From a bacterium (lineage in GTDB: Bacteria > Zhuqueibacterota > Zhuqueibacteria > Oceanimicrobiales > Oceanimicrobiaceae): a stretch of 64,000 nucleotides of DNA. Positions 1 to 64,000 of the stretch are shown here, in pieces (within the stretch, counting starts at the first letter, position 1; each line of letters opens with the position of its first letter). Location of the stretch: the NCBI GenBank assembly GCA_037446635.1, contig JBBIIG010000010.1, positions 1 to 64,000 of the forward strand. Direction: 5' to 3'. Both the position numbers and the translations under genes were made by a program. The notes beneath the pieces are model-generated. The model was not told where the DNA came from, did not search any database, and saw only the letters and a program-made list of their open reading frames with translations.

Positions 1-2000
1 TGGGGAGTATTGTCGGCGGCCTTTACGCTATCGGGTACACCGCTCGTGAGCTCGAAGAGTTGGTGGTGGCAACCGATTGGGATGAAATTTTCTCCGATAA
101 TCTGGGCCGTCGCTCCTTTGCGATGAACCAAAAGTTGTGGGACGAGCGAACTGTTTTGACTCTACCGATCCAGAGAGGAAGAATCGTCGTGCCGTCGGGG
201 CTGAGGAGCGGGCAAAAGGTGTCTCGGCTTCTATCGCGTTTGACCCTTTCTGTACACGGAATAGATGATTTCACGGAATTCCCCATACCATTCGTTTGCC
301 TGGCGACGGATATCGAAACCGGCGAGGGGGTGCAGTTAGACAGCGGCATTCTTGCAGAAGCCATTCGCGCCAGCATGGCCATTCCGTCGGTTTTTACGCC
401 GGTGGAAATGGATGGCCGCCGTTTGGTCGATGGCGGCGAAGTGCGGACGGTTCCTGTCGTTGACGTGCTGAGCTTCCAGCCGGATATCGTAATTGCCATC
501 GACGCCACTTCCCGCTTGTATGAAAGAGAGCAGCTTTCATCTCTTTTGACGATTTACGATCAGACCATGCGCTTCCGCAAAGTGCAATCCAACCTGGAGC
601 AGCTCGCTAAAGCCGATTTGGTGATTCGGCCCGATTTCGAAGGGTTGTCGGTGGCAGATTTCAAACAGAGCAGGGTGTTCATTGAGCGCGGCGAGCAGGC
701 GGCCAGAAGGATGCTGCCAAAGCTGCAGGCGCTGGTGGACTCGCTTGGGGTTCGATGCAATTACAACATCCGACTCAAACCGCAGGCGCCGGATTTCTTT
801 TTTATCACTAATATCAAAATCGAGGGGGCGCGTGCGTCATCTGAAAAGCTGCTGCTCAAAGAGCTGGATATTCAAACGCCGGCGCTTTACACGTTGGAGG
901 AAATTGAAGAGACGGTTGATCGCATGTACAGCTTGCAGCTTTTCGAGCGCGTGGTTTACGCCATCCAACCGGATTCGGCCGGCTCAAAATTATACATCAA
1001 AGTCACGGAATCCAACCTGGACGAATTCCGGTTTGGATTGCGCTACGACAGCACCAACGACGCCGCAGTGCTGCTGAACACGTTGTTTCGTAATGTGCTG
1101 GCGCAGAACGCTTTGTTGAATTTGGATCTGAAGCTGGGCCGGCAAGTTCGTTTTGACGGACAATTTCTTTTGCCGATAGGCGTCATTCCGTCATTTGCAG
1201 TGCGCGCCCGCGTCAACTATTTTGATGACCTGATAGCCATATTTGTTGGACAAAATCGTGAAGCCCGCTTTGATGTAAAATCGACTTTTTTTGAAGGGCT
1301 GGTGGGTAATTTTTATTCGTCGCGCGTGAACGCCGCTGGCGGCTTCCGCAGCGAGTACGTCAATTCCAATCCGAACATTGCTTCTTCCTCCATTGCCTAT
1401 TCCCTTGCCTTCAGTCAAAGCACGCTTTCTTTTTTATATCAAATCTGGATCGACTCCCTGGACCGGCTCTCTTTTCCCACCAGCGGCGTCTTTGCCATTT
1501 TTAAGCACGAATTTGCCAATGAGGATGTTGCCAGCGAAAAAACATTTAGCCGCCACTTCTTTGATTTGAGAGTCGTTTTTCCGGCGAGCAAGAAAGTTTC
1601 TTTGTCAGCAGAAATACTCCTGGGGACGACGGCCGGAGACCTCCCGCCGTATTATGGTTTTTTTCTGGGTAATTTGGATCGCCCGGCGCTTTTTCCGGAT
1701 CGCTTGCTGTCATGGGTTTCGTTTGCGGGCTTGAATAATCAGGAACTGTTTGGCCAGCACGCGCAATTTTTTCAGATAGGCTTGCAGTACGAGTTTGTTC
1801 CCAAATACTTTTTGGTGCTGCGGGCCAACGCGGGCAACACCTTCGAGGAATGGAAATTGAAACTTTCACGGGAACGGTTTGCTTCCGGCGTTGGGCTGAC
1901 CGTTGGCCGGGCCACGCCGTTTGGCCCGTTGGAATTCACGGCCATGGGCGGCAGCCGCCATAATGTGCTCCTTCATGTGAATTTAGGCTACCGGTTTTGA
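1..2000 (+). CDS. Patatin-like phospholipase with POTRA and Omp85/BamA-type barrel (PlpD/type Vd-like), 5'-truncated by window edge
   Basis: Frame is open from the window start (..GSIVGGLYAIG, tail of the GxSxG motif); AIRASMAIPSVF and LVDGG patatin motifs; POTRA-like middle region; beta-strand-rich C-terminus ending ..NLGYRF. Confidence 0.85.
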   Translation, partial: GSIVGGLYAIGYTARELEELVVATDWDEIFSDNLGRRSFAMNQKLWDERTVLTLPIQRGRIVVPSGLRSGQKVSRLLSRLTLSVHGIDDFTEFPIPFVCLATDIETGEGVQLDSGILAEAIRASMAIPSVFTPVEMDGRRLVDGGEVRTVPVVDVLSFQPDIVIAIDATSRLYEREQLSSLLTIYDQTMRFRKVQSNLEQLAKADLVIRPDFEGLSVADFKQSRVFIERGEQAARRMLPKLQALVDSLGVRCNYNIRLKPQAPDFFFITNIKIEGARASSEKLLLKELDIQTPALYTLEEIEETVDRMYSLQLFERVVYAIQPDSAGSKLYIKVTESNLDEFRFGLRYDSTNDAAVLLNTLFRNVLAQNALLNLDLKLGRQVRFDGQFLLPIGVIPSFAVRARVNYFDDLIAIFVGQNREARFDVKSTFFEGLVGNFYSSRVNAAGGFRSEYVNSNPNIASSSIAYSLAFSQSTLSFLYQIWIDSLDRLSFPTSGVFAIFKHEFANEDVASEKTFSRHFFDLRVVFPASKKVSLSAEILLGTTAGDLPPYYGFFLGNLDRPALFPDRLLSWVSFAGLNNQELFGQHAQFFQIGLQYEFVPKYFLVLRANAGNTFEEWKLKLSRERFASGVGLTVGRATPFGPLEFTAMGGSRHNVLLHVNLGYRF

Positions 2001-2067
2001 AATTGTTGAAGATTGACTTTTCAAGAGGATAAAGCTATTTTGAAATCGAATTTAACGAAATTTGTCA

Positions 2068-3873
2068 ATGAGTGAAGACGTACTCATTGGTCTGGCGAGC
2101 ATCGTGTTGTTGGGCGTCAGCGCGCAATGGCTGGCGTGGCGGCTCAAGATGCCGTCCATTCTGTTTTTGCTGACGTTCGGTTTTGTCGCCGGCCCAGTGA
2201 CCGGATTTTTGCATCCGGATGAGTTGTTGGGCAACCTGCTGCAGCCTTTGGTTTCGGTTTCAGTGGCGATCATTTTGTTCGAGGGTGGGCTCAGCCTGCA
2301 TTTGAAAGAGCTGCGCGAGATTGGCCAGGTCGTCCGCAATTTGATCACCATTGGCGCGCTGATAAGCTGGGCGCTAATTGCCGCGGCTGCTTACTTGCTC
2401 TTAAAATTGAACCTGAATATTTCCATTTTGCTGGGCGCCGTTTTAGTGGTGACGGGACCAACCGTAACCGGGCCGCTGCTGCGGCACGTGCGGCCGGTGG
2501 GCCGGGTGGGCAACATCATCAAATGGGAAGGGATCACCATCGATCCGGTGGGGGCGTTGCTGGCGGTGTTGGTGTTCGAGGCCATCCTCGCCGGTGAGTT
2601 TCAAAAAGCCAGCTTGGTGGTTTTATTCGGAATACTTAAAACCATCGTTGCCGGCGTGGTTGTAGGGGTGTCGGCGGCGGCGCTGCTGGTGGTGGTGCTC
2701 AAACGTTACTGGGTGCCGGATTTTCTCCAGGAAATCGTAACCCTGATGCTGGTGATCACAGCGTTCGTGCTTTCTAACCACTTTCAGGGGGAATCCGGTT
2801 TGTTTGCGGTGACGTTGATGGGCATTGCCCTCGCCAACCAGAAAAGCGTGACCGTCAAACACATTGTCGAATTCAAAGAAAACCTGCGGGTGTTGTTCAT
2901 TTCAAGCCTGTTTATTTTGCTATCAGCGCGGCTGCATCTCAACGATTTGAATTACATCAATCTGCAAAGCCTGGCGTTTTTGGCGATTTTGATGTTTGTG
3001 ATTCGGCCGATTTCAGTGATGGTCTCATCACTCGGCGCAAAGTTAAGCTGGAAGGAGCAGGCGTTTATTTCATGGATGGCGCCGCGCGGAATTGTCGCCG
3101 CCGCCATTTCTTCCATCTTCGCGCTGCGGCTGGCCGAGGTGGGGCGGCCGCAAACCGAATATCTGGTGCCGTTGACGTTCATGGTCATTATCGGCACCGT
3201 CGCGATTTACGGCCTGACGGCTTTGCCGCTGGCGCGCTGGTTAGGGTTGGCGCAATCACACCCGCAGGGGCTGCTGATTGTTGGCGCCCACCCGTGGGCG
3301 CGGGCGCTTGCGAAAGCGGTGCAGAACGAGGGGGTCAAAGTATTGTTGGTGGACTCCAACCCCTTCAACGCCTATTCCGCGCGGATGGAGCACTTGCCGT
3401 GCATTAACGCCAACATTTTCGCGGAACACCTTTTCGACAAATTAGATCTGGATGGCATTGGGCGGTTGTTTGCCCTGACCTCCAATGATGAGGCCAATTC
3501 TTTGGCCGCTCTACACTTTCGTGAACTATTTGGCAGCGCCGAGGTTTATCAGCTTGCCCCCGCCGATCCGAATCCCGAGAGTGATGAAACGTCAACCCAC
3601 CATTTACGGGGAAGGTATCTGTTTGGAAAAGATTTGAATCATCGTAAACTTACCGAGTTGTTCGCTAGCGGCGCCGCGATCAAAACCACCAAATTGACGA
3701 AAGAATTTGACTATGAAGATTTTCAGAACCATTATAACGGACAGGCCACACCGCTGCTTTTGATTGAAGAAAACTGGAATTTGCAAGTCAACGCTGCTAA
3801 TGAGTCGCTCACGCCCAGGCCAGGACAATCTATTATTGCTTTGATTCCGGCCGAGTACGGAACGGCTGCATAA
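2068..3873 (+). CDS. CPA1/NhaP-type cation:proton antiporter with C-terminal TrkA-N-like domain
   Basis: Many TM helices; IILFEGG, VTGPTV, WEGITIDP and PRGIVAAA motifs; soluble Rossmann-like tail. Confidence 0.85.
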   Translation: MSEDVLIGLASIVLLGVSAQWLAWRLKMPSILFLLTFGFVAGPVTGFLHPDELLGNLLQPLVSVSVAIILFEGGLSLHLKELREIGQVVRNLITIGALISWALIAAAAYLLLKLNLNISILLGAVLVVTGPTVTGPLLRHVRPVGRVGNIIKWEGITIDPVGALLAVLVFEAILAGEFQKASLVVLFGILKTIVAGVVVGVSAAALLVVVLKRYWVPDFLQEIVTLMLVITAFVLSNHFQGESGLFAVTLMGIALANQKSVTVKHIVEFKENLRVLFISSLFILLSARLHLNDLNYINLQSLAFLAILMFVIRPISVMVSSLGAKLSWKEQAFISWMAPRGIVAAAISSIFALRLAEVGRPQTEYLVPLTFMVIIGTVAIYGLTALPLARWLGLAQSHPQGLLIVGAHPWARALAKAVQNEGVKVLLVDSNPFNAYSARMEHLPCINANIFAEHLFDKLDLDGIGRLFALTSNDEANSLAALHFRELFGSAEVYQLAPADPNPESDETSTHHLRGRYLFGKDLNHRKLTELFASGAAIKTTKLTKEFDYEDFQNHYNGQATPLLLIEENWNLQVNAANESLTPRPGQSIIALIPAEYGTAA

Positions 3874-3908
3874 ATTTTGAAAAAGCGCTTCAGGTGGAAA
3901 CATAAAAA

Positions 3909-4883
3909 ATGCTGAATCAAACCTGGTTGTGGATTGGATTTAACATCTTTGTGATCGCGATGCTGGCGCTGGATTTGGGCGTTTTTCATCGCAGGTCGCA
4001 CGCGGTGAAAATCAAAGAAGCGCTGATTTGGAGCGCCGTCTGGATTGGGCTGGCGCTGCTGTTCAATCTTGGAATCCTGATTTGGTCCGACGCCAATACA
4101 GCGCTCAAATTTCTCACTGGCTATCTCATCGAAAAATCACTGAGCGTGGATAATCTTTTCGTCTTCCTGATGATCTTTTCCTATTTTCAAGTGCCGGCTT
4201 CCTACCAGCACAATGTTTTGTTCTGGGGAATTCTCGGCGCGTTGATCATGCGCGCGATTTTTATTTTTGCCGGCGTTACTTTGATTGCCAAGTTTCACTG
4301 GGTGATTTATATCTTTGGCGCGTTTTTGATTTACAGCGGCATTAAAATGGCGCTCGCCAAGGATAAAGAAGTGCACCCGGAGCGCAATCCGGTTTTGAAA
4401 CTTTTCAAAAAGATCATGCCGGTCACTGACGATTATGTTGGAAACCGCTTTTTCGTCGTCCAGGCGGGCCGCCGTTTTGCGACGCCGCTGTTCATCGTCC
4501 TCATCGTCATCGAGACCACCGATGTCATGTTCGCCCTCGATTCCATTCCCGCCATCCTGGCCATCACCGTCGATCCGTTTATCGTTTACAGCTCAAACGT
4601 GTTTGCGATCCTTGGGCTGCGCGCGCTCTATTTTGCCCTCGCCGGCATCATGGGGCTGTTTCAATATTTGCACTACGGGCTTTCGGCCATTCTGGTTTTT
4701 GTGGGCATTAAAATGATTGTTGCGGAGTTTTATAAATTGCCGACCGCCATCGCGTTGGGGGTGATTGCCGCGATTTTAGCAATCTCGATCATCGCGTCCA
4801 TGATTCGCACGCGACGGGATGCCGTTAGGGAATCAGCGCCGGCCGTCGACCTAAGCCATGATGACCTTGCCACTAAAAAATAA
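3909..4883 (+). CDS. TerC/Alx family membrane protein
   Basis: EKSLSVDNLFVF and ETTDVMFALDSIPA TerC motifs. Confidence 0.9.
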   Translation: MLNQTWLWIGFNIFVIAMLALDLGVFHRRSHAVKIKEALIWSAVWIGLALLFNLGILIWSDANTALKFLTGYLIEKSLSVDNLFVFLMIFSYFQVPASYQHNVLFWGILGALIMRAIFIFAGVTLIAKFHWVIYIFGAFLIYSGIKMALAKDKEVHPERNPVLKLFKKIMPVTDDYVGNRFFVVQAGRRFATPLFIVLIVIETTDVMFALDSIPAILAITVDPFIVYSSNVFAILGLRALYFALAGIMGLFQYLHYGLSAILVFVGIKMIVAEFYKLPTAIALGVIAAILAISIIASMIRTRRDAVRESAPAVDLSHDDLATKK

Positions 4884-4959
4884 CTTGTTTTTTTTGAGAA
4901 ATGAATTAAATTGAAAACCTGCTTTTACAACCTAATTGCAGTGAAAGAGAGTATTGAGC

Positions 4960-4989
4960 TTGACAAAACAGAATTCGGGATCGGATAAT
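4960..4989 (+). promoter_or_regulatory. Putative sigma-70 promoter for the ATP-grasp/regulator pair
   Basis: TTGACA-N18-GATAAT about 185 nt upstream of the ORF. Confidence 0.4.
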
Positions 4990-5171
4990 TCTTCTTCCGA
5001 GCCTCCGTCTATGCCGTGTCGCCATTGCGATGGCAACTCCCCAAATCCCCTTCAAAAAGAAAGACGCGTGAATGTAGCACGCTGGCGCCGGTTCGCCATT
5101 CCTTCGGCATTCCATCAAAATCCGAATTTTATTCTGGGGGGCGGTGATATTCCGGAGCAAAGGGAATTTAG

Positions 5172-6179
5172 ATGTTTATGAAAACGATTTACGATTTTTG
5201 CATCGCTTCGGATTTCGAGTACGACGCGGATTTCATCAATATAATGGAAGCGGCCGCGCGTGAACAGGGGATAACCACGTTCGTCGTCTGGCCGCACAAC
5301 CTCAATGAAACCCTGCGCCGGCTGCGCCGAGAGGAAATCGGCTTCAACTTTTTTTATGATCGCGCCTCGGATTCTTCTCCGAACTTCCTGAAGCTAAATT
5401 CGTTTCTGGTTGAGCGCGGAATCCCGCTGCTGGACCCCATCGCCAAACTGCAGCGCGCCTCGGACAAAGCGACCATGCACCTGGAATTTATTTCCAAAGG
5501 CCTGATGACGCCCTACACCATCATCATCCCGCCCTACGACAAGTTCGAGCATATTTTTCTTTCGGTTTCGGACCTCGCTAAATTGGGACGGGCGTTTTTT
5601 ATCAAACCGGCCAACACCACCGGCGGCGGCATCGGCGTGGTCTCGGGCGCCGAGTCGCTGCAGGACGTGCTGCAGGCGCGCAAAAAATTCCAGGGCGACA
5701 AATACCTGCTGCAGGAAAAGGTGGCGCCGCAGGAGAAAGAAGGCCGGCGGTTCTGGTTTCGCGGATTTTACGCTTGCGGGCGGGTCGAGTTTACCTGGTG
5801 GAATGATCTCACTCATATTTACGAGATTTTAGAGAAGGAAGAGATTCAGAAATTCCGGCTGCGGCCGCTGTTCAAAATCATTCGCGAGATTGCGCAGATT
5901 TCCGGCTTGCAGTTTTTTTCCACCGAGATTGCATTGAACCCGGAAGGCAAGTTTATCATTGTCGATTACGTCAACGAGATTTGCGACATGCGCATCAAGT
6001 CGCTCCACGCCGACGGCGTGCCCGACGCCGTGGTCCGCAGCGTGGCGCGCAGCATCGTCGCGTACGTGAAAAAGAATGTTCAATTGCGAGCCGATGGCAG
6101 TTTCCAGGCCGCGCGCGCCACTGGGGTAACAACCCCTCAAAGAGCAGAGATCGAAAAGCTGCGAACCCGTGAACTATGA
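5172..6179 (+). CDS. ATP-grasp fold protein of unknown specificity
   Basis: ASDKATMH, FFIKPANTTGGGIGV, YLLQEKV and VDYVNEICD ATP-grasp-like motifs; start may be ATG 5172 or 5178. Confidence 0.7.
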   Translation: MFMKTIYDFCIASDFEYDADFINIMEAAAREQGITTFVVWPHNLNETLRRLRREEIGFNFFYDRASDSSPNFLKLNSFLVERGIPLLDPIAKLQRASDKATMHLEFISKGLMTPYTIIIPPYDKFEHIFLSVSDLAKLGRAFFIKPANTTGGGIGVVSGAESLQDVLQARKKFQGDKYLLQEKVAPQEKEGRRFWFRGFYACGRVEFTWWNDLTHIYEILEKEEIQKFRLRPLFKIIREIAQISGLQFFSTEIALNPEGKFIIVDYVNEICDMRIKSLHADGVPDAVVRSVARSIVAYVKKNVQLRADGSFQAARATGVTTPQRAEIEKLRTREL

Positions 6180-7606
6180 AATCGATTTTGGTTGTTTCAA
6201 AACATCCTGCGGCGTTTGAGGTCATTCAAAAATGCTTTAGTCAGGAATACGCCGTGGTACAGCAATCCTCGCGCGAAGATGCAATGGAACGCTTTCACAT
6301 TCAGCGCTTCGAATACACCTTTATCGATATCGAATTGCTGCGCGCCGCCGGCTCGGACAATGATTATAAAAAAGCCCTGCAGCCGTTCTGGCGAGTGTAT
6401 CCCACCGCCGATATCATTATTTTGACGCCGCAGGAACTCATCCGCGAAGCCGTGAATGCGGTGAAGGCCGGCGCCAGCAACTACCTGACCTACCCCTTGA
6501 ACCCGGATGAAGTGAAATACGTGGTGGACAGCCTCGGTGAGTTTGTGCGTTTTCAGGGCGAGCTCGATTACCTGCGCAACCGTTTCTGGCGCAGTGAATC
6601 GCATGATATTCTTCGCACCAACAGCCCGCTGATGAAAGCTGTTTTTGAAAAAGTGCAGGCGGTGGCGCAGACCGAAAGCTCCGTTCTTTTGACCGGCGAA
6701 ACCGGCACCGGCAAAGGGGTGATCGCAAAATTGATTCATCAACACAGCAGCCGCAGCCGCAACCAGTACATCAGCGTGCATTGCGGCGCCATCACCGACA
6801 CCCTGCTGGAAAGCGAATTGTTCGGCCACGAAAAAGGCGCGTTCACCGGCGCCGTCCGCCGCAAGCTGGGCAAATTTGAAATTGCGCGCGGCGGCACGAT
6901 TTTGTTAGACGAAATCGGCACCATCTCTTCCGCGATGCAGATCAAGCTGCTGCAGATTTTGCAGGATAAAACCTTCAGCCGCGTGGGCGGCGAGGAAATT
7001 CTCGAAGCGGACGTTCGCATCATCGCCGCCACCAACGCCGATTTGAAAGCGATGTCCGAGCGCGGAGAATTTCGCCGCGATTTGTATTACCGGCTGAACG
7101 TGTTTCCGATCGAGATTCCGCCGCTGCGTGAGCGCATCGAGGACATTCCGCTGCTGGTCGAAGTGTTTCTTAAGCGCCTGAACAAATTCCACTCGCGCAA
7201 TTTGGTCGATATTCATCCGGAGGTATTGAAGGCATTCGAGCGCTATTCTTGGCCGGGCAATATTCGCGAGCTGGAAAATCTTATCGAGCGCGCTTCCATT
7301 CTCGAAACTTCCTCGGTGTTGACGCCCAACAGTTTTCCGATGGAACTGTTTATCGATCAGATCGCGAAGCCCGAAAATTCAATCGATATCTCCCGGCCGC
7401 TGCACGAAGTTCGCCGCCGCGGCATCGAACAGATCGAGCGCCAATATTTGCGGGAATTGTTGAAGAAAAATAATGGCCGCATCGCGCCAACGGCCGTGGC
7501 TGCGGGCATCAGCGTGCGGCAGTTGCACAAGTTGATGACCCGCTACGAGCTTCAAAAGGAGGATTTTAAAATCCGAGCCGGCTCGGCCATTGAATCGGAA
7601 CCGTGA
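6176..7606 (+). CDS. Sigma-54-dependent transcriptional activator (NtrC-like) with atypical receiver domain
   Basis: GETGTGK Walker A, GAFTGA loop, LLDEIG, WPGNIRELEN, C-terminal Fis-type HTH; ATGA overlap with the upstream gene. Confidence 0.92.
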   Translation: MKSILVVSKHPAAFEVIQKCFSQEYAVVQQSSREDAMERFHIQRFEYTFIDIELLRAAGSDNDYKKALQPFWRVYPTADIIILTPQELIREAVNAVKAGASNYLTYPLNPDEVKYVVDSLGEFVRFQGELDYLRNRFWRSESHDILRTNSPLMKAVFEKVQAVAQTESSVLLTGETGTGKGVIAKLIHQHSSRSRNQYISVHCGAITDTLLESELFGHEKGAFTGAVRRKLGKFEIARGGTILLDEIGTISSAMQIKLLQILQDKTFSRVGGEEILEADVRIIAATNADLKAMSERGEFRRDLYYRLNVFPIEIPPLRERIEDIPLLVEVFLKRLNKFHSRNLVDIHPEVLKAFERYSWPGNIRELENLIERASILETSSVLTPNSFPMELFIDQIAKPENSIDISRPLHEVRRRGIEQIERQYLRELLKKNNGRIAPTAVAAGISVRQLHKLMTRYELQKEDFKIRAGSAIESEP

Positions 7607-7811
7607 GTTCCGATGCGATTAAAATCGGCACGAATAGTTCTACTCTTTTTGTAGGATAACAATATATAGTACTGTCGAACCGATTTTAGTTGAATTTGTA
7701 GCTAAATCTGTTCATAGATGAAAACCAGCGCGGGTTTGAAGGGAGGTTAGTCAAGCTTAAATTTCAAGATTTATCTATGAAAATTCAAAAAATCGGAACT
7801 TTCAGTTCCGA
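7595..7811. promoter_or_regulatory. Three palindromic sites TCGGAAC-N5-GTTCCGA, candidate enhancer (UAS)
   Basis: Perfect copies at 7595-7613 and 7793-7811; degenerate copy TCGGCAC-N5-GTTCTAC at 7625-7643. Confidence 0.6.
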
Positions 7812-7867
7812 AGGATAAAATTCATTCAAACCATCTAACTATTTGTATTTCAAGCTATTTCGCCAAT

Positions 7868-7883
7868 TGGCACGATCATTGTT
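7868..7883 (+). promoter_or_regulatory. Sigma-54 -24/-12 promoter (variant -12 TTGT)
   Basis: TGGCAC-GATCA-TTGTT about 58 nt upstream of the KamA-like ATG, next to a sigma-54 activator gene. Confidence 0.65.
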
Positions 7884-7940
7884 AGAAAGCAACGCCAAAA
7901 TTTAATTTGAAATTTACCTATTAAACCAAGGAGTATAAAA

Positions 7941-9395
7941 ATGAAAGCCCAGATTTTGACGAGCGAATCCGAGGAGCCTCCCAGTAGTCTCAAACGCGTT
8001 GTTAATTTGAGTCCGGCTGGTTTTAGTTCCCACCCCCTCACTGTTGACACCCCGTTCGTCCCTCGTACAAAAAATCCTGTTGAAAATGTCCCGCGCGTTC
8101 AAATCGTCCCCGTAAACGAGCGCCGCAAATCCAATGGCAAGGCCAATGGCACCAGTGCGATTGCGCCGAAAAACGGCGCGGCGGCCGGCGGCGAAACCGC
8201 GGCCTTTGTGATCAGCGAGCGCTCGCGCGCCTTTCGCGATCGCTTCTTTCCGCAGGCCAGCGACGCCGAGTGGAACGACTGGCGCTGGCAGGTGCGCAAT
8301 CGCATCAAAGATTTGGCCGAATTGGAGCGCATCGTGCTACTTTCGGAGGATGAGCGCGAGGCCATTCAGCGCCACACCGGGCCGTTGCCGGTGGGCATCA
8401 ATCCCTACTATGCCAGTTTGCTCGATCCAGACAATCCGATGCAGCCATTGCGCCGCACGGTTGTCATGGTGAAAGACGAATATAAAATCACCCCGGATGA
8501 AGCCGCCGACCCGCTCGGTGAGGACAGCCACACCGTGGTGCCGGGGCTGGTTCATCGCTACCCCGATCGCGTGCTATTTTTGGTCACCGGGTTTTGCACG
8601 GTTTATTGCCGTTACTGCACGCGCTCGCGCATGGTGGGCAACCCCGGCGGCGAGTACCGTTTCAACACCAATCAGTGGGAAGCGGCGCTGCACTACATCG
8701 AAAGCCATCCGGAGATTCGCGATGTGCTGCTCTCCGGCGGCGACCCGCTGACGCTGGCGGATGATCGTCTCGAGTGGTTGCTGTCGCGGCTGCGCCAAAT
8801 CCCCCACGTAGAATTTCTGCGCATCGGTTCGAAGGTGCCGGTGGTGCTGCCGCAGCGCATCACGCCGGAGCTCACGGCGATGTTGAAAAAATATCACCCT
8901 TTGTGGATGAGCGTTCACTTCAATCACCCGGTGGAGCTGACGCCGGAAGTGGCGCAGGCCTGCACGCGGCTGGCGGATGCCGGCATCCCGCTGGGCAGCC
9001 AAACGGTGCTGCTCAAGGGGGTCAACGACGACGTGGAAACCATGAAGCGCCTCAACCAGGGCCTGCTGAAAATTCGCGTGAAGCCGTACTACCTCTACCA
9101 GTGCGATCCGGTGGCCGGCTCGTCGCACTTCCGAACCTCTATTCAAAAAGGATTGGAGATCATCGAAGGCTTGCGCGGCCACACCACCGGCTACGCGGTT
9201 CCCAACTACGTGGTGGACGCCCCGGGCGGCGGCGGCAAAATTCCGCTGCTGCCGGAGTACGTCGTTGGCCGCGACGGCGACGATCTGCTGCTGCGAAATT
9301 ATGAAGGTAAAGTTTACCGCTATCACGATCCGGACGGCAAAGTCGGCTTGAAGCAAAATTTCAACTCGAATGGAAAAAACGGGAAGGTGCAATGA
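7941..9395 (+). CDS. kamA: KamA-family radical SAM/PLP enzyme (lysine 2,3-aminomutase-like)
   Basis: CTVYCRYC SAM motif, LVHRYPDRVL, LLSGGDPL, YLYQCD, VVDAPGGGGK (PLP lysine). Confidence 0.9.
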   Translation: MKAQILTSESEEPPSSLKRVVNLSPAGFSSHPLTVDTPFVPRTKNPVENVPRVQIVPVNERRKSNGKANGTSAIAPKNGAAAGGETAAFVISERSRAFRDRFFPQASDAEWNDWRWQVRNRIKDLAELERIVLLSEDEREAIQRHTGPLPVGINPYYASLLDPDNPMQPLRRTVVMVKDEYKITPDEAADPLGEDSHTVVPGLVHRYPDRVLFLVTGFCTVYCRYCTRSRMVGNPGGEYRFNTNQWEAALHYIESHPEIRDVLLSGGDPLTLADDRLEWLLSRLRQIPHVEFLRIGSKVPVVLPQRITPELTAMLKKYHPLWMSVHFNHPVELTPEVAQACTRLADAGIPLGSQTVLLKGVNDDVETMKRLNQGLLKIRVKPYYLYQCDPVAGSSHFRTSIQKGLEIIEGLRGHTTGYAVPNYVVDAPGGGGKIPLLPEYVVGRDGDDLLLRNYEGKVYRYHDPDGKVGLKQNFNSNGKNGKVQ

Positions 9396-10402
9396 AGATA
9401 GGACTCACCTATGATTTGCGCCAGGATTATCTCGAACTGGGTTACGGCGAAGAAGAAACCGCCGAGTTCGACCGCATCGACACCGTGGAGGCCATCGAGC
9501 GCACGCTGCAGGATCTGGGTTACGAAACCGACCGCGTCGGCAACATCTGGAATTTGACGAAACGTTTAGCCGCCGGCGAGCGCTGGGATTTGGTGTTCAA
9601 CATCGCGGAAGGTTTACGCGGCATCGGGCGGGAGGCGCAAGTTCCCGCTCTACTGGACGCCTACGACATTCCGTACACGTTTTCGGATCCGCTGGTGCTG
9701 GCGCTGACCCTGCACAAAGGGATGACGAAGCGCGTGATTCGCGATCTCGGCATCCCAACGCCGGACTTCGCAGAGGTGAAAACCGAAGCGGACATCGACG
9801 AAGTTGATCTGCCGTTTCCGGTTTTCGCCAAACCCATTGCTGAAGGCACGGGCAAAGGCATCACCTCCGCGTCGAAGATCAGCTCAAAAAAAGAGCTGCT
9901 ATCGGTTTGCAGTCGCCTGCTGCGGGAGTATCGTCAGCCAGTGTTGGTGGAGACGTTTCTGCCGGGACGCGAATTCACCGTCGGCCTCGTGGGCACCGGC
10001 AAACACGCGCGCGTCGTCGGCGTGATGGAGGTGATCCTCAAACCCAATGCCGAGAAGGATGTTTATTCCTATGTCAACAAAGAGCGCTGCGAGGAGTTTG
10101 TCGGCTACTTGCCGGTGAACGATTTGATGGCGAAAAAGGCGCAGGAGGTGGCGCTGACCGCGTGGATTGGCCTGGGCTGCCGCGATGCCGGCCGCATCGA
10201 CTTGCGCGCCGACGCCCACGGTGTCCCCAATTTCATGGAAGTGAATCCGCTGGCCGGCATTCACCCGGAACATTCGGATTTGCCGATTCTCTGTAAGTTG
10301 GTTGGCATCAGCTACCACCAGCTTTTCGAGATGATTATGAACAGTGCGCTCGAACGGGTGCAGGCCAGAGCGTCGGCGCCGGCTCAGGCGGTGGGATTAT
10401 AA
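9392..10402 (+). CDS. D-Ala-D-Ala-ligase-like ATP-grasp amino-acid ligase 1
   Basis: FAKPIAEGTGKGI, ETFLPGREFTVG, GRIDLR, MEVNPLAG; lacks the canonical Ddl N-terminal GGxSxE motif. Confidence 0.85.
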   Translation: MKIGLTYDLRQDYLELGYGEEETAEFDRIDTVEAIERTLQDLGYETDRVGNIWNLTKRLAAGERWDLVFNIAEGLRGIGREAQVPALLDAYDIPYTFSDPLVLALTLHKGMTKRVIRDLGIPTPDFAEVKTEADIDEVDLPFPVFAKPIAEGTGKGITSASKISSKKELLSVCSRLLREYRQPVLVETFLPGREFTVGLVGTGKHARVVGVMEVILKPNAEKDVYSYVNKERCEEFVGYLPVNDLMAKKAQEVALTAWIGLGCRDAGRIDLRADAHGVPNFMEVNPLAGIHPEHSDLPILCKLVGISYHQLFEMIMNSALERVQARASAPAQAVGL

Positions 10403-10403
10403 G

Positions 10404-11399
10404 ATGATGAACGCAGCCATTCTTCACGGTGAAATATCTCCCAACGCCGGCCAGGACGAACAGGACACACTAGTGCAAATGGCAGCAGTGTCCGGCGCGT
10501 TGGCCGAACTGGGTTACTCACCGGCCGCGGTTCCCGTTTCTTTGGATTTGAATAAAGCTGTCGCGTCTCTCAAAAATATCAACCCTAAATTTGTATTCAA
10601 CCTCGTGGAGTCCATTGAAGGCCAGGGGCAGTGGATTCACCTCGCCCCGGCTTTGCTGGATTTTCTGAACCTGCCCTACACCGGCGCCGGCAAAGACGCC
10701 ATTTATTTGACTTCCAACAAACTCCTCGCCAAACATTTTTTGCAGGCCGCCGGAGTGGACACGCCGCCGTGGGCGAGTTTCAAAAAGGTTGCGGCGGAAC
10801 CGGTTTCGTTCGAGCCGCCCTACATCATCAAATCGGTTTGGGAACACGCCTCGATTGGAATGGACGAACGCTCCGTTTTACACGATAAAAGCCAGTTGCC
10901 CGCCGCGCTCGAATCGCGCGTCAAAAAGTTAGGCGGCGAGTGGTTTGTGGAGCAGTACATTCCGGGCCGGGAATTCAATCTCTCTCTTCTGGCGTCCGCT
11001 AAAGCCCCGCAGGTTTTGCCGCCCGCCGAAATTCGTTTTGTTGATTTTCCGGAAGACAAACCCAAGTTAGTGGATTACCGCGCCAAGTGGGACGAGGCTT
11101 CGTTCGAATACCAGCACACGGTGCGCAGTTTTGAATTTCCAGCAACCGACGCCAATCTGCTTTTGAAATTGAAAGCAATCGCCACTCAGTGCTGGCATCT
11201 GTTCAATTTGCGCGGTTACGCCCGCGTCGATTTCCGGGTGGACGAAAACGGCCGGCCGTGGGCGCTGGAAGTCAACATCAACCCGTGCATTTCGCCGGAC
11301 AGCGGCTTCGTGGCGGCCGCGGCTCGGGCGGGGTTGAGTTTTGCCGCGGTGATTGAACGCATCGTTGACGACGCGTTGCGTTCCAAAAAAAATCATTGA
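10404..11399 (+). CDS. D-Ala-D-Ala-ligase-like ATP-grasp amino-acid ligase 2
   Basis: IIKSVWEHASIG, EQYIPGREFN, DYRAKW, GYARVDFR, LEVNINP; ATG at 10404 just after the upstream stop. Confidence 0.85.
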   Translation: MMNAAILHGEISPNAGQDEQDTLVQMAAVSGALAELGYSPAAVPVSLDLNKAVASLKNINPKFVFNLVESIEGQGQWIHLAPALLDFLNLPYTGAGKDAIYLTSNKLLAKHFLQAAGVDTPPWASFKKVAAEPVSFEPPYIIKSVWEHASIGMDERSVLHDKSQLPAALESRVKKLGGEWFVEQYIPGREFNLSLLASAKAPQVLPPAEIRFVDFPEDKPKLVDYRAKWDEASFEYQHTVRSFEFPATDANLLLKLKAIATQCWHLFNLRGYARVDFRVDENGRPWALEVNINPCISPDSGFVAAAARAGLSFAAVIERIVDDALRSKKNH

Positions 11400-11477
11400 T
11401 CGCCAGCTTTCTTTTCCCTATTTTACCCCGTTTTTCTTAATCCCTCAATACTTACCGGTAGCGGGCAGGCTCAGTAC

Positions 11478-13214
11478 ATGTTTCGAATTCGGCGTATTTA
11501 CGATTACGTTTTGCCCGGCAACAAGGACGCTATTGCTCAGGTTCAGCATATTCTGAGCGAGCAGTTTTACGGCCTTTCCAGTGACAACATCAGGCAGTTG
11601 CCGGAGCAATTGCGCAATCCGCTCAAATACCGTTTTCGCTCGATTCTATTTGTGGCCGAAGACGCCAAAAACGCGGTCAAAGGTTTTGCGCTGCTGCTTC
11701 ACGCCGCGGATTTGAACTTTTGCTATCTTGATTTCATATCCGCTGCGGAAGACAAAACCGGCCGCGGCATCGGCGGCGCGTTGTATGAACGGGTTCGCGA
11801 AGAAGCGCTGCTGATGAACGCCAGGGGTCTGTTTTTTGAATGTCTGCCCGATGACCCGCGGCTGTGCCCGGATCCCGACATTCGCAAACAAAACGTAGCA
11901 CGGCTGCGGTTTTACGAACGTTTCGGCGCCCGCCCGATCGTCAACACGGCTTATGAAACGCCGTTGAAACCGGGGGAATCGCCGCCCTATCTTGTTTTTG
12001 ATGATCTCGGGCAGAATCGGCCGCTGCGGCGGGGGTCAGTGCGGGCCATCGTGCGCGCCATCCTCGAGCGCAAATACCGCGACGTCTGTCCAACGGAGTA
12101 CATTCAGATGGTGGTGGATTCGTTCAAAGATGATCCGGTCAAATTGCGCGAGCCCAAATTTGTAAAAGAAAAAGTGAAGCCGGTTACCCGAACCAAATCA
12201 GTGGACAAGTTGATTGCGTTGGTGGTGAACGATCACCATACGATTCATCACGTTCGCGAACGCGGCTATGTGGAGTCGCCGGTGCGCATCGATTCCATTT
12301 TAAAAGAGATCCTGCCAACGAATTTGTTCCTGAGAACACTCCCCGGAAGGTTTTCCGAAACTCATATCAAATCCGTACACGACAGTCAGTTTGTGGATTA
12401 CCTGCGGCGGGTGTGTGCCAACGTGCCGCCCAACAAGTCGGTTTATCCGTATGTATTTCCCATTCGCAACGTCGCCCGCATGCCCAAACAATTGCCGATT
12501 CGCGCCGGCTATTATTGCATCGACACCTTCACTCCGCTGAATCACAATGCCTTTCGTGCTGCCAAACGCGCCGTGAATTGTTCCCTCACGGCTGCGAGAG
12601 CTTTGCTGGAAGGCCACCGCCTCGCTTACGCTCTCGTGCGACCGCCAGGTCATCACGCTGAGCGCCGGGTGTTTGGCGGGTTTTGCTATTTCAATTCCGC
12701 CGCCATCGCCGCCAATTATTTATGCGCGTTTGGGAAGGTTGCCATTCTCGATATCGATTATCATCACGGCAATGGCCAGCAAGACATCTTTTATGAACGC
12801 AGCGATGTGCTCACTATCTCCATTCATGGCCACCCCAGTTTCGCGTATCCCTATTTCAGCGGATTTGCAGAAGAGCGCGGCGCCGGCGCGGGCGAAGGGT
12901 TTAATATAAATTTCCCTTTGCCGGAGAAAATTGCCGTCGCTCAATATCACGCCGCGCTGGCCAAAGCGCTAAAAGAGATTGAAGCGTTTGCCCCGCAATT
13001 TTTGGTGGTGGCCTTAGGATTAGATCCGGCCAAAGGCGACCCCACTGGTTCCTGGAATTTAATTGCGAACGACTTTGAAAAAAGCGGCCGCATGATCGGC
13101 GGCCTGGGATATCCGGTGCTGGTGGTGCAGGAAGGAGGCTACCGGACGCGCTCTCTGGGAGTGAATGCGCGGCATTTTTTCCTGGGTTTGTGGAATGGCG
13201 CCCACCGCAACTGA
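11478..13214 (+). CDS. GNAT acetyltransferase-like domain fused to histone-deacetylase/acetylpolyamine amidohydrolase domain
   Basis: N-terminal TGRGIGGALY...RLRFYERFG; C-terminal RPPGHH, GFCYFN, DIDYHHGNG, GLD..KGDP, QEGGY. Confidence 0.88.
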   Translation: MFRIRRIYDYVLPGNKDAIAQVQHILSEQFYGLSSDNIRQLPEQLRNPLKYRFRSILFVAEDAKNAVKGFALLLHAADLNFCYLDFISAAEDKTGRGIGGALYERVREEALLMNARGLFFECLPDDPRLCPDPDIRKQNVARLRFYERFGARPIVNTAYETPLKPGESPPYLVFDDLGQNRPLRRGSVRAIVRAILERKYRDVCPTEYIQMVVDSFKDDPVKLREPKFVKEKVKPVTRTKSVDKLIALVVNDHHTIHHVRERGYVESPVRIDSILKEILPTNLFLRTLPGRFSETHIKSVHDSQFVDYLRRVCANVPPNKSVYPYVFPIRNVARMPKQLPIRAGYYCIDTFTPLNHNAFRAAKRAVNCSLTAARALLEGHRLAYALVRPPGHHAERRVFGGFCYFNSAAIAANYLCAFGKVAILDIDYHHGNGQQDIFYERSDVLTISIHGHPSFAYPYFSGFAEERGAGAGEGFNINFPLPEKIAVAQYHAALAKALKEIEAFAPQFLVVALGLDPAKGDPTGSWNLIANDFEKSGRMIGGLGYPVLVVQEGGYRTRSLGVNARHFFLGLWNGAHRN

Positions 13215-13243
13215 GCGGGGGCGCTTCATTAATCGCTTGTTAA

Positions 13244-13750
13244 ATGGACCGGTTGAAAAAAAAGCTTGACGATTTGACCTTTCGCGACACCCTCAATCCG
13301 CCGGACACCGAACACGTGCGCGCCATCGTTCAATCCACCGGCTTCTTCTCGCCCGCAGAGGTGGAAATTGCGGTGGAGCTGGCGATCGAGCGGCTGGTGA
13401 AAGGGTTGGACAGCGGCTATCATTTTTTATTTGCCGAACAGAACAACCGCGTCGTGGGCTACAGCTGCTTCGGCCCGATTCCCGGCGCCCAAGCCAGCAT
13501 AGATCTTTATTGGATTGCGGTTCATAATGACTTTCGCGGCGCCGGCATCGGAAAAAAATTAATGGCCGAAAGCGAGCGCGCCATTAAACGACTGGGCGGG
13601 CGGCGGATTTACGTGGAGACCTCTTCGCGCGAGCAGTACCAGCCCACGCGCGCGTTTTACCTCGCGTGCGGCTACCAGCAGGAGGCGCTGCTCAAAGATT
13701 TTTACGCCCCCGGCGATTCGAAAGTGATTTATGTGAAGGCGATTGGCTGA
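13244..13750 (+). CDS. GNAT N-acetyltransferase
   Basis: YWIAVHNDFRGAGIGKKL acetyl-CoA motif A; TRAFYLACGY. Confidence 0.88.
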   Translation: MDRLKKKLDDLTFRDTLNPPDTEHVRAIVQSTGFFSPAEVEIAVELAIERLVKGLDSGYHFLFAEQNNRVVGYSCFGPIPGAQASIDLYWIAVHNDFRGAGIGKKLMAESERAIKRLGGRRIYVETSSREQYQPTRAFYLACGYQQEALLKDFYAPGDSKVIYVKAIG

Positions 13751-13809
13751 TCCCCTGGCGATCGCGATTTACCGGGTTCATCTTACACAACTTTCAAAAT
13801 GGAGGACTT

Positions 13810-14304
13810 ATGAAGCAGATACTCCTCGCCGTCTTCCTGTTCTTGAACCTCGTTGCGGCAGCCTCTGCCCAAGTTGCCAACAAAAAATTAGGCGCACAGA
13901 GTTTTGCCGGCGAGATCACCATCCAAGCCAGCCCGCAGGCGGTGTGGGCGGTGTTAACCGACGTTTCGAAGCTCAGCAGAATCATGGGGTTCGAATACCA
14001 GGGCGCGGCAAAATTAGCCAAAGTTGGAGACTCGGCTCAAATAAAAGTTTGGGGGGACAACTGCGGCCTGACTTTGATTTACGCCAAGACGGCCGCCGAA
14101 CTCCGTTTTGCGATTGACCCGCAGAACGCCTCGTACATTTGCCAGGAACGCTGGCTGCTGACGCCCGCCGGCAACGGCACGAAAGTGGCGCTCGACGAAC
14201 GCTACACCGAGTCCGGGCCGCAAACTGCGGACGATCTCGCGGCGCAGGTTAAATCATTTAACGAGGCGCTGGCGCGAGTGAAGGCCATGTGCGAAGGCAA
14301 GTGA
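13810..14304 (+). CDS. Exported SRPBCC/START-like protein
   Basis: GGAGG RBS, signal peptide, EITIQASPQAVWAVLTD motif and C-terminal helix. Confidence 0.7.
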   Translation: MKQILLAVFLFLNLVAAASAQVANKKLGAQSFAGEITIQASPQAVWAVLTDVSKLSRIMGFEYQGAAKLAKVGDSAQIKVWGDNCGLTLIYAKTAAELRFAIDPQNASYICQERWLLTPAGNGTKVALDERYTESGPQTADDLAAQVKSFNEALARVKAMCEGK

Positions 14305-14324
14305 AACCAAAAAGGAGGAAAGCT

Positions 14325-14855
14325 ATGTTATCCCCTCTTTTTGAAAAAATAATTTCGATGACGTGCGTCTTCATGTTCGCACTGGTAGTTGGGGGCACGC
14401 GCACGTGTATTGCACAATCGCCCACCAACGATCCTTTGCAGGCGCTCTCTTTCCTCGAAGGTGAGTGGCACGGCGAAGGAAAAAGCCCGTACGGTCCCTA
14501 TGAATTCGAGGCTAAGAACGAACGGCGCGGACGATGGTTACTCGGCACGTCGAACATTTATGTGCCCGGCACGGAGCAGGTATCATTCAGGGCTACGGGC
14601 CTCGTGGGCTATGACGAAAAGGGACTTGTGGCATACGCGTTCGAAAACACTGGCGTCACAATTTTTCGCGGCGTGTTGGAGAATGACAGTCTTCATTTTG
14701 AATGGAAACAGGGCGACTCCTATCGCCGCCGAACCATACGCCGGCTGGAAGATGGAACGATTTTGAATCGAGAGGAGAGCTACCTACCGGCATTATCCGA
14801 AGAGCCGCTTATTTTCGAATCTATTTCCAAGCCGGGGAAACGAAGTTCCAGATAA
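14325..14855 (+). CDS. Exported beta-barrel (nitrobindin/DUF1579-like) protein
   Basis: AGGAGG RBS, signal peptide, LQALSFLEGEWHGEG calycin-type motif. Confidence 0.55.
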   Translation: MLSPLFEKIISMTCVFMFALVVGGTRTCIAQSPTNDPLQALSFLEGEWHGEGKSPYGPYEFEAKNERRGRWLLGTSNIYVPGTEQVSFRATGLVGYDEKGLVAYAFENTGVTIFRGVLENDSLHFEWKQGDSYRRRTIRRLEDGTILNREESYLPALSEEPLIFESISKPGKRSSR

Positions 14856-14862
14856 CTCAAAC

Positions 14863-14889
14863 GTAGCGCGACCAGTCTGGTCGCGCTAC
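14863..14889. repeat. GTAG-type REP palindrome
   Basis: GTAGCGCGACCAG-T-CTGGTCGCGCTAC. Confidence 0.75.
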
Positions 14890-14913
14890 ATTGGCCCAAA
14901 AAGGAGGTGAACC

Positions 14914-15618
14914 ATGAAGCTATTATCTATCCTTTTACTCACACTTGCTACACCGGTACTGGCGCAGGATCCCGCGCAAGTCAATCCGGAAATTTACAAA
15001 ACTCTGTTGGAGAACGACCACGTGCGGCTGTTTGAAGTTCACTTCAAACCCGGCGCTAATATGGCTGTGCATTCCCACCCCGATCACCTGGCCTACGTGC
15101 TTAGCAGCGGCACATTGAAGCTGATTTATCCCGATACCTCGGTGGCCATTGCAGCCGAAGCCGGCGCCAGCTTTTGGATTCCCGCCGAGTCCCACGCCGC
15201 GGAAAATATCGGCGACACGGATTTGCGGGTGCTGGTGCTGGATTTGAAACTCCCGAAATCCGACCACCCGGCGGCCCGCGTTGATTCCACGCTGGATCCG
15301 GTTAAAGTCGCTCCTAAAAATTATTCTGTTCTTCTCGAAAATGAGCGGGTGCGTCTGGTAAAGGTGCATTACGAACCGGGCGAAAAATCGCCGCTGCACG
15401 CTCATCCTGCCAATGTTGTCTATACCCTGACCGGCGGCACCGTGCGTCATTTTTCAAAAGACGGGCAATCTTCCGATCTGCAATTTTCCGCGGGCACGTC
15501 GGTTTGGCGGGAAGCGGAAACTCATGCTTCCGCCAATCCGGATACGGCCGCCTTCACGGTGCTGTTTGCGGAATTGAAAGATCTTGCGCCTTCGCCAGAA
15601 CCATCGCCTAAAAATTAA
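14914..15618 (+). CDS. Exported tandem cupin protein
   Basis: Signal peptide; two repeats of DP.(K/Q)V.P..Y..LLEN..VR...PG....H.HP...AE.H. Confidence 0.8.
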   Translation: MKLLSILLLTLATPVLAQDPAQVNPEIYKTLLENDHVRLFEVHFKPGANMAVHSHPDHLAYVLSSGTLKLIYPDTSVAIAAEAGASFWIPAESHAAENIGDTDLRVLVLDLKLPKSDHPAARVDSTLDPVKVAPKNYSVLLENERVRLVKVHYEPGEKSPLHAHPANVVYTLTGGTVRHFSKDGQSSDLQFSAGTSVWREAETHASANPDTAAFTVLFAELKDLAPSPEPSPKN

Positions 15619-15679
15619 ACCTGCATCCGGAAATTGAACACCGAAGTCACCGAAATATTAACTAACCAAGGAGGTTATC

Positions 15680-16201
15680 ATGCTGATGAAGAAACACATT
15701 TTTGTCGCGCTGATGATGGTTGCGTTTTGCATCTGCGCAGTCGCTGCCGCTTTCGCCAGCGACGAAGAAAAGAACGCCGCCGTCATGAAGCGCTTTTATG
15801 AGGAGGTGGTCAACAATGGCAACCTTCAGCTCATTGACGAGTTGGTGGCGGCGGAATTTGTGGATCACGAGGAGTTCCCCGGAATGGTACAGGGACGGGA
15901 GGGCTTGAAACAATTTTTCACCATGTTTCGCGCCGCCTTTCCGGATTTGCACTTCCAGGTTAATGACTTGATCGCAAAGGGCGACAAAGTGTGGGCCTAC
16001 ATCACCATTCACGGCACCCACAAAGGCGAATTTATGGGCATGGCTGCCACCGATAAAAAAATTGCAGTAAAGGGGTTCGACATTGTGCGGTTTGCGGACG
16101 GCAAAGCGGTGGAGCACTGGGGTCTCACAGACAGCATGACCATGATGCAGCAATTGGGCGCGCTGCCGGCCCCAGAGCAGGAAACGACGAAAAAAGAGTA
16201 G
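15680..16201 (+). CDS. Exported SnoaL-like ester cyclase/NTF2-fold protein
   Basis: Signal peptide; AFPDLHF, IAKGDKV, GTHKGEFMG, DGKAVEHW. Confidence 0.85.
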   Translation: MLMKKHIFVALMMVAFCICAVAAAFASDEEKNAAVMKRFYEEVVNNGNLQLIDELVAAEFVDHEEFPGMVQGREGLKQFFTMFRAAFPDLHFQVNDLIAKGDKVWAYITIHGTHKGEFMGMAATDKKIAVKGFDIVRFADGKAVEHWGLTDSMTMMQQLGALPAPEQETTKKE

Positions 16202-16351
16202 GCGGTTGTTCACATAATCAGAGGTATAATTTTTGAGACAAGGGGAGAGGCGACGGTTCTAACTTGCTGGGAAGATGTTCAGTGATCTCTAATTGTACAG
16301 CGTGGTGGAATTTCGTCCCTCTCATCCCACTAACTTAGAAAAGGAGTCGTT

Positions 16352-16594
16352 ATGCGATTTAAACCATTTCTCATGCTCGCCGCCGTATTCGCGATGGCTT
16401 TCGCATTGTTGACGTTTTCTTTAGCGCGGGAGAAAAAAATTAGCCCGACCTTTCAACGGAAGGTGGAGACTTCGGCGCCGAGTAAGTTGCCTTCAGAGAG
16501 GTTGCATTCTGCCAAGAAATCCCAGTCGAAGTCCCCGCGGCGGGTCACGGTCAGTTCGAATCTACAAATTAGGGAAGCGCTCAAAAAGAACTAA
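16352..16594 (+). CDS. Small exported hypothetical protein
   Basis: AAGGAG RBS, hydrophobic leader, basic tail. Confidence 0.45.
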   Translation: MRFKPFLMLAAVFAMAFALLTFSLAREKKISPTFQRKVETSAPSKLPSERLHSAKKSQSKSPRRVTVSSNLQIREALKKN

Positions 16595-16611
16595 AATAGG
16601 GAGATTAGAAC

Positions 16612-17238
16612 ATGAAAAAATTAATTCGCGGCTGTTTGGCGTTGATGCTTGTTTCCGCTTTCGGCTTATTTTATACAGCCCGTTTGGAGGGTACAAGCAT
16701 TGAAAAAATGAATCTACTTGAAATGGTAAATAGAGCTGGCCGTATCATCGTTGGAACGTGTGTGGCCGTTGCGGAGAAAACCATGCCGACGGCCAACGGC
16801 GGTGAAATTGCCTACACCAGCTACACCTTTGCCGTCTCAAAATCCATTAAAGGTCAGGTAGGCGCGATGATGGAACTGCGACAATTTTTATACCCCGGCG
16901 CCAATTCCGCCGGCCGCGTCAACACGAAAATTGTTGGCATGCCCAGCTATCGCGTCAACGAAGAATACCTTTTAATTTTAACCTCCGAAAGTTCGCTGGG
17001 ACTTTCCGCTCCGGTAGGCTTGCCGCAGGGGTGTTTCCAAGTCATTAGCAATGATAAAACCGGCGCAAAAGAAGTCGTTAATGGAATGAACAATGCTGGT
17101 TTATTCCATAATTTTCCCTCCGATTTTCGTCTCTTTAAACAAACACTGACGGCCTCCGAATCCCAAATTTTAGCGCAGAAACAGGGACCGTTTGAGTACG
17201 ACGCCTTTGTGGGGCTTCTCGAAAAACTGGTCAGGTAA
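16612..17238 (+). CDS. Exported protein, probable TIMP/NTR-like OB-fold
   Basis: GGGAG RBS, signal peptide, 'LLEMVNRAGRIIVGTCVAV..YT...V...IKG..GMPSY..EEYLLIL..GLPQG.F' pattern. Confidence 0.55.
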   Translation: MKKLIRGCLALMLVSAFGLFYTARLEGTSIEKMNLLEMVNRAGRIIVGTCVAVAEKTMPTANGGEIAYTSYTFAVSKSIKGQVGAMMELRQFLYPGANSAGRVNTKIVGMPSYRVNEEYLLILTSESSLGLSAPVGLPQGCFQVISNDKTGAKEVVNGMNNAGLFHNFPSDFRLFKQTLTASESQILAQKQGPFEYDAFVGLLEKLVR

Positions 17239-17316
17239 GCTGCGTTAAGAAGCATCCATTTTAGTGATCGTACTTTCATAAACCAAATTTCACCTACTAT
17301 TGCAACGGAGGCAAAA

Positions 17317-20300
17317 GTGAAAACGAAACTACAAGTTTTGAGCGCATGGTTGTTTTTTTGGGTTGGCGTGCCTGGCCTGATGGCCGGCGAGCCGCTCATC
17401 ATTTCTTCGACTGGCGTACCGTACAAATGGAACAACTCGGCGCCGCTGCCCTTCCACCCGGACGGCGGGGGCTTGGGGCTGCTCGGCAACGCCGAGGCGG
17501 TAGCCATGGCCGACGAGGCGTTTCAAATTTGGGCGAGTGTGCCCCTGACCGACATCGCGTTTTTTAACGACGGACAAATTACCGACACCACCGGCGTCCC
17601 GATCGACGTGACGCTCGCTAATTTGAATCAGATTTCGGACGCCAACGGGCAGAACGAAATCGTTTTTGATGAAGACGGCGAGATTTTCGAAGCGATTTTT
17701 GGACCGGGGAGCGGCGTGTTAGGATTTGCCGGCCCCGATTTTATCACCGACACGGCGCCGTTTTTCGTCCTCGAAGCCTCCGCCTTTTTGAATGGCCGCT
17801 TCGTGGACGGCAACGAAGACAACGGCGAAATTTCAGTAGAGTTGATGAAAGCCACCTTCGTGCACGAATTCGGCCACTACCTCAACTTAGCGCACAGCCA
17901 AGTAAATGGTTTTGCCGCCTTTTTCACCCAGGAAAACGTGCAGGGATTTGGCGCGCCCCCGGATTCTACAGTTGAAACTATGTACCCTATTCTTGGCGAC
18001 GTCGGCCAAACCAGCCCCCACGCCGATGACATCGCGACGTTTGCGTTGCTCTACGGCGAAGCGGGCTTCAGCGCCAGCACCGGCGCGATTGCCGGCCGAA
18101 TCTTTTTCAAGGACGGCGCCACGCCGGCCAACGGCGCCAATGTCATTGCGCGAAATACCAGCGGCGGCGCGGCCACGCTTTTTATTGACGCGGTTTCGCA
18201 AATTTCCGGCGCCTTCAGCGCCGCGCAGTTTAGCGGCGGTTCCTCGGATCCGAACTTAATCGGTCGCTACACGCTGAACGGCCTGACCCCGGGCGCGAAC
18301 TATTCCGTTGAAATTGATGAAATTGGAGTGGGCGGCTTCAGCTCGGCGACCCTCATCCCATTTCCCGGCCCGGAAGATTTTTACAACGGCGCTAACGAAT
18401 CGGGCGATCCGGATGCCGATGATGAAACGGAAATCACCACCGTGACGCCCACGGCCGGCGCGACCATCAATGACATCAACATTATTTTCAACGACGAATT
18501 GCCGCCGCTGGTTTTGGACAAGTATGACGACTCCATTGAAACGATTTTGATACCGCGCAGCCCCGCCGGGTCCAACGACTATTTTGCTGTGCGTCATTCT
18601 GTGCCCGCCAGCATCGACGCCCCCTACACCATTTCCGACATTCGTTTTTTTAACAACGACGATTTGACCGTCTGGCCGCAGGTGATGGTTGTTGCTCCTA
18701 ACGCAAATGGCCAGCCCGATCTCGCCAATCCCCTGGCGGTTTTTAATAACGTCTCCGGCGGCGCCTTACAATTTATCAACATCAACGCTAATCTCGAAAT
18801 CAGCAGCCTCAATGATTTTTTCGTAGTCATTCAACTCCCGCCGGGACAGAGCTTGAACAACGTCGGCTCCGGCGGCGGGCCGGGAGTCGGCACGGACACG
18901 GATTTATCCCTTGGTTTTATTATCGGTAATTTGGTCTCGACCGACGGGGTGAACTTTGTTGAACTGGAAGAAGCGAATCTCGCCATTGAAATTGAGCTGA
19001 CTGGCGCGCAGCGGCCGGACGCTTTCGAGCCTAACAACAATCTGGCCAACGCTAAGCCAGTAATTTTGGGTTCGCGCGTAAAAGGTTACATCGATCCTCC
19101 CGGCGACCTCGACTTCTTTTCTTTCACGGGAACGGCCGATGATTTTATCCGAGTTGATGTCGATGCCGCGGTCCTCGGCTCGACAATGGATGGCTTTGTT
19201 ACGCTGGTGAACAGCTCCGGAGTGGTGATTGCTGAAAACGACGATGAAATCTTTGGCGCCCGCATCGACCCCTTGCTCGAGACGACGCTGCCGGCCAGCG
19301 GCACATACTTTTTGATAATGGATACATTTGAGAACCACGAAAACAACAATCCGGTCGGCAGCCCGGCGCATTTTTATGAATTCACGGTTAGTAAATTGGC
19401 GACCACGCCGCGACTCACGCACGCCACCGGCAACGTCAGCTTCACTATGTGGTCTAACGGCGTTTACGGCGACGACGGCACCAACACCGGCGGCGGCTTT
19501 TCATTCATGGGCAACCCGGGCGCCACCCTTTTTTCCGGAGGATTTTTAGCGGCGACCTCCACGAAAATTGCGGTCAATGTGCCCAGCGTAAGGGACGACC
19601 TTGACGCACCGTTGGTTGATTTTGAGCAGCGAGTTCCCTTCGCGCCGTTTTCATCCAGCGTTAATTTCAATCAAATTGCTTTCTGCGAGTTTGATGAAGG
19701 CGCCGCCAATGCCTTTAATTCTTCCATCGGAGTTACGGTGCGGCAAACCTCGTTATCGAACTCGAGCGATAAATTCGTGTTGGTGCAATGCGAGATCACT
19801 AACATCACGACCTCCGCCATATCGAACATTTATTTCGGGCAGTTCGCGGATTGGGATGTTGGCGTGAACAATTTTCTAAACAATCGCGGCGGCTACGACG
19901 CCTCCCGAAACCTCCTCTATATGTTCGAGTTCGGCAGCAACCCCAATGATGTTAATTTTTACGGCATCAAAGCGCTGCAGCCGGCATCAGGCGCGCGATT
20001 GATTGTAAATAGCCAAACCTTGGTTTTTACGCCCGCGACGGTGTTTGATGCGCTTTCCAATTTTAACGGTCCCGGCCCACAACCAATTACCAGCAGCGCC
20101 GATTACTGGAGCTTCATTGGCTCCGGGCCGTTTACGCTCGGGGCGGAAACCTCCGTTACGGTTGGCTTCGCCTGGGTGGGCGGGACCAGCTTGACCGACC
20201 TGCAGGCCAACGCCGACGCTGCTCAAGCCGCGTGGGATAATTTTGTGGTGAGTGTGGAGGACGAACCCGTGGCCACCGTGCCCGCGCAATTTTTGTTGGA

Positions 20301-20562
20301 GCAGAACTACCCCAACCCGTTCAACCCCTCCACGAAAATTAAATATGGAATTGCGGAGAATACCCAGGTTTCGCTGATCATTTACAACATGCTGGGGCAG
20401 GCGGTGCGCACGTTGGTGGATGAGCGCCAGAGCCCGAACTTTTATGAAATCGAATGGGATGGCCGCAACGACGAGGGCATTCTGCTTTCCAGCGGCGTTT
20501 ATTTTTACAAGCTCACCGCCGGCGCCGAAGTGCAATTGCGCAAAATGCTTTTGTTGAAGTGA
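17317..20562 (+). CDS. Secreted metzincin (matrixin-like) metalloprotease with PPC-like domain and T9SS-type C-terminal domain
   Basis: HEFGHYLNLAH zinc motif, Met-turn TMYP, D.DFFSF PPC-like domain, LEQNYPNPFNP..SGVYFY..KMLLLK. Confidence 0.85.
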   Translation: MKTKLQVLSAWLFFWVGVPGLMAGEPLIISSTGVPYKWNNSAPLPFHPDGGGLGLLGNAEAVAMADEAFQIWASVPLTDIAFFNDGQITDTTGVPIDVTLANLNQISDANGQNEIVFDEDGEIFEAIFGPGSGVLGFAGPDFITDTAPFFVLEASAFLNGRFVDGNEDNGEISVELMKATFVHEFGHYLNLAHSQVNGFAAFFTQENVQGFGAPPDSTVETMYPILGDVGQTSPHADDIATFALLYGEAGFSASTGAIAGRIFFKDGATPANGANVIARNTSGGAATLFIDAVSQISGAFSAAQFSGGSSDPNLIGRYTLNGLTPGANYSVEIDEIGVGGFSSATLIPFPGPEDFYNGANESGDPDADDETEITTVTPTAGATINDINIIFNDELPPLVLDKYDDSIETILIPRSPAGSNDYFAVRHSVPASIDAPYTISDIRFFNNDDLTVWPQVMVVAPNANGQPDLANPLAVFNNVSGGALQFININANLEISSLNDFFVVIQLPPGQSLNNVGSGGGPGVGTDTDLSLGFIIGNLVSTDGVNFVELEEANLAIEIELTGAQRPDAFEPNNNLANAKPVILGSRVKGYIDPPGDLDFFSFTGTADDFIRVDVDAAVLGSTMDGFVTLVNSSGVVIAENDDEIFGARIDPLLETTLPASGTYFLIMDTFENHENNNPVGSPAHFYEFTVSKLATTPRLTHATGNVSFTMWSNGVYGDDGTNTGGGFSFMGNPGATLFSGGFLAATSTKIAVNVPSVRDDLDAPLVDFEQRVPFAPFSSSVNFNQIAFCEFDEGAANAFNSSIGVTVRQTSLSNSSDKFVLVQCEITNITTSAISNIYFGQFADWDVGVNNFLNNRGGYDASRNLLYMFEFGSNPNDVNFYGIKALQPASGARLIVNSQTLVFTPATVFDALSNFNGPGPQPITSSADYWSFIGSGPFTLGAETSVTVGFAWVGGTSLTDLQANADAAQAAWDNFVVSVEDEPVATVPAQFLLEQNYPNPFNPSTKIKYGIAENTQVSLIIYNMLGQAVRTLVDERQSPNFYEIEWDGRNDEGILLSSGVYFYKLTAGAEVQLRKMLLLK

Positions 20563-20600
20563 CGGGCTGAATTTTAAAACGACACATTTTTTTGAAACGG

Positions 20601-20628
20601 GTAGGGGCGATTCATGAATCGCCCCTAC
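20601..20628. repeat. GTAG-type REP palindrome
   Basis: Perfect palindrome GTAGGGGCGATTCATGAATCGCCCCTAC. Confidence 0.8.
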
Positions 20629-20653
20629 GCCCTTATTGAATCGGAGCCAAAAC

Positions 20654-21175
20654 ATGAATTCGATTCCAATTTCAAGGGTTTCCATTTTCTTTTTTGTTCT
20701 GGTTGTGATCGTGTTTGCCAGCCACTGCAAAAAGAAAATGGGGCGGGCGCCGGCAGCGGAAACCCCCGCACTTTCAACAGAAACGGCAAAGGTAGCGCCG
20801 GCGGTGGTGGATACGTTTAAAATCAGTTTCTCCCGCGGCGGCGGGTTCACCGGGTTGGTGAGTGGGTACACCCTGCACTCCGACGGCGTCGTTCAACACT
20901 GGCAGCGAATGCCGGCCGGGCCGGATTCGATTCTGTGGGCGATGACCGTCGAGCCGGCGCAAATTCAAACCTTCAAACAGCAATTACACGACACCGGAAT
21001 GTTAGAAAAAAAGCTGGACGAAACCGCCAACCTCACCACGGTGGTCGTACTGGAATCGCCGTCCCATCAGTACCGTTGGAGCTGGAGCGGCGTTTCTCCC
21101 CCGGAGTCGTTGCCGCTGGCGTTCAAAGCGTGGTGCGAGCAGGTGGAGGCGTTCTGCAAGAATCTAAAAAAGTAA
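20654..21175 (+). CDS. Lipoprotein, possible emfourin-like M4 protease inhibitor
   Basis: Lipobox-like VFASHC; ISFSRGGGFTG motif; lies directly upstream of an M4 protease. Confidence 0.5.
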   Translation: MNSIPISRVSIFFFVLVVIVFASHCKKKMGRAPAAETPALSTETAKVAPAVVDTFKISFSRGGGFTGLVSGYTLHSDGVVQHWQRMPAGPDSILWAMTVEPAQIQTFKQQLHDTGMLEKKLDETANLTTVVVLESPSHQYRWSWSGVSPPESLPLAFKAWCEQVEAFCKNLKK

Positions 21176-21216
21176 AACCCATTCAAATTTTCATAACCCT
21201 AAAATGGAGCACGGCC

Positions 21217-24200
21217 ATGAAAAGTAGTCGCTACTTTGTTTTGTTGATGATTGCGTTTATCGGGCTGGGGGCATCGTCCGGATCGAAAAAAAGCAGCATC
21301 ATCGAAAGCCAGGGGTGGCAGAACAAACAAAAGCGTCTGGCTTCAACCGGTCAAAAAATTAGCCACAGTGAATTGCAGGCGATAAACCGCAACGTGCAAA
21401 ACGCGCTTTCGCAGAAGGCGCTGCTTAAAACAAACACATCGCGTAAATCGTCGTCGCGGCTGCGCCAGGTTTTTAAACAAGGGGGATACCAGCCCATGAA
21501 GTTAAGCGCGGCGGGGGAAGCGGCCTCACGGCTGTCCGATCTCAACATCTACTGGCACGAGAAAAATCGCACGCCGGTTTTCATCACCGGCGCCGGATTG
21601 CAGCGGCAGAGCCAGCGGCTGCAGCTTGCCAAAACCGCTTCCTCCGCACAGGCGGCGATAATTTACTTGGCGGAGAATCGCGAGCTGTTCAAGCTCGAAA
21701 ATCCCGAGCAGGAAATGCAGCCGGTTTGGGAAACCGCCGATCGCTTGGGGATGCGGCACGTCCAGTTTCAACAGGTCTATCACGGCGTGCCGCTTTGGAA
21801 GCAAAGTCTGGTGGCGCATTTTGACGCCGAGGGTTCGCTCTACGCTATCAACGCCCGCTATTCGCCGACGCCGGACGAGGTGGACGTAACTCAGTTTCGT
21901 TTGAGTTCAGCGGAGGCGGTCACCATTGCTGAAGGCGATCTCGGCGGCAAAACCAGCTTCCAAACTTTTGACGATTGGACGAAGGCAATTTTAGGGTACG
22001 AGCAGCCGACAGCGCAAAAATATATTTGGGTGAATCCGGAGACTCAAAGTCCCCACCTCATTTGGCACGTGACCGTTCGTCCCAATTTGCGCGACCACTG
22101 GTACTATTTCATCGACGCCGGCTCCGGCGCAATTTTGGAAAGCTACAACGCCACCAATTTCGACGGTCCGGCCACGGCCAACGCCACCGATCTCAATGGG
22201 GTAACTCGTACCATCCACACTTTTGAACTCAGCAATGCCTTTTTTATGATTGACGCTTCTCGCGACATTTTTGACGAGGTCGCCTCCAACCTCCCCAACG
22301 ACCCCCGGGGCGCGCTGTGGACCATCGATGCGAACGGAAAAGATCTGGCGCAGGGCGTGGAACTCTTTCACGTCACTTCCGCCAATAACACCTGGAACGA
22401 CGCGGTCTCGGTCTCCGCTCATTTTAATGTGGGTGAAGTTTTCCAGTATTACCGCACCACCCATGATCGTCTGGCCATCGACGGCAACGGCAGCACCATC
22501 ATTTCGATTATTCACGTTACCGATGACGGCCAGCCCATGGACAATGCTTTCTGGAACGGCGTGGTGATGGCCTACGGCGACGGCAACCAGGCGTTCGACC
22601 CACTGGCCGGCGGCCTCGACGTCGCCGCCCACGAAATGACCCACGGCGTGATTCAGCACACGGTGGATTTGGAATATAAATTTCAATCCGGCGCGCTCAA
22701 CGAATCGCTGGCGGACGTGTTCGGCGTGATGGTGGATCGCGATGACTTTAAGATGGGGGAAGACGTGGTACGCACGACGTTTTTTCCTTCCGGCGCGCTG
22801 CGGGATTTAGAAGACCCCCACAACGGCGGCAATCAGTTTGGCGATCGCGGCTGGCAGCCGGCGCACATGAACGAATTCGTGAATCTTAATATTAATCAGG
22901 ACAACGGCGGCGTGCACGTCAACAGCGGCATCCCCAACCGCGCCTGCTTTTTGATCGCCGACGCCATCGGCCGCGAAAAGACCGAGCAAATCTATTACCG
23001 GGTGCTCGATGCGAAGTATCTTAACGGCCAATCCAATTTTGTCGATATGCGGCTGGCGGCGATCCGCGCCGCGACGGATTTGTTTGGCGATCCCTCCGCG
23101 GAAGTGGCTGCGGTCAAAGCCGGCTTCGATGGCGTGGGCATCGTTGGCGAGGAAGGCACGCCGCCACCTCCGGACACGCCGCCAGTGGAGGGGGAACAGT
23201 TCATCGCGGTGGTGAACGCGGAAGCCACGGACAATAGTTTATTTTTGGTCAACCCGGATGACGGCAATGACTTCTTCCAGCTCACCCCAAGACAGGTGTT
23301 TACCGGCACCGGCAATCCCATGGCCATTTCAGATGACGGATCCGTCCTGATGTTTGTTGATGAACAGAATGATATTCGTCTTATAGTTGACGGGACGGAA
23401 AGCGTGATTGGCGATCAAGGCTTTTGGAGTTCCATCGCTCTTTCTCCGGACGCCACTAAATTAGCCGCCACAACTGTGTTTATAGACACAACTATTTACG
23501 TTTTCGACTTTGTCGCGGATATTGTCAAGGCCGTGCGGCTTTATACCCCCACCACGGCGGAAGGCGTCAAGGCCGAAAACACGCTATTTGCGGATGCGCT
23601 GGATTGGGATTTAAGCGGGGAGTTCCTGTTGTATGATGCTTTCAACCGTATTCCGCAGTCCGGCGGCGGCGCCATCGAATACTGGGATATCAATGTGTTG
23701 GACGTGGAAAACGAAATCATCTTTCCGATCTTTGAGCCGCAGCCGGTGGGCATCAACGTCGCCAACCCCTCGTTTGCTCAAACCAACGACGCGTTCTTTG
23801 TGTTTGATTTGATCGACCTCAATCTCGGTGAAGATGAAATCCGCGCCGTCGATCTGTTCAACGGCATTGAAAATTTGATCGAGGAAAATGGTACCTCCAT
23901 CGGCTACCCGCGCTATTCCCCGGATGACAGCCGAATCGTCTTCGAACGGGACGAGGGTGTAACCCCCACAATCCGGCAGATGCCCATTGCTGCCAACCGC
24001 ATCGCGGCGGCTGGGCCGTCTGTGTTCTTTGTGTCCGAGGCGCAGCGTCCGAGTTGGTTTGCGGTTGGTGAGCGGCCAACGGAGGTGGAGGAGCCGCCCT
24101 CCGTTGTGCCGGAGCTTTTTGTTTTGCATCAAAACTATCCGAATCCATTCAACCCGGAGACCGCCATTCGCTATGAATTGCCGGCGTCGGCGCAGATCAC

Positions 24201-24405
24201 GCTAAAAATCTTTGACCTCAAAGGGCGCCTGGTTGCCGAGCTGGAAGCCGGCCAGAAGGAAGCTGGCGTGCACACCGCGCGCTGGAACGGCCGCGATGAT
24301 TTAGATCGTCCGGCGGCGAGCGGCGTCTATTTTTATCGCCTCGAAGCCCGTTCGGAAAATGGCGCCGTCTCGCAGTTGAGCAACAAAATGACGTTGCTCA
24401 AATAG
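21217..24405 (+). CDS. Thermolysin-family (M4) metalloprotease with FTP/PepSY propeptide, TolB-like propeller and T9SS-type C-terminal domain
   Basis: DNAFWNG, HEMTH, GALNESLAD, GGVHVNSGIPN; LHQNYPNPFNP..KMTLLK; ATG 21217 followed by a signal peptide. Confidence 0.92.
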   Translation: MKSSRYFVLLMIAFIGLGASSGSKKSSIIESQGWQNKQKRLASTGQKISHSELQAINRNVQNALSQKALLKTNTSRKSSSRLRQVFKQGGYQPMKLSAAGEAASRLSDLNIYWHEKNRTPVFITGAGLQRQSQRLQLAKTASSAQAAIIYLAENRELFKLENPEQEMQPVWETADRLGMRHVQFQQVYHGVPLWKQSLVAHFDAEGSLYAINARYSPTPDEVDVTQFRLSSAEAVTIAEGDLGGKTSFQTFDDWTKAILGYEQPTAQKYIWVNPETQSPHLIWHVTVRPNLRDHWYYFIDAGSGAILESYNATNFDGPATANATDLNGVTRTIHTFELSNAFFMIDASRDIFDEVASNLPNDPRGALWTIDANGKDLAQGVELFHVTSANNTWNDAVSVSAHFNVGEVFQYYRTTHDRLAIDGNGSTIISIIHVTDDGQPMDNAFWNGVVMAYGDGNQAFDPLAGGLDVAAHEMTHGVIQHTVDLEYKFQSGALNESLADVFGVMVDRDDFKMGEDVVRTTFFPSGALRDLEDPHNGGNQFGDRGWQPAHMNEFVNLNINQDNGGVHVNSGIPNRACFLIADAIGREKTEQIYYRVLDAKYLNGQSNFVDMRLAAIRAATDLFGDPSAEVAAVKAGFDGVGIVGEEGTPPPPDTPPVEGEQFIAVVNAEATDNSLFLVNPDDGNDFFQLTPRQVFTGTGNPMAISDDGSVLMFVDEQNDIRLIVDGTESVIGDQGFWSSIALSPDATKLAATTVFIDTTIYVFDFVADIVKAVRLYTPTTAEGVKAENTLFADALDWDLSGEFLLYDAFNRIPQSGGGAIEYWDINVLDVENEIIFPIFEPQPVGINVANPSFAQTNDAFFVFDLIDLNLGEDEIRAVDLFNGIENLIEENGTSIGYPRYSPDDSRIVFERDEGVTPTIRQMPIAANRIAAAGPSVFFVSEAQRPSWFAVGERPTEVEEPPSVVPELFVLHQNYPNPFNPETAIRYELPASAQITLKIFDLKGRLVAELEAGQKEAGVHTARWNGRDDLDRPAASGVYFYRLEARSENGAVSQLSNKMTLLK

Positions 24406-24447
24406 GGCGCCGCATAAAATCCCTTTCCCCTCCAAGGAGAAGGTTAG

Positions 24448-24578
24448 AAGGCTGGTCGGAAAATGGAATGTGCGAGCGACTTCATCCTTCGACTCCGCTC
24501 AGTATGAAGCTAATTCTTTTCATGGTGTGCGGAGTCGAACCATGAATTTGTGACATCAAGCATTTTCCGACCAGCCTT
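24448..24578. mobile_element. 131-bp MITE with 18-bp terminal inverted repeats and TTAG target-site duplication
   Basis: AAGGCTGGTCGGAAAATG ... CATTTTCCGACCAGCCTT flanked by TTAG at 24444-24447 and 24579-24582. Confidence 0.8.
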
Positions 24579-24601
24579 TTAGGATGGGTCAAATGATTTT
24601 T

Positions 24602-24678
24602 GGGACACGGATTACGCAGATACGCGCAGATTAATTTCCAATCAAAAATCTGCGTTCATCTGCGTAACTCTGTGTCCC
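24602..24678. repeat. Long imperfect inverted repeat between convergent genes (REP-like or terminator)
   Basis: GGGACACGGATTACGCAGAT... / ...ATCTGCGTAACTCTGTGTCCC. Confidence 0.65.
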
Positions 24679-24693
24679 TTTTTTATTGGCGAG

Positions 24694-25404
24694 TTATTTG
24701 GCGATCACGGTGTTTAGTCCGATGGCGGATTGCAATCGTTTTTCTTCTCGATCGCGCTCATCGGCGCAGCGCAGCAGTTTCAAAAATTCCACCAGATCAA
24801 TGAGCAGCAACGACAGCGTTGCGGCGCTCGCCAGCCAAAGTAAACTTCCCGCCACCACCACTTCGAGCAGCAGGGCTCCCGCCATCAGCAATCGCCCTTC
24901 GGTGGGACCGATTTTGCCGCTGTCGATGCGATATTCATCGGTGATCTTGTAAGCCAGCGTCGCGATCAACATCCTGCCGGCATACGCGACGAGCAGCGCC
25001 GCCGGCACAAATTTGAGAACGGGAAAATAGAGCGTGAATCCCGCCATGATAAAACAGAGCGACACCCAATCCGCGCCGATGTCGAGCGCGAAGCCGTACC
25101 ACTTGCGCGGCCGATTGCGGAAATAGGCGAGCCGGCCATCGAGGGAATCTCCCAGCCACTGCACTGCTAAACCAACGATCCCGGCCAGCAACCAGAGACG
25201 ATTTTGTTTGGCGAGAAAACATGCCGCAAACATAGCCGCGCTTCCCAAAACGGCCAACGCCGTCAACATATTGGACGTGACGAAGCGCGGCATGCGGCGG
25301 CACAGCCAATTCACCGCGGCAGCTTCCTGCCGCTTGAGCCAGTTGCTGCGCTGGCGCTCGCTGCCATTGTTGTTGACTTTCACTTTTTGGGCTGCAAAAT
25401 TCAT
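24694..25404 (-). CDS. CDP-alcohol phosphatidyltransferase family protein
   Basis: TSNMLT and DSLDGRLAY..R..YGFALDIGAD signature; GGGAG RBS before ATG 25404. Confidence 0.85.
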   Translation of the reverse strand: MNFAAQKVKVNNNGSERQRSNWLKRQEAAAVNWLCRRMPRFVTSNMLTALAVLGSAAMFAACFLAKQNRLWLLAGIVGLAVQWLGDSLDGRLAYFRNRPRKWYGFALDIGADWVSLCFIMAGFTLYFPVLKFVPAALLVAYAGRMLIATLAYKITDEYRIDSGKIGPTEGRLLMAGALLLEVVVAGSLLWLASAATLSLLLIDLVEFLKLLRCADERDREEKRLQSAIGLNTVIAK

Positions 25405-25438
25405 TATGATACTCCCGATTGATTTTGCAACCACTATT

Positions 25439-25454
25439 TACAATCGCTGTGCCA
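25439..25454 (-). promoter_or_regulatory. Sigma-54 -24/-12 promoter (variant -12 TTGT)
   Basis: TGGCAC-AGCGA-TTGTA on the minus strand about 35 nt before the ATG. Confidence 0.5.
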
Positions 25455-25535
25455 GTCCCAATTGGATATTTTGTGCAGTACGAAACGCAGTTGGAACGAT
25501 GAATTGTGAAGCAGAGGAACGGAAGGTGTGAACTT

Positions 25536-25568
25536 ACGTGCCAGGCACTTTCAAAGTGCCTGGCACGT
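25536..25568. repeat. REP-like palindrome, TGCCAGGCACTTT-N-AAAGTGCCTGGCA family
   Basis: Same element at 30485-30592 (three copies) and 44052-44086. Confidence 0.85.
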
Positions 25569-25646
25569 TTTTGCCCCAAATCCCTTGCAATTTTTTTGCG
25601 CATCCACTACCTTGCAAAAAAATTTCAGAGGAGAAAGAAGACGCAG

Positions 25647-27254
25647 ATGCAAATCCACGGTTGGTTGGCTTTTTTTTTCGTTTTTATTTTAATTCCCCAC
25701 CTCTATTCGCAGGAAAAACCCAAATCCATTCCTGCCGCGCCGCCGCGCGCCGAAGGCGAGGGGCCGTTCCAGCGGCTGATTTTGCGGGGCGGAATTTTGA
25801 TCGACGGCACCGGCGCGCCGCCGGTGGGCCCGGTGGACGTCATCATTGAGGGCAACAAAATCACCCGCATCCGCAGCGTGGGATTTCCGGGCGTGCCCAT
25901 CGAGCCGGCAAGCCGTCCGGAAGCCAAAGAGGGCGACAAAGAATTGGACATTGAGGGCATGTACGTGCTACCGGGATTTGTCGATATGCACGGCCACATC
26001 GGCGGCGTGGAGCAGGGCACGCCGGCGGAGTACGTTTTCAAATTGTGGATGGGACACGGCATCACCACCGTGCGCGATCCCGGCGCCGGCAACGGGCTCG
26101 ATTGGACGCTCGATCACAAAAAGAAAAGCGCTAAAAATGACATCACCGCGCCGCGCATCAAGGCTTACGCCTATTTTGGGTTGGGACACGACGGCCCAAT
26201 TCGCACGCCGGAAGAAGCGCGCAAATGGGTCGCCGAAGTTGCCCGCAAAGGTGCGGACGGCCTGAAGATTTTCGCGCTGAGTCCGGAGTTGATGACCGCC
26301 ACGTTAGACGAAGCCAAAAAGCACGGCCTGCGGGCCGCCTCGCATCATCCGCAAGTGAGCGTGGCGCGCATGAACGCGCTGCAAACCGCGCGGCTCGGTT
26401 TGATGACGATGGAGCACTGGTACGGACTCCCCGAAGCTCTGTTCACCGAGCAAACTGTGCAGGACTTTCCACTCGATTACAATTACAGCGACGAGTACCA
26501 CCGCTTCTCCCAAGCTGGCCGTTTGTGGAAACAGGCCGCGCCGCCGTTCAGCGAAAAATGGAGCGCGGTGATGAACGAGCTGCTGGCGCTGGATTTCACC
26601 CTCGATCCCACGTTCACGATTTACGAAGCCGCTCGCGACTTCGACCGCGTGCGCCGCGACGAGTGGCACGACGAATACACCCTGCCGTCGCTGTGGGAAT
26701 ATTTTCGGCCCAATCGCAAAGCCCACGGCTCGTTTTGGTTCAACTGGACGACGCAAGACGAGATTGAGTGGAAGAACAATTTCCGGCTGTGGATGACGTT
26801 CATCAACGAGTATAAAAATCGCGGCGGCCGCGTCACCTGCGGCTCCGACGCCGGCTACATTTACAAAATTTACGGCTTCGGTTACATCCGCGAGTTGGAG
26901 CTGCTGCAGGAAGCCGGCTTCCACCCGCTGGAAGTGATTCGCTCCGCCACGTTGTACGGCGCGCAAGCGCTGGGATTGGAGAAAGAAATTGGCAGTGTTG
27001 AAATTGGCAAGCTGGCGGATTTAGTGGTGGTGGAAGAAAATCCGCTGCAAAATTTTAAAGTACTGTACGGTACTGGTGCGATCAAAGTGAATGAGAAAAA
27101 CGAGGTCGTGCGGGTGGGCGGCGTGAAATACACCATCAAGGATGGAATTATTTACGACGCCAAAAAATTGCTGGCGGATGTGCGGAGGATCGTGCGCGCG
27201 GCCAAAGAGCAGGCGGGCATCACAAATTTGTTGCCACCCGGCATGGGGAATTGA
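25647..27254 (+). CDS. Exported amidohydrolase-superfamily protein
   Basis: Signal peptide; LPGFVDMHGH, GITTVRD, GSDAG, GSVEIGKLADLVV. Confidence 0.88.
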   Translation: MQIHGWLAFFFVFILIPHLYSQEKPKSIPAAPPRAEGEGPFQRLILRGGILIDGTGAPPVGPVDVIIEGNKITRIRSVGFPGVPIEPASRPEAKEGDKELDIEGMYVLPGFVDMHGHIGGVEQGTPAEYVFKLWMGHGITTVRDPGAGNGLDWTLDHKKKSAKNDITAPRIKAYAYFGLGHDGPIRTPEEARKWVAEVARKGADGLKIFALSPELMTATLDEAKKHGLRAASHHPQVSVARMNALQTARLGLMTMEHWYGLPEALFTEQTVQDFPLDYNYSDEYHRFSQAGRLWKQAAPPFSEKWSAVMNELLALDFTLDPTFTIYEAARDFDRVRRDEWHDEYTLPSLWEYFRPNRKAHGSFWFNWTTQDEIEWKNNFRLWMTFINEYKNRGGRVTCGSDAGYIYKIYGFGYIRELELLQEAGFHPLEVIRSATLYGAQALGLEKEIGSVEIGKLADLVVVEENPLQNFKVLYGTGAIKVNEKNEVVRVGGVKYTIKDGIIYDAKKLLADVRRIVRAAKEQAGITNLLPPGMGN

Positions 27255-27256
27255 CC

Positions 27257-28636
27257 ATGCTCAAAGAACTCCTCGGCCCCGAAATTCGCGAACTCATCCA
27301 AAACAAAGACTATAACGGCTTAAAGGAGGGCGTGTCGGAATGGGAGGCCCCGGAGGTTGCTGATTTATTATTAAGCCTTCCGGAAGAAGACCAGCCTATT
27401 TTGTTTCGGCTTCTTCCTCGCCAAAAAGCTGCCGATGTGTTCGCTTATCTCCCTTCCGAGCAGCAACAGCAATTACTGCAGAGTCTGACCACCGACCATG
27501 TCCGCCACCTGTTGAACGAACTCGATCCCGACGATCGTACCAAGCTATTTGAAGAGCTACCGGCGCCCGTAACTCAGCAGCTTCTCAATCTGCTTTCTCC
27601 GCAGGAATTAAAGCAAGCGCGCGAACTGCTGGGTTATCCGGAAGAAAGCGTCGGCCGTTTGATGACACCGGACTATGTGGCCATTCTGCCGGAATGGAAA
27701 GTCAGCCAGGCGTTGGAGCACATTCGTCGAAATGGCAAGGACGCGGAAACCGTCAACGTCATTTACGTGGTCGATCAAAACGGCAAGCTCATTGATGATT
27801 TGCGGCTGCGCTTCATCGTTCTGGCGGATCCCTCTCAAAGCGTCGCCTCGATTATGGATCATCATTACGTGGCCTTATCGGCCTACGACGATCGCGAAGT
27901 CGCAACCAAATTGATGCAAGATTACGACCGGGTGGCGCTGCCGGTTACGGACTCCGAAGGGACGTTGATTGGCATCGTCACCGTCGATGATATTCTCGAC
28001 GTCATTCAAGCCGAGGCCACCGAAGACATCCACAAACTCGGCGGTTTGGAGGCCATCGACACGCCCTACATTCAAACGCCGTTTCCCACATTAATTAAAA
28101 AGCGGGCGCGCTGGTTGGTTGTCCTGTTTCTGGGTGAGATGTTGACGGCCACCGCGATGGGTTATTTCGAAGAAGAAATTGCCCGCGCCGTGGTGTTAGC
28201 GTTGTTTGTGCCGTTGATCATTTCCAGCGGCGGCAACAGCGGCTCGCAGGCCGCCACGCTCATCATCCGCGCCATGGCCGTCGGCGAGATTACTCTGCGC
28301 GATTGGTGGCGCGTGATGCGACGCGAGGTGTTTTCGGGGCTGGCGCTGGGATCAATTCTCGGCGCAATTGGCTTTCTTCGCATTACCATCTGGGAACACC
28401 TTTTTCATCTTTATGGCGACCACTGGATACTCATCGGGATTACCGTCGGGTTGGCGCTGGTGGGGGTGGTGCTCTGGGGCACGCTCTCCGGCTCCATGCT
28501 GCCGTTTATCTTGCGGCGGCTGGGCGCCGACCCGGCGGCCTCATCGGCACCGTTCGTGGCCACACTGGTGGACGTGACGGGACTTGTCATATATTTCTCG
28601 GTGGCGGCGTTGATCTTGCGCGGGACGTTGCTTTGA
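27257..28636 (+). CDS. mgtE: Magnesium transporter MgtE
   Basis: YPEESVGRLMT, CBS pair, SSGGNSGSQ, DPAASSAPFVATLVDVTG. Confidence 0.95.
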   Translation: MLKELLGPEIRELIQNKDYNGLKEGVSEWEAPEVADLLLSLPEEDQPILFRLLPRQKAADVFAYLPSEQQQQLLQSLTTDHVRHLLNELDPDDRTKLFEELPAPVTQQLLNLLSPQELKQARELLGYPEESVGRLMTPDYVAILPEWKVSQALEHIRRNGKDAETVNVIYVVDQNGKLIDDLRLRFIVLADPSQSVASIMDHHYVALSAYDDREVATKLMQDYDRVALPVTDSEGTLIGIVTVDDILDVIQAEATEDIHKLGGLEAIDTPYIQTPFPTLIKKRARWLVVLFLGEMLTATAMGYFEEEIARAVVLALFVPLIISSGGNSGSQAATLIIRAMAVGEITLRDWWRVMRREVFSGLALGSILGAIGFLRITIWEHLFHLYGDHWILIGITVGLALVGVVLWGTLSGSMLPFILRRLGADPAASSAPFVATLVDVTGLVIYFSVAALILRGTLL

Positions 28637-28734
28637 CCTTGTTAAGAAAGCAGTTCTATTCATTCCTGAATCCAATATTGGCTTGCTAAACGCACATAAA
28701 AACCGTGAATTTATCAAAAGCATGGGAGGAGACG

Positions 28735-30036
28735 ATGCCAACCAGACGCCAGTTTTTGGAAACGATAACTCGACCGGCGATGGCCGCGGCCGTCGTTGCC
28801 CTGTTCGAGCCGCTGGCGATTCGCCGCGTTCTTGAAGCCGCGGAACGCCTGACTGGGAGTCCGGAAGAAATTGCCGCGGACGAGTCGTTCTGGTTCGAGG
28901 TGCAGCAGGCGTTCAACGTCGATCGCAGCATCATCAATTTGAACAACGGCGGCGTCAGCCCCGCGCCGGAACTGGTGCAGGAGGCGCTGAAGCGCTACCT
29001 CGACTATTCCAACGCCGCGCCGGTTTACACCATGTGGCGCATCCTCGAGCCGCAGCGCGAAACCGTGCGCCAGCGCCTCGCCCGCACGTTCGGCTGCGGC
29101 GGCGAGGAGATCGCGATCACCCGCAACGCCTCCGAAGGCCTGCTGATTTGCCAGTTGGGATTCGATCTCAAACCCGGCGACGAAGTGCTCACCACCAATC
29201 AGGATTATCCGCGCATGATCACCACCTTCAAACAGCGCGCGCGCCGCGACGGGATCGTACTCAAGCAATTTTCGATTCCTATCCCGTGCGAAAATGACGG
29301 CGAGATTGTGGCGCGTTTTGAAAAAAACATCTCCCCAAAAACCCGGTTGATTTTGATTTCTCACATGATCAACATCACCGGCCAAATTTTGCCGGTGAAA
29401 GCGGTGGTACAGATGGCGCGCGAAAAAGGCATCCCCGTGATTGTCGATGGCGCGCATTCCTTCGCCCATTTCGATTTTGATCATTCTGATCTCGATTGTG
29501 ATTACTTCGCCACCAGCTTGCACAAGTGGCTGTTTGCGCCGCACGGCTCCGGGATGCTTTTTGTGCGCAAAGAAAAAATCCCCGGGCTCTGGCCGATGAT
29601 GCCGGCGCCGGACTCGATGGACAACGACATCCGCAAGTTCGAGGAAATCGGCACCCACCCGGCGGCGAATTTTTTGGCCATCGGCCAGGCGCTGACCTTT
29701 CACGAAGGCATCGGCGCCCGGCGGAAAGCGGCGCGGATGGTTTATCTGCGCAACCGCTGGGCGCAGCGGCTTTTGCAGCACGAGCGCGTGCGGCTGCACA
29801 CCAGCCTCAAACCGGGCTTTGCCTGCGGCCTGGCGACGGTGCAAATCGAGGGCATCGATTCCGTGGAATTGAGCAACTATTTGTGGAAAGATTTTCGCAT
29901 CCTGGTGACCCCAATTCAACACGATGAATTCGAAGGGATTCGCGTGACACCCAACGTTTACACGACTCTTGAAGAAATCGATTACTTTTGTGATGTCATG
30001 GAAACCATCATCAAGAAAGGACTGCCAAAATCATGA
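28735..30036 (+). CDS. Tat-exported class V PLP enzyme (isopenicillin-N epimerase/cysteine desulfurase-like)
   Basis: TRRQFL Tat motif; NLNNGG, VDGAHS, SLHKW (PLP lysine). Confidence 0.85.
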   Translation: MPTRRQFLETITRPAMAAAVVALFEPLAIRRVLEAAERLTGSPEEIAADESFWFEVQQAFNVDRSIINLNNGGVSPAPELVQEALKRYLDYSNAAPVYTMWRILEPQRETVRQRLARTFGCGGEEIAITRNASEGLLICQLGFDLKPGDEVLTTNQDYPRMITTFKQRARRDGIVLKQFSIPIPCENDGEIVARFEKNISPKTRLILISHMINITGQILPVKAVVQMAREKGIPVIVDGAHSFAHFDFDHSDLDCDYFATSLHKWLFAPHGSGMLFVRKEKIPGLWPMMPAPDSMDNDIRKFEEIGTHPAANFLAIGQALTFHEGIGARRKAARMVYLRNRWAQRLLQHERVRLHTSLKPGFACGLATVQIEGIDSVELSNYLWKDFRILVTPIQHDEFEGIRVTPNVYTTLEEIDYFCDVMETIIKKGLPKS

Positions 30037-30467
30037 AACGCGTACTTCTTGTTTTCGCCGGACTCATTGGCTGCGCGGCTCAGCCGATCGATCGCGAAGT
30101 GATTTCCACGCCCAACGCGCCGGCCGCGATTGCGCCGTATTCGCAGGGCATTCGCGTCGGCAACACGCTGTATGTTTCCGGACAAATCGGCGTCGATCCG
30201 GCGACGCGCGAATTTGTGCCGGGCGGCATCGCGGAGCAAACGCAGCAAGTGATCAAAAACATTCAGGCCGTGTTGGAGGCGGCCGGATTTTCGTTGGAAG
30301 ATGTAGTGCAGAGCCAGGTCTTTCTTGCGGACCTCAACCACTACGCCGCCATGAACGAAGTTTATGGCTCGTATTTCAAAACCGCCCCGCCAGCGCGCGC
30401 CGCGCTGCAGGTGGCGCGCTTGCCGAAAGACGCTCTGATTGAAATCATCGTGGTGGCGGTGAAGTGA
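30033..30467 (+). CDS. RidA/YjgF family protein with lipoprotein signal
   Basis: APAAIAPYSQG, YVSGQI, MNEVY, PPARAALQVARLP..IEI; N-terminal MKRVLLVFAGLIGC lipobox. Confidence 0.9.
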   Translation: MKRVLLVFAGLIGCAAQPIDREVISTPNAPAAIAPYSQGIRVGNTLYVSGQIGVDPATREFVPGGIAEQTQQVIKNIQAVLEAAGFSLEDVVQSQVFLADLNHYAAMNEVYGSYFKTAPPARAALQVARLPKDALIEIIVVAVK

Positions 30468-30484
30468 GAGGCAAATGATGTCGT

Positions 30485-30592
30485 AAATGCCAGGCACTTT
30501 GAAAGTGCCTGGCATTTGTCCGTCTGTCAGGCACTTTGAAAGTGCCTGGCATTTGTCCGTCTGTCAGGCACTTTCAAAGTGCCTGGCATTTG
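30485..30592. repeat. Three tandem copies (37-bp period) of the TGCCAGGCAC REP palindrome
   Basis: Units start at 30491, 30528 and 30565 with identical linkers. Confidence 0.85.
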
Positions 30593-30633
30593 TTCACGTT
30601 TAAACGACCCAATCAACTCACAAAGGAGAAACC

Positions 30634-31434
30634 ATGACTGAAGAGACAAAGAAATCCAACAAGGGGTGTTTGATGGCGCTGGCGGCCGTTGGCGTGCTGA
30701 TGATTTTAGGATATTTTGGGGTGATGTATTTTTTTAATAAAGCCAAGACGGCGGTAGAAGGTTTTGCCGAAGGGCTGGGCGCCTCGCCGAAAATGATCGA
30801 AGAGGTAAAATCTCTGAATGCGGACTTCCCGTTTGAGAAGCCGGCGAACAACATGATCTCCGAAAGCCAGGTGCAAAAGTTCATCGCCATCAAACAGGAT
30901 TTTGCCGGCAGAATTAAAGAACACGAAGCCGCGTTTAAAGATTTAGACGAGCGCACAAAAGCCGGCGAGGGCGGCTACAAAGAGGCGATGGAGGGCTTCA
31001 AGATTTTGGGGGAGATTCGCCGCGACTTTTTGCAGTCGCTGAAAAATCATCGCATGTCTCCGAAAGAATATTCGTATCTCACGACGCAAATTTATCAAAC
31101 CTATTTTGCGGCGGCGGTGGAGCAGATGTCGGAATCGATGGAAACGGCGCAGACAAATTACTCCGAGCAGATTGCGCAGGTCGAGCAGCAGCTTAACGAT
31201 CCGAATCTCACTCCGGAAATGAAGCAGATGTTGGAAGCCACCCTCGAAAGTTACAAGCAGTTGATGGCGCAAACGGAAAGCAGCGTGGCGGGCATGCAGG
31301 AGCAGGCCGAAAAGCTGCCGCCGGAGAATATCGAGCTTTTGAATAAATACCGTTCAGAGCTGGAACAGCTCAACACCTGGGGTTGGGAATTTTGGGGCTT
31401 GCCGATGATCGCGGTGGGATCAGAGGAATATTAG
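30634..31434 (+). CDS. Membrane-anchored hypothetical protein, helical/coiled-coil
   Basis: AAGGAG RBS; KKSNKGCL followed by one TM helix. Confidence 0.7.
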   Translation: MTEETKKSNKGCLMALAAVGVLMILGYFGVMYFFNKAKTAVEGFAEGLGASPKMIEEVKSLNADFPFEKPANNMISESQVQKFIAIKQDFAGRIKEHEAAFKDLDERTKAGEGGYKEAMEGFKILGEIRRDFLQSLKNHRMSPKEYSYLTTQIYQTYFAAAVEQMSESMETAQTNYSEQIAQVEQQLNDPNLTPEMKQMLEATLESYKQLMAQTESSVAGMQEQAEKLPPENIELLNKYRSELEQLNTWGWEFWGLPMIAVGSEEY

Positions 31435-31444
31435 ACCGGCTGCG

Positions 31445-31495
31445 AAATGAAAAGGCTGCCGACGCCGCGTTGCGAGGCAGCCTTTTTCATTTTTT
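31445..31495. terminator. Bidirectional intrinsic terminator
   Basis: AAAAGGCTGCC...GGCAGCCTTTT between convergent genes. Confidence 0.75.
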
Positions 31496-31501
31496 GTTTG
31501 A

Positions 31502-32707
31502 TTACTCGTTGGTGAGGTTGGGCTTGGAAATCCGGTACCGCCGCGCGCCGCCTTTATCGACGCTGTCATAGACGATCAAAAATTCAAACGAGCCGTTGCG
31601 CTCGTTGACGACGGTGACGCCTTCGGCCTTCGCGCCCTCGGCGGTAGGAATTTCACACATGTAAATGCACTGCCCGGCGGGTTCGCCGTCATCCCGTTTG
31701 CCGGGGAGGCAGTCGCGGCCGTCCCAAAAATAAAGTTGATACGAGCCGGGGCCGTCGCCGACGGGGCCGGCTAAAATCAGGAAGCCGTCGCCGGCGCGGA
31801 CGATATCGCGCACGCCGCGGCCGCCGAGGTTTACAAATAGCAGCTCGTACTCGTCCATCTCTTTGGAAAATTTCGAGACCAGCACCGGCGCGTAGTTTCC
31901 GCGCAGCACCGGTCCGCGAAATCCGAAATAGAGCCAGCCGTTTTTGACCGCGATGCCCTCGATGTCCACGCCGTTTTCTTTGCCGGGAACCCGGCTGAAC
32001 ACTTTCAGGACTTTATTTTTTGTAATGATATTTCGCAAACTGGTTCGTTTGATGCCGCCGGCAACGTTGCCCGCGGCGTCGATCTTAAAATGAAAAACAT
32101 AATCCCGGCTCTGCTCAAAAAGAACTTGCTCAATCTGCTTGCGATTTTTTTTGTAGCTGCGTTCAGCTTTCATTTTCGGCCGTTTCCAGGAATGTGAGCC
32201 GACGATGAAAATGAGGTTGTCCTCGCAGGCAATGCCTTCGATGTCAACTTCGCGGCCGTCGTCATTTAACAGGATGTCGTGCAACAGTTGGTAGCGGCGG
32301 CCGCTGCGCTTGAAAATTTGAATTTTGTTGCCTTCGTCGGAGCCGATCAGCAGCAGGTCGCCGACGATCCCCAGCGCGCTGACGTTGCCGGCCTCATAAA
32401 CTTCTCCCAGAAATTCGACTTCACCCAAAAACTGCGGGTGATTTTCAAACGAGCTAACTTGTTGGTGGACGCATTGCCAGTCGCCCTCGGAGGTTTGCTC
32501 GAAAATTTTGATGCTGTGCGATCGCTCGGATTTATCCAACGGGCGGACCAACACACCCAGGGTGCGGCGGCCGGCAAATTCTCCCAGTGGAATGTTGCGC
32601 AGGAAAGAAACCCAATCGGGTTCGGCGTTCAGCCGTTTGCCATTTTTTGCGGATTTTACGATCGTTTGCGGCTGATCGCTCAAAATAACCGGGGTGTCGT
32701 TTTTCAT
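31502..32707 (-). CDS. DUF3616-family (beta-propeller-like) protein
   Basis: EVDIEG, GSHS, ENGVDIEG, GFRGPVLRG, LGGRGVRD, KAEG, IVYDS motifs. Confidence 0.75.
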   Translation of the reverse strand: MKNDTPVILSDQPQTIVKSAKNGKRLNAEPDWVSFLRNIPLGEFAGRRTLGVLVRPLDKSERSHSIKIFEQTSEGDWQCVHQQVSSFENHPQFLGEVEFLGEVYEAGNVSALGIVGDLLLIGSDEGNKIQIFKRSGRRYQLLHDILLNDDGREVDIEGIACEDNLIFIVGSHSWKRPKMKAERSYKKNRKQIEQVLFEQSRDYVFHFKIDAAGNVAGGIKRTSLRNIITKNKVLKVFSRVPGKENGVDIEGIAVKNGWLYFGFRGPVLRGNYAPVLVSKFSKEMDEYELLFVNLGGRGVRDIVRAGDGFLILAGPVGDGPGSYQLYFWDGRDCLPGKRDDGEPAGQCIYMCEIPTAEGAKAEGVTVVNERNGSFEFLIVYDSVDKGGARRYRISKPNLTNE

Positions 32708-32930
32708 AAAGTGCTCTCTTCGGTTTGAAGTTTTTTTTGGATTAGTCCAGAGAAATTACAGAAGAAAGTGGAGTAGAGCAACGGCAAAAAAATCTGGGCC
32801 GCAGCTTTCAAAAAACTAACGCATACGATACTTGCAAACAAAACGCTTTGCGCATATTCCCAGCGCGGCAAAGCCGCAGTGATAACTAATCAAGCACGTC
32901 TTAACTAAAGGAGGGCGTGCCAATCGAAGC

Positions 32931-32998
32931 GGAGTAACGGAGTAATGGAGTAATGGATCAATGGCAGTTAGTTCCAGTACTCCAAAACTTCATTACTC
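32931..32998. repeat. 8-bp tandem repeat GGAGTAA(C/T) x3 with an inverted degenerate counterpart
   Basis: GGAGTAACGGAGTAATGGAGTAATGGA ... TCCAGTACTCCAAAACTTCATTACTC. Confidence 0.6.
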
Positions 32999-33227
32999 TA
33001 GCTTGATGCCTGGCAATTTTTAGAGTGTCAATTCTTTGCAAAAAAATGCAAACTCTTATTGGGAATACTATAAACAGGCGGCCCCAAAAAAGCCCTTGAC
33101 TTTTTGAGTTTATACAACTATATTGCACCACAACTTTATATCGTGGTTAGTGCAGTATCTCACACACTGTATATAGTATCTAAGCCAAATTCTCCAAATT
33201 TAACACCTTTAACAACAGGGGCTAACC

Positions 33228-36200
33228 TTGTACTTAGAAAGCCTGGAAATTCACGGGTTCAAATCCTTCGGCAAGAAAACCAAATTTAAATTCACCGACG
33301 GCATCACGGCCATTGTGGGGCCGAACGGCTGCGGCAAAAGCAACGTGGTGGATGCGCTGCGCTGGGTTTTGGGCGAGCAAAAGGCTGGCATCATTCGCAG
33401 CGAGCGCATGGAAAATGTCATTTTCAACGGCGCCAAAACCATCAAGCCGCTGGGAATGGCGGAGGCCTCGGTGACCATTCAAAATACCAAAAATGTTTTG
33501 CCCATCGAATATTCTGAAGTGGTGATCACCCGGCGGCTGTTCCGCTCCGGCGAAAGCCAGTACCTCATCAATCACAGCCCCTGCCGTTTGAAAGACATTC
33601 AGGATTTGTTCATGGACACCGGGCTCGGCCCGGACGCCTATTCCATCATGGAGCTCAGCATGGTGGAGTCGATCATCAACGGCAAGCCGGAAGATCGCCG
33701 CCGAATTTTTGAGGAGGCCGCGGGCGTCACGAAATACAAAGTTCGCCGCAAAGCCGCGCTGCGCAAGTTGGAAGCTACCGAAGCCGATCTCGTGCGCTTG
33801 AACGACATTCTCAGCGAAGTGGAGAAAAACGTTTCTTCGCTGCAGCGGCAGGTGAAACGCGCCCAGCGCTACCAGGAATTGAAAGAAATTCTAAAAGGAA
33901 AAGAAATTCAATTAGCGACGCACGAATTCTCTAAAATCAAAATGGAGCTGGAGCCGCTGTTTGCCAAACTGCACGAGACGCAGGATCAGCGCGCGCAGTT
34001 GACCGCGCAATTCGACGAAAAGGAAGCGCACATCGAACAGGCGCGGCTGACGCTTTTGGAAACCGAGCGGCGGTTGAGCGCCCAGCAAAAGCAGCTCAAC
34101 GAGCTGACGGCGCGCATCCAGAAAAAAGAGGAAGAAATTCTGGTGGACCGCGAGCGCCGCAAAGCCCTCGAAGAAGCGAAGGTGCGCTTGTTGCGCGATA
34201 AAGAAGAAGTCGCGGCGCGCATCGAAAAAACTCAAATCGAAATTGGCCATCTCAAAGAAAATCTGCAGGGGTTGTTTGAAAAAATTCAGGCGGCGGAAAG
34301 CGACTTTCAAGATAAGAATGTGAATTTGAAAGCAATGGAAGTCAATGTGCAGGATCGCCGCGACAAATTGAAAGGGATCGAAAAGCAGCGCCTGCTGGCC
34401 GCGGAGAGTCTGACCAAAAGCAAGCAGGAAGAAGAGCGCATTCGCACGCAATTGGAAAACCTCGCGGCGCGCATCGCGGCCATCGATCGCGAGCTGGAGG
34501 AGAGCGAATTGCTGGAACGGGTGCGGCAGGATAAGATCGAAAACCTCAACACCAGGCGCGGCGAATTGACCTCGCACTTGCAGCAGATGCGCAGCGCGCA
34601 GTCGGCCCTGCAAAAGCAGATGCAGAATTTGAAATCGGAAAAGGAAAATCTTAAGGAACAAATTCTGAACCGGCGCGCCGAATTGCAAACGTTGAAAGAA
34701 CGCATCGAGCTTTTGAAAAAATTTATCGAGTCGTATGAAGATCACCCCGAGGGCGTGCAGCATCTTTTGCTGCAGGGCTATTTGAACGGCAATTGTAAAG
34801 GCACGCTGGCGGAAAATCTCACCGTGGAATCGCAGTACCGGCGCGCCATCGAAACCGCGCTGGGCGAGGCGGCGGTTTCGCTGATTGTTGATGAAACCGA
34901 TCAGGCGCTGCAGTGCATCGACGTGCTGCGCTCGTCGGAGAAAGGCGCGGTAACGTTTTTCCCGCTCGATAAATTTCGCGGTTACCGCAACGGCCGCACT
35001 GCCCGCAACGAGGAAATCCGATCCAGCCTCGGCGCCGGCGTGATCGATTGGGCGTACAATCTCGTCAATTGCAGCGACGATTACCGCCGGCTGGTGGAGG
35101 CGCTGCTGGCCGATTATCTGATCGTCTCCGATCTCGAAACCGCGAAATCGCAGGCCGAGCGCCTGCACGATCACCGCATCAGCTTGATCACCCTCAGCGG
35201 CGAAGTCATCTCCACCTGGGGTTTGATCAAAGGCGGGGCGCAGGGCGAAAGCGGCGTCATTGGCCGCAAAGCGCTGGTGGAAGAATTGGAAACGAAATCA
35301 AAAAATTTGTTTGCGCAATTGGAAGACGAAGAACGCCGGCATCACGATCTCGAAATTCAATACCAGGAATCGTTCAACCGCGATCAGGATCTCTCGCAAC
35401 AAATTAAATCCAAAGAATCTGAAATCACCGAAACCGAAGTGCAATTGGCGCAGCTTCATTTCGAGTCCAAAAAGGATTTTGAATTGCGCGAGCGCCTTTC
35501 AAAGGAAAAGGAAACCCACCGCCAAACTCAGGTTGAATTGCAGGAGAAAATTTCTGTGATGGCGCCCGCGCTCGACGGCGTCGAAATCAGCCGCGGAAAA
35601 TTCAACGCTGAGTTCCAGCAAATTTCTGACGAGCTCCTGCAACTGGAAACGCAGCTCGAGGAATACCGCGCGGTGGTGCAGGACAGCCGGGTGAAGCTGG
35701 CGGATTTGAAAAGCGAGGAGCGGCACGTGCAGGAAGATATCAGCCGGCAGCAGGAGTTCATTCGCGAGTGGCGCGCCACGCTGCAGCGCCACGCCGATGA
35801 AATAGCCGCCGCCGAAAATGAGTCGGTGGAATTGGAAAAACGCATCGAGTTGAACAAGCAGTCGATTGCGGCGGAGCTGGACGAGCGCATGAAAATGGAA
35901 GCCGACGTGCTGCAGCTCGAACAGTATTACGCCGGCGAGAAAGAGAAAATCGATGTTCAGGACAAATTGGTGAAGCAGATCCGCAACGAGCGCGACGCGG
36001 TTTCCGAGACGCTGCACAGCGCCGAGCTGCGCGCCTCGGAGTTGAAGATGCAGGCGGAGCGTATCAAAGAAAGAATTAAAGAAGAATATAAAATTGAAAT
36101 TCAGGCCGGGCCAATTGACGAAACTTTGGATATCGCCGCGCTCGCCGAAGACATTGCCGCGATGAAAGATCGCATTGCGGCGATGGAGCCGGTCAATTTG

Positions 36201-36812
36201 TTGGCGCTCAAGGAATTCGAAAAAGAGAAAGAACGGCTCGATTTTCTGACGGCGCAGAAAAACGATCTCATCACCGCGGAAAACAACCTCAAAGACACCA
36301 TCCGCGTCATCAACAAAACCGCGCGCGAGCAGTTTTTGGCGGTGTTTGGACAAATTCAAAAAAATTTCGCGGACGTGTTCGCCGGATTTTTTACCAACGG
36401 CAAGGCCGCTCTGAAATTAGCCGACAACGAAGATCCGCTGGAAGCTGAAATTCTCATCGAAGCCGACCCCAAAGGCCGGCGGGTGGCGGCGCTGTCGTTG
36501 CTATCCGGCGGCGAAAAAGCGCTGACCGCCATTTCGCTGCTGTTCGCCATTTATCTCGTTAAGCCCAGCCCGTTCTGCATCCTCGACGAAGTGGATGCGC
36601 CGCTGGACGATTCCAACATCGGGCGCTTTGTCAACGCCATCCGCAAGTTTTCCAACAACACCCAGTTCATCGTGGTCACCCACAACAAGCTGACGATGCG
36701 CGCCGCGGATTGTCTGTACGGCATCACCATGGAAGAGGAGGGGGTGTCGAAAGTGGTGTCGGTGAATTTCAAGGACATGGAGGTGGGGGAGCGGCCGGCC
36801 AAGGCGGCGTAA
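33228..36812 (+). CDS. smc: Chromosome segregation protein SMC
   Basis: [14 protein letters not shown], long coiled coils, hinge, [18 protein letters not shown] start. Confidence 0.97.
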
Positions 36813-36842
36813 TCCGTCCATTTCGATATAAATTAGAATGCC

Positions 36843-36880
36843 GCCCCGGAGTCACTAAAGACTTCGGGGTTTTTGTTTTG
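36843..36880 (+). terminator. Intrinsic terminator after smc
   Basis: GCCCCGGAGTC-ACTAAA-GACTTCGGGGT followed by a T run. Confidence 0.7.
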
Positions 36881-36958
36881 TGCAAACTTTTCTTGACTTG
36901 ACTTGACAAGATATCTTATGTAAAATCTTAACGGTAAATTTCTTGAGAGAGGTACAAA

Positions 36959-37192
36959 ATGAAAGAAAGAGTTTCTGTAAATCCCAACATTCACTTTGGG
37001 AAGCCTTGTGTGACCGGCACTCGAATTACCGTGCAGAGTGTTTTAGAGTTGGTAAAAGAGGGACTTCCCTTTGAAGAAATAATTCAGGACTATTATCCCG
37101 ATCTTGAACCGGAAGATATTAAAGCCTGTATCCAGTACGCTATGGATGTCATTGAAGCGGAAGATATCCACATCACAACGGCAGCAGCATGA
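36959..37192 (+). CDS. DUF433 antitoxin
   Basis: VNPNIHFGKPCVTGTRITV..YPDL..EDIKACIQYA. Confidence 0.9.
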   Translation: MKERVSVNPNIHFGKPCVTGTRITVQSVLELVKEGLPFEEIIQDYYPDLEPEDIKACIQYAMDVIEAEDIHITTAAA

Positions 37193-37541
37193 AATTTCTT
37201 CTGGATCAAGATGTTTACTCGGTATCACGGAAATTTCTAATAAGCTTAAAACATGACGTTGTGCCAGTAGCTCATTTTGGCCTATCACGGGCAGACGACG
37301 CCGACTTACTCAAGCGAGCAGAGAAGGAGAATCGAATATTTGTAACAAGGGATAGAGATTTTGGAAATCTGGTTTTTGTGAGCGGGTTAAAAACTGGCGT
37401 CATTTATCTCCGCATACTACCTTTACTATACACTCTGTACACGAAGAACTTCAGAGAGTATTGAAATCGTATTCTGAAAATGAGTTGAAGAAAGCTTTTG
37501 TTGTAGTTGAATCTGGAAGACATAGATTTAGAAAGCTTTGA
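37189..37541 (+). pseudogene. DUF5615/Mut7-C-like PIN toxin, frameshifted near 37422
   Basis: MKFLLDQDV, DDADLL, VTRDRDFG; the expected C-terminus (TIHSVHEELQRVL..AFVVVESGRHRFRKL*) is in another frame. Confidence 0.7.
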
Positions 37542-37606
37542 ACTTAGCCCCCACCATCGAACCCGACAAACACCGCCTGCGAGTTTAGACTAAATGTAAC
37601 GTAACC

Positions 37607-37628
37607 CCGGAGCAATCCGGTTTTTTTT
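37607..37628 (+). terminator. Intrinsic terminator
   Basis: CCGGA-GCAA-TCCGG followed by T8. Confidence 0.55.
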
Positions 37629-37763
37629 AAGCTGTACATTTTCTCACACGCTTAATCCACTCATCCCGTTTTCTCCCTTTGACATACATTAATGTTTAAC
37701 CATTTGATGCCGATGTACCATTTGTAAAAAGTAACTTATGGTTTTAAAATAGAAGGATTGACG

Positions 37764-38021
37764 ATGAAGAGTATCATGTGGTTGAGCAGTTCTGAGGTGA
37801 CCCGCCGGCTCGATATCAGTCTGCGGCAGCTTTACTATTGGGAATTGAAGGGCATCGTGCGCCCGCGAATGATCACGATGGGCTCGCGCGAATTCAAGCG
37901 CTATTCGGGCCGCGATTTGGAAAAACTGCGCCGAATCAAAGAATTCTTGGACCAGGGATATACTCTCAATAGCGCCGTGCAGCGCGTGCAAACGCTCGAA
38001 ACCGTAAAGGTCGAGCCATGA
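37764..38021 (+). CDS. MerR-family HTH-only regulator
   Basis: EVTRRLDISLRQLYYWELKGIVRP..KRYS..DLEKLRRIK; ATGA overlap with pilD. Confidence 0.8.
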   Translation: MKSIMWLSSSEVTRRLDISLRQLYYWELKGIVRPRMITMGSREFKRYSGRDLEKLRRIKEFLDQGYTLNSAVQRVQTLETVKVEP

Positions 38022-38791
38022 TGTTGTTGCAATCGGGGATGCTCTTTGCGCTGGGCGCGATCGTCGGCAGCTTTCTCAACGTTTGCATTTACCGGCTGCC
38101 GCGCCGCGAATCGGTGGTCTGGCCCGGCTCCAGTTGTCCGAAGTGCAAAACCCGCATTCCGCTGTGGCTGAATTTGCCGATTTTGAGTTACCTCTTTTTG
38201 CGCGGCAAATGCCGATACTGCAAGCGACCCATTCCCATCACCTACCCGCTGGTGGAGTTGATGACCGGGGCGCTGTTGGCGCTTTTGTGGCAATTTTACG
38301 GACTCAGCCCGTCGTTTGTGCACTATGCCATTTTAATTTTGCTGCTGCTGCCGATCACCTTCATCGACCTGAAACACAAGTTGATTTTGAACGTGCTCAC
38401 TTTCCCCGGCATCGCCCTGGGAATCGCTTTGTCGCTGGCGCTCGGCCTGAAAACATTGCCGCAGGTTTTGCTCGGCCTGGTCTTAGGCGGCGGCTTCCTT
38501 TTGGCGGTGGCCTACGCCGGCAAATGGATTTTTAAGCAGGAAAGCATGGGCGGCGGCGACATCAAATTGGGGGCGATGATCGGCGTGTTCATCGGCCCGG
38601 AGGTTTTGATTGCGCTCTTCCTGGCCTTTTTTCTGGCGCTGCCGGTGATTGCGGTTGGCATGAGCTCCGGGCGCTTGCGCCTGGGCAGCACCGTGCCGTT
38701 CGGCCCCTTCATCGCTTTGGCGACGGTGGTGATCATCTGCTTTGGGCCGGCGTTGTATCGCCTGTACTTCAGCCTGTTTGGATATTTATAA
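38018..38791 (+). CDS. pilD: Prepilin peptidase/N-methyltransferase
   Basis: GSFLNVCIYRLP, two CxxC, FIDLKH, MGGGDIKL, PFGPF. Confidence 0.95.
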   Translation: MMLLQSGMLFALGAIVGSFLNVCIYRLPRRESVVWPGSSCPKCKTRIPLWLNLPILSYLFLRGKCRYCKRPIPITYPLVELMTGALLALLWQFYGLSPSFVHYAILILLLLPITFIDLKHKLILNVLTFPGIALGIALSLALGLKTLPQVLLGLVLGGGFLLAVAYAGKWIFKQESMGGGDIKLGAMIGVFIGPEVLIALFLAFFLALPVIAVGMSSGRLRLGSTVPFGPFIALATVVIICFGPALYRLYFSLFGYL

Positions 38792-38800
38792 TTTAATTCG

Positions 38801-40306
38801 ATGAATCGAAGAGACGACATAGACGCCAAAGTACGCGGCAGGCTTAAAGCCGCGGGCGATTTTCGAACGCATTTTTACGAAGACTTGAGAGAGACGCTGG
38901 TGGATTTATGCGGCGATTGGTGCGCGGCCACTTTGTCTTTGGATGGCGCTATTCACATTACCACGCGCCGGCCGCTCTCCAAAGAAAACGTGCAGCAGGT
39001 GCACGAAAAAATGAGCGGGCATTCCAGGCAAAATGGCGCTGTTCCGCGGCCGTGTTTTGTCAACGGCCAGCCTCTCAGCCGCTACCATTTTGATCATTCA
39101 GCGCCGCCATTTCAGCAGGAGTTGGTTGCGCCGCTGTCCGCCCAAAATCATCGAGTCGGAAATTTATTTGTTGGGAGTTTTGATCACCCCCTCGACGCCC
39201 GCCGCCAGCGTTTGCTGCGCAAGTTGGCGCGGGCTCTGCCCCGTGCGCTGCGCCATGCCAAGTATTTAGCCAAGCGCAAAAAAGAGGCGTTTGAGCTGCT
39301 CGCAGCCCGCACCATCGAAGGTCTGATTTTGTGCGATCCCGGGATGCGCATCCAATATCTCAATAACGCTGCGCGACAATTGCTGAATCTCCCAAGCGAT
39401 CAAAAAATAGTAGGCGAGCCATTGGGCCAGCTCAACGTCAGCTATTTGAACGATTTTATTGAGGAAGCCCGGCGCGAAGGTTTGCTCGAACTCAATAAAA
39501 TCTTCACCCCGATGCACCAACCATCGCTGCTGGTGGGCGCGCATATCGAGCTGCTAAAAAATTCCCGCAACCAAAAAGTCGGCTGGATGATCGATCTGCG
39601 CGACGTCTCGAAAAATTGGCAAAACGATCAGTTGCGCTCGGCGCTTGTCCTCGCCAGTCACGAAATGAAAACGCCGCTCAATTCCATCAAGAACGCCGTC
39701 GAGCTGCTGTTGGAAACGAGCCTTGGCGAATTGAACGACCAGCAGAAGCGCTGCCTGCACTTAGTAAAAGACGACGCCGTTCGACTCAATCGCTTGCTCA
39801 GCGATATTTTAGATCTGTCGCGTTTCGACGCCGGTATCCCGTTTCTCGACCGCCGCAGAGAAATTGCGCTGCCGATCTTGATTGACAAGGCGATCGAATC
39901 CTTCCAGGCCTTTGCGCAGTCCAAGAACATCAAAATTGAAAATCAGGTTTCGCCCACGTTTCCGACTTTCAACGGGCTGCGCGATCGTTTGCAGCAGGTG
40001 CTCGCGAATTTGCTGGAGAACGGCATCAAATACACTTTGCCGGGAGGCTCGGTTACCTTGCAAGCGGAACTGGATGATAAGCATCTGATCTTTACCGTGA
40101 AGGATACCGGCGTCGGCATCCCGGCCAGCGAGCGTGAAAGTATCTTTGAACGGTTCAAGCAGCTCGACAATTATCCCGGCGGCAAACAGGGGTTTGGATT
40201 GGGCCTGAGCATTTCCAAAGAAATCATCGAAGCCATGGGCGGAAAAATTTGGGTAGAAAGTCAAGTTGGTGTGGGAAGCTCATTTCACTTTAAAATACCG
40301 GTGTAA
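38801..40306 (+). CDS. Cytoplasmic PAS sensor histidine kinase
   Basis: SHEMKTPL H-box, NLLENGIKY, DTGVGI, GFGLGL; no TM helix seen. Confidence 0.9.
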   Translation: MNRRDDIDAKVRGRLKAAGDFRTHFYEDLRETLVDLCGDWCAATLSLDGAIHITTRRPLSKENVQQVHEKMSGHSRQNGAVPRPCFVNGQPLSRYHFDHSAPPFQQELVAPLSAQNHRVGNLFVGSFDHPLDARRQRLLRKLARALPRALRHAKYLAKRKKEAFELLAARTIEGLILCDPGMRIQYLNNAARQLLNLPSDQKIVGEPLGQLNVSYLNDFIEEARREGLLELNKIFTPMHQPSLLVGAHIELLKNSRNQKVGWMIDLRDVSKNWQNDQLRSALVLASHEMKTPLNSIKNAVELLLETSLGELNDQQKRCLHLVKDDAVRLNRLLSDILDLSRFDAGIPFLDRRREIALPILIDKAIESFQAFAQSKNIKIENQVSPTFPTFNGLRDRLQQVLANLLENGIKYTLPGGSVTLQAELDDKHLIFTVKDTGVGIPASERESIFERFKQLDNYPGGKQGFGLGLSISKEIIEAMGGKIWVESQVGVGSSFHFKIPV

Positions 40307-40308
40307 CT

Positions 40309-40689
40309 ATGGGGAAGAAAAAAGTTCTAATAATTGAAGACTACATCAACATCGTTGAGATTTTAACGATGCGGCTGCGGGCCATGGGCTACGACGTCGT
40401 TGCGGCGTATGATGGCCAGGAAGGCTTGAATCTGGCGCGGCGGGAAAACCCCGATCTCATCATCCTCGACGTTCTGCTTCCGAAAATCAACGGTTACAAA
40501 GTCTGCCGCTTGTTGAAATTCGATTCGAAGTACAAGCACATTCCCATTATTATGCTCACGTCGCGGGAAACCAAGAGCCACGAAGATTTAGGGCGCGAGA
40601 CCGGCGCCGACGAGTACGTTTACAAGTCCGATCAAAAGGGCACGCTGTTAAAATTAATTCGCAAATATTTGGCGCCGGCAGCGGCGTGA
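40309..40689 (+). CDS. Single-domain response regulator
   Basis: IIED, IILDVLLP, MLT, YVYK. Confidence 0.9.
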   Translation: MGKKKVLIIEDYINIVEILTMRLRAMGYDVVAAYDGQEGLNLARRENPDLIILDVLLPKINGYKVCRLLKFDSKYKHIPIIMLTSRETKSHEDLGRETGADEYVYKSDQKGTLLKLIRKYLAPAAA

Positions 40690-40825
40690 AAAATCATTTT
40701 TTAGTGAATACTAAAGAATTGCAATCCGTCGAAGCCAGCACACCCCCGTTTGTTTGCCGCCGGGTCTTTCTGCCCAAAAAACACCGTCGAAGACGGTGTT
40801 GGATCATGATAAAGTAAGGTGAGCT

Positions 40826-42529
40826 TTGGTTAAAGAAGACGACAGAAAATTTGGCGAGCTGCTGGTGCGGGATGGCCTGCTCACGCCAGCGCAGTTAACG
40901 GAACTGCTTCATTACAAAAATTACAATGAAGACGATTTCGCGCAAATTCTGATCAACAAAGGCGTCGCCAGCAGCAAGCAGATTTATCAGCACCTGGCCG
41001 ATTTCATGAACCTGCCGTTCATCGATTTACAGGATTATGACATCGATTCGAGCGTGCTGGAAATCGTTCCCAAAGATTTAGCCTACAAATTTAAAGTCCT
41101 ACCGGTTTTTAAAATCGCAAACAGCTTGACCGTTGCCATGGCCAACCCCAGCAACGTGCAGGTCATCGATACCTTGCGCCGCGAGACCGGCTGCAATATC
41201 GAGCCGGCGGTGAGCCTGGAAACGGATCTCCAGCACAGCCTGCAGAAATATTACGGCCACATCGAAAACTTCGATGATACGCTGGACGAAGTTATTCAAG
41301 ACATCGAAAGCGTTAAGCCGAAAGAAGAAGAGGATTCGGCGGAAAAGCTCAAACAGCTCAGCGCGCAGGCGCCGGTGGTCAAGCTGGTGAATTTGATCAT
41401 CTCGCAGGCCATCCATGATCGCGCCAGCGATATTCACATCGAGCCGGAACACAAGAGTTTGCAAGTGCGCTACCGCATCGATGGCATTTTGCACGAAGCG
41501 CTCAGTCCTCCCAAACATTTGCAGGCGGCGATCATTTCGCGGTTGAAAATTCTGGCGCAATTGGATATCGCCGAAAGCCGCGTCCCGCAGGACGGTCGCT
41601 TTCAGGTGACGGTGCAGGGGCGGGAGATCGATATTCGCGTTTCCACGCTGCCAACGGTTTATGGCGAAAATGTGGTGCTGCGTCTGCTCGATAAAAGCAG
41701 CTTGATGTTGAACCTCGAGGAGTTGGGCTTTGAGCCGGAACCGCTGCGGCTTTTTAAAGAAATGCTCGCCAGCTCCTACGGGGTAATTTTGGTGAGCGGT
41801 CCCACCGGCAGCGGCAAAACCACCACCCTGTATTCGGCGCTGCAAACCATCAATACGCCGGACAAAAACATCATCACGATTGAAGACCCGGTGGAGTACC
41901 GGCTAAAACGCATCCGGCAGTCGCAGGTGAACGTCAAAGCCGGGCTGACTTTTGCCAGCGGTTTGCGCTCGATTTTGCGGCAGGACCCCGACGTCATCAT
42001 GGTGGGCGAAATCCGCGATCAGGAGACGGCCAAGATCGCCGTGGAAGCCGCGCTCACCGGCCACCTCGTGCTTTCGACGATTCACACGAACGATGCGCCC
42101 GGCGGCCTCACCCGTTTGACGGAAATGGGCGTCGAGCCGTTTCTCACCGCCTCGGCCACCATTGGCATCGTGGCGCAGCGATTGGTGCGCAAGCTGTGTG
42201 AGCAGTGCAAAAAGCCCTACCAACCCAACAGCATCGCGCTCAAGGAGCTAAACTTGAAAAATGAGATCGTAAAGGACGTCGTCCTTTATCGCGGCGAGGG
42301 CTGCAGCGCCTGCCGCAACACCGGCTACAAAGGCCGGCTGGGCATTTATGAAGTGATGACCATCAATCAGGAAATTCAGGAATTGGCGTTGAGCCACTCC
42401 GCTTCCGCCCAGATCAAGCGCGCCGCGTTCCGCAACGGCATGCGCAGCCTGCGGCAGGACGGCCTGGCGAAGGCCTTGAAAGGCGTCACCTCTCTCGAAG
42501 AAGTTATTCGCGTTACCAACGTCGATTGA
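40826..42529 (+). CDS. pilB: PilB/GspE-type assembly ATPase
   Basis: N-terminal FGELLVRDGLLT (MshEN-like), ASDIHIEP, GPTGSGKTT, LRQDPDVIMVGEIRD, Zn-binding Cys pairs. Confidence 0.9.
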   Translation: MVKEDDRKFGELLVRDGLLTPAQLTELLHYKNYNEDDFAQILINKGVASSKQIYQHLADFMNLPFIDLQDYDIDSSVLEIVPKDLAYKFKVLPVFKIANSLTVAMANPSNVQVIDTLRRETGCNIEPAVSLETDLQHSLQKYYGHIENFDDTLDEVIQDIESVKPKEEEDSAEKLKQLSAQAPVVKLVNLIISQAIHDRASDIHIEPEHKSLQVRYRIDGILHEALSPPKHLQAAIISRLKILAQLDIAESRVPQDGRFQVTVQGREIDIRVSTLPTVYGENVVLRLLDKSSLMLNLEELGFEPEPLRLFKEMLASSYGVILVSGPTGSGKTTTLYSALQTINTPDKNIITIEDPVEYRLKRIRQSQVNVKAGLTFASGLRSILRQDPDVIMVGEIRDQETAKIAVEAALTGHLVLSTIHTNDAPGGLTRLTEMGVEPFLTASATIGIVAQRLVRKLCEQCKKPYQPNSIALKELNLKNEIVKDVVLYRGEGCSACRNTGYKGRLGIYEVMTINQEIQELALSHSASAQIKRAAFRNGMRSLRQDGLAKALKGVTSLEEVIRVTNVD

Positions 42530-42648
42530 ACGAGCACGTAACTCAAAGCTCCGCTTTGAGTAGCAAACCAGAGGGTTTGCGTTACAGTTTGGGTTCGATC
42601 TGACGATAGAAGGACAAAGGATTGATGAAAACTTAGGATGGAGTTCTA

Positions 42649-44049
42649 ATGCCACAAACTGCCAAGATACTCGCTGTTGACGACGAGTTCGATTTTGTTC
42701 AAACCCTGAAGGGGATTTTAGAGAATCATGGCTTTGAAGTTGATACCTCGTGTTCCGGTTACGAGGCGCTGCAGATGCTCAGCCTCCATGAATACGATCT
42801 CGTCGTGCTCGATTTGACCATGCCGCTCATCAGCGGCATCGAAACCCTCAAGCGCATCAAGAAAATCGACCCCGGTTTGCCGGTAATCATTTTAACCGGC
42901 GACAGCCGCGTGGGAATGGTGGTGGAAGTGATGAAGCTGGGCGCGTACGATTATTTCACCAAACCCATCGAGTGGGATAAGTTAGAAATCTCCATTAACA
43001 ACGCGCTGGTCACCAAGTCCCTCCGCAACGAAGTGTCGCGGCTCTCCGGGCAACTGCGCGAACGCTACGGCTTCGACCATCTGGTGGGACAGAGCAAAAA
43101 AATGCAGGAAGTGTTCAGCAGCCTCGAGCGGGTGGTGGATACCAGCGTTACTGTCGTCCTGCGCGGCGAAAGCGGCACCGGCAAAGAGCTGATCGCGCGC
43201 GCGATTCATTTCAACGGCTCGCGGAAAAATAAACCGTTCGTGGCGGTGAACTGCGCCGCCATCCCGGAGAATCTGTTGGAAAGCGAGTTGTTCGGGCACG
43301 AGAAGGGCGCATTTACTGGCGCGGTGTCCCGCCGCATCGGCAAGTTCGAGCAGGCGGATGGCGGCACCCTGTTTCTCGATGAAATCGGCGAAATGGCGCC
43401 CGCGACGCAAGTCAAAATTTTGCGGGTGCTGCAGGAACGCCAATTTCAGCGCGTCGGCGGCAACGACACCGTCGAAGTCGATGTGCGGGTGATCTCGGCC
43501 ACCAACAAGAATTTAGAGGAGGAAATGCAGCGCGGGAATTTCCGCGAGGATTTATATTACCGCATCAGCGTTTACCCCATTTTTGTGCCGCCGCTGCGAA
43601 AACGCCGGGAAGATATTCCGGCGCTGACGGCTTTCTTCCTTGAAAAATACAACCGCGAGAATCGCCGCAAAGTGAAAGCGGTGCTGCCGCGCACTTTGGA
43701 ATATTTGATGAATTACGACTGGCCCGGCAACGTGCGCGAATTGGAGAACGTGTTGGAGCGTTCGTTCTTAAACACCACCGACGGCGTGTTGCTGCCGGAA
43801 CATCTGCCCATCACCATCACCTCGTTTAAAGATGATCTGAATTCTTCGGACACCTACATTGATTTGAAGAAGGTGGTTTCGCTCACTAAAAAAATTACTC
43901 CGCTAAAAGAGCTGGAGCGGGAAGTGCTGTTGCAAGCTTTGCGGTTGACCAACTTCAATATGTCCATCGCCGCTTCCCAATTGGGGATCGGGCGGACGAC
44001 GCTCTACCGCAAGCTGGAAAAATACCGCATCAACGTTAACCGGACATGA
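42649..44049 (+). CDS. Sigma-54-dependent response regulator (PilR/NtrC-like)
   Basis: Canonical receiver (DDE, D, T, KP), GESGTGKE, GAFTGA, RTTLYRKL HTH. Confidence 0.92.
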   Translation: MPQTAKILAVDDEFDFVQTLKGILENHGFEVDTSCSGYEALQMLSLHEYDLVVLDLTMPLISGIETLKRIKKIDPGLPVIILTGDSRVGMVVEVMKLGAYDYFTKPIEWDKLEISINNALVTKSLRNEVSRLSGQLRERYGFDHLVGQSKKMQEVFSSLERVVDTSVTVVLRGESGTGKELIARAIHFNGSRKNKPFVAVNCAAIPENLLESELFGHEKGAFTGAVSRRIGKFEQADGGTLFLDEIGEMAPATQVKILRVLQERQFQRVGGNDTVEVDVRVISATNKNLEEEMQRGNFREDLYYRISVYPIFVPPLRKRREDIPALTAFFLEKYNRENRRKVKAVLPRTLEYLMNYDWPGNVRELENVLERSFLNTTDGVLLPEHLPITITSFKDDLNSSDTYIDLKKVVSLTKKITPLKELEREVLLQALRLTNFNMSIAASQLGIGRTTLYRKLEKYRINVNRT

Positions 44050-44051
44050 AG

Positions 44052-44086
44052 AAAGTGCCAGGCACTTTTAAAGTGCCTGGCACTTT
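44052..44086. repeat. REP-like palindrome, TGCCAGGCAC family
   Basis: AAAGTGCCAGGCACTTT-T-AAAGTGCCTGGCACTTT. Confidence 0.85.
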
Positions 44087-44097
44087 GAGTTACACCT

Positions 44098-45306
44098 ATG
44101 CCAACTTTTGAATACAAAGCTATCAGCCAGAGCGGCGCCGAAGTTACGGAAGTGATGGAGGCCGCCGACGCCAACCGCGTCGCCGAGCATCTCGACAAAC
44201 TGGGCTACCTGCCGGTTCGCATTCGGGAGAAAAAGGGCTTCGGCGACATCGAGATTTTCTCCAAAAAGAAAAAAATAAAACACGACGAGCTGATCGTTTT
44301 CACCAAGCAACTGGTGACGCTTTTGAAAGCGGGCGTGCCGCTGCTGTCGTCTCTGGAGGCAATGGTGGAGCAGGCGGAAAACGAGGCGCTGAAAGAGATC
44401 ATCCAAAAAATTTACGTCGATATTGAAAGCGGGCTGAGTTTTTCCGAGGCGCTCGGCCGCCACCCCAAAACCTTTTCGGAGCTGTATGTCAACTCCATCA
44501 AAGCCGGCGAAATGGGCGGCGCCCTCGACGACGTTTTGGCGCGGCTGGCGCATTTGATGGATCACGATCAGCAGACGAAAGCGCGCATCAAATCGGCGGT
44601 GCGCTACCCGATCATCGTGGTGGTGTCGCTGGTTTTAGCCTTCACGGCGTTGATGCTGCTGGTGGTTCCCAAGTTTATCAATTTGTTCGAAAAATTGAAC
44701 GTGGACTTGCCCCTGCCCACCCGTCTTTTGATCGGGTTCTACACCGCGGTCACCAGTTATTGGTACATCGTTTTGGGAGGACTGGGGATTTTGGCCGCGG
44801 CTTTTTTCAAATACATTAAAACTGAAAAGGGGGCGTATCAGTGGGACCTGTTTAAAATCAGCGTGCCGGTTTTAGGCCCGCTAACGTTGAAAACCGCCAT
44901 GTCGCGTTTTACCCGCATGTTTGAAACGCTCAACAGCAGCGGCCTGCCGATTTTGCAAACGCTGGAAATTGCCGCCAAAACCGTCGGCAATCTGGTGGTG
45001 GGTAAAGAAATCGAAAAGGCGGCGAACGGCATTTTGCAGGGGCAGGGCATTGCCGGCCCGTTGAGCCAGGGCAAGATTTTTCCGCCGATGGTCATTAAAA
45101 TGATTTCGATTGGCGAGCAGTCGGGTTCTCTCGATGAAATGCTGGTGAACGTTTCCAGCCACTACGACACCGAGGTGGATTACGCGGTGAAAAATCTCAC
45201 TTCGATGATCGAGCCGATTTTAACCGTGGGCGTCGGCGTCATCGTGTTGTTTTTGGCGCTGGCGATTTTCATGCCGATGTGGGATTTAACCAAGTTAGCG
45301 CAATGA
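44098..45306 (+). CDS. pilC: PilC/GspF inner-membrane platform protein
   Basis: FTKQLVTLLKAGVPL, AGEMGG, GEQSGSLD, MIEP, three TM helices. Confidence 0.92.
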   Translation: MPTFEYKAISQSGAEVTEVMEAADANRVAEHLDKLGYLPVRIREKKGFGDIEIFSKKKKIKHDELIVFTKQLVTLLKAGVPLLSSLEAMVEQAENEALKEIIQKIYVDIESGLSFSEALGRHPKTFSELYVNSIKAGEMGGALDDVLARLAHLMDHDQQTKARIKSAVRYPIIVVVSLVLAFTALMLLVVPKFINLFEKLNVDLPLPTRLLIGFYTAVTSYWYIVLGGLGILAAAFFKYIKTEKGAYQWDLFKISVPVLGPLTLKTAMSRFTRMFETLNSSGLPILQTLEIAAKTVGNLVVGKEIEKAANGILQGQGIAGPLSQGKIFPPMVIKMISIGEQSGSLDEMLVNVSSHYDTEVDYAVKNLTSMIEPILTVGVGVIVLFLALAIFMPMWDLTKLAQ

Positions 45307-45566
45307 TTTCCATTTTAGAACAGTGCGCCGTATTAGAAATCGCCCCTGAAACCGATGATCTCCAAAAACGGGACAGTATGCCATTTCGGAACAGCGGGCG
45401 ATCGCCGATTTTTAAAAACAACTATTTACTCGGAATTATTTGCCGACGGCTAGTCAATTTATTCCTAAGCGGAACATCACCGCATCAAAATTGGGTGCAA
45501 TTTCATTGCGAGTTAAGTCTATAAAATTTAAATGATAAAGGCCAGCGAATTTTTGCCAAAATAATG

Positions 45567-45581
45567 TGGCACAGGGCTTGC
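45567..45581 (+). promoter_or_regulatory. Sigma-54 promoter of the major pilin
   Basis: TGGCAC-AGGGC-TTGC canonical -24/-12. Confidence 0.8.
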
Positions 45582-45649
45582 GTAAAGAATAACTGAAACG
45601 ATGAAAAAAACAATTACTTTTGAATAACTTAACTTACCTGGAGGTTCAA

Positions 45650-45988
45650 ATGAAAAACCAAAGTGGTTTCACCCTGATCGAATTGATTATGGTCATCGTG
45701 ATCATCGGCATATTGGCCGCCATCGCGGTTCCGCAATTCGTCGATTTGAGTGACAGCGCTCAGGCTTCGCAGTGTAAAGCCAATCAGGCGGCAGTTGAGG
45801 CAGCGGTTTCCATTGCTTACGCCGATAGCGCCCTGGCCGGCAACGCGCAGTACCCGTCTTCGCTGACGGGCTCAATGTTCAAGACCGGCAGCGTCCCCAC
45901 TTGTCCTTTTGACGGCGACGCGATTGCTTACAACTCGACCAACGGTACGGCTTCTTGCCCCAACTCGATTGCTGCTCACACGCGCTAA
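45650..45988 (+). CDS. Type IV major pilin
   Basis: GGAGG RBS; MKNQSG^FTLIELIMVIVIIGILAAIAVP; has its own promoter and terminator. Confidence 0.9.
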   Translation: MKNQSGFTLIELIMVIVIIGILAAIAVPQFVDLSDSAQASQCKANQAAVEAAVSIAYADSALAGNAQYPSSLTGSMFKTGSVPTCPFDGDAIAYNSTNGTASCPNSIAAHTR

Positions 45989-46041
45989 TCAAGGATGATT
46001 GCTTTTCAGGGATGAAATACTTAAACCACGCAGCAATGAAC

Positions 46042-46071
46042 AGGGAAGCCGTGAACGCGGCTTCCCTTTTT
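46042..46071 (+). terminator. Intrinsic terminator after the major pilin
   Basis: AGGGAAGCCG-N6-CGGCTTCCCT-TTTT. Confidence 0.8.
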
Positions 46072-46078
46072 AATTTAA

Positions 46079-46576
46079 ATGACAATGAAAAATAACAGCA
46101 GCGGATTTACACTGGTTGAGATCATCGTGGTGGTCGTCATCACCGGAATTTTATCGTTTATTGCGCTGGCCAGTTTGAGCAATCATCAAACAGCGTTTGA
46201 GTACGAGACCATTATTAAACGCATCGCGACCGATGTGCGGTTCGCGCAGCAACTGGCGGTTTCAGAGGGCCGCGGGGCGCGCGTTTATATCGACATCACC
46301 AACAACCGTTATTACCTCAAATGGGATGACGGCTCCTACGTCAAACAGCCGCTCGGAAACACGGATTTCATCGTCCAGCTTGGCGAAGGTGAATTCAGCA
46401 GCATTAGCATCACCAGCACCGCGTTCACCTCCGGCAGGTTGGATTTCACCACCACCGGCCGGCCTCTGAACGCCGGCGCCGAGTTTGCCGGCGAATTGAA
46501 TTTGATTACCATCAACAATGCCAAAAGAATTGCGATCAACGCTAACACCGGGTTTTTGCGAATTGAAAATCTCTAA
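46079..46576 (+). CDS. Minor pilin (FimT/GspH-like)
   Basis: G^FTLVE class III signal; DVRFAQQLA, FTTTGRP. Confidence 0.85.
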   Translation: MTMKNNSSGFTLVEIIVVVVITGILSFIALASLSNHQTAFEYETIIKRIATDVRFAQQLAVSEGRGARVYIDITNNRYYLKWDDGSYVKQPLGNTDFIVQLGEGEFSSISITSTAFTSGRLDFTTTGRPLNAGAEFAGELNLITINNAKRIAINANTGFLRIENL

Positions 46577-47066
46577 GCGAAAAATTTCTTTTGAACGCGG
46601 CTTCACGCTGGTGGAGTTGATCATGGTGATGGTCATCATGGGCGTGTTGGCGCTGTTTATTTCCGATGTGATTTTCCACGAAGTCGGCATGTACGATAAG
46701 CTGACGAATCAAACCGAGGGCTTGCAGACGGCGCGCGGCGCGCTGCAAATGATCGCCCGCGACCTGCGTCAGATCATGGCGCCCGACAGCATTCACTGGG
46801 CGTCCGCCGACTCCATCCGCTTCGATGACATCAACAACGTTTCGATTTCATTTAAACGAATCAACCAGTCGCTCTACCGCAACGGCGATCTGCTCATCTA
46901 TTCCGTCGAGCAGTTTCAGCTTAAATATTTTGACGACAACGGTAACCAGTTAATCTCGCCGGTCGCCAATCGCGGCGCGATCAATTCCATCGCGGTAAGT
47001 CTGACGACGTCTGTTGGTGGAGAACCGATTCACTTGCAAACACGAATTCAACCCAGAACGTTTTGA
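46563..47066 (+). CDS. Minor pilin (PilW/GspJ-like)
   Basis: RG^FTLVE; ALQMIARDLRQ; start uncertain (TTG 46563 chosen). Confidence 0.8.
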   Translation: MKISKRKISFERGFTLVELIMVMVIMGVLALFISDVIFHEVGMYDKLTNQTEGLQTARGALQMIARDLRQIMAPDSIHWASADSIRFDDINNVSISFKRINQSLYRNGDLLIYSVEQFQLKYFDDNGNQLISPVANRGAINSIAVSLTTSVGGEPIHLQTRIQPRTF

Positions 47067-47121
47067 AATAAACAACTCGAGTTTCTGGGAAATCGAGAAG
47101 TTACAGTGGAGGTAACAGAGT

Positions 47122-47328
47122 ATGATTGCTTTTTTAATTTTGGGGATAGTGTTTCTCGGCTTCAGCCTGCTTTTTTTCTTCGCCCCGAGAGTCATCGTCA
47201 AAGTTAGTGAAATGGGCAACAAGCTGTTGTTTACCGATCACGGCACCGTGGCGCATCGCCATTGGTCCGGGCTGGTGCTGCTGATCGTGAGCGCGATGAT
47301 GATGTACTTGGGCCTCAAAGGTTGGTAA
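47122..47328 (+). CDS. Small two-TM membrane protein
   Basis: GGAGG RBS; two hydrophobic segments. Confidence 0.6.
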   Translation: MIAFLILGIVFLGFSLLFFFAPRVIVKVSEMGNKLLFTDHGTVAHRHWSGLVLLIVSAMMMYLGLKGW

Positions 47329-47603
47329 AACAAATTGCCTCCACATTAAGAACGCAGATTTTCAGAAAAATCGGATTAAATCCAATCTCCTGTCCTATCT
47401 CTTAAAACTGGATTATTGTAAAAATCTTCAGATCGCTAAAAAGTCAAGAGCGATCAAACACCGTTTCAAACGGTGTTTGATCTTTTAATTTGAAATTGGG
47501 GAAGGTTTTGAAATCAATATTTAAGGATTGTGAATGACGACGCCAACTCCCGGCTGAAAATCAGGAGATGGCTTCGCCCCGGCGGTTCGTTTGTGCCGCG
47601 GTT

Positions 47604-49319
47604 TTATTTCGTGAGCAACATCGTGCGCTTTTCTACCAGCGCCGGGTTGCTGGTGCTCAGCACGTAAACGTACATTCCACTCGACAATTGCGCGCCATCG
47701 AACTCCACTTGATATTGCCCTGGAATTAATGTTTGATTCACCAGAGTCGCGATTTCTTGTCCCAGCATATTGTAAACTTTTAACGACGTTTGCGTCATCG
47801 CTGGTATCGTAAATTCAATAGTGGTGGTGGGATTGAAGGGGTTGGGGTAATTTTGCGCCAGCGAAAAGCTCGTCAAGCCGGTCGTTAAATTAATTTCTAC
47901 AACTTTCGAATATTCGAAAGCGCCGTCGAGGTCCAATTGTTTGAGGCGGTAGCTCACCGTCGTGGCGCCGGCCAAAGCGCGGACGTTGTCTCTAAAAGAA
48001 TAGCTTTTGGGTTCGGTCGTCGTGCCGTGTCCTTTCACAAAGCCGATTTTTTCCCACGCGCTCGTGGCGGTGTTCGACGAAGTGAGCCGCTCGATATCGA
48101 ATCCGAAGTTGTTGGTTTCGGTGGCGGTCGCCCAGGTGAGCTCAATTTCGTTTGCGATTAGTTTTGCATTAAACGCAACCAGTTCCACGGGCACGGTGCC
48201 GCTCAAGGCCGTCCAGTGTGCAAAGTGGTTGGAGACGTTGCCGCCGGCGCTGGTGAAACTGCCGCCGAGATAGAGGTTGTCGTTAGTGGCAGCGCTGGCA
48301 AACACGATGCCGCCGGTGATGCCGCTGCCCAACGCCGACCATTCGCTGCCGTTCCATTTGGCGATGTTTGCGGCGCTGACGCTGCCGGCGGTGGAGAAGC
48401 TGCCGGCGGCGTATAAATCACTGCCGATCAGCGCGAGGGTGTTGACGTCGCCGCTGCCGATGCCGTCGCCCAGGGCTGACCAGACGCTGCCGTTCCATTT
48501 GGCGATCTTCTTCGCGCTTTGTCCGCCGGCCGTGGTAAAGGTTCCGCCAACAAAAAGATTCGCGCCGCTGAGCTGCAGGGCGTTGACCGCGCCCAACGTC
48601 ACGCCGCCGCCGAGCGTGGCCCAGGTTTCGTTGGTGGTATTCCAGGCGGCGATGTTGTTGGCGCTGGCGCCTCCAGCCATCGTGAAGCTGCCGCCAATGT
48701 AGAGCAAGTTATCTTTTGTAGTCATGGCGTAGGCCGGCCCGTTTAAACCGTTGGCGCCGCCGCTGCCCAAAGTTGACCAGGCGCTGCCGTTCCATTTGGC
48801 GACGTAGTTGGCGGAAAGGCCGCCGGCGGTGGTGAATACGCCGCCAACAAAAACATCGCTGCCGCTGCCAACGATGGCGCGCACGTCGCCGCCGCTGACG
48901 CCGCTGCCCAGCGCCGACCAGGCGCCGCCATCCCATTTGGCGATGTTGCTGACGCTGACTTCGCCGGCCTGGGTAAAGCTGCCGCCCACGTAAATTTCCC
49001 CGTTGATCACCGCAATGGCCAGCACCGTGCCGTTGACGCCGTTGTTGGCGCCGCTTCCCACCGTTGCCCAACTATTGCCATCCCATTGGGCGATGTTGTT
49101 GGCAGCGACTCCGCCAACATCGGTGAACGTTCCGCCAACGTAGAACACGCCGGCGTCATAAGCGAGGGCCAGCACCGTGCCGTTCACTCCCAAAGCGTCG
49201 AAGCGATCGTCCCAATAAATATCATCGGGGTCGCTCGGCGCGGCCAGCAAAAAAAGTGGCGACAGAAGTAGCGTTAAGGCCGCCGCCCAAAATTGCCGAA
49301 TCATTTTGAATCCGTTCAT
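47604..49319 (-). CDS. Secreted Gly-rich repeat beta-propeller protein with T9SS-type C-terminal domain
   Basis: About 7 repeats of YVGG.FT.AGG..A.NIAKW.G..WS.LG.G; VPVELVAF..ETNNFGF; AQNYPNPFNP. Confidence 0.85.
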   Translation of the reverse strand: MNGFKMIRQFWAAALTLLLSPLFLLAAPSDPDDIYWDDRFDALGVNGTVLALAYDAGVFYVGGTFTDVGGVAANNIAQWDGNSWATVGSGANNGVNGTVLAIAVINGEIYVGGSFTQAGEVSVSNIAKWDGGAWSALGSGVSGGDVRAIVGSGSDVFVGGVFTTAGGLSANYVAKWNGSAWSTLGSGGANGLNGPAYAMTTKDNLLYIGGSFTMAGGASANNIAAWNTTNETWATLGGGVTLGAVNALQLSGANLFVGGTFTTAGGQSAKKIAKWNGSVWSALGDGIGSGDVNTLALIGSDLYAAGSFSTAGSVSAANIAKWNGSEWSALGSGITGGIVFASAATNDNLYLGGSFTSAGGNVSNHFAHWTALSGTVPVELVAFNAKLIANEIELTWATATETNNFGFDIERLTSSNTATSAWEKIGFVKGHGTTTEPKSYSFRDNVRALAGATTVSYRLKQLDLDGAFEYSKVVEINLTTGLTSFSLAQNYPNPFNPTTTIEFTIPAMTQTSLKVYNMLGQEIATLVNQTLIPGQYQVEFDGAQLSSGMYVYVLSTSNPALVEKRTMLLTK

Positions 49320-49353
49320 AATTTGTTCTCCATCAATTTGGTTTGAGTTATTA

Positions 49354-49544
49354 CTGGACTATTGTAAAAAACTCAGATCGCCTGATGATGAATCATCAGG
49401 CTAATTTGCTGAAGTCGATTGAAATCGACTAAAGACAGCAACAGCTTAATTTATTAAGCTTAAGCTATTAGCTTGGAAATTCATTTCCAAGCGGTCTTTC
49501 ATTGACAGAAGCCATCTCCTCTAAGGGTTTTTTCAATAGTCCAG
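49354..49544. mobile_element. 191-bp MITE with CTGGACTATTG.. terminal inverted repeats and TTATTA duplication
   Basis: CTGGACTATTGTAAAAAAC / GTTTTTTCAATAGTCCAG flanked by TTATTA on both sides; four internal palindromes. Confidence 0.75.
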
Positions 49545-49657
49545 TTATTACTAATTAAATCGGAGATTCTTCTACTATTCTTGAATTGAAAATTATGATT
49601 GCGCTAATATTTTAGGCGATCCCTGACGATGATAATTTTTGGAATCAGTGGAGAATC

Positions 49658-50080
49658 GTGTTGCCTAAAATATTTTTATCATGCAAGCGCCTGCTGGGCG
49701 ATTGCCGGGGCATAACGTTGATCGAAGTTATTCTGATCGTCGTCATTTTGGCCATTGCCGCGCCGACCCTCATGTCGTTGATGTCTTCGACTTTGTTCAA
49801 CAGCAGCAAGTCGGCGATATTGTCGCAGGCTACTATTTTCGCTCAGGAAAAAATGGAAGAAATCCTCGCTGACAAAAAAAGCGCGACGCGCGGATTCGGC
49901 TACATCACCATTCCGGGAACCTACCCGAGCGATTCGCCGGCCGAGGGATTCACCCGTACGGTCTCGGTGCAAACCAGCGGCATGAGCTACAACGGAATTC
50001 CGTATGCCGATGTGCAAGTGACGGTGTCGCACAGTCAAATTTCAAATGTTACGTTGCGCACCTGGTTGACGGATTATTGA
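49658..50080 (+). CDS. Minor pilin (PilV/GspI-like)
   Basis: RG^ITLIE; AQEKMEEI. Confidence 0.85.
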   Translation: MLPKIFLSCKRLLGDCRGITLIEVILIVVILAIAAPTLMSLMSSTLFNSSKSAILSQATIFAQEKMEEILADKKSATRGFGYITIPGTYPSDSPAEGFTRTVSVQTSGMSYNGIPYADVQVTVSHSQISNVTLRTWLTDY

Positions 50081-50081
50081 T

Positions 50082-51068
50082 ATGAAAAGCAAAAAATTTT
50101 GGAACGCCGAATTCTTCTCCCCCAAATTCTGCTCTTTGAATTTGGGGGAGGCCAGGAGGGGGTCTAAAAGCGAGTTGGGAGGAATTTCCATCGCTTTTGT
50201 TTTTTTCGTTATCTTGATGTTCACCATTTTGGGAACGGTGGCGTTTTCGATCATGAAAGTGGACAGCGAATTTTCTTTGAAATACGTGCAGGGCCTGCAG
50301 GCGCAATACATTTCGGAGGCCGGCATCGAATACGGTTTGAAACGGCTGTTCGACGGCGGCGATTTGTCGGCCTCAGAAACGGTGAGTGTGCCGGGGGGTA
50401 GCTTCACCCTGCAGAGCACAAGCCAGGACACGATGATTATCGTTACTTCCACGGGTGAGGTGGGGTCCGCGCGCAAAACCATCCGCGTGCGCGTGCGTTA
50501 CCGGCCGCCCATCGGCGATTATGCCATCTTCTCAACTGGCGATATCGAAAACGTCAACTCGCTGGATGAAAACGGTGATCCGGATCCGACGTTGATGGTG
50601 GAAAACGCGCCAGCCATGCCCGAGATCGACGATCAGTCTTTATTGGATATGGCCGCCGCCCAGGGAAATGTCAAAACTGCCAGCACCTTTGAGCCGGCGC
50701 ACGGCTATCCCAATTTTAACTTTTACCTTTCTGGCACCACGCCGAACGTTACCCACTGTACCGGCAACATGCGCGTGCGCGGCGGCCGCACGGTTTACGG
50801 CATCTTCGTCGTCGAAGGCAATATTACTCTCGACGGCTCAGCGCGCGTGGTGGGCGTGCTTTATATGATCAACCACGGGCACGTTGTCATTCACGGCGGC
50901 GGCAGCCCGTCGGAAAGCTCGGTCACTGGCGGCATCGTCGCCAACGGCGATATCGATGGCACGGGCAACCACATTACGGTCTATTACAATTCGGAATACA
51001 TGGGTTTGTTCGGAACGTTCGAAACCGGCCAGCAGCCGGTGCGGGTTATTTCGTGGGAGATGCTTTAA
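50082..51068 (+). CDS. PilX/GspK-like minor pilin
   Basis: G^ISIAFV lacking E5; QAQYISEAGIEYG; VTSTGEVG; ends VISWEML. Confidence 0.8.
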   Translation: MKSKKFWNAEFFSPKFCSLNLGEARRGSKSELGGISIAFVFFVILMFTILGTVAFSIMKVDSEFSLKYVQGLQAQYISEAGIEYGLKRLFDGGDLSASETVSVPGGSFTLQSTSQDTMIIVTSTGEVGSARKTIRVRVRYRPPIGDYAIFSTGDIENVNSLDENGDPDPTLMVENAPAMPEIDDQSLLDMAAAQGNVKTASTFEPAHGYPNFNFYLSGTTPNVTHCTGNMRVRGGRTVYGIFVVEGNITLDGSARVVGVLYMINHGHVVIHGGGSPSESSVTGGIVANGDIDGTGNHITVYYNSEYMGLFGTFETGQQPVRVISWEML

Positions 51069-51173
51069 TCGGGATGTCCACCGGAGGCTCGATTCTATTT
51101 TTTAATAAATGAATTTATCAACTGTGCCGATAAGATCTTGTAAATCGTTATTTATTTTTTAGGAAATTAAATT

Positions 51174-53864
51174 ATGCCAAGGAAGTCAATTCGTTTTTTG
51201 ACGTATTTGTTCGCCGTGGGATTAGCCACGCTGGTGTGCACGAAAACTCCGCCGCTGGCGCCAACGCCAAGCAACCAAAGCAACGCCGTGGTCTTGATTA
51301 GTTTCCAGAGTGTCCCGAACACCGTCGCGCCCGGCGGCCTTGCGGTAATTCAAGGCAGGTGGGTGAACCCGGTCGGCGACGCCATCGCCAATTTGCCGGT
51401 GCAGTTTTCCACCAACCTCGGCGCGATTGTCCCCGCGGCGACGACCACCAACGCGCAGGGCATCGCCACGGCGCAATTCACTGCGCCGCAGCAGACCGGC
51501 GTCGCGTCGATCACGGTTTCATTTGACTCGACGCAAACGCGCACCCTCACGGTTGAAATCAAAACGTCTTCACAAACAATTACGTTGACGCCGGAACAAA
51601 ACGCCCTTTTGGGAAACGGCGTCAGTTCCACGCGCATTTTTTCGCGCTGGCTGAAAGACGGCAAGCCGCTGGCCGCCGCGCCAGTTACGTTTGAAACCAC
51701 CAGCGGCGCGCTTTCCGCCGACGCCCTCACCGATTCCTCCGGCGAGGCCACGGCGACTTTGACCTCCGCCGCCACCGCCGTGGACGTGATGGCGCAGATC
51801 ACCGCGCGCGCCGCCGGCGAGGAGGCCGTCGCGCAGGTTCTGTTCAAAGGCGTCAGTTTTGAGATGAGCGCCTCGCCGGTCAGCATCATCGCCGACGGCC
51901 GCAGCACCTCCACCATCACAGTTATTTTAAAAGAATCCACCAGCAAAGTGGCCATCGCCGGCGAAACCGTGATTTTCGGGACCGACCTGGGCACCATCCC
52001 CAACGCCGGCGTCAGCAATTCCAGCGGCATCGCTCGCGCCGAGTTGACCAGCTCCACCCAAACCGGCGTGGCCAGCGTGATCGCGATCTACGGCCAAACC
52101 TTTCGCGACACGGTGCAGGTAGCGTTTAGCCAATCGCAGCCGGCTTTTCTACATGTCTCCGCCGACCCCGCTGTGATTTTTGCCGATAATCAAAGCACTT
52201 CAAAAATAAAAGCAGTGGTTTCAGATCAAAACAACAACGCCGTGCCCGACGGCACGCCGGTGAATTTTGAAATCATCGACGGCAGCGGCAGCATCGAATC
52301 CAACAAAATTACGACTGCCGGTGTGGCCACCAGCACGCTGACCAGCAGCACGAAGCCCGACACCGTGACCATCGTCGTTCGCGTCGGCCAACTGACGGAC
52401 ACCACGACGGTGCGCTACATCGTGGGCGAAGTGAAAACGGTTTCGCTCACCGCCGATTCCAGCTCGCTGCCCGCCGACGGCATCACCAGCGCCACGGTGA
52501 CGGCATACGTTTATGACGCGGTGGGGCACCCGGTTTTGGATGGCACGCGCGTCTCTTTCACCACCGACATCGGCAACATCACGCCGTCGGCGCAAACCGT
52601 GAATGGCCAGGCGTCGGCGCAATTCAGCAGCAACGTCACCGGCGTTGCCACCATTCGCGCGGCCGTGGGCAGCATCTTTGATGAAATCAATATTCAGCTT
52701 CGGCCGGGGCCGCCCAACAGCATTTTGTTGTCTTACAATCCCAACACGCTGGGCGTGAAAGATTCCGGCCGCAACCAATCGCTGATGGTTACCGCTTTGG
52801 TGGTGGACAGCAAAAACAATCCGGTGAGCGACGGCACGTACGTGGCGTTTTCACTGTTTTCGTCTCCGGGCGGCGGCGAGTTTTTGAGCAGCACCGCGCC
52901 GGTTCCGACGTTGAATGGCAAGGCGCAAGTTTCGCTGAACAGCGGCATCCGTTCCGGCAGCGTGCGGATTTTGGCGCGGGTTACCGACGCGCAGGGCGTG
53001 CCGATTGCGCCGGAAGTGCGCTCAGTTTCCACGGAGATTATCATTTTTGCCGGGCCGCCGTTTATCGAAAATATCAACGACCGCGCCACCAGCCACCTTT
53101 CGGTGGGGGCGCGCCCCCTCAACGTTTACGGCTGGAACGTGGTGAACAACACCGCAACCGTGGTGGCGTTGGTTGGAGATAAATACAACAACCCGGTGCC
53201 GCCCGGAACCGCGGTGTACTTCACCACCACCGGCGGGGTAATTTCCACGCACACCGGTTTCACCGACGACGAGGGCGTGGCCACGGTGACCATCCGCACC
53301 GGACAACCGTACCCGACGATTGCGCGATATTACAACACGTTTTTCGATCCCAACTTTCCGGGGAATGTGATTCCGGGGCCGATTCCGGATTTTGAAAACG
53401 GGGAGGTTTTAAACTCCGTGGGAGATACGATCGAGAACGACGGCATCGTGCGGATTTTGGCGGAGACCGAGGGGGTGGATAGCAACGGCAATCCGGCGCG
53501 CGTGTGGTCGGTGACCGATTTGGTGTTCTCCGGCAGCATCGCGGTTTTTGAGGTGACGGCCTCGGCGACCGATTTGAGTCCGGGCCAATCCGCCAACATT
53601 GACTTTAAAATTTACGACGAAAACGGCAACCCGATTGTGGCGGGTTCGGAGATTTCCGTGCAGGTCTCCGCTGGCGCTTTGTCGTGGACCACGTTGACGA
53701 CCAGCGACCCCGGCGTCACCCATTACCGGGTGGTGCTGACGAACGATCTCGATCCCGGCGATCCCAACGCGCGGGAAACCGCCACGCCGGTGACCATCGT
53801 GGTCAACAGCCCGAACGGCAACGCCATTCAATCGTCATCAACCATCAACTTAAGATTAAATTAG
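51174..53864 (+). CDS. Lipoprotein with multiple Big-1 (invasin/intimin-type) Ig domains
   Basis: Lipobox-like TLVC; repeated ADG.S.STIT..D..N.V.DGT.V.F.T..G...T..G.A motifs. Confidence 0.8.
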   Translation: MPRKSIRFLTYLFAVGLATLVCTKTPPLAPTPSNQSNAVVLISFQSVPNTVAPGGLAVIQGRWVNPVGDAIANLPVQFSTNLGAIVPAATTTNAQGIATAQFTAPQQTGVASITVSFDSTQTRTLTVEIKTSSQTITLTPEQNALLGNGVSSTRIFSRWLKDGKPLAAAPVTFETTSGALSADALTDSSGEATATLTSAATAVDVMAQITARAAGEEAVAQVLFKGVSFEMSASPVSIIADGRSTSTITVILKESTSKVAIAGETVIFGTDLGTIPNAGVSNSSGIARAELTSSTQTGVASVIAIYGQTFRDTVQVAFSQSQPAFLHVSADPAVIFADNQSTSKIKAVVSDQNNNAVPDGTPVNFEIIDGSGSIESNKITTAGVATSTLTSSTKPDTVTIVVRVGQLTDTTTVRYIVGEVKTVSLTADSSSLPADGITSATVTAYVYDAVGHPVLDGTRVSFTTDIGNITPSAQTVNGQASAQFSSNVTGVATIRAAVGSIFDEINIQLRPGPPNSILLSYNPNTLGVKDSGRNQSLMVTALVVDSKNNPVSDGTYVAFSLFSSPGGGEFLSSTAPVPTLNGKAQVSLNSGIRSGSVRILARVTDAQGVPIAPEVRSVSTEIIIFAGPPFIENINDRATSHLSVGARPLNVYGWNVVNNTATVVALVGDKYNNPVPPGTAVYFTTTGGVISTHTGFTDDEGVATVTIRTGQPYPTIARYYNTFFDPNFPGNVIPGPIPDFENGEVLNSVGDTIENDGIVRILAETEGVDSNGNPARVWSVTDLVFSGSIAVFEVTASATDLSPGQSANIDFKIYDENGNPIVAGSEISVQVSAGALSWTTLTTSDPGVTHYRVVLTNDLDPGDPNARETATPVTIVVNSPNGNAIQSSSTINLRLN

Positions 53865-53873
53865 GGACGAACC

Positions 53874-54644
53874 GTGAAAACATCGACGTTTATTTTTTTG
53901 AGCTGCTTTTTCGTGATGGGCGTTCAGCGGCTGGCCGCGCAGCCCATCGGCGGCCCGGCGCTCAGCAACAGCCATCGCGAATTCACGCTGAGCTTCAGCG
54001 GCGGGTACGTTAAGAAAGAAATTTTTGGCGTGGAAAATCAATCGACGCGATTTTTGGCCAAAGGAATTTTGGGCTTTGCCAACCATTTTGATATTTTTCT
54101 CGAGATTGGCGCCGCCAACCTCGCGCTGGAACTTTCGGGCGACGCGCCGCTGAATTTGGAAGACAAATACCGCCTCGCGTTGGGCGGCGGGTTCACCCTT
54201 CGCTATTTGCGAATTCAACCAGTGCGGACGTCGTTTTTTTTGAAGGGACAAATCTTTCGCACCACCAGCGAACCCTCGGCGCGAACGACCACGATGTTGG
54301 CCGGGCTGCCGGTCACCCAATTGCTGGTTTTGAAATACGATTGGCGCGAAGCCGTCTTCAGCAGCGGTTTTGTGAAAGAAATCGGCGTGATGAATTTTTT
54401 CGCCGGCGCGCGCGGCAGCCTCACGCAGCGGCTGGAAACTAAAATTTCCTCCACTGGCATTGCTGGCGATTCTGGTTCGGAGATTCGCGAAACCGGCGAA
54501 TACCGCAGCGGCTTCGAGACCCAACCTTTTTTAGGTGTTGAATTCAAACTTCCGGCGCGCTATCTTTTCAGTTGTGAGATCAGCGGCCGCAGCGCCTCCG
54601 ATTTTGCTTTTTATATTGGCATTAGCCAGACGGGCAGGCCGTAA
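53874..54644 (+). CDS. Exported protein, probable outer-membrane beta-barrel
   Basis: Signal peptide; alternating amphipathic strands. Confidence 0.55.
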   Translation: MKTSTFIFLSCFFVMGVQRLAAQPIGGPALSNSHREFTLSFSGGYVKKEIFGVENQSTRFLAKGILGFANHFDIFLEIGAANLALELSGDAPLNLEDKYRLALGGGFTLRYLRIQPVRTSFFLKGQIFRTTSEPSARTTTMLAGLPVTQLLVLKYDWREAVFSSGFVKEIGVMNFFAGARGSLTQRLETKISSTGIAGDSGSEIRETGEYRSGFETQPFLGVEFKLPARYLFSCEISGRSASDFAFYIGISQTGRP

Positions 54645-54849
54645 ATATTTGGATGGTTAAGGGCGAGGGAGCATAGAGCACTTGAAAACTCAAATGTCGA
54701 ATGTGGGAGGCATAATATTTGCAAAATTTACCGCCGTCTTTTTTCTTCTCGCTTGTTTTTCTGCAAAGCCGTAATATCAATTTGTAATAGTGCGACTTCG
54801 ACGCCAAATCAAAATTTTCTGAATGATCGAAACTAAGCGCTAAATAATT

Positions 54850-55788
54850 ATGCAGCTTAAGAAATCAAGAAAGTACGACAAAATTCGCTTGATCTTTTTT
54901 TCGCCGTCAGAATCCGAAATCCGCCAGTTTGAATTCAATCTTCAGCGGCTGATTTCCATGACGCTTATTACCGCCGCTGTTTTCGGGGGAATTTTTGTGG
55001 GGTCTGTTGCAATTTGCGACAGGCTGTTTCAAAGTAATACGAGCCAGGCCTTGGCAAAACGCAACGAGTTTTTAAAAGTACAGGTTTCGAAGCTGAATAG
55101 CAGTATCGAAAAAATGAATTCAAAGTTACTGGTAATGGAAGACGAGACCGAAGACATGGAGGTGTTGGCCGGCCTGACCGCAACAACTACGGATAGCCAA
55201 CTGGCCGCCGACTTTTCCGCCAATCAAAATGAAATGGTGATGGCCTCATTTCCAATCTATAAAAACGCTGCGAAGCTGAATGTCGCCGACCACCTCGACG
55301 AGCTCGAGGCCCGAATCGAACAGGCGATGAACATTCAAAGTTTGATCGACGAGCACTACCTGCAGCCGCAGATGGGTATCAAATACATTCCCTCGATTCG
55401 GCCGGTTGAAGGCGGCCGCATCACCGACAAATTTGGCAACCGTAAAGATCCGTTTGTCGAACGCGTCAAGCATCACCGCGGCATCGATCTTTCCGCGCGC
55501 TACGGCACAACCGTTTATGCGGTTGCGGCCGGCGTCGTGGAGTTCACCCGCGTCAAATATCGCATGAACGCCGGCTACGGTCGCGTGGTGATTATCAACC
55601 ACGGCAACGGCTACAAAACATTGTACGGCCATCTCGCCAGCGTGAACGTGACGCGCGGACAAAAAGTGGAGCGCTGGGATATCATCGGAAAGTCCGGCGA
55701 TTCCGGCCGCGCCACTGGCCCGCATCTGCACTACGAAGTCTGGCGCAATGGCCGGCCGCAGAACCCGGAGAATTACATTCTCAACTAA
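54850..55788 (+). CDS. M23 family peptidoglycan endopeptidase
   Basis: TM helix, coiled coil, HRGID, YGHL, TGPHLHYEV. Confidence 0.92.
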   Translation: MQLKKSRKYDKIRLIFFSPSESEIRQFEFNLQRLISMTLITAAVFGGIFVGSVAICDRLFQSNTSQALAKRNEFLKVQVSKLNSSIEKMNSKLLVMEDETEDMEVLAGLTATTTDSQLAADFSANQNEMVMASFPIYKNAAKLNVADHLDELEARIEQAMNIQSLIDEHYLQPQMGIKYIPSIRPVEGGRITDKFGNRKDPFVERVKHHRGIDLSARYGTTVYAVAAGVVEFTRVKYRMNAGYGRVVIINHGNGYKTLYGHLASVNVTRGQKVERWDIIGKSGDSGRATGPHLHYEVWRNGRPQNPENYILN

Positions 55789-55809
55789 TTTTTCCCGCCG
55801 ATATTTTTC

Positions 55810-55926
55810 TTGACTCTCAACAAAAAATTGTGTATTATTGCACCCGAAATTTTCACCTGAGGAGCGGTGGCAAGTAGCTTCGATTTTTAAATTCGCCTTC
55901 TCGATCATCTCGCGGAAGGCTTTTTT
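55810..55926 (+). promoter_or_regulatory. Sigma-70 promoter and probable PyrR-controlled attenuator leader
   Basis: TTGACT-N17-TATTAT; hairpin CACC-TGAGGAGC-GGTG; terminator GCCTTC..GAAGGC-T6 just before the pyrR ATG. Confidence 0.6.
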
Positions 55927-55935
55927 ATATTTCTC

Positions 55936-56490
55936 ATGCCCGAAACCAAAGCAATTCCAATATTCGACGCCGAAGCTCTCAACCGCACCATCGCCCGCTT
56001 GGCGTATGAAATTGTCGAGCGCAATCGCGGCGTTGACAATCTGGTGGTTCTGGGAATTCAAACTCGCGGTGTGCCCATTGCGCGGCGCATCATCGCCAAG
56101 ATCAAGGAAATCGAAAATAAGGTTTTGCCGTTGGGCATTCTTGATGTCACCATGTATCGTGACGATGTCTTTAAAAAGATCAAACAACCGGTGGTGCAGC
56201 CGACGGAAATCAACTTTGAAATTCATGGCAAGGTGGTGATCCTCGTGGACGATGTTTTATACACGGGACGAACCGTTCGCGCCGCGCTGGATGCAATTAT
56301 TGACTTCGGCCGCCCTGCAAAAATTCAATTAGCGGTTTTGGTGGATCGCGGCCATCGCGAGCTGCCCATTCGCGCGGATTATGTCGGCGAAATCGTCGCC
56401 ACCGAAATCGATGACGAGGTGATCGTCAACGTCGCCGAAGTAGATGGCCGGGACGGCGTGTTTTTGGTTAAAGCTGCGAAGGAAAGATAG
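55936..56490 (+). CDS. pyrR: Pyrimidine operon regulator / uracil phosphoribosyltransferase
   Basis: GIQTRG, LDVTMYRDD, VDDVLYTGRT, DRGHRELPIRADYVG. Confidence 0.96.
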   Translation: MPETKAIPIFDAEALNRTIARLAYEIVERNRGVDNLVVLGIQTRGVPIARRIIAKIKEIENKVLPLGILDVTMYRDDVFKKIKQPVVQPTEINFEIHGKVVILVDDVLYTGRTVRAALDAIIDFGRPAKIQLAVLVDRGHRELPIRADYVGEIVATEIDDEVIVNVAEVDGRDGVFLVKAAKER

Positions 56491-57441
56491 TTGGAATTCA
56501 ACCGCAAACATCTATTAGAACTCAAAGGGTTGACACGCGAAGAGATCACATTTATTTTAGACACCGCCGAATCGTTCAAGGAAGTCCTGAAGCGCCCCAT
56601 ACCGAAAGTTCCCACCCTGCGCGGCAAAACCGTCGTTAATTTATTTTTTGAGCCCTCCACCCGAACGCGCATTTCGTTTGAGTTAGCGGAAAAGCGCCTC
56701 TCCGCCGACGCGGTTAATTTCACCGCCGCGACCTCTTCGGTGCTAAAAGGCGAGACGTTGCGTGACACGGCCCGCAACATCGAGGCTATGAACATCGACA
56801 TGGTGGTGATCCGCCACAGCGCTGCCGGCGCGCCGCACTTTTTGACCCAGTGCGTGAAGGCCTCGATCATCAACGCCGGCGACGGCCAGCACGAGCACCC
56901 CACCCAGGGTTTGCTGGATATCATGACGCTGCGCGAAAAGTTCGGAAAGCTGGAGGGGTTGAAGGTCGCCATCATCGGCGACATCGCCCACAGTCGGGTG
57001 GCGCGCTCGAATATTTATGGTCTGCAAACGATGGGCGCAGAAGTGGCGCTCTGCGGCCCGCCAACTCTCATACCCGTTGAAGCCGAACAGTGGCGGGCGG
57101 AGATTTTTTATAATTTAGATCAAGCCTTGCAATGGGCCGACGCCCTAAACGTGTTGCGTCTTCAATTGGAGCGCCAACAAAAGGGCCTTTTTCCTTCGAT
57201 TCGGGAATATCATAAAATGTACGGCATCACCCGCCGGCGTTTGGAGAAAGCGAAGAAGGAGATCACGATTTTGCACCCGGGGCCCATCAACCGCGGGGTG
57301 GAAATCGAAAGCGAAATGGCCGACAGCGAGTTTTCTTTGATTCTCGATCAGGTCACCAACGGCGTCGCCGTGCGCATGGCCGTGCTCTATTTGCTCAGCG
57401 GCGGCAAAGGCGTTGATAGTTTGGATGAATCACAAAATTAA
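56491..57441 (+). CDS. pyrB: Aspartate carbamoyltransferase
   Basis: [25 protein letters not shown] start. Confidence 0.97.
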
Positions 57442-57473
57442 AAATTCAACGCGGAAAGTATTCAACAACGATG

Positions 57474-57543
57474 AACACCGACGATTACTGAAATTTTCAA
57501 AAAATGGCTGTGGTCATCAACTAACTTCGGTGATTTCAGTGTT
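57474..57543. repeat. Imperfect inverted repeat (REP-like); related half-copy at 15637-15656
   Basis: AACACCGACGATTACTGAAATT / AACTTCGGTGATTTCAGTGTT. Confidence 0.5.
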
Positions 57544-57568
57544 TAATTTTTAAAAATTCAAAAGCCGG

Positions 57569-58873
57569 ATGAGTCTAGCAGAAAACGCGAAATCAATTAA
57601 TCGAATTTTGTTCAAAAACGCCCTGGTGGTCGATCCGGAAAATTTGACCCAACGCGTCGCGGACGTGCTTGTTGAAGACGGAAAGCTTAAAGACATCGGC
57701 AAATTGGCCGACGCTACGTTTCGCGGCAAGTCCATCGACTGCACCGGTCTGGTGCTGTGCCCCGGTTTGCTCGACATGCACGTGCACTTGCGCGAGCCGG
57801 GCCGTGAAGACGAAGAGACCGTTGAAAGCGGCTGCGACGCCGCCATGATGGGCGGCTTCACCAGCGTGTGCCCGATGCCCAACACCGATCCCGCGGCGGA
57901 CAACGCCGAGGTGATCGAATTTTTAAAGCGCCGCGCCAAAGATTTGCTGGCGGACGTGTTTCCCATCGCGGCGGTCACCAAAGGGCGCGCGGGCGCCGAG
58001 CTCACCGAAATGGGCGAGTTGGTGGAGGCCGGCGCCGTGGCGTTTTCCGACGACGGCGACCCGGTGGCAACCGCTGAAATGATGCGCCGGGCGCTGGAAT
58101 ACGCCCGACTGTTCGACGTTCCCATTATCGATCATTGCGAGGACAAAGCATTATCGAAAAATGGCTGCATGCACGAGGGGCGATTTTCGACGCAATTGGG
58201 TCTCCCCGGTATGCCCAGTTTGTCCGAAGAAGTTATTGTGGCGCGCGACATCCAGGTGGCCGAATTCACCAAGGGGCGGTTGCATATCGCCCACATTTCC
58301 ACGGCGGGCGCGGTGGAACTGGTGCGGCAGGCAAAGGGAAAGGGCGTCAAGGTGACGTGCGAAGTGACCCCGCATCATTTTACCCTGAATCATGAAGCCG
58401 TGCTCACTTACGACACCAACGCCAAAATGAACCCGCCGCTGCGCACTGCCGCCGACGTGGAAGCAATGTTGGCGGGCCTGCGCGACGGCACTATCGATGT
58501 CATCGCCAGCGATCACGCGCCCCACGCCATTGAAGAAAAGGAGGTGGAGTTCGACGCTGCGCCCTTCGGAATCGTCGGCCTCGAAACCGCGTTGGGCCTG
58601 GTCGTCACTCATCTGGTGAAAACGGGCACGTTGACCCTGCCACAGGCCATCTCCAAGATGACGGTCAACCCCGCATCGATTCTAAAATTGGATCGCGGCC
58701 GGCTGAAAATTGGCGCCCCCGCTTCGCTGACGATTTTCAACGCCGACGAAGAATGGGCAGTCGATAAACGCCTTTTGAAATCCAAATCGAAGAATACGCC
58801 CTTTCACGATTGGAAATTGCAAGGTCGAGTTTTCGGACTTTATAATAACGGGTTATGGTGGCAACGGCCCTAA
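57569..58873 (+). CDS. pyrC: Dihydroorotase
   Basis: DMHVHLREPG, MPNT, KMNPPLR, SDHAPH. Confidence 0.96.
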   Translation: MSLAENAKSINRILFKNALVVDPENLTQRVADVLVEDGKLKDIGKLADATFRGKSIDCTGLVLCPGLLDMHVHLREPGREDEETVESGCDAAMMGGFTSVCPMPNTDPAADNAEVIEFLKRRAKDLLADVFPIAAVTKGRAGAELTEMGELVEAGAVAFSDDGDPVATAEMMRRALEYARLFDVPIIDHCEDKALSKNGCMHEGRFSTQLGLPGMPSLSEEVIVARDIQVAEFTKGRLHIAHISTAGAVELVRQAKGKGVKVTCEVTPHHFTLNHEAVLTYDTNAKMNPPLRTAADVEAMLAGLRDGTIDVIASDHAPHAIEEKEVEFDAAPFGIVGLETALGLVVTHLVKTGTLTLPQAISKMTVNPASILKLDRGRLKIGAPASLTIFNADEEWAVDKRLLKSKSKNTPFHDWKLQGRVFGLYNNGLWWQRP

Positions 58874-58907
58874 CTTGATTTATTCATTTTTTTGGAGGAG
58901 TGGAACG

Positions 58908-59453
58908 GTGCAAGTCGCGAAAGAGATTTTTTTTGTCAAAGGGGTGGGCAAGCACAAAGAGAAGCTAACGAGCTTCGAGCTGGCTTTGCGGGATGCTGAA
59001 ATTGCGCAGTTCAATTTGGTGCGTGTGTCCAGCATTTTTCCGCCCTATTGCAAAATAGTTTCTAAAAAAGAGGGATTGCAAAAGCTGAAAGCCGGGCAAA
59101 TTCTTTACGTGGTGATGAGTCAGGCAGAAACCAACGAGCCCCATCGCTTGATTGCCGCGTCGATAGGGATCGCGATTCCCAAAGACCGCGCTCACTACGG
59201 CTATCTTTCGGAGCACCACAGCTACGGCCAGAAGGAGGACTTCGCCGGCGATTACGCCGAAGACCTCGCCGCCAGCATGTTGGCCACCATCCTCGGCGTG
59301 GAATTTGATCCCGATGCCTCGTGGGATCAAAAGAAGGAAATTTGGCGCATCAGCAATGAAATCGTCACCACCCGCAACATCACCCAATCGGCCGTGGGCG
59401 ACAAAAATGGCTTGTGGACGACGGTCATCGCCGGCGCGGTGTTGATTTTTTAG
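58908..59453 (+). CDS. pdaD: Pyruvoyl-dependent arginine decarboxylase
   Basis: SFELALRDA..NLVRVSSIFPP (Ser-Ser cleavage site), GYLSEHH; GGAGGAG RBS before GTG. Confidence 0.9.
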   Translation: MQVAKEIFFVKGVGKHKEKLTSFELALRDAEIAQFNLVRVSSIFPPYCKIVSKKEGLQKLKAGQILYVVMSQAETNEPHRLIAASIGIAIPKDRAHYGYLSEHHSYGQKEDFAGDYAEDLAASMLATILGVEFDPDASWDQKKEIWRISNEIVTTRNITQSAVGDKNGLWTTVIAGAVLIF

Positions 59454-59461
59454 GAGGGCTT

Positions 59462-59476
59462 AACCCTGTCAGGGTT
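59462..59476. repeat. Short REP-like palindrome
   Basis: AACCCTG-T-CAGGGTT. Confidence 0.45.
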
Positions 59477-59490
59477 GAATAGATCAACAT

Positions 59491-60357
59491 ATGCCAAACA
59501 AATCTCACAATTTTTTAGATTTACCGGCCGATCTCAACAACCCCGAAACCGCCAAAACTGTGGTGTTGGGCGTGCCCTACGAAGCCACGACTACTTACGG
59601 AAAGGGTACAGCCAACGGGCCGCAAGCGATCGTCGCGGCCTCGTCGCAGATTGAGTTTTACGACGAAGAATTGGATGCCGAAACCTGCCGTATCGGCATT
59701 GCCACCGATTTGTCGCTGCGGCGCTTCAGCTCCGATCCCGCCAAAGCCGTCCAGCAAATCAGCGGCGCCTGCGAGCGCTGGCTGGCGAAAAAGAAGCTCG
59801 TGGTTGGACTGGGCGGCGAGCACACGGTGACCGTGGGGCTGGTGGCTGCGTTCAAAAAATTCTACCCGAACCTGTCGGTGTTGCAGTTGGATGCCCACAG
59901 CGACCTGCGGAACGAATATCACGGGTCGCCGTTCAACCATGCCTGCGTGATGGCGCGCGTGCAGGAGATGTGCCCGTTCGTGGGTTTGGGCATTCGCAGC
60001 GGGGTGGCCGGCGAGCGCGCGGCGCTGCAGCCGCCTTCCACGGTGATGTACGCCCACGAAATGTATCATCAAAAAAATTGGGCGAAAACGGTTTTGCGAA
60101 AATTGGGCGATCCCGTTTATATCACGATCGATTTGGATTTCTTCGATCCAGCGGCCGTGCCCTCGGTGGGAACGCCGGAGCCGGGCGGCTTTCAGTGGGT
60201 CGAAACGCTGGAATTTTTGAAACAGGTGGTCGAGTCGCGGCAAATTATTGGTTTTGACGTGGTGGAGCTGGCGCCGCGGCCAAACTTTCCGGCGTCCGAT
60301 TTTTTCGCGGCCAAGCTCATTTACAAGCTGCTGGGGTATATTTTCTCCTCAAAATAA
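59491..60357 (+). CDS. speB: Agmatinase
   Basis: GGEH, DAHSD, DLDFFDP, GTPEPGG; adjacent to arginine decarboxylase. Confidence 0.92.
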   Translation: MPNKSHNFLDLPADLNNPETAKTVVLGVPYEATTTYGKGTANGPQAIVAASSQIEFYDEELDAETCRIGIATDLSLRRFSSDPAKAVQQISGACERWLAKKKLVVGLGGEHTVTVGLVAAFKKFYPNLSVLQLDAHSDLRNEYHGSPFNHACVMARVQEMCPFVGLGIRSGVAGERAALQPPSTVMYAHEMYHQKNWAKTVLRKLGDPVYITIDLDFFDPAAVPSVGTPEPGGFQWVETLEFLKQVVESRQIIGFDVVELAPRPNFPASDFFAAKLIYKLLGYIFSSK

Positions 60358-60370
60358 AGCAACAAAATTC

Positions 60371-60397
60371 TTGACTATTACTTTGAAATGTTATAAT
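60371..60397 (+). promoter_or_regulatory. Sigma-70 promoter of rplM
   Basis: TTGACT and extended -10 TGtTATAAT. Confidence 0.6.
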
Positions 60398-60435
60398 TTA
60401 CCGCGCTTCTTTTTGAAAAATTAAGGAGAAAGACG

Positions 60436-60867
60436 TTGAGCACATACATCGCAAAGCCCGCGGAGGTCACGCGCAAATGGTACCTGGTCGATGCCGACGG
60501 GCAGATTTTAGGGCGGCTCGCCAGCCGGGTGGCGTCGATCCTGCGCGGCAAGCACAAGCCAAGTTATTCCCCGCACATGGACGTGGGCGATCACGTCATC
60601 GTCATCAACGCGGAGAAAGTGCGGGTGTCCGGCAAAAAAGCCAAAAACAAACGCTACTACTGGAACACACTCTACCCCGGCGGCCTGCGCTTCAAAACCT
60701 ATTCTGATATCATGAAAGAGAGCCCGGAGCGCATCCTCGAAAACGCCATTTCGGGAATGTTGCCGCACAACAAGCTCGGGCGCAAAATGTACAAAAAACT
60801 GAAGGTGTACGTCGGTGATCAACATCATCACCAGGCGCAAAAACCCGAAAAACTGGAACTCAATTAA
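60436..60867 (+). CDS. rplM: 50S ribosomal protein L13
   Basis: WYLVDA..LGRLAS..LRGKHKP. Confidence 0.98.
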
Positions 60868-60876
60868 GAGGAGTCG

Positions 60877-61269
60877 ATGAAAGACACAGCATTTTCAGCC
60901 ATTGGCCGGCGCAAAGAATCGGTGGCGCGGGTGTGGCTCGTCCCCGGCGCGGGGAAATTTGTGGTGAATAAGAAAGACCTGCTGGAATTTTTTAAGCGCG
61001 AAACCTTGAAAATGGTGATCGAGCAGCCGCTGCATGTTACCGACACCATTGGAAAATATGATGTTTACGCCAATGTCAACGGCGGCGGTCTCACCGGCCA
61101 AGCCGGCGCGCTTCGCCTCGGCATCGCCCGGGCGCTGCTCAAGGTCAGCGATGATTTTCGCCCCAAGCTCAAAGCCGCTGGTTTTCTCACTCGCGACCCG
61201 CGCATGAAAGAGAGGAAGAAGTACGGCATGGCGGGCGCGCGCAAACGATTCCAATTCTCCAAGCGTTAA
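60877..61269 (+). CDS. rpsI: 30S ribosomal protein S9
   Basis: [21 protein letters not shown]. Confidence 0.98.
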
Positions 61270-61280
61270 TGTTTTTAAAT

Positions 61281-61352
61281 TTCACACACTGGCTGATCTT
61301 TGGGTGCCCTGATTGCGGGGTGAATTTCGAGCCAGTGGCGGCCTAACCCAAA
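61281..61352 (+). ncRNA. rpsB (S2) autoregulatory leader, t44-like
   Basis: CACACAC-stem..GGGTGCCC..GTGGCGGCCTAACCC resembles the conserved S2 leader; CACTGGCT/AGCCAGTG stem. Confidence 0.7.
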
Positions 61353-61362
61353 CGGAGGTTTT

Positions 61363-62196
61363 ATGCTTAATGTAACGTTACAGGATTTGTTGATTGCCGG
61401 CTCCCATTTTGGCCACCTCACCCGCAGGTGGAATCCCAAAATGAAGAAATACATTTTCATGGAGCGCAACGGCATCTACATCATCGATCTCAAAAAGACG
61501 CTGGAATGCCTGCAGCAGGCCTACCAGGCCGTCGTCGATTTGACCAAAGCCGGCGAAAAAGTGCTGTTCGTCGGCACCAAAAAGCAGGCGAAAGACATCA
61601 TCAAAGCCGAAGCCGAGCGCAGCAATTCGTTTTATATGAACGAGCGCTGGCTGGGCGGCACCCTCACCAATTACGCCACCATCAAAAAGAGCATCAAGCA
61701 TCTCAAGAATATCGAAAAGATGGCCACTGACGGCACGTATGATAAACTCACCAAAAAAGAAATTTTGCGGCTCGAGCGCGAGCGCGAAAAGTTAGAATCG
61801 GCGTTGGGCGGAATCCGCGATATGAACAAATTGCCGGGCGCCATTTTCGTGGTGGATACCAAAAAAGAGGCCATCGCGGTTGCCGAGGCCGCCAAATTAG
61901 GCATCCCCATCGTGGCGATTGTTGACACCAACTGCGATCCGGAGGTTATCGATTATCCCATCCCCGGCAACGACGACGCCTTTAAATCCATCAATTTGAT
62001 TACTCACGCCATCGCGGATGCGGTGATCGAAGGTTCCAGCACCCAGCAGCGGCGCGCCGCTGACGAAGAGGCCGGCGAGGCTGTGCGTGAAATCGAGCCT
62101 CGCGATGAAGTCATCGTCACCGAAGACGCCGAAGAGTTGGAAGCGGTGGCAGAGAAAATTAAAGGATCAGAAAATGATGTGTATGAAGAAGCTTAA
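61363..62196 (+). CDS. rpsB: 30S ribosomal protein S2
   Basis: [28 protein letters not shown]. Confidence 0.98.
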
Positions 62197-62218
62197 GAGA
62201 GTGGAGGCGGTTTAAGAA

Positions 62219-62812
62219 ATGTCAATATCAGCAGACAAAGTTAAACAGTTACGAGAGCTGACCGGCGCCGGCATCATGGAATGCAAAAGCGCGCTTACCG
62301 AAACCAACGGCGACATTGAGGCCGCCATCGAGTTGCTGCGCAAGAAAGGCATCGCTTCGGCGCAAAAACGCGCCGGCCGCGAAACCAAAGAAGGCCTGGT
62401 GGAGGCGTATATCCACCCTGGCAACCGCCTCGGGGTGTTGATAGAGGTCAATTGCGAAACCGATTTTGTGGCCAAAACCGATGATTTCAAAACTTTTGTG
62501 CGCGATATGGCCATGCAGGTTGCCGCTACCAGCCCGCGGGTGGTCAGCCGCGAAGAATTCTCCAGCGAAGAAATCGAAAAGGAGTTGGAGATTTATCGCA
62601 CGCAAGCCCGCAATGAGGGCAAGCCGGAAAACATCATCGAGCGTTTCGCCCAGGGCAAATTAGAAAAATTTTACCAGGAAACGGTTTTACTGGAGCAAAG
62701 CTTTATCAAAGACCCCGGCAAGAACGTCAAAGATTTGTTGACGGCGATCATTGCCAAGACCGGTGAAAACGTCAACATCCGGCGTTTCGTACGCTTTCAA
62801 TTAGGCGCGTGA
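62219..62812 (+). CDS. tsf: Elongation factor Ts (short form)
   Basis: VKQLRELTGAGIMECK, EVNCETDFVA. Confidence 0.98.
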   Translation: MSISADKVKQLRELTGAGIMECKSALTETNGDIEAAIELLRKKGIASAQKRAGRETKEGLVEAYIHPGNRLGVLIEVNCETDFVAKTDDFKTFVRDMAMQVAATSPRVVSREEFSSEEIEKELEIYRTQARNEGKPENIIERFAQGKLEKFYQETVLLEQSFIKDPGKNVKDLLTAIIAKTGENVNIRRFVRFQLGA

Positions 62813-63568
<756 letters not shown>

Positions 63569-64000
63569 TTAGAAATTCAGCGCGACGCGGAAGCCCGCAT
63601 GGAAAAAGCGGTTGAAAGCACCCGACAGGAGCTGGCGCAAATTCGAACCGGCAAAGCCTCGCCGGCGCTATTGGACACCATCAAAGTTTCGTACTACGGC
63701 TCGATGGTGCCGTTGAAACAGGTGGCGGGCATCAACACTCCGGAGCCGAGATTGATCACCATTCAGCCGTGGGACAAAAGCTTGATCGGCGAAATCGAAA
63801 AAGCGATTTTGAAATCCGATTTAGGGCTGACGCCGGTCAACGATGGCCTGCTCATTCGGCTGCCCATCCCGGTGCTCACCGAAGAACGCCGCAAAGATTT
63901 GGTGCGCCTCTGCCACAAGCTGGTGGAAGAAGGCCGGGTCGCCATTCGCAACGTCCGCCGCGACGCTAACGAGCGTTTGAAAAAACTCGAAAAAGATCAC
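63569..64000 (+). CDS. frr: Ribosome recycling factor, 3'-truncated by window edge; start uncertain (first ATG 63599)
   Basis: [46 protein letters not shown]. Confidence 0.95.

Follow-up and report, generated by a model that had tools for sequence, protein, structure and literature searches.

Lysine rearrangement coupled to ligation is known from pyrrolysine synthesis, where the radical-SAM enzyme PylB rearranges lysine and the ATP-grasp ligase PylC joins the product to a second lysine. A lysine 2,3-aminomutase also acts with an acetyltransferase in the AblA/AblB pathway, which yields N-epsilon-acetyl-beta-lysine, used as an osmolyte (PMC3543383, available portion). The locus described here lies in a window of 64,000 nt, the whole stretch of DNA that was analysed, and it too pairs a predicted aminomutase of the lysine 2,3 type with an acetyltransferase. 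Unlike AblA/AblB, its GNAT is not AblB and two ligases are added. The AblAB osmolyte pathway was rejected for this locus: the AblB-type acetyltransferase model (TIGR03827) had no match in the genome at E 1e-10 and was matched weakly by only 5 of 60 members of the cassette GNAT family. A separate ablB occurs in 6 of 31 cassette genomes, in one of them (G005) beside a different kamA.

We give a probability of roughly one half to the reading that four core genes form a conserved, often fused unit that would make a small cationic beta-lysine amide independently of the ribosome, with a leader in kamA that would throttle its own translation.

A conserved five-gene operon

The ORF list of the window places the following five genes on one strand:

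7941-9395, + strand: predicted lysine 2,3-aminomutase, a radical-SAM/PLP enzyme of the KamA type from a clade specific to the cassette
9392-10402, + strand: DdlA, a highly conserved Ddl-fold ATP-grasp ligase with an acidic donor pocket (E25, D27, E73) and acceptor site S295-D296
10404-11399, + strand: DdlB, a second Ddl-fold ligase with invariant D20, E68 and G300 (numbering from the ATG at 10407)
11478-13214, + strand: GNAT fused to a Zn-dependent deacetylase, closest to acetylpolyamine amidohydrolases; accessory
13244-13750, + strand: core gene for a small GNAT belonging to the family of PDB 2R7H

kamA and ddlA share 4 nt (ATGA), a single nucleotide separates the ddlA stop from the ddlB start, and the remaining gaps are 78 nt and then 29 nt. 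The initial annotation had described five co-oriented, closely spaced genes; the coordinates agree, Pfam returned the domains it had named, and the operon is confirmed. It had also reported no adjacent efp, epmA or lysine-fermentation gene, and none was present among the window ORFs scanned. An ATP-grasp-like ORF further upstream (5172-6179) was found in 1 of 80 loci and is not core.

Those 80 loci, from many phyla, carry the closest DdlA relatives, and they include kamA in 74 cases, ddlB in 69, the small GNAT in 60 and the full GNAT-deacetylase in 27. Fusions between neighbours were frequent and followed gene order: among the 240 longer proteins listed, we counted DdlA-DdlB (78), GNAT-deacetylase-GNAT (71), DdlB-GNAT (39), KamA-DdlA (16) and DdlA-DdlB-GNAT (2). 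Locus counts and fusions alike show strong co-conservation of these genes across genomes, as the initial reading requires. A ddlA without an adjacent ddlB was seen in 11 of the 80 loci, some of them at contig ends; a strict order of two steps can therefore not hold everywhere. The five-gene set has been kept together over many bacterial phyla, and it likely takes lysine through beta-lysine to a small acetylated peptide.

Within the neighbourhoods of cassette loci, no other biosynthetic or target gene recurred and no transporter was conserved. A close DdlA was absent from all 30 relatives searched, and there was no plasmid match at E 1e-40. No description of the cassette was found in the open-access literature searched; a 2009 survey of ATP-grasp operons may include one. 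The available portions of PMC3543383, PMC12316311 and PMC4045070 do not describe it. A cassette that is widespread, patchy and without a described product in that search points to an undescribed metabolite of anaerobes.

Candidate promoter elements and the KamA leader

Upstream of and within kamA, we identified the following elements:

6176-7606, + strand: sigma-54 enhancer-binding response regulator (Pfam Sigma54_activat, Response_reg, HTH_8)
7595-7613, no strand: perfect palindrome TCGGAAC-N5-GTTCCGA, first copy, overlapping the regulator stop codon; candidate activator site
7793-7811, no strand: perfect palindrome TCGGAAC-N5-GTTCCGA, second copy, ~90 nt upstream of where transcription is inferred to begin; candidate activator site
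7867-7883, + strand: candidate sigma-54 promoter TTGGCACGATCATTGTT, -24 GG intact, -12 GT for GC
7965-7985, + strand: in-frame kamA leader, residues 9-15 ESEEPPS (codons ...GAG CCT CCC AGT); candidate ribosome pause/drop-off element

The sigma-54 promoter of the initial annotation has a good -24 box and a single mismatch in the -12 box (TTGT for TTGC). Loose matches of the same quality number 24 in the genome, which makes the call weak when standing alone, but it is backed by the upstream activator gene and the two perfect palindromes. Exact copies of TCGGAAC-N5-GTTCCGA occur only at these two places in the 4.64 Mb assembly, and of 8 loci whose regulator is at least 55% identical, 5 have similar sites upstream of kamA, versus 5 of 96 others. 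The regulator is the likely activator of this operon. It is an accessory part, with a match, sometimes a distant one, in 11 of 80 loci, and few related loci (7/104) have a sigma-54-like match. Neither the palindromes nor the KamA leader figured in the initial annotation.

Of 72 full-length cassette KamAs, 68 carry an acidic-PP-G/S motif near residue 12; the loose pattern that defines it was drawn up on these very sequences. A second sample gave 42 of 42 cassette KamAs versus 3 of 28 others, and of 83 database proteins with the strict form of the motif, 61 have it at residue 11 or 12. It was not found on other genes of the same genome. Residues 6-15 contain a mean of 5.2 D/E/P in 55 cassette KamAs versus 1.0 in 658 genes of the same genome, three of these residues being those that define the motif. 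CCT encodes the first Pro in 55 of 68 genes, compared with 262 of 1876 (14%) for Pro across the gene body and 73 of 358 for Pro within the linker, although other Pro codons close to the motif are also CCT-rich (30/85); the preference persisted after dereplication (38/49) and among GC-rich genes (18/23). Some variants, such as EPDG and EPLG, lack PP, and some proteins have Lys or Gln in place of the motif Glu.

The leader was kept in all 15 KamA-DdlA fusions having an N-terminus, and neither of two RNA-structure tests was positive: a hairpin between the leader and the Shine-Dalgarno of kamA was rejected for want of covariation (p 0.58) or a common fold, and leader pairing did not differ from synonymous resampling (p 0.97). 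Together these observations point to a likely ribosome pause or drop-off signal that would slow kamA translation. A programmed frameshift to a second product was rejected, as neither the +1 nor the -1 open length is conserved. In the portions available, published work describes CCU/CCC as slip-prone codons that PP pairs avoid for their first Pro (PMC8129111) and translation as aborted by N-terminal D/E/P-rich stretches, with ybeX an in-frame case (10.1101/2021.02.02.429294); it also reports that most PPX motifs leave E. coli protein levels unchanged (PMC4140641) and that the E-site codon effect on EF-P is small (PMC11514478). MgtL (EPDP), ybeX/corC and CadC (CCU-CCC-CCU), as far as the available sources go, likewise combine acidic and Pro residues with slow Pro codons within the first 30 codons, whereas the kamA leader is a predicted element that shares its reading frame with an enzyme and keeps a fixed codon position across phyla.

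A tentative and somewhat less probable alternative involves no pause: the motif could dock KamA onto DdlB or the GNAT, or its RNA could be a site for a trans-acting partner. Docking would suit a short motif, duplicated in 10 of 42 proteins, within a variable region (the ~85-residue linker that follows is unconserved), and the N-terminal motif differs in a second KamA-Ddl clade. CCUCC also resembles an anti-Shine-Dalgarno, and the base 5' of CCTCC is almost always a purine. The fixed distance from the start codon, the synonymous-codon selection, the retention in fusions and the two negative structure tests argue against this alternative. If the leader is indeed a pause or drop-off signal, one synonymous change should matter, and the leader may show which signal the pathway answers to.

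Aminomutase, ligases and acyl-transfer enzymes

KamA aligns to 2A5H (E 8e-139) and keeps the CxxxCxxC cluster motif (C219/C223/C226), the PLP lysine (K433 = K337) and the substrate residues R228 (= R134), D389 (= D293, YQCD) and D426 (= D330, VVDAP). The two acidic residues, whose retention had been noted initially, are described as replaced in glutamate aminomutases and are kept in most of the 192 KamA sequences counted. The protein scores below the curated cut-off for lysine 2,3-aminomutase (TIGR03820, 500 vs 525.4 bits) and above that of the broader family (TIGR00238, 376 vs 199); the lysine model nonetheless scores highest, ahead of the arginine and glutamate aminomutase models (435-440, the arginine model giving 435), with EpmB lowest (277.5). 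Cassette KamAs fall, together with two variant loci, on one branch with support of 100, and nine positions differ consistently between them and non-cassette KamAs.

Predicted structures of both ligases match Ddl best (Z 30.3, rmsd 2.8, 298 aligned for one; Z 33.4, rmsd 2.4, 300 aligned for the other). They share with Ddl and Van ligases the fold and the catalytic Lys, Glu, Arg-x-Asp and Glu-x-Asn, but lack the GGxSxE motif, as first annotated, and fall short of the TIGR01205 cut-off (117 and 112 vs 245.65 bits). In a quick tree of random subsets (21 DdlA, 21 DdlB), housekeeping Ddl, DdlA and DdlB each occupied one side of a branch with support of 99-100, so the cassette ligases do not group with housekeeping Ddl. 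In 29 of 30 cassette genomes a housekeeping Ddl is encoded at another place. A housekeeping or Van-type cell-wall ligase was rejected on these scores, clades and separate genes.

Both substrate pockets are altered. We take residue roles from E. coli DdlB, in which Ser presumably holds the acceptor carboxylate; on this basis, the donor-site HG of housekeeping Ddl is E in both ligases, the acceptor-site Ser is followed by an invariant Asp in DdlA and an invariant Gly in DdlB, and the Ser position itself is mostly Ala in DdlB. DdlB evolves faster than DdlA and is elsewhere fused to DdlA or the GNAT. These features suggest that DdlA couples beta-lysine with a basic amino acid as acceptor and that DdlB extends the product. 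The two uncharacterised Ddl-fold families may build beta-amino-acid peptides.

The small GNAT matches 2R7H (E 9.5e-56; next match 1.9e-7), a member of the same family named 'putative D-alanine N-acetyltransferase', which is a putative label; the single citing paper found for that code seems to concern another protein. The 2R7H protein comes from Desulfovibrio alaskensis G20, and database names of fused GNAT members include the cultured carriers Desulfosarcina widdelii and Thermopirellula anaerolimosa. Acetylpolyamine amidohydrolases are the nearest matches of the deacetylase (E 1e-73), which aligns with those of cluster 4 of PMC11532494 (ApaH) at RPPGHH, DxHHGNG, EGGY and an L2-type insertion. 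It differs from them in its N-terminal GNAT fusion and in having PTG, also the consensus of its family, for PIS.

Proposed product and comparison with known systems

The kinship of the deacetylase would fit an unlikely alternative, in which the ligases attach one beta-lysine each to putrescine, spermidine or agmatine and the GNAT and deacetylase switch a long-chain polyamine-like cation off and on. Consistent with this, at one locus (L044) the cassette GNAT and an agmatinase-like domain form a single protein, an agmatinase lies beside a variant cassette (L172), the window encodes an arginine decarboxylase and an agmatinase-like enzyme (58875-60357), and DdlB mostly has Ala at the position of the Ser for the acceptor carboxylate. 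DdlA, however, keeps the Ser, the PIS of characterised polyamine deacetylases is PTG in this deacetylase, and no polyamine synthesis gene recurs in the cassette. Enzymes of the acetylpolyamine amidohydrolase type also deacetylate lysine peptides, according to the available portion of PMC11532494.

That the target is a macromolecule, whether a protein, the acidic tail of KamA itself in the manner of the LysW carrier, or a cell-wall precursor, is improbable. The KamA tail is acidic and conserved, LysX/ArgX are the next fold matches of DdlA after Ddl (Z 25), and the small GNAT scores weakly on RimI; against this, the motif Glu varies, a protein tag would not need leader codon selection, neighbouring genes include no recurrent target or cell-wall gene, and housekeeping Ddl is encoded apart. 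EF-P beta-lysylation, part of the protein option initially raised, is excluded for this 97% complete genome, in which the EF-P loop (NPGNW) has Asn at its tip and no EpmA exceeds the cut-off; EpmA is already present in 12 of 30 cassette genomes. Least probable is a beta-arginine or beta-ornithine amide made by an aminomutase acting on arginine or another basic amino acid. In its favour are the arginine-model score, a clade of its own whose fixed differences lie close to the active site, and the ureohydrolase fusion of L044; against it are the higher lysine score and the two amine-binding Asp, kept in most KamAs of a set that included no arginine aminomutase sequence.

The initial interpretation is partly borne out. 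An acetylated beta-lysine amide made independently of the ribosome, as initially proposed, remains the best reading; its reversible acetylation would apply only at the minority of loci that have the deacetylase (27 of 80), this one included. In the proposed pathway, KamA would convert L-lysine to beta-lysine, and DdlA would use ATP to activate this diamino-acid donor as an acyl phosphate and join it to lysine, a second beta-lysine or another basic amino acid. DdlB, whose acceptor site is roomier, would add a further unit to that product, the small GNAT would N-acetylate a free amine and so lower the charge, and the GNAT-deacetylase, where present, would make the acetyl cap reversible. The sigma-54 activator would drive transcription here, while the slow or slip-prone codons 12-15 of the leader would pause or drop ribosomes and limit KamA, an effect that may reach the ligases through stop-start coupling. 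A bolder and rather doubtful extension is that many anaerobes make an undescribed polyamine-like beta-lysine oligomer with this two-ligase Ddl-fold line, its level set by ribosome-based feedback in which the codon-tuned kamA Pro-Pro signal would sense polycations through pausing, slipping or drop-off.

The cassette resembles EpmA/EpmB in its predicted reliance on a KamA homologue for beta-lysine, but has no EpmA-type ligase, scores lowest on the EpmB model and here accompanies an EF-P without the loop lysine. The nearest system in working logic is PylB/PylC, and PylC (4FFL) is also a fold match; the cassette ligases are distant from it (Z 18.7-18.8, 15-18% identity), the mutase belongs to the KamA family, and acetylation takes the place of cyclisation.

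Organisation and distribution of the cassette

The five-gene operon described in the initial annotation was recovered in full from the window sequence:

6176-7606, upstream sigma-54 activator
7595-7613 and 7793-7811, palindromes
7867-7883, candidate sigma-54 site
7941-9395, forward strand, kamA (leader at 7965-7985, KamA residues 9-15, ESEEPPS)
9392-10402, forward strand, ddlA, Ddl-fold ATP-grasp ligase
10404-11399, forward strand, ddlB, second Ddl-fold ligase
11478-13214, forward strand, GNAT-deacetylase
13244-13750, forward strand, small GNAT

In gene order, Pfam matches were radical SAM plus LAM_C, Dala_Dala_lig_C twice, GNAT plus Hist_deacetyl, and GNAT. The ddlA start overlaps the kamA end via ATGA, and one base separates the ddlA stop from the ddlB start. 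The proposed sigma-54 site is present, but its -12 box carries a mismatch. Both upstream palindromes are perfect, with no further exact copies anywhere in the genome; palindrome-like sites occur at 5 of 8 loci where the upstream activator has a close homologue, versus 5 of 96 other loci, counts that include non-independent kin and loci too short to reveal a regulator. An ATP-grasp-like protein (5172-6179; weak RimK match, unnamed Atlas clusters) overlaps the regulator start and has a homologue (48%) upstream of kamA in one locus only, L002. A small uncharacterised protein lies near kamA in L073 (5889-6266) and 17 other Desulfobacterota-type loci, often where the regulator or palindrome is present; it has no Pfam match and was absent from the window's genome when looked for.

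A DdlA scan returned at least 551 relatives, and the best 80 of these loci span Thermodesulfobacteriota, KSB1, Bacteroidota, Planctomycetota, Spirochaetota, Acidobacteriota, Pseudomonadota and others. The supposition that these genes belong together was borne out in these 80, where kamA accompanies 74, ddlB 69, the small GNAT 60, a fused GNAT domain 28 and a deacetylase 27, several misses being contig ends. Among 240 longer matches listed, ligase fusions comprised DdlA-DdlB (78), DdlB-GNAT (39), KamA-DdlA (16) and DdlA-DdlB-GNAT (2), and deacetylase fusions GNAT-deacetylase-GNAT (71) and deacetylase-GNAT (7); the remainder were 24 remoter double ligases and three proteins with a GNAT match only. 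No further fixed member recurs among 59 neighbour and fusion proteins scanned, mostly drawn from 101 listed. A search of 30 relatives of the window's genome turned up no close DdlA, so the distribution is patchy. The cassette is a real, widespread orphan pathway of known enzyme kinds, and a search of the openly accessible literature found no description of it.

A second cassette type (L158-L160 and L163-L167, e.g. L158:2894-5273) pairs kamA with only one Ddl-like gene, the pair following a sigma-54 regulator; in several members the KamA N-terminus reads MEPASD...QLxLF, which resembles the sliding-clamp-binding motif. Other Ddl-like families in cassette genomes (L208-L210, L212-L215) include 660-740 aa fusions adjoining genes that, by eye, resemble gamma-glutamyltransferases.

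Enzyme specificity and the predicted product

Known identities were rejected. The ligases stand apart from housekeeping Ddl, as first proposed: a separate Ddl exceeded the cut-off in 29 of 30 cassette genomes, and in a quick tree housekeeping Ddl, DdlA and DdlB each formed one branch. Nor is the small GNAT AblB, the acetyltransferase of the N-epsilon-acetyl-beta-lysine pathway; ablB sits elsewhere in 6 of 31 genomes. EF-P lysylation was dismissed for the window's genome, whose EF-P loop is NPGNW, with Asn at the tip (L083:1402-2058, contig C2), and where no EpmA match reached the cut-off; EpmA is already encoded in 12 of 30 other cassette genomes. The L052 and L037 genomes likewise encode EF-Ps with PGN loops.

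Alignment of KamA to clostridial lysine 2,3-aminomutase (2A5H) upheld the reported amine-binding residues (D293 and D330 equivalents), and the cluster cysteines and R134 and K337 equivalents are also kept. Since KamA scores 500 against TIGR03820 (cut-off 525.4), 440 against the glutamate model and 435 against the arginine model, lysine is its likely, though not certain, substrate. A second, distant KamA-like gene (L217, 21203-22528 on contig C47 of the window's genome; ~25% identity) adjoins no ligase match, and kamA is seemingly split by a frame change at L001:6587-7956.

Both ligase models are confident (pLDDT 94.8 and 96.4), match Ddl best and keep invariant catalytic residues. Pockets were read against the E. 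coli DdlB roles of His63 (donor pocket) and of the carboxylate-binding Ser and Leu282 (acceptor site). In both ligases Glu replaces His63 and an additional invariant Asp is present, which would suit a diamino-acid donor. The DdlA acceptor site keeps the Ser and has Asp for Leu282, suggesting a basic amino acid, whereas that of DdlB has mostly Ala, then an invariant Gly, and may suit a larger acceptor. This reading leads to a sequential model in which beta-Lys would be joined to a basic amino acid, the product extended and then N-acetylated by the GNAT, often fused to DdlB. The most likely product, at about even odds, is an acetylated beta-lysine di- or oligo-amide.

The nearest match of the deacetylase is to acetylpolyamine amidohydrolases, for which PMC11532494 also describes lysine peptides as substrates. 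Single-locus hints are an agmatinase-like domain fused onto the cassette GNAT (L044:11653-13146) and Peptidase S58 (DmpA/beta-peptidyl aminopeptidase family) genes (L075:8998-10116; L025, L030, L210), which adjoin three DdlA-only loci (co-oriented at one of them) and a different Ddl-like fusion. A polyamine as ligase acceptor is a serious rival. Separately, a pyruvoyl arginine decarboxylase and agmatinase-like gene (58875-60357 in the window), a putrescine route, immediately follow pyrB-pyrC-like genes.

A candidate translational control element in KamA

At its N-terminus KamA has an acidic x-P-P-G/S motif, newly recognised as a candidate element of translational control. The linker behind it shows no sequence conservation, and motif and core lie 34-98 residues apart. 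With a loose pattern, 68 of 72 full-length cassette KamAs matched, 62 of them carrying Glu and 63 carrying PP. Of 114 database proteins whose starts were called independently, 83 matched a stricter pattern, 61 of them at residue 11 or 12; close variants such as KPPS account for many of the other 31. A second sample comprised 70 KamA loci drawn from a single phylum sample, spread along the identity ranking and sharing some members with the first set; here all 42 cassette genes had the motif versus 3 of 28 other KamAs, two of these three belonging to the cassette KamA clade.

The first Pro is encoded by CCT in 55 of 68 genes (38/49 after dereplication; 18/23 in GC-rich genes; 35/42 in the second sample), compared with 14% for the gene body, 20% for the linker and 9% for 5' regions of own-genome genes. 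The bias is partly regional, since Pro codons near the motif are CCT in 30 of 85. The fourth motif codon is mostly GGT or AGT.

A docking motif or RNA-binding site seems the less likely explanation. All 15 KamA-DdlA fusions with an N-terminus among the matches listed keep the motif, which argues against docking on DdlA; the leader RNA showed neither pairing with the Shine-Dalgarno region nor a common fold, and no shifted reading frame is conserved.

We favour a translational pause or drop-off element (probability about 0.55), which might serve either product feedback or induction by excess cation. Against a pause, PMC4140641 describes many PPX motifs without change in protein levels, and PMC11514478 small E-site codon effects on EF-P. 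Published work nevertheless makes the pause plausible. PP pairs tend not to use CCU or CCC for their first Pro, and these codons favour +1 slippage and tune CadC (PMC8129111). Stretches rich in D/E/P near the N-terminus cause translation to abort, with sensitivity to Mg2+ and with ybeX as an in-frame case (10.1101/2021.02.02.429294; review PMC12856214).
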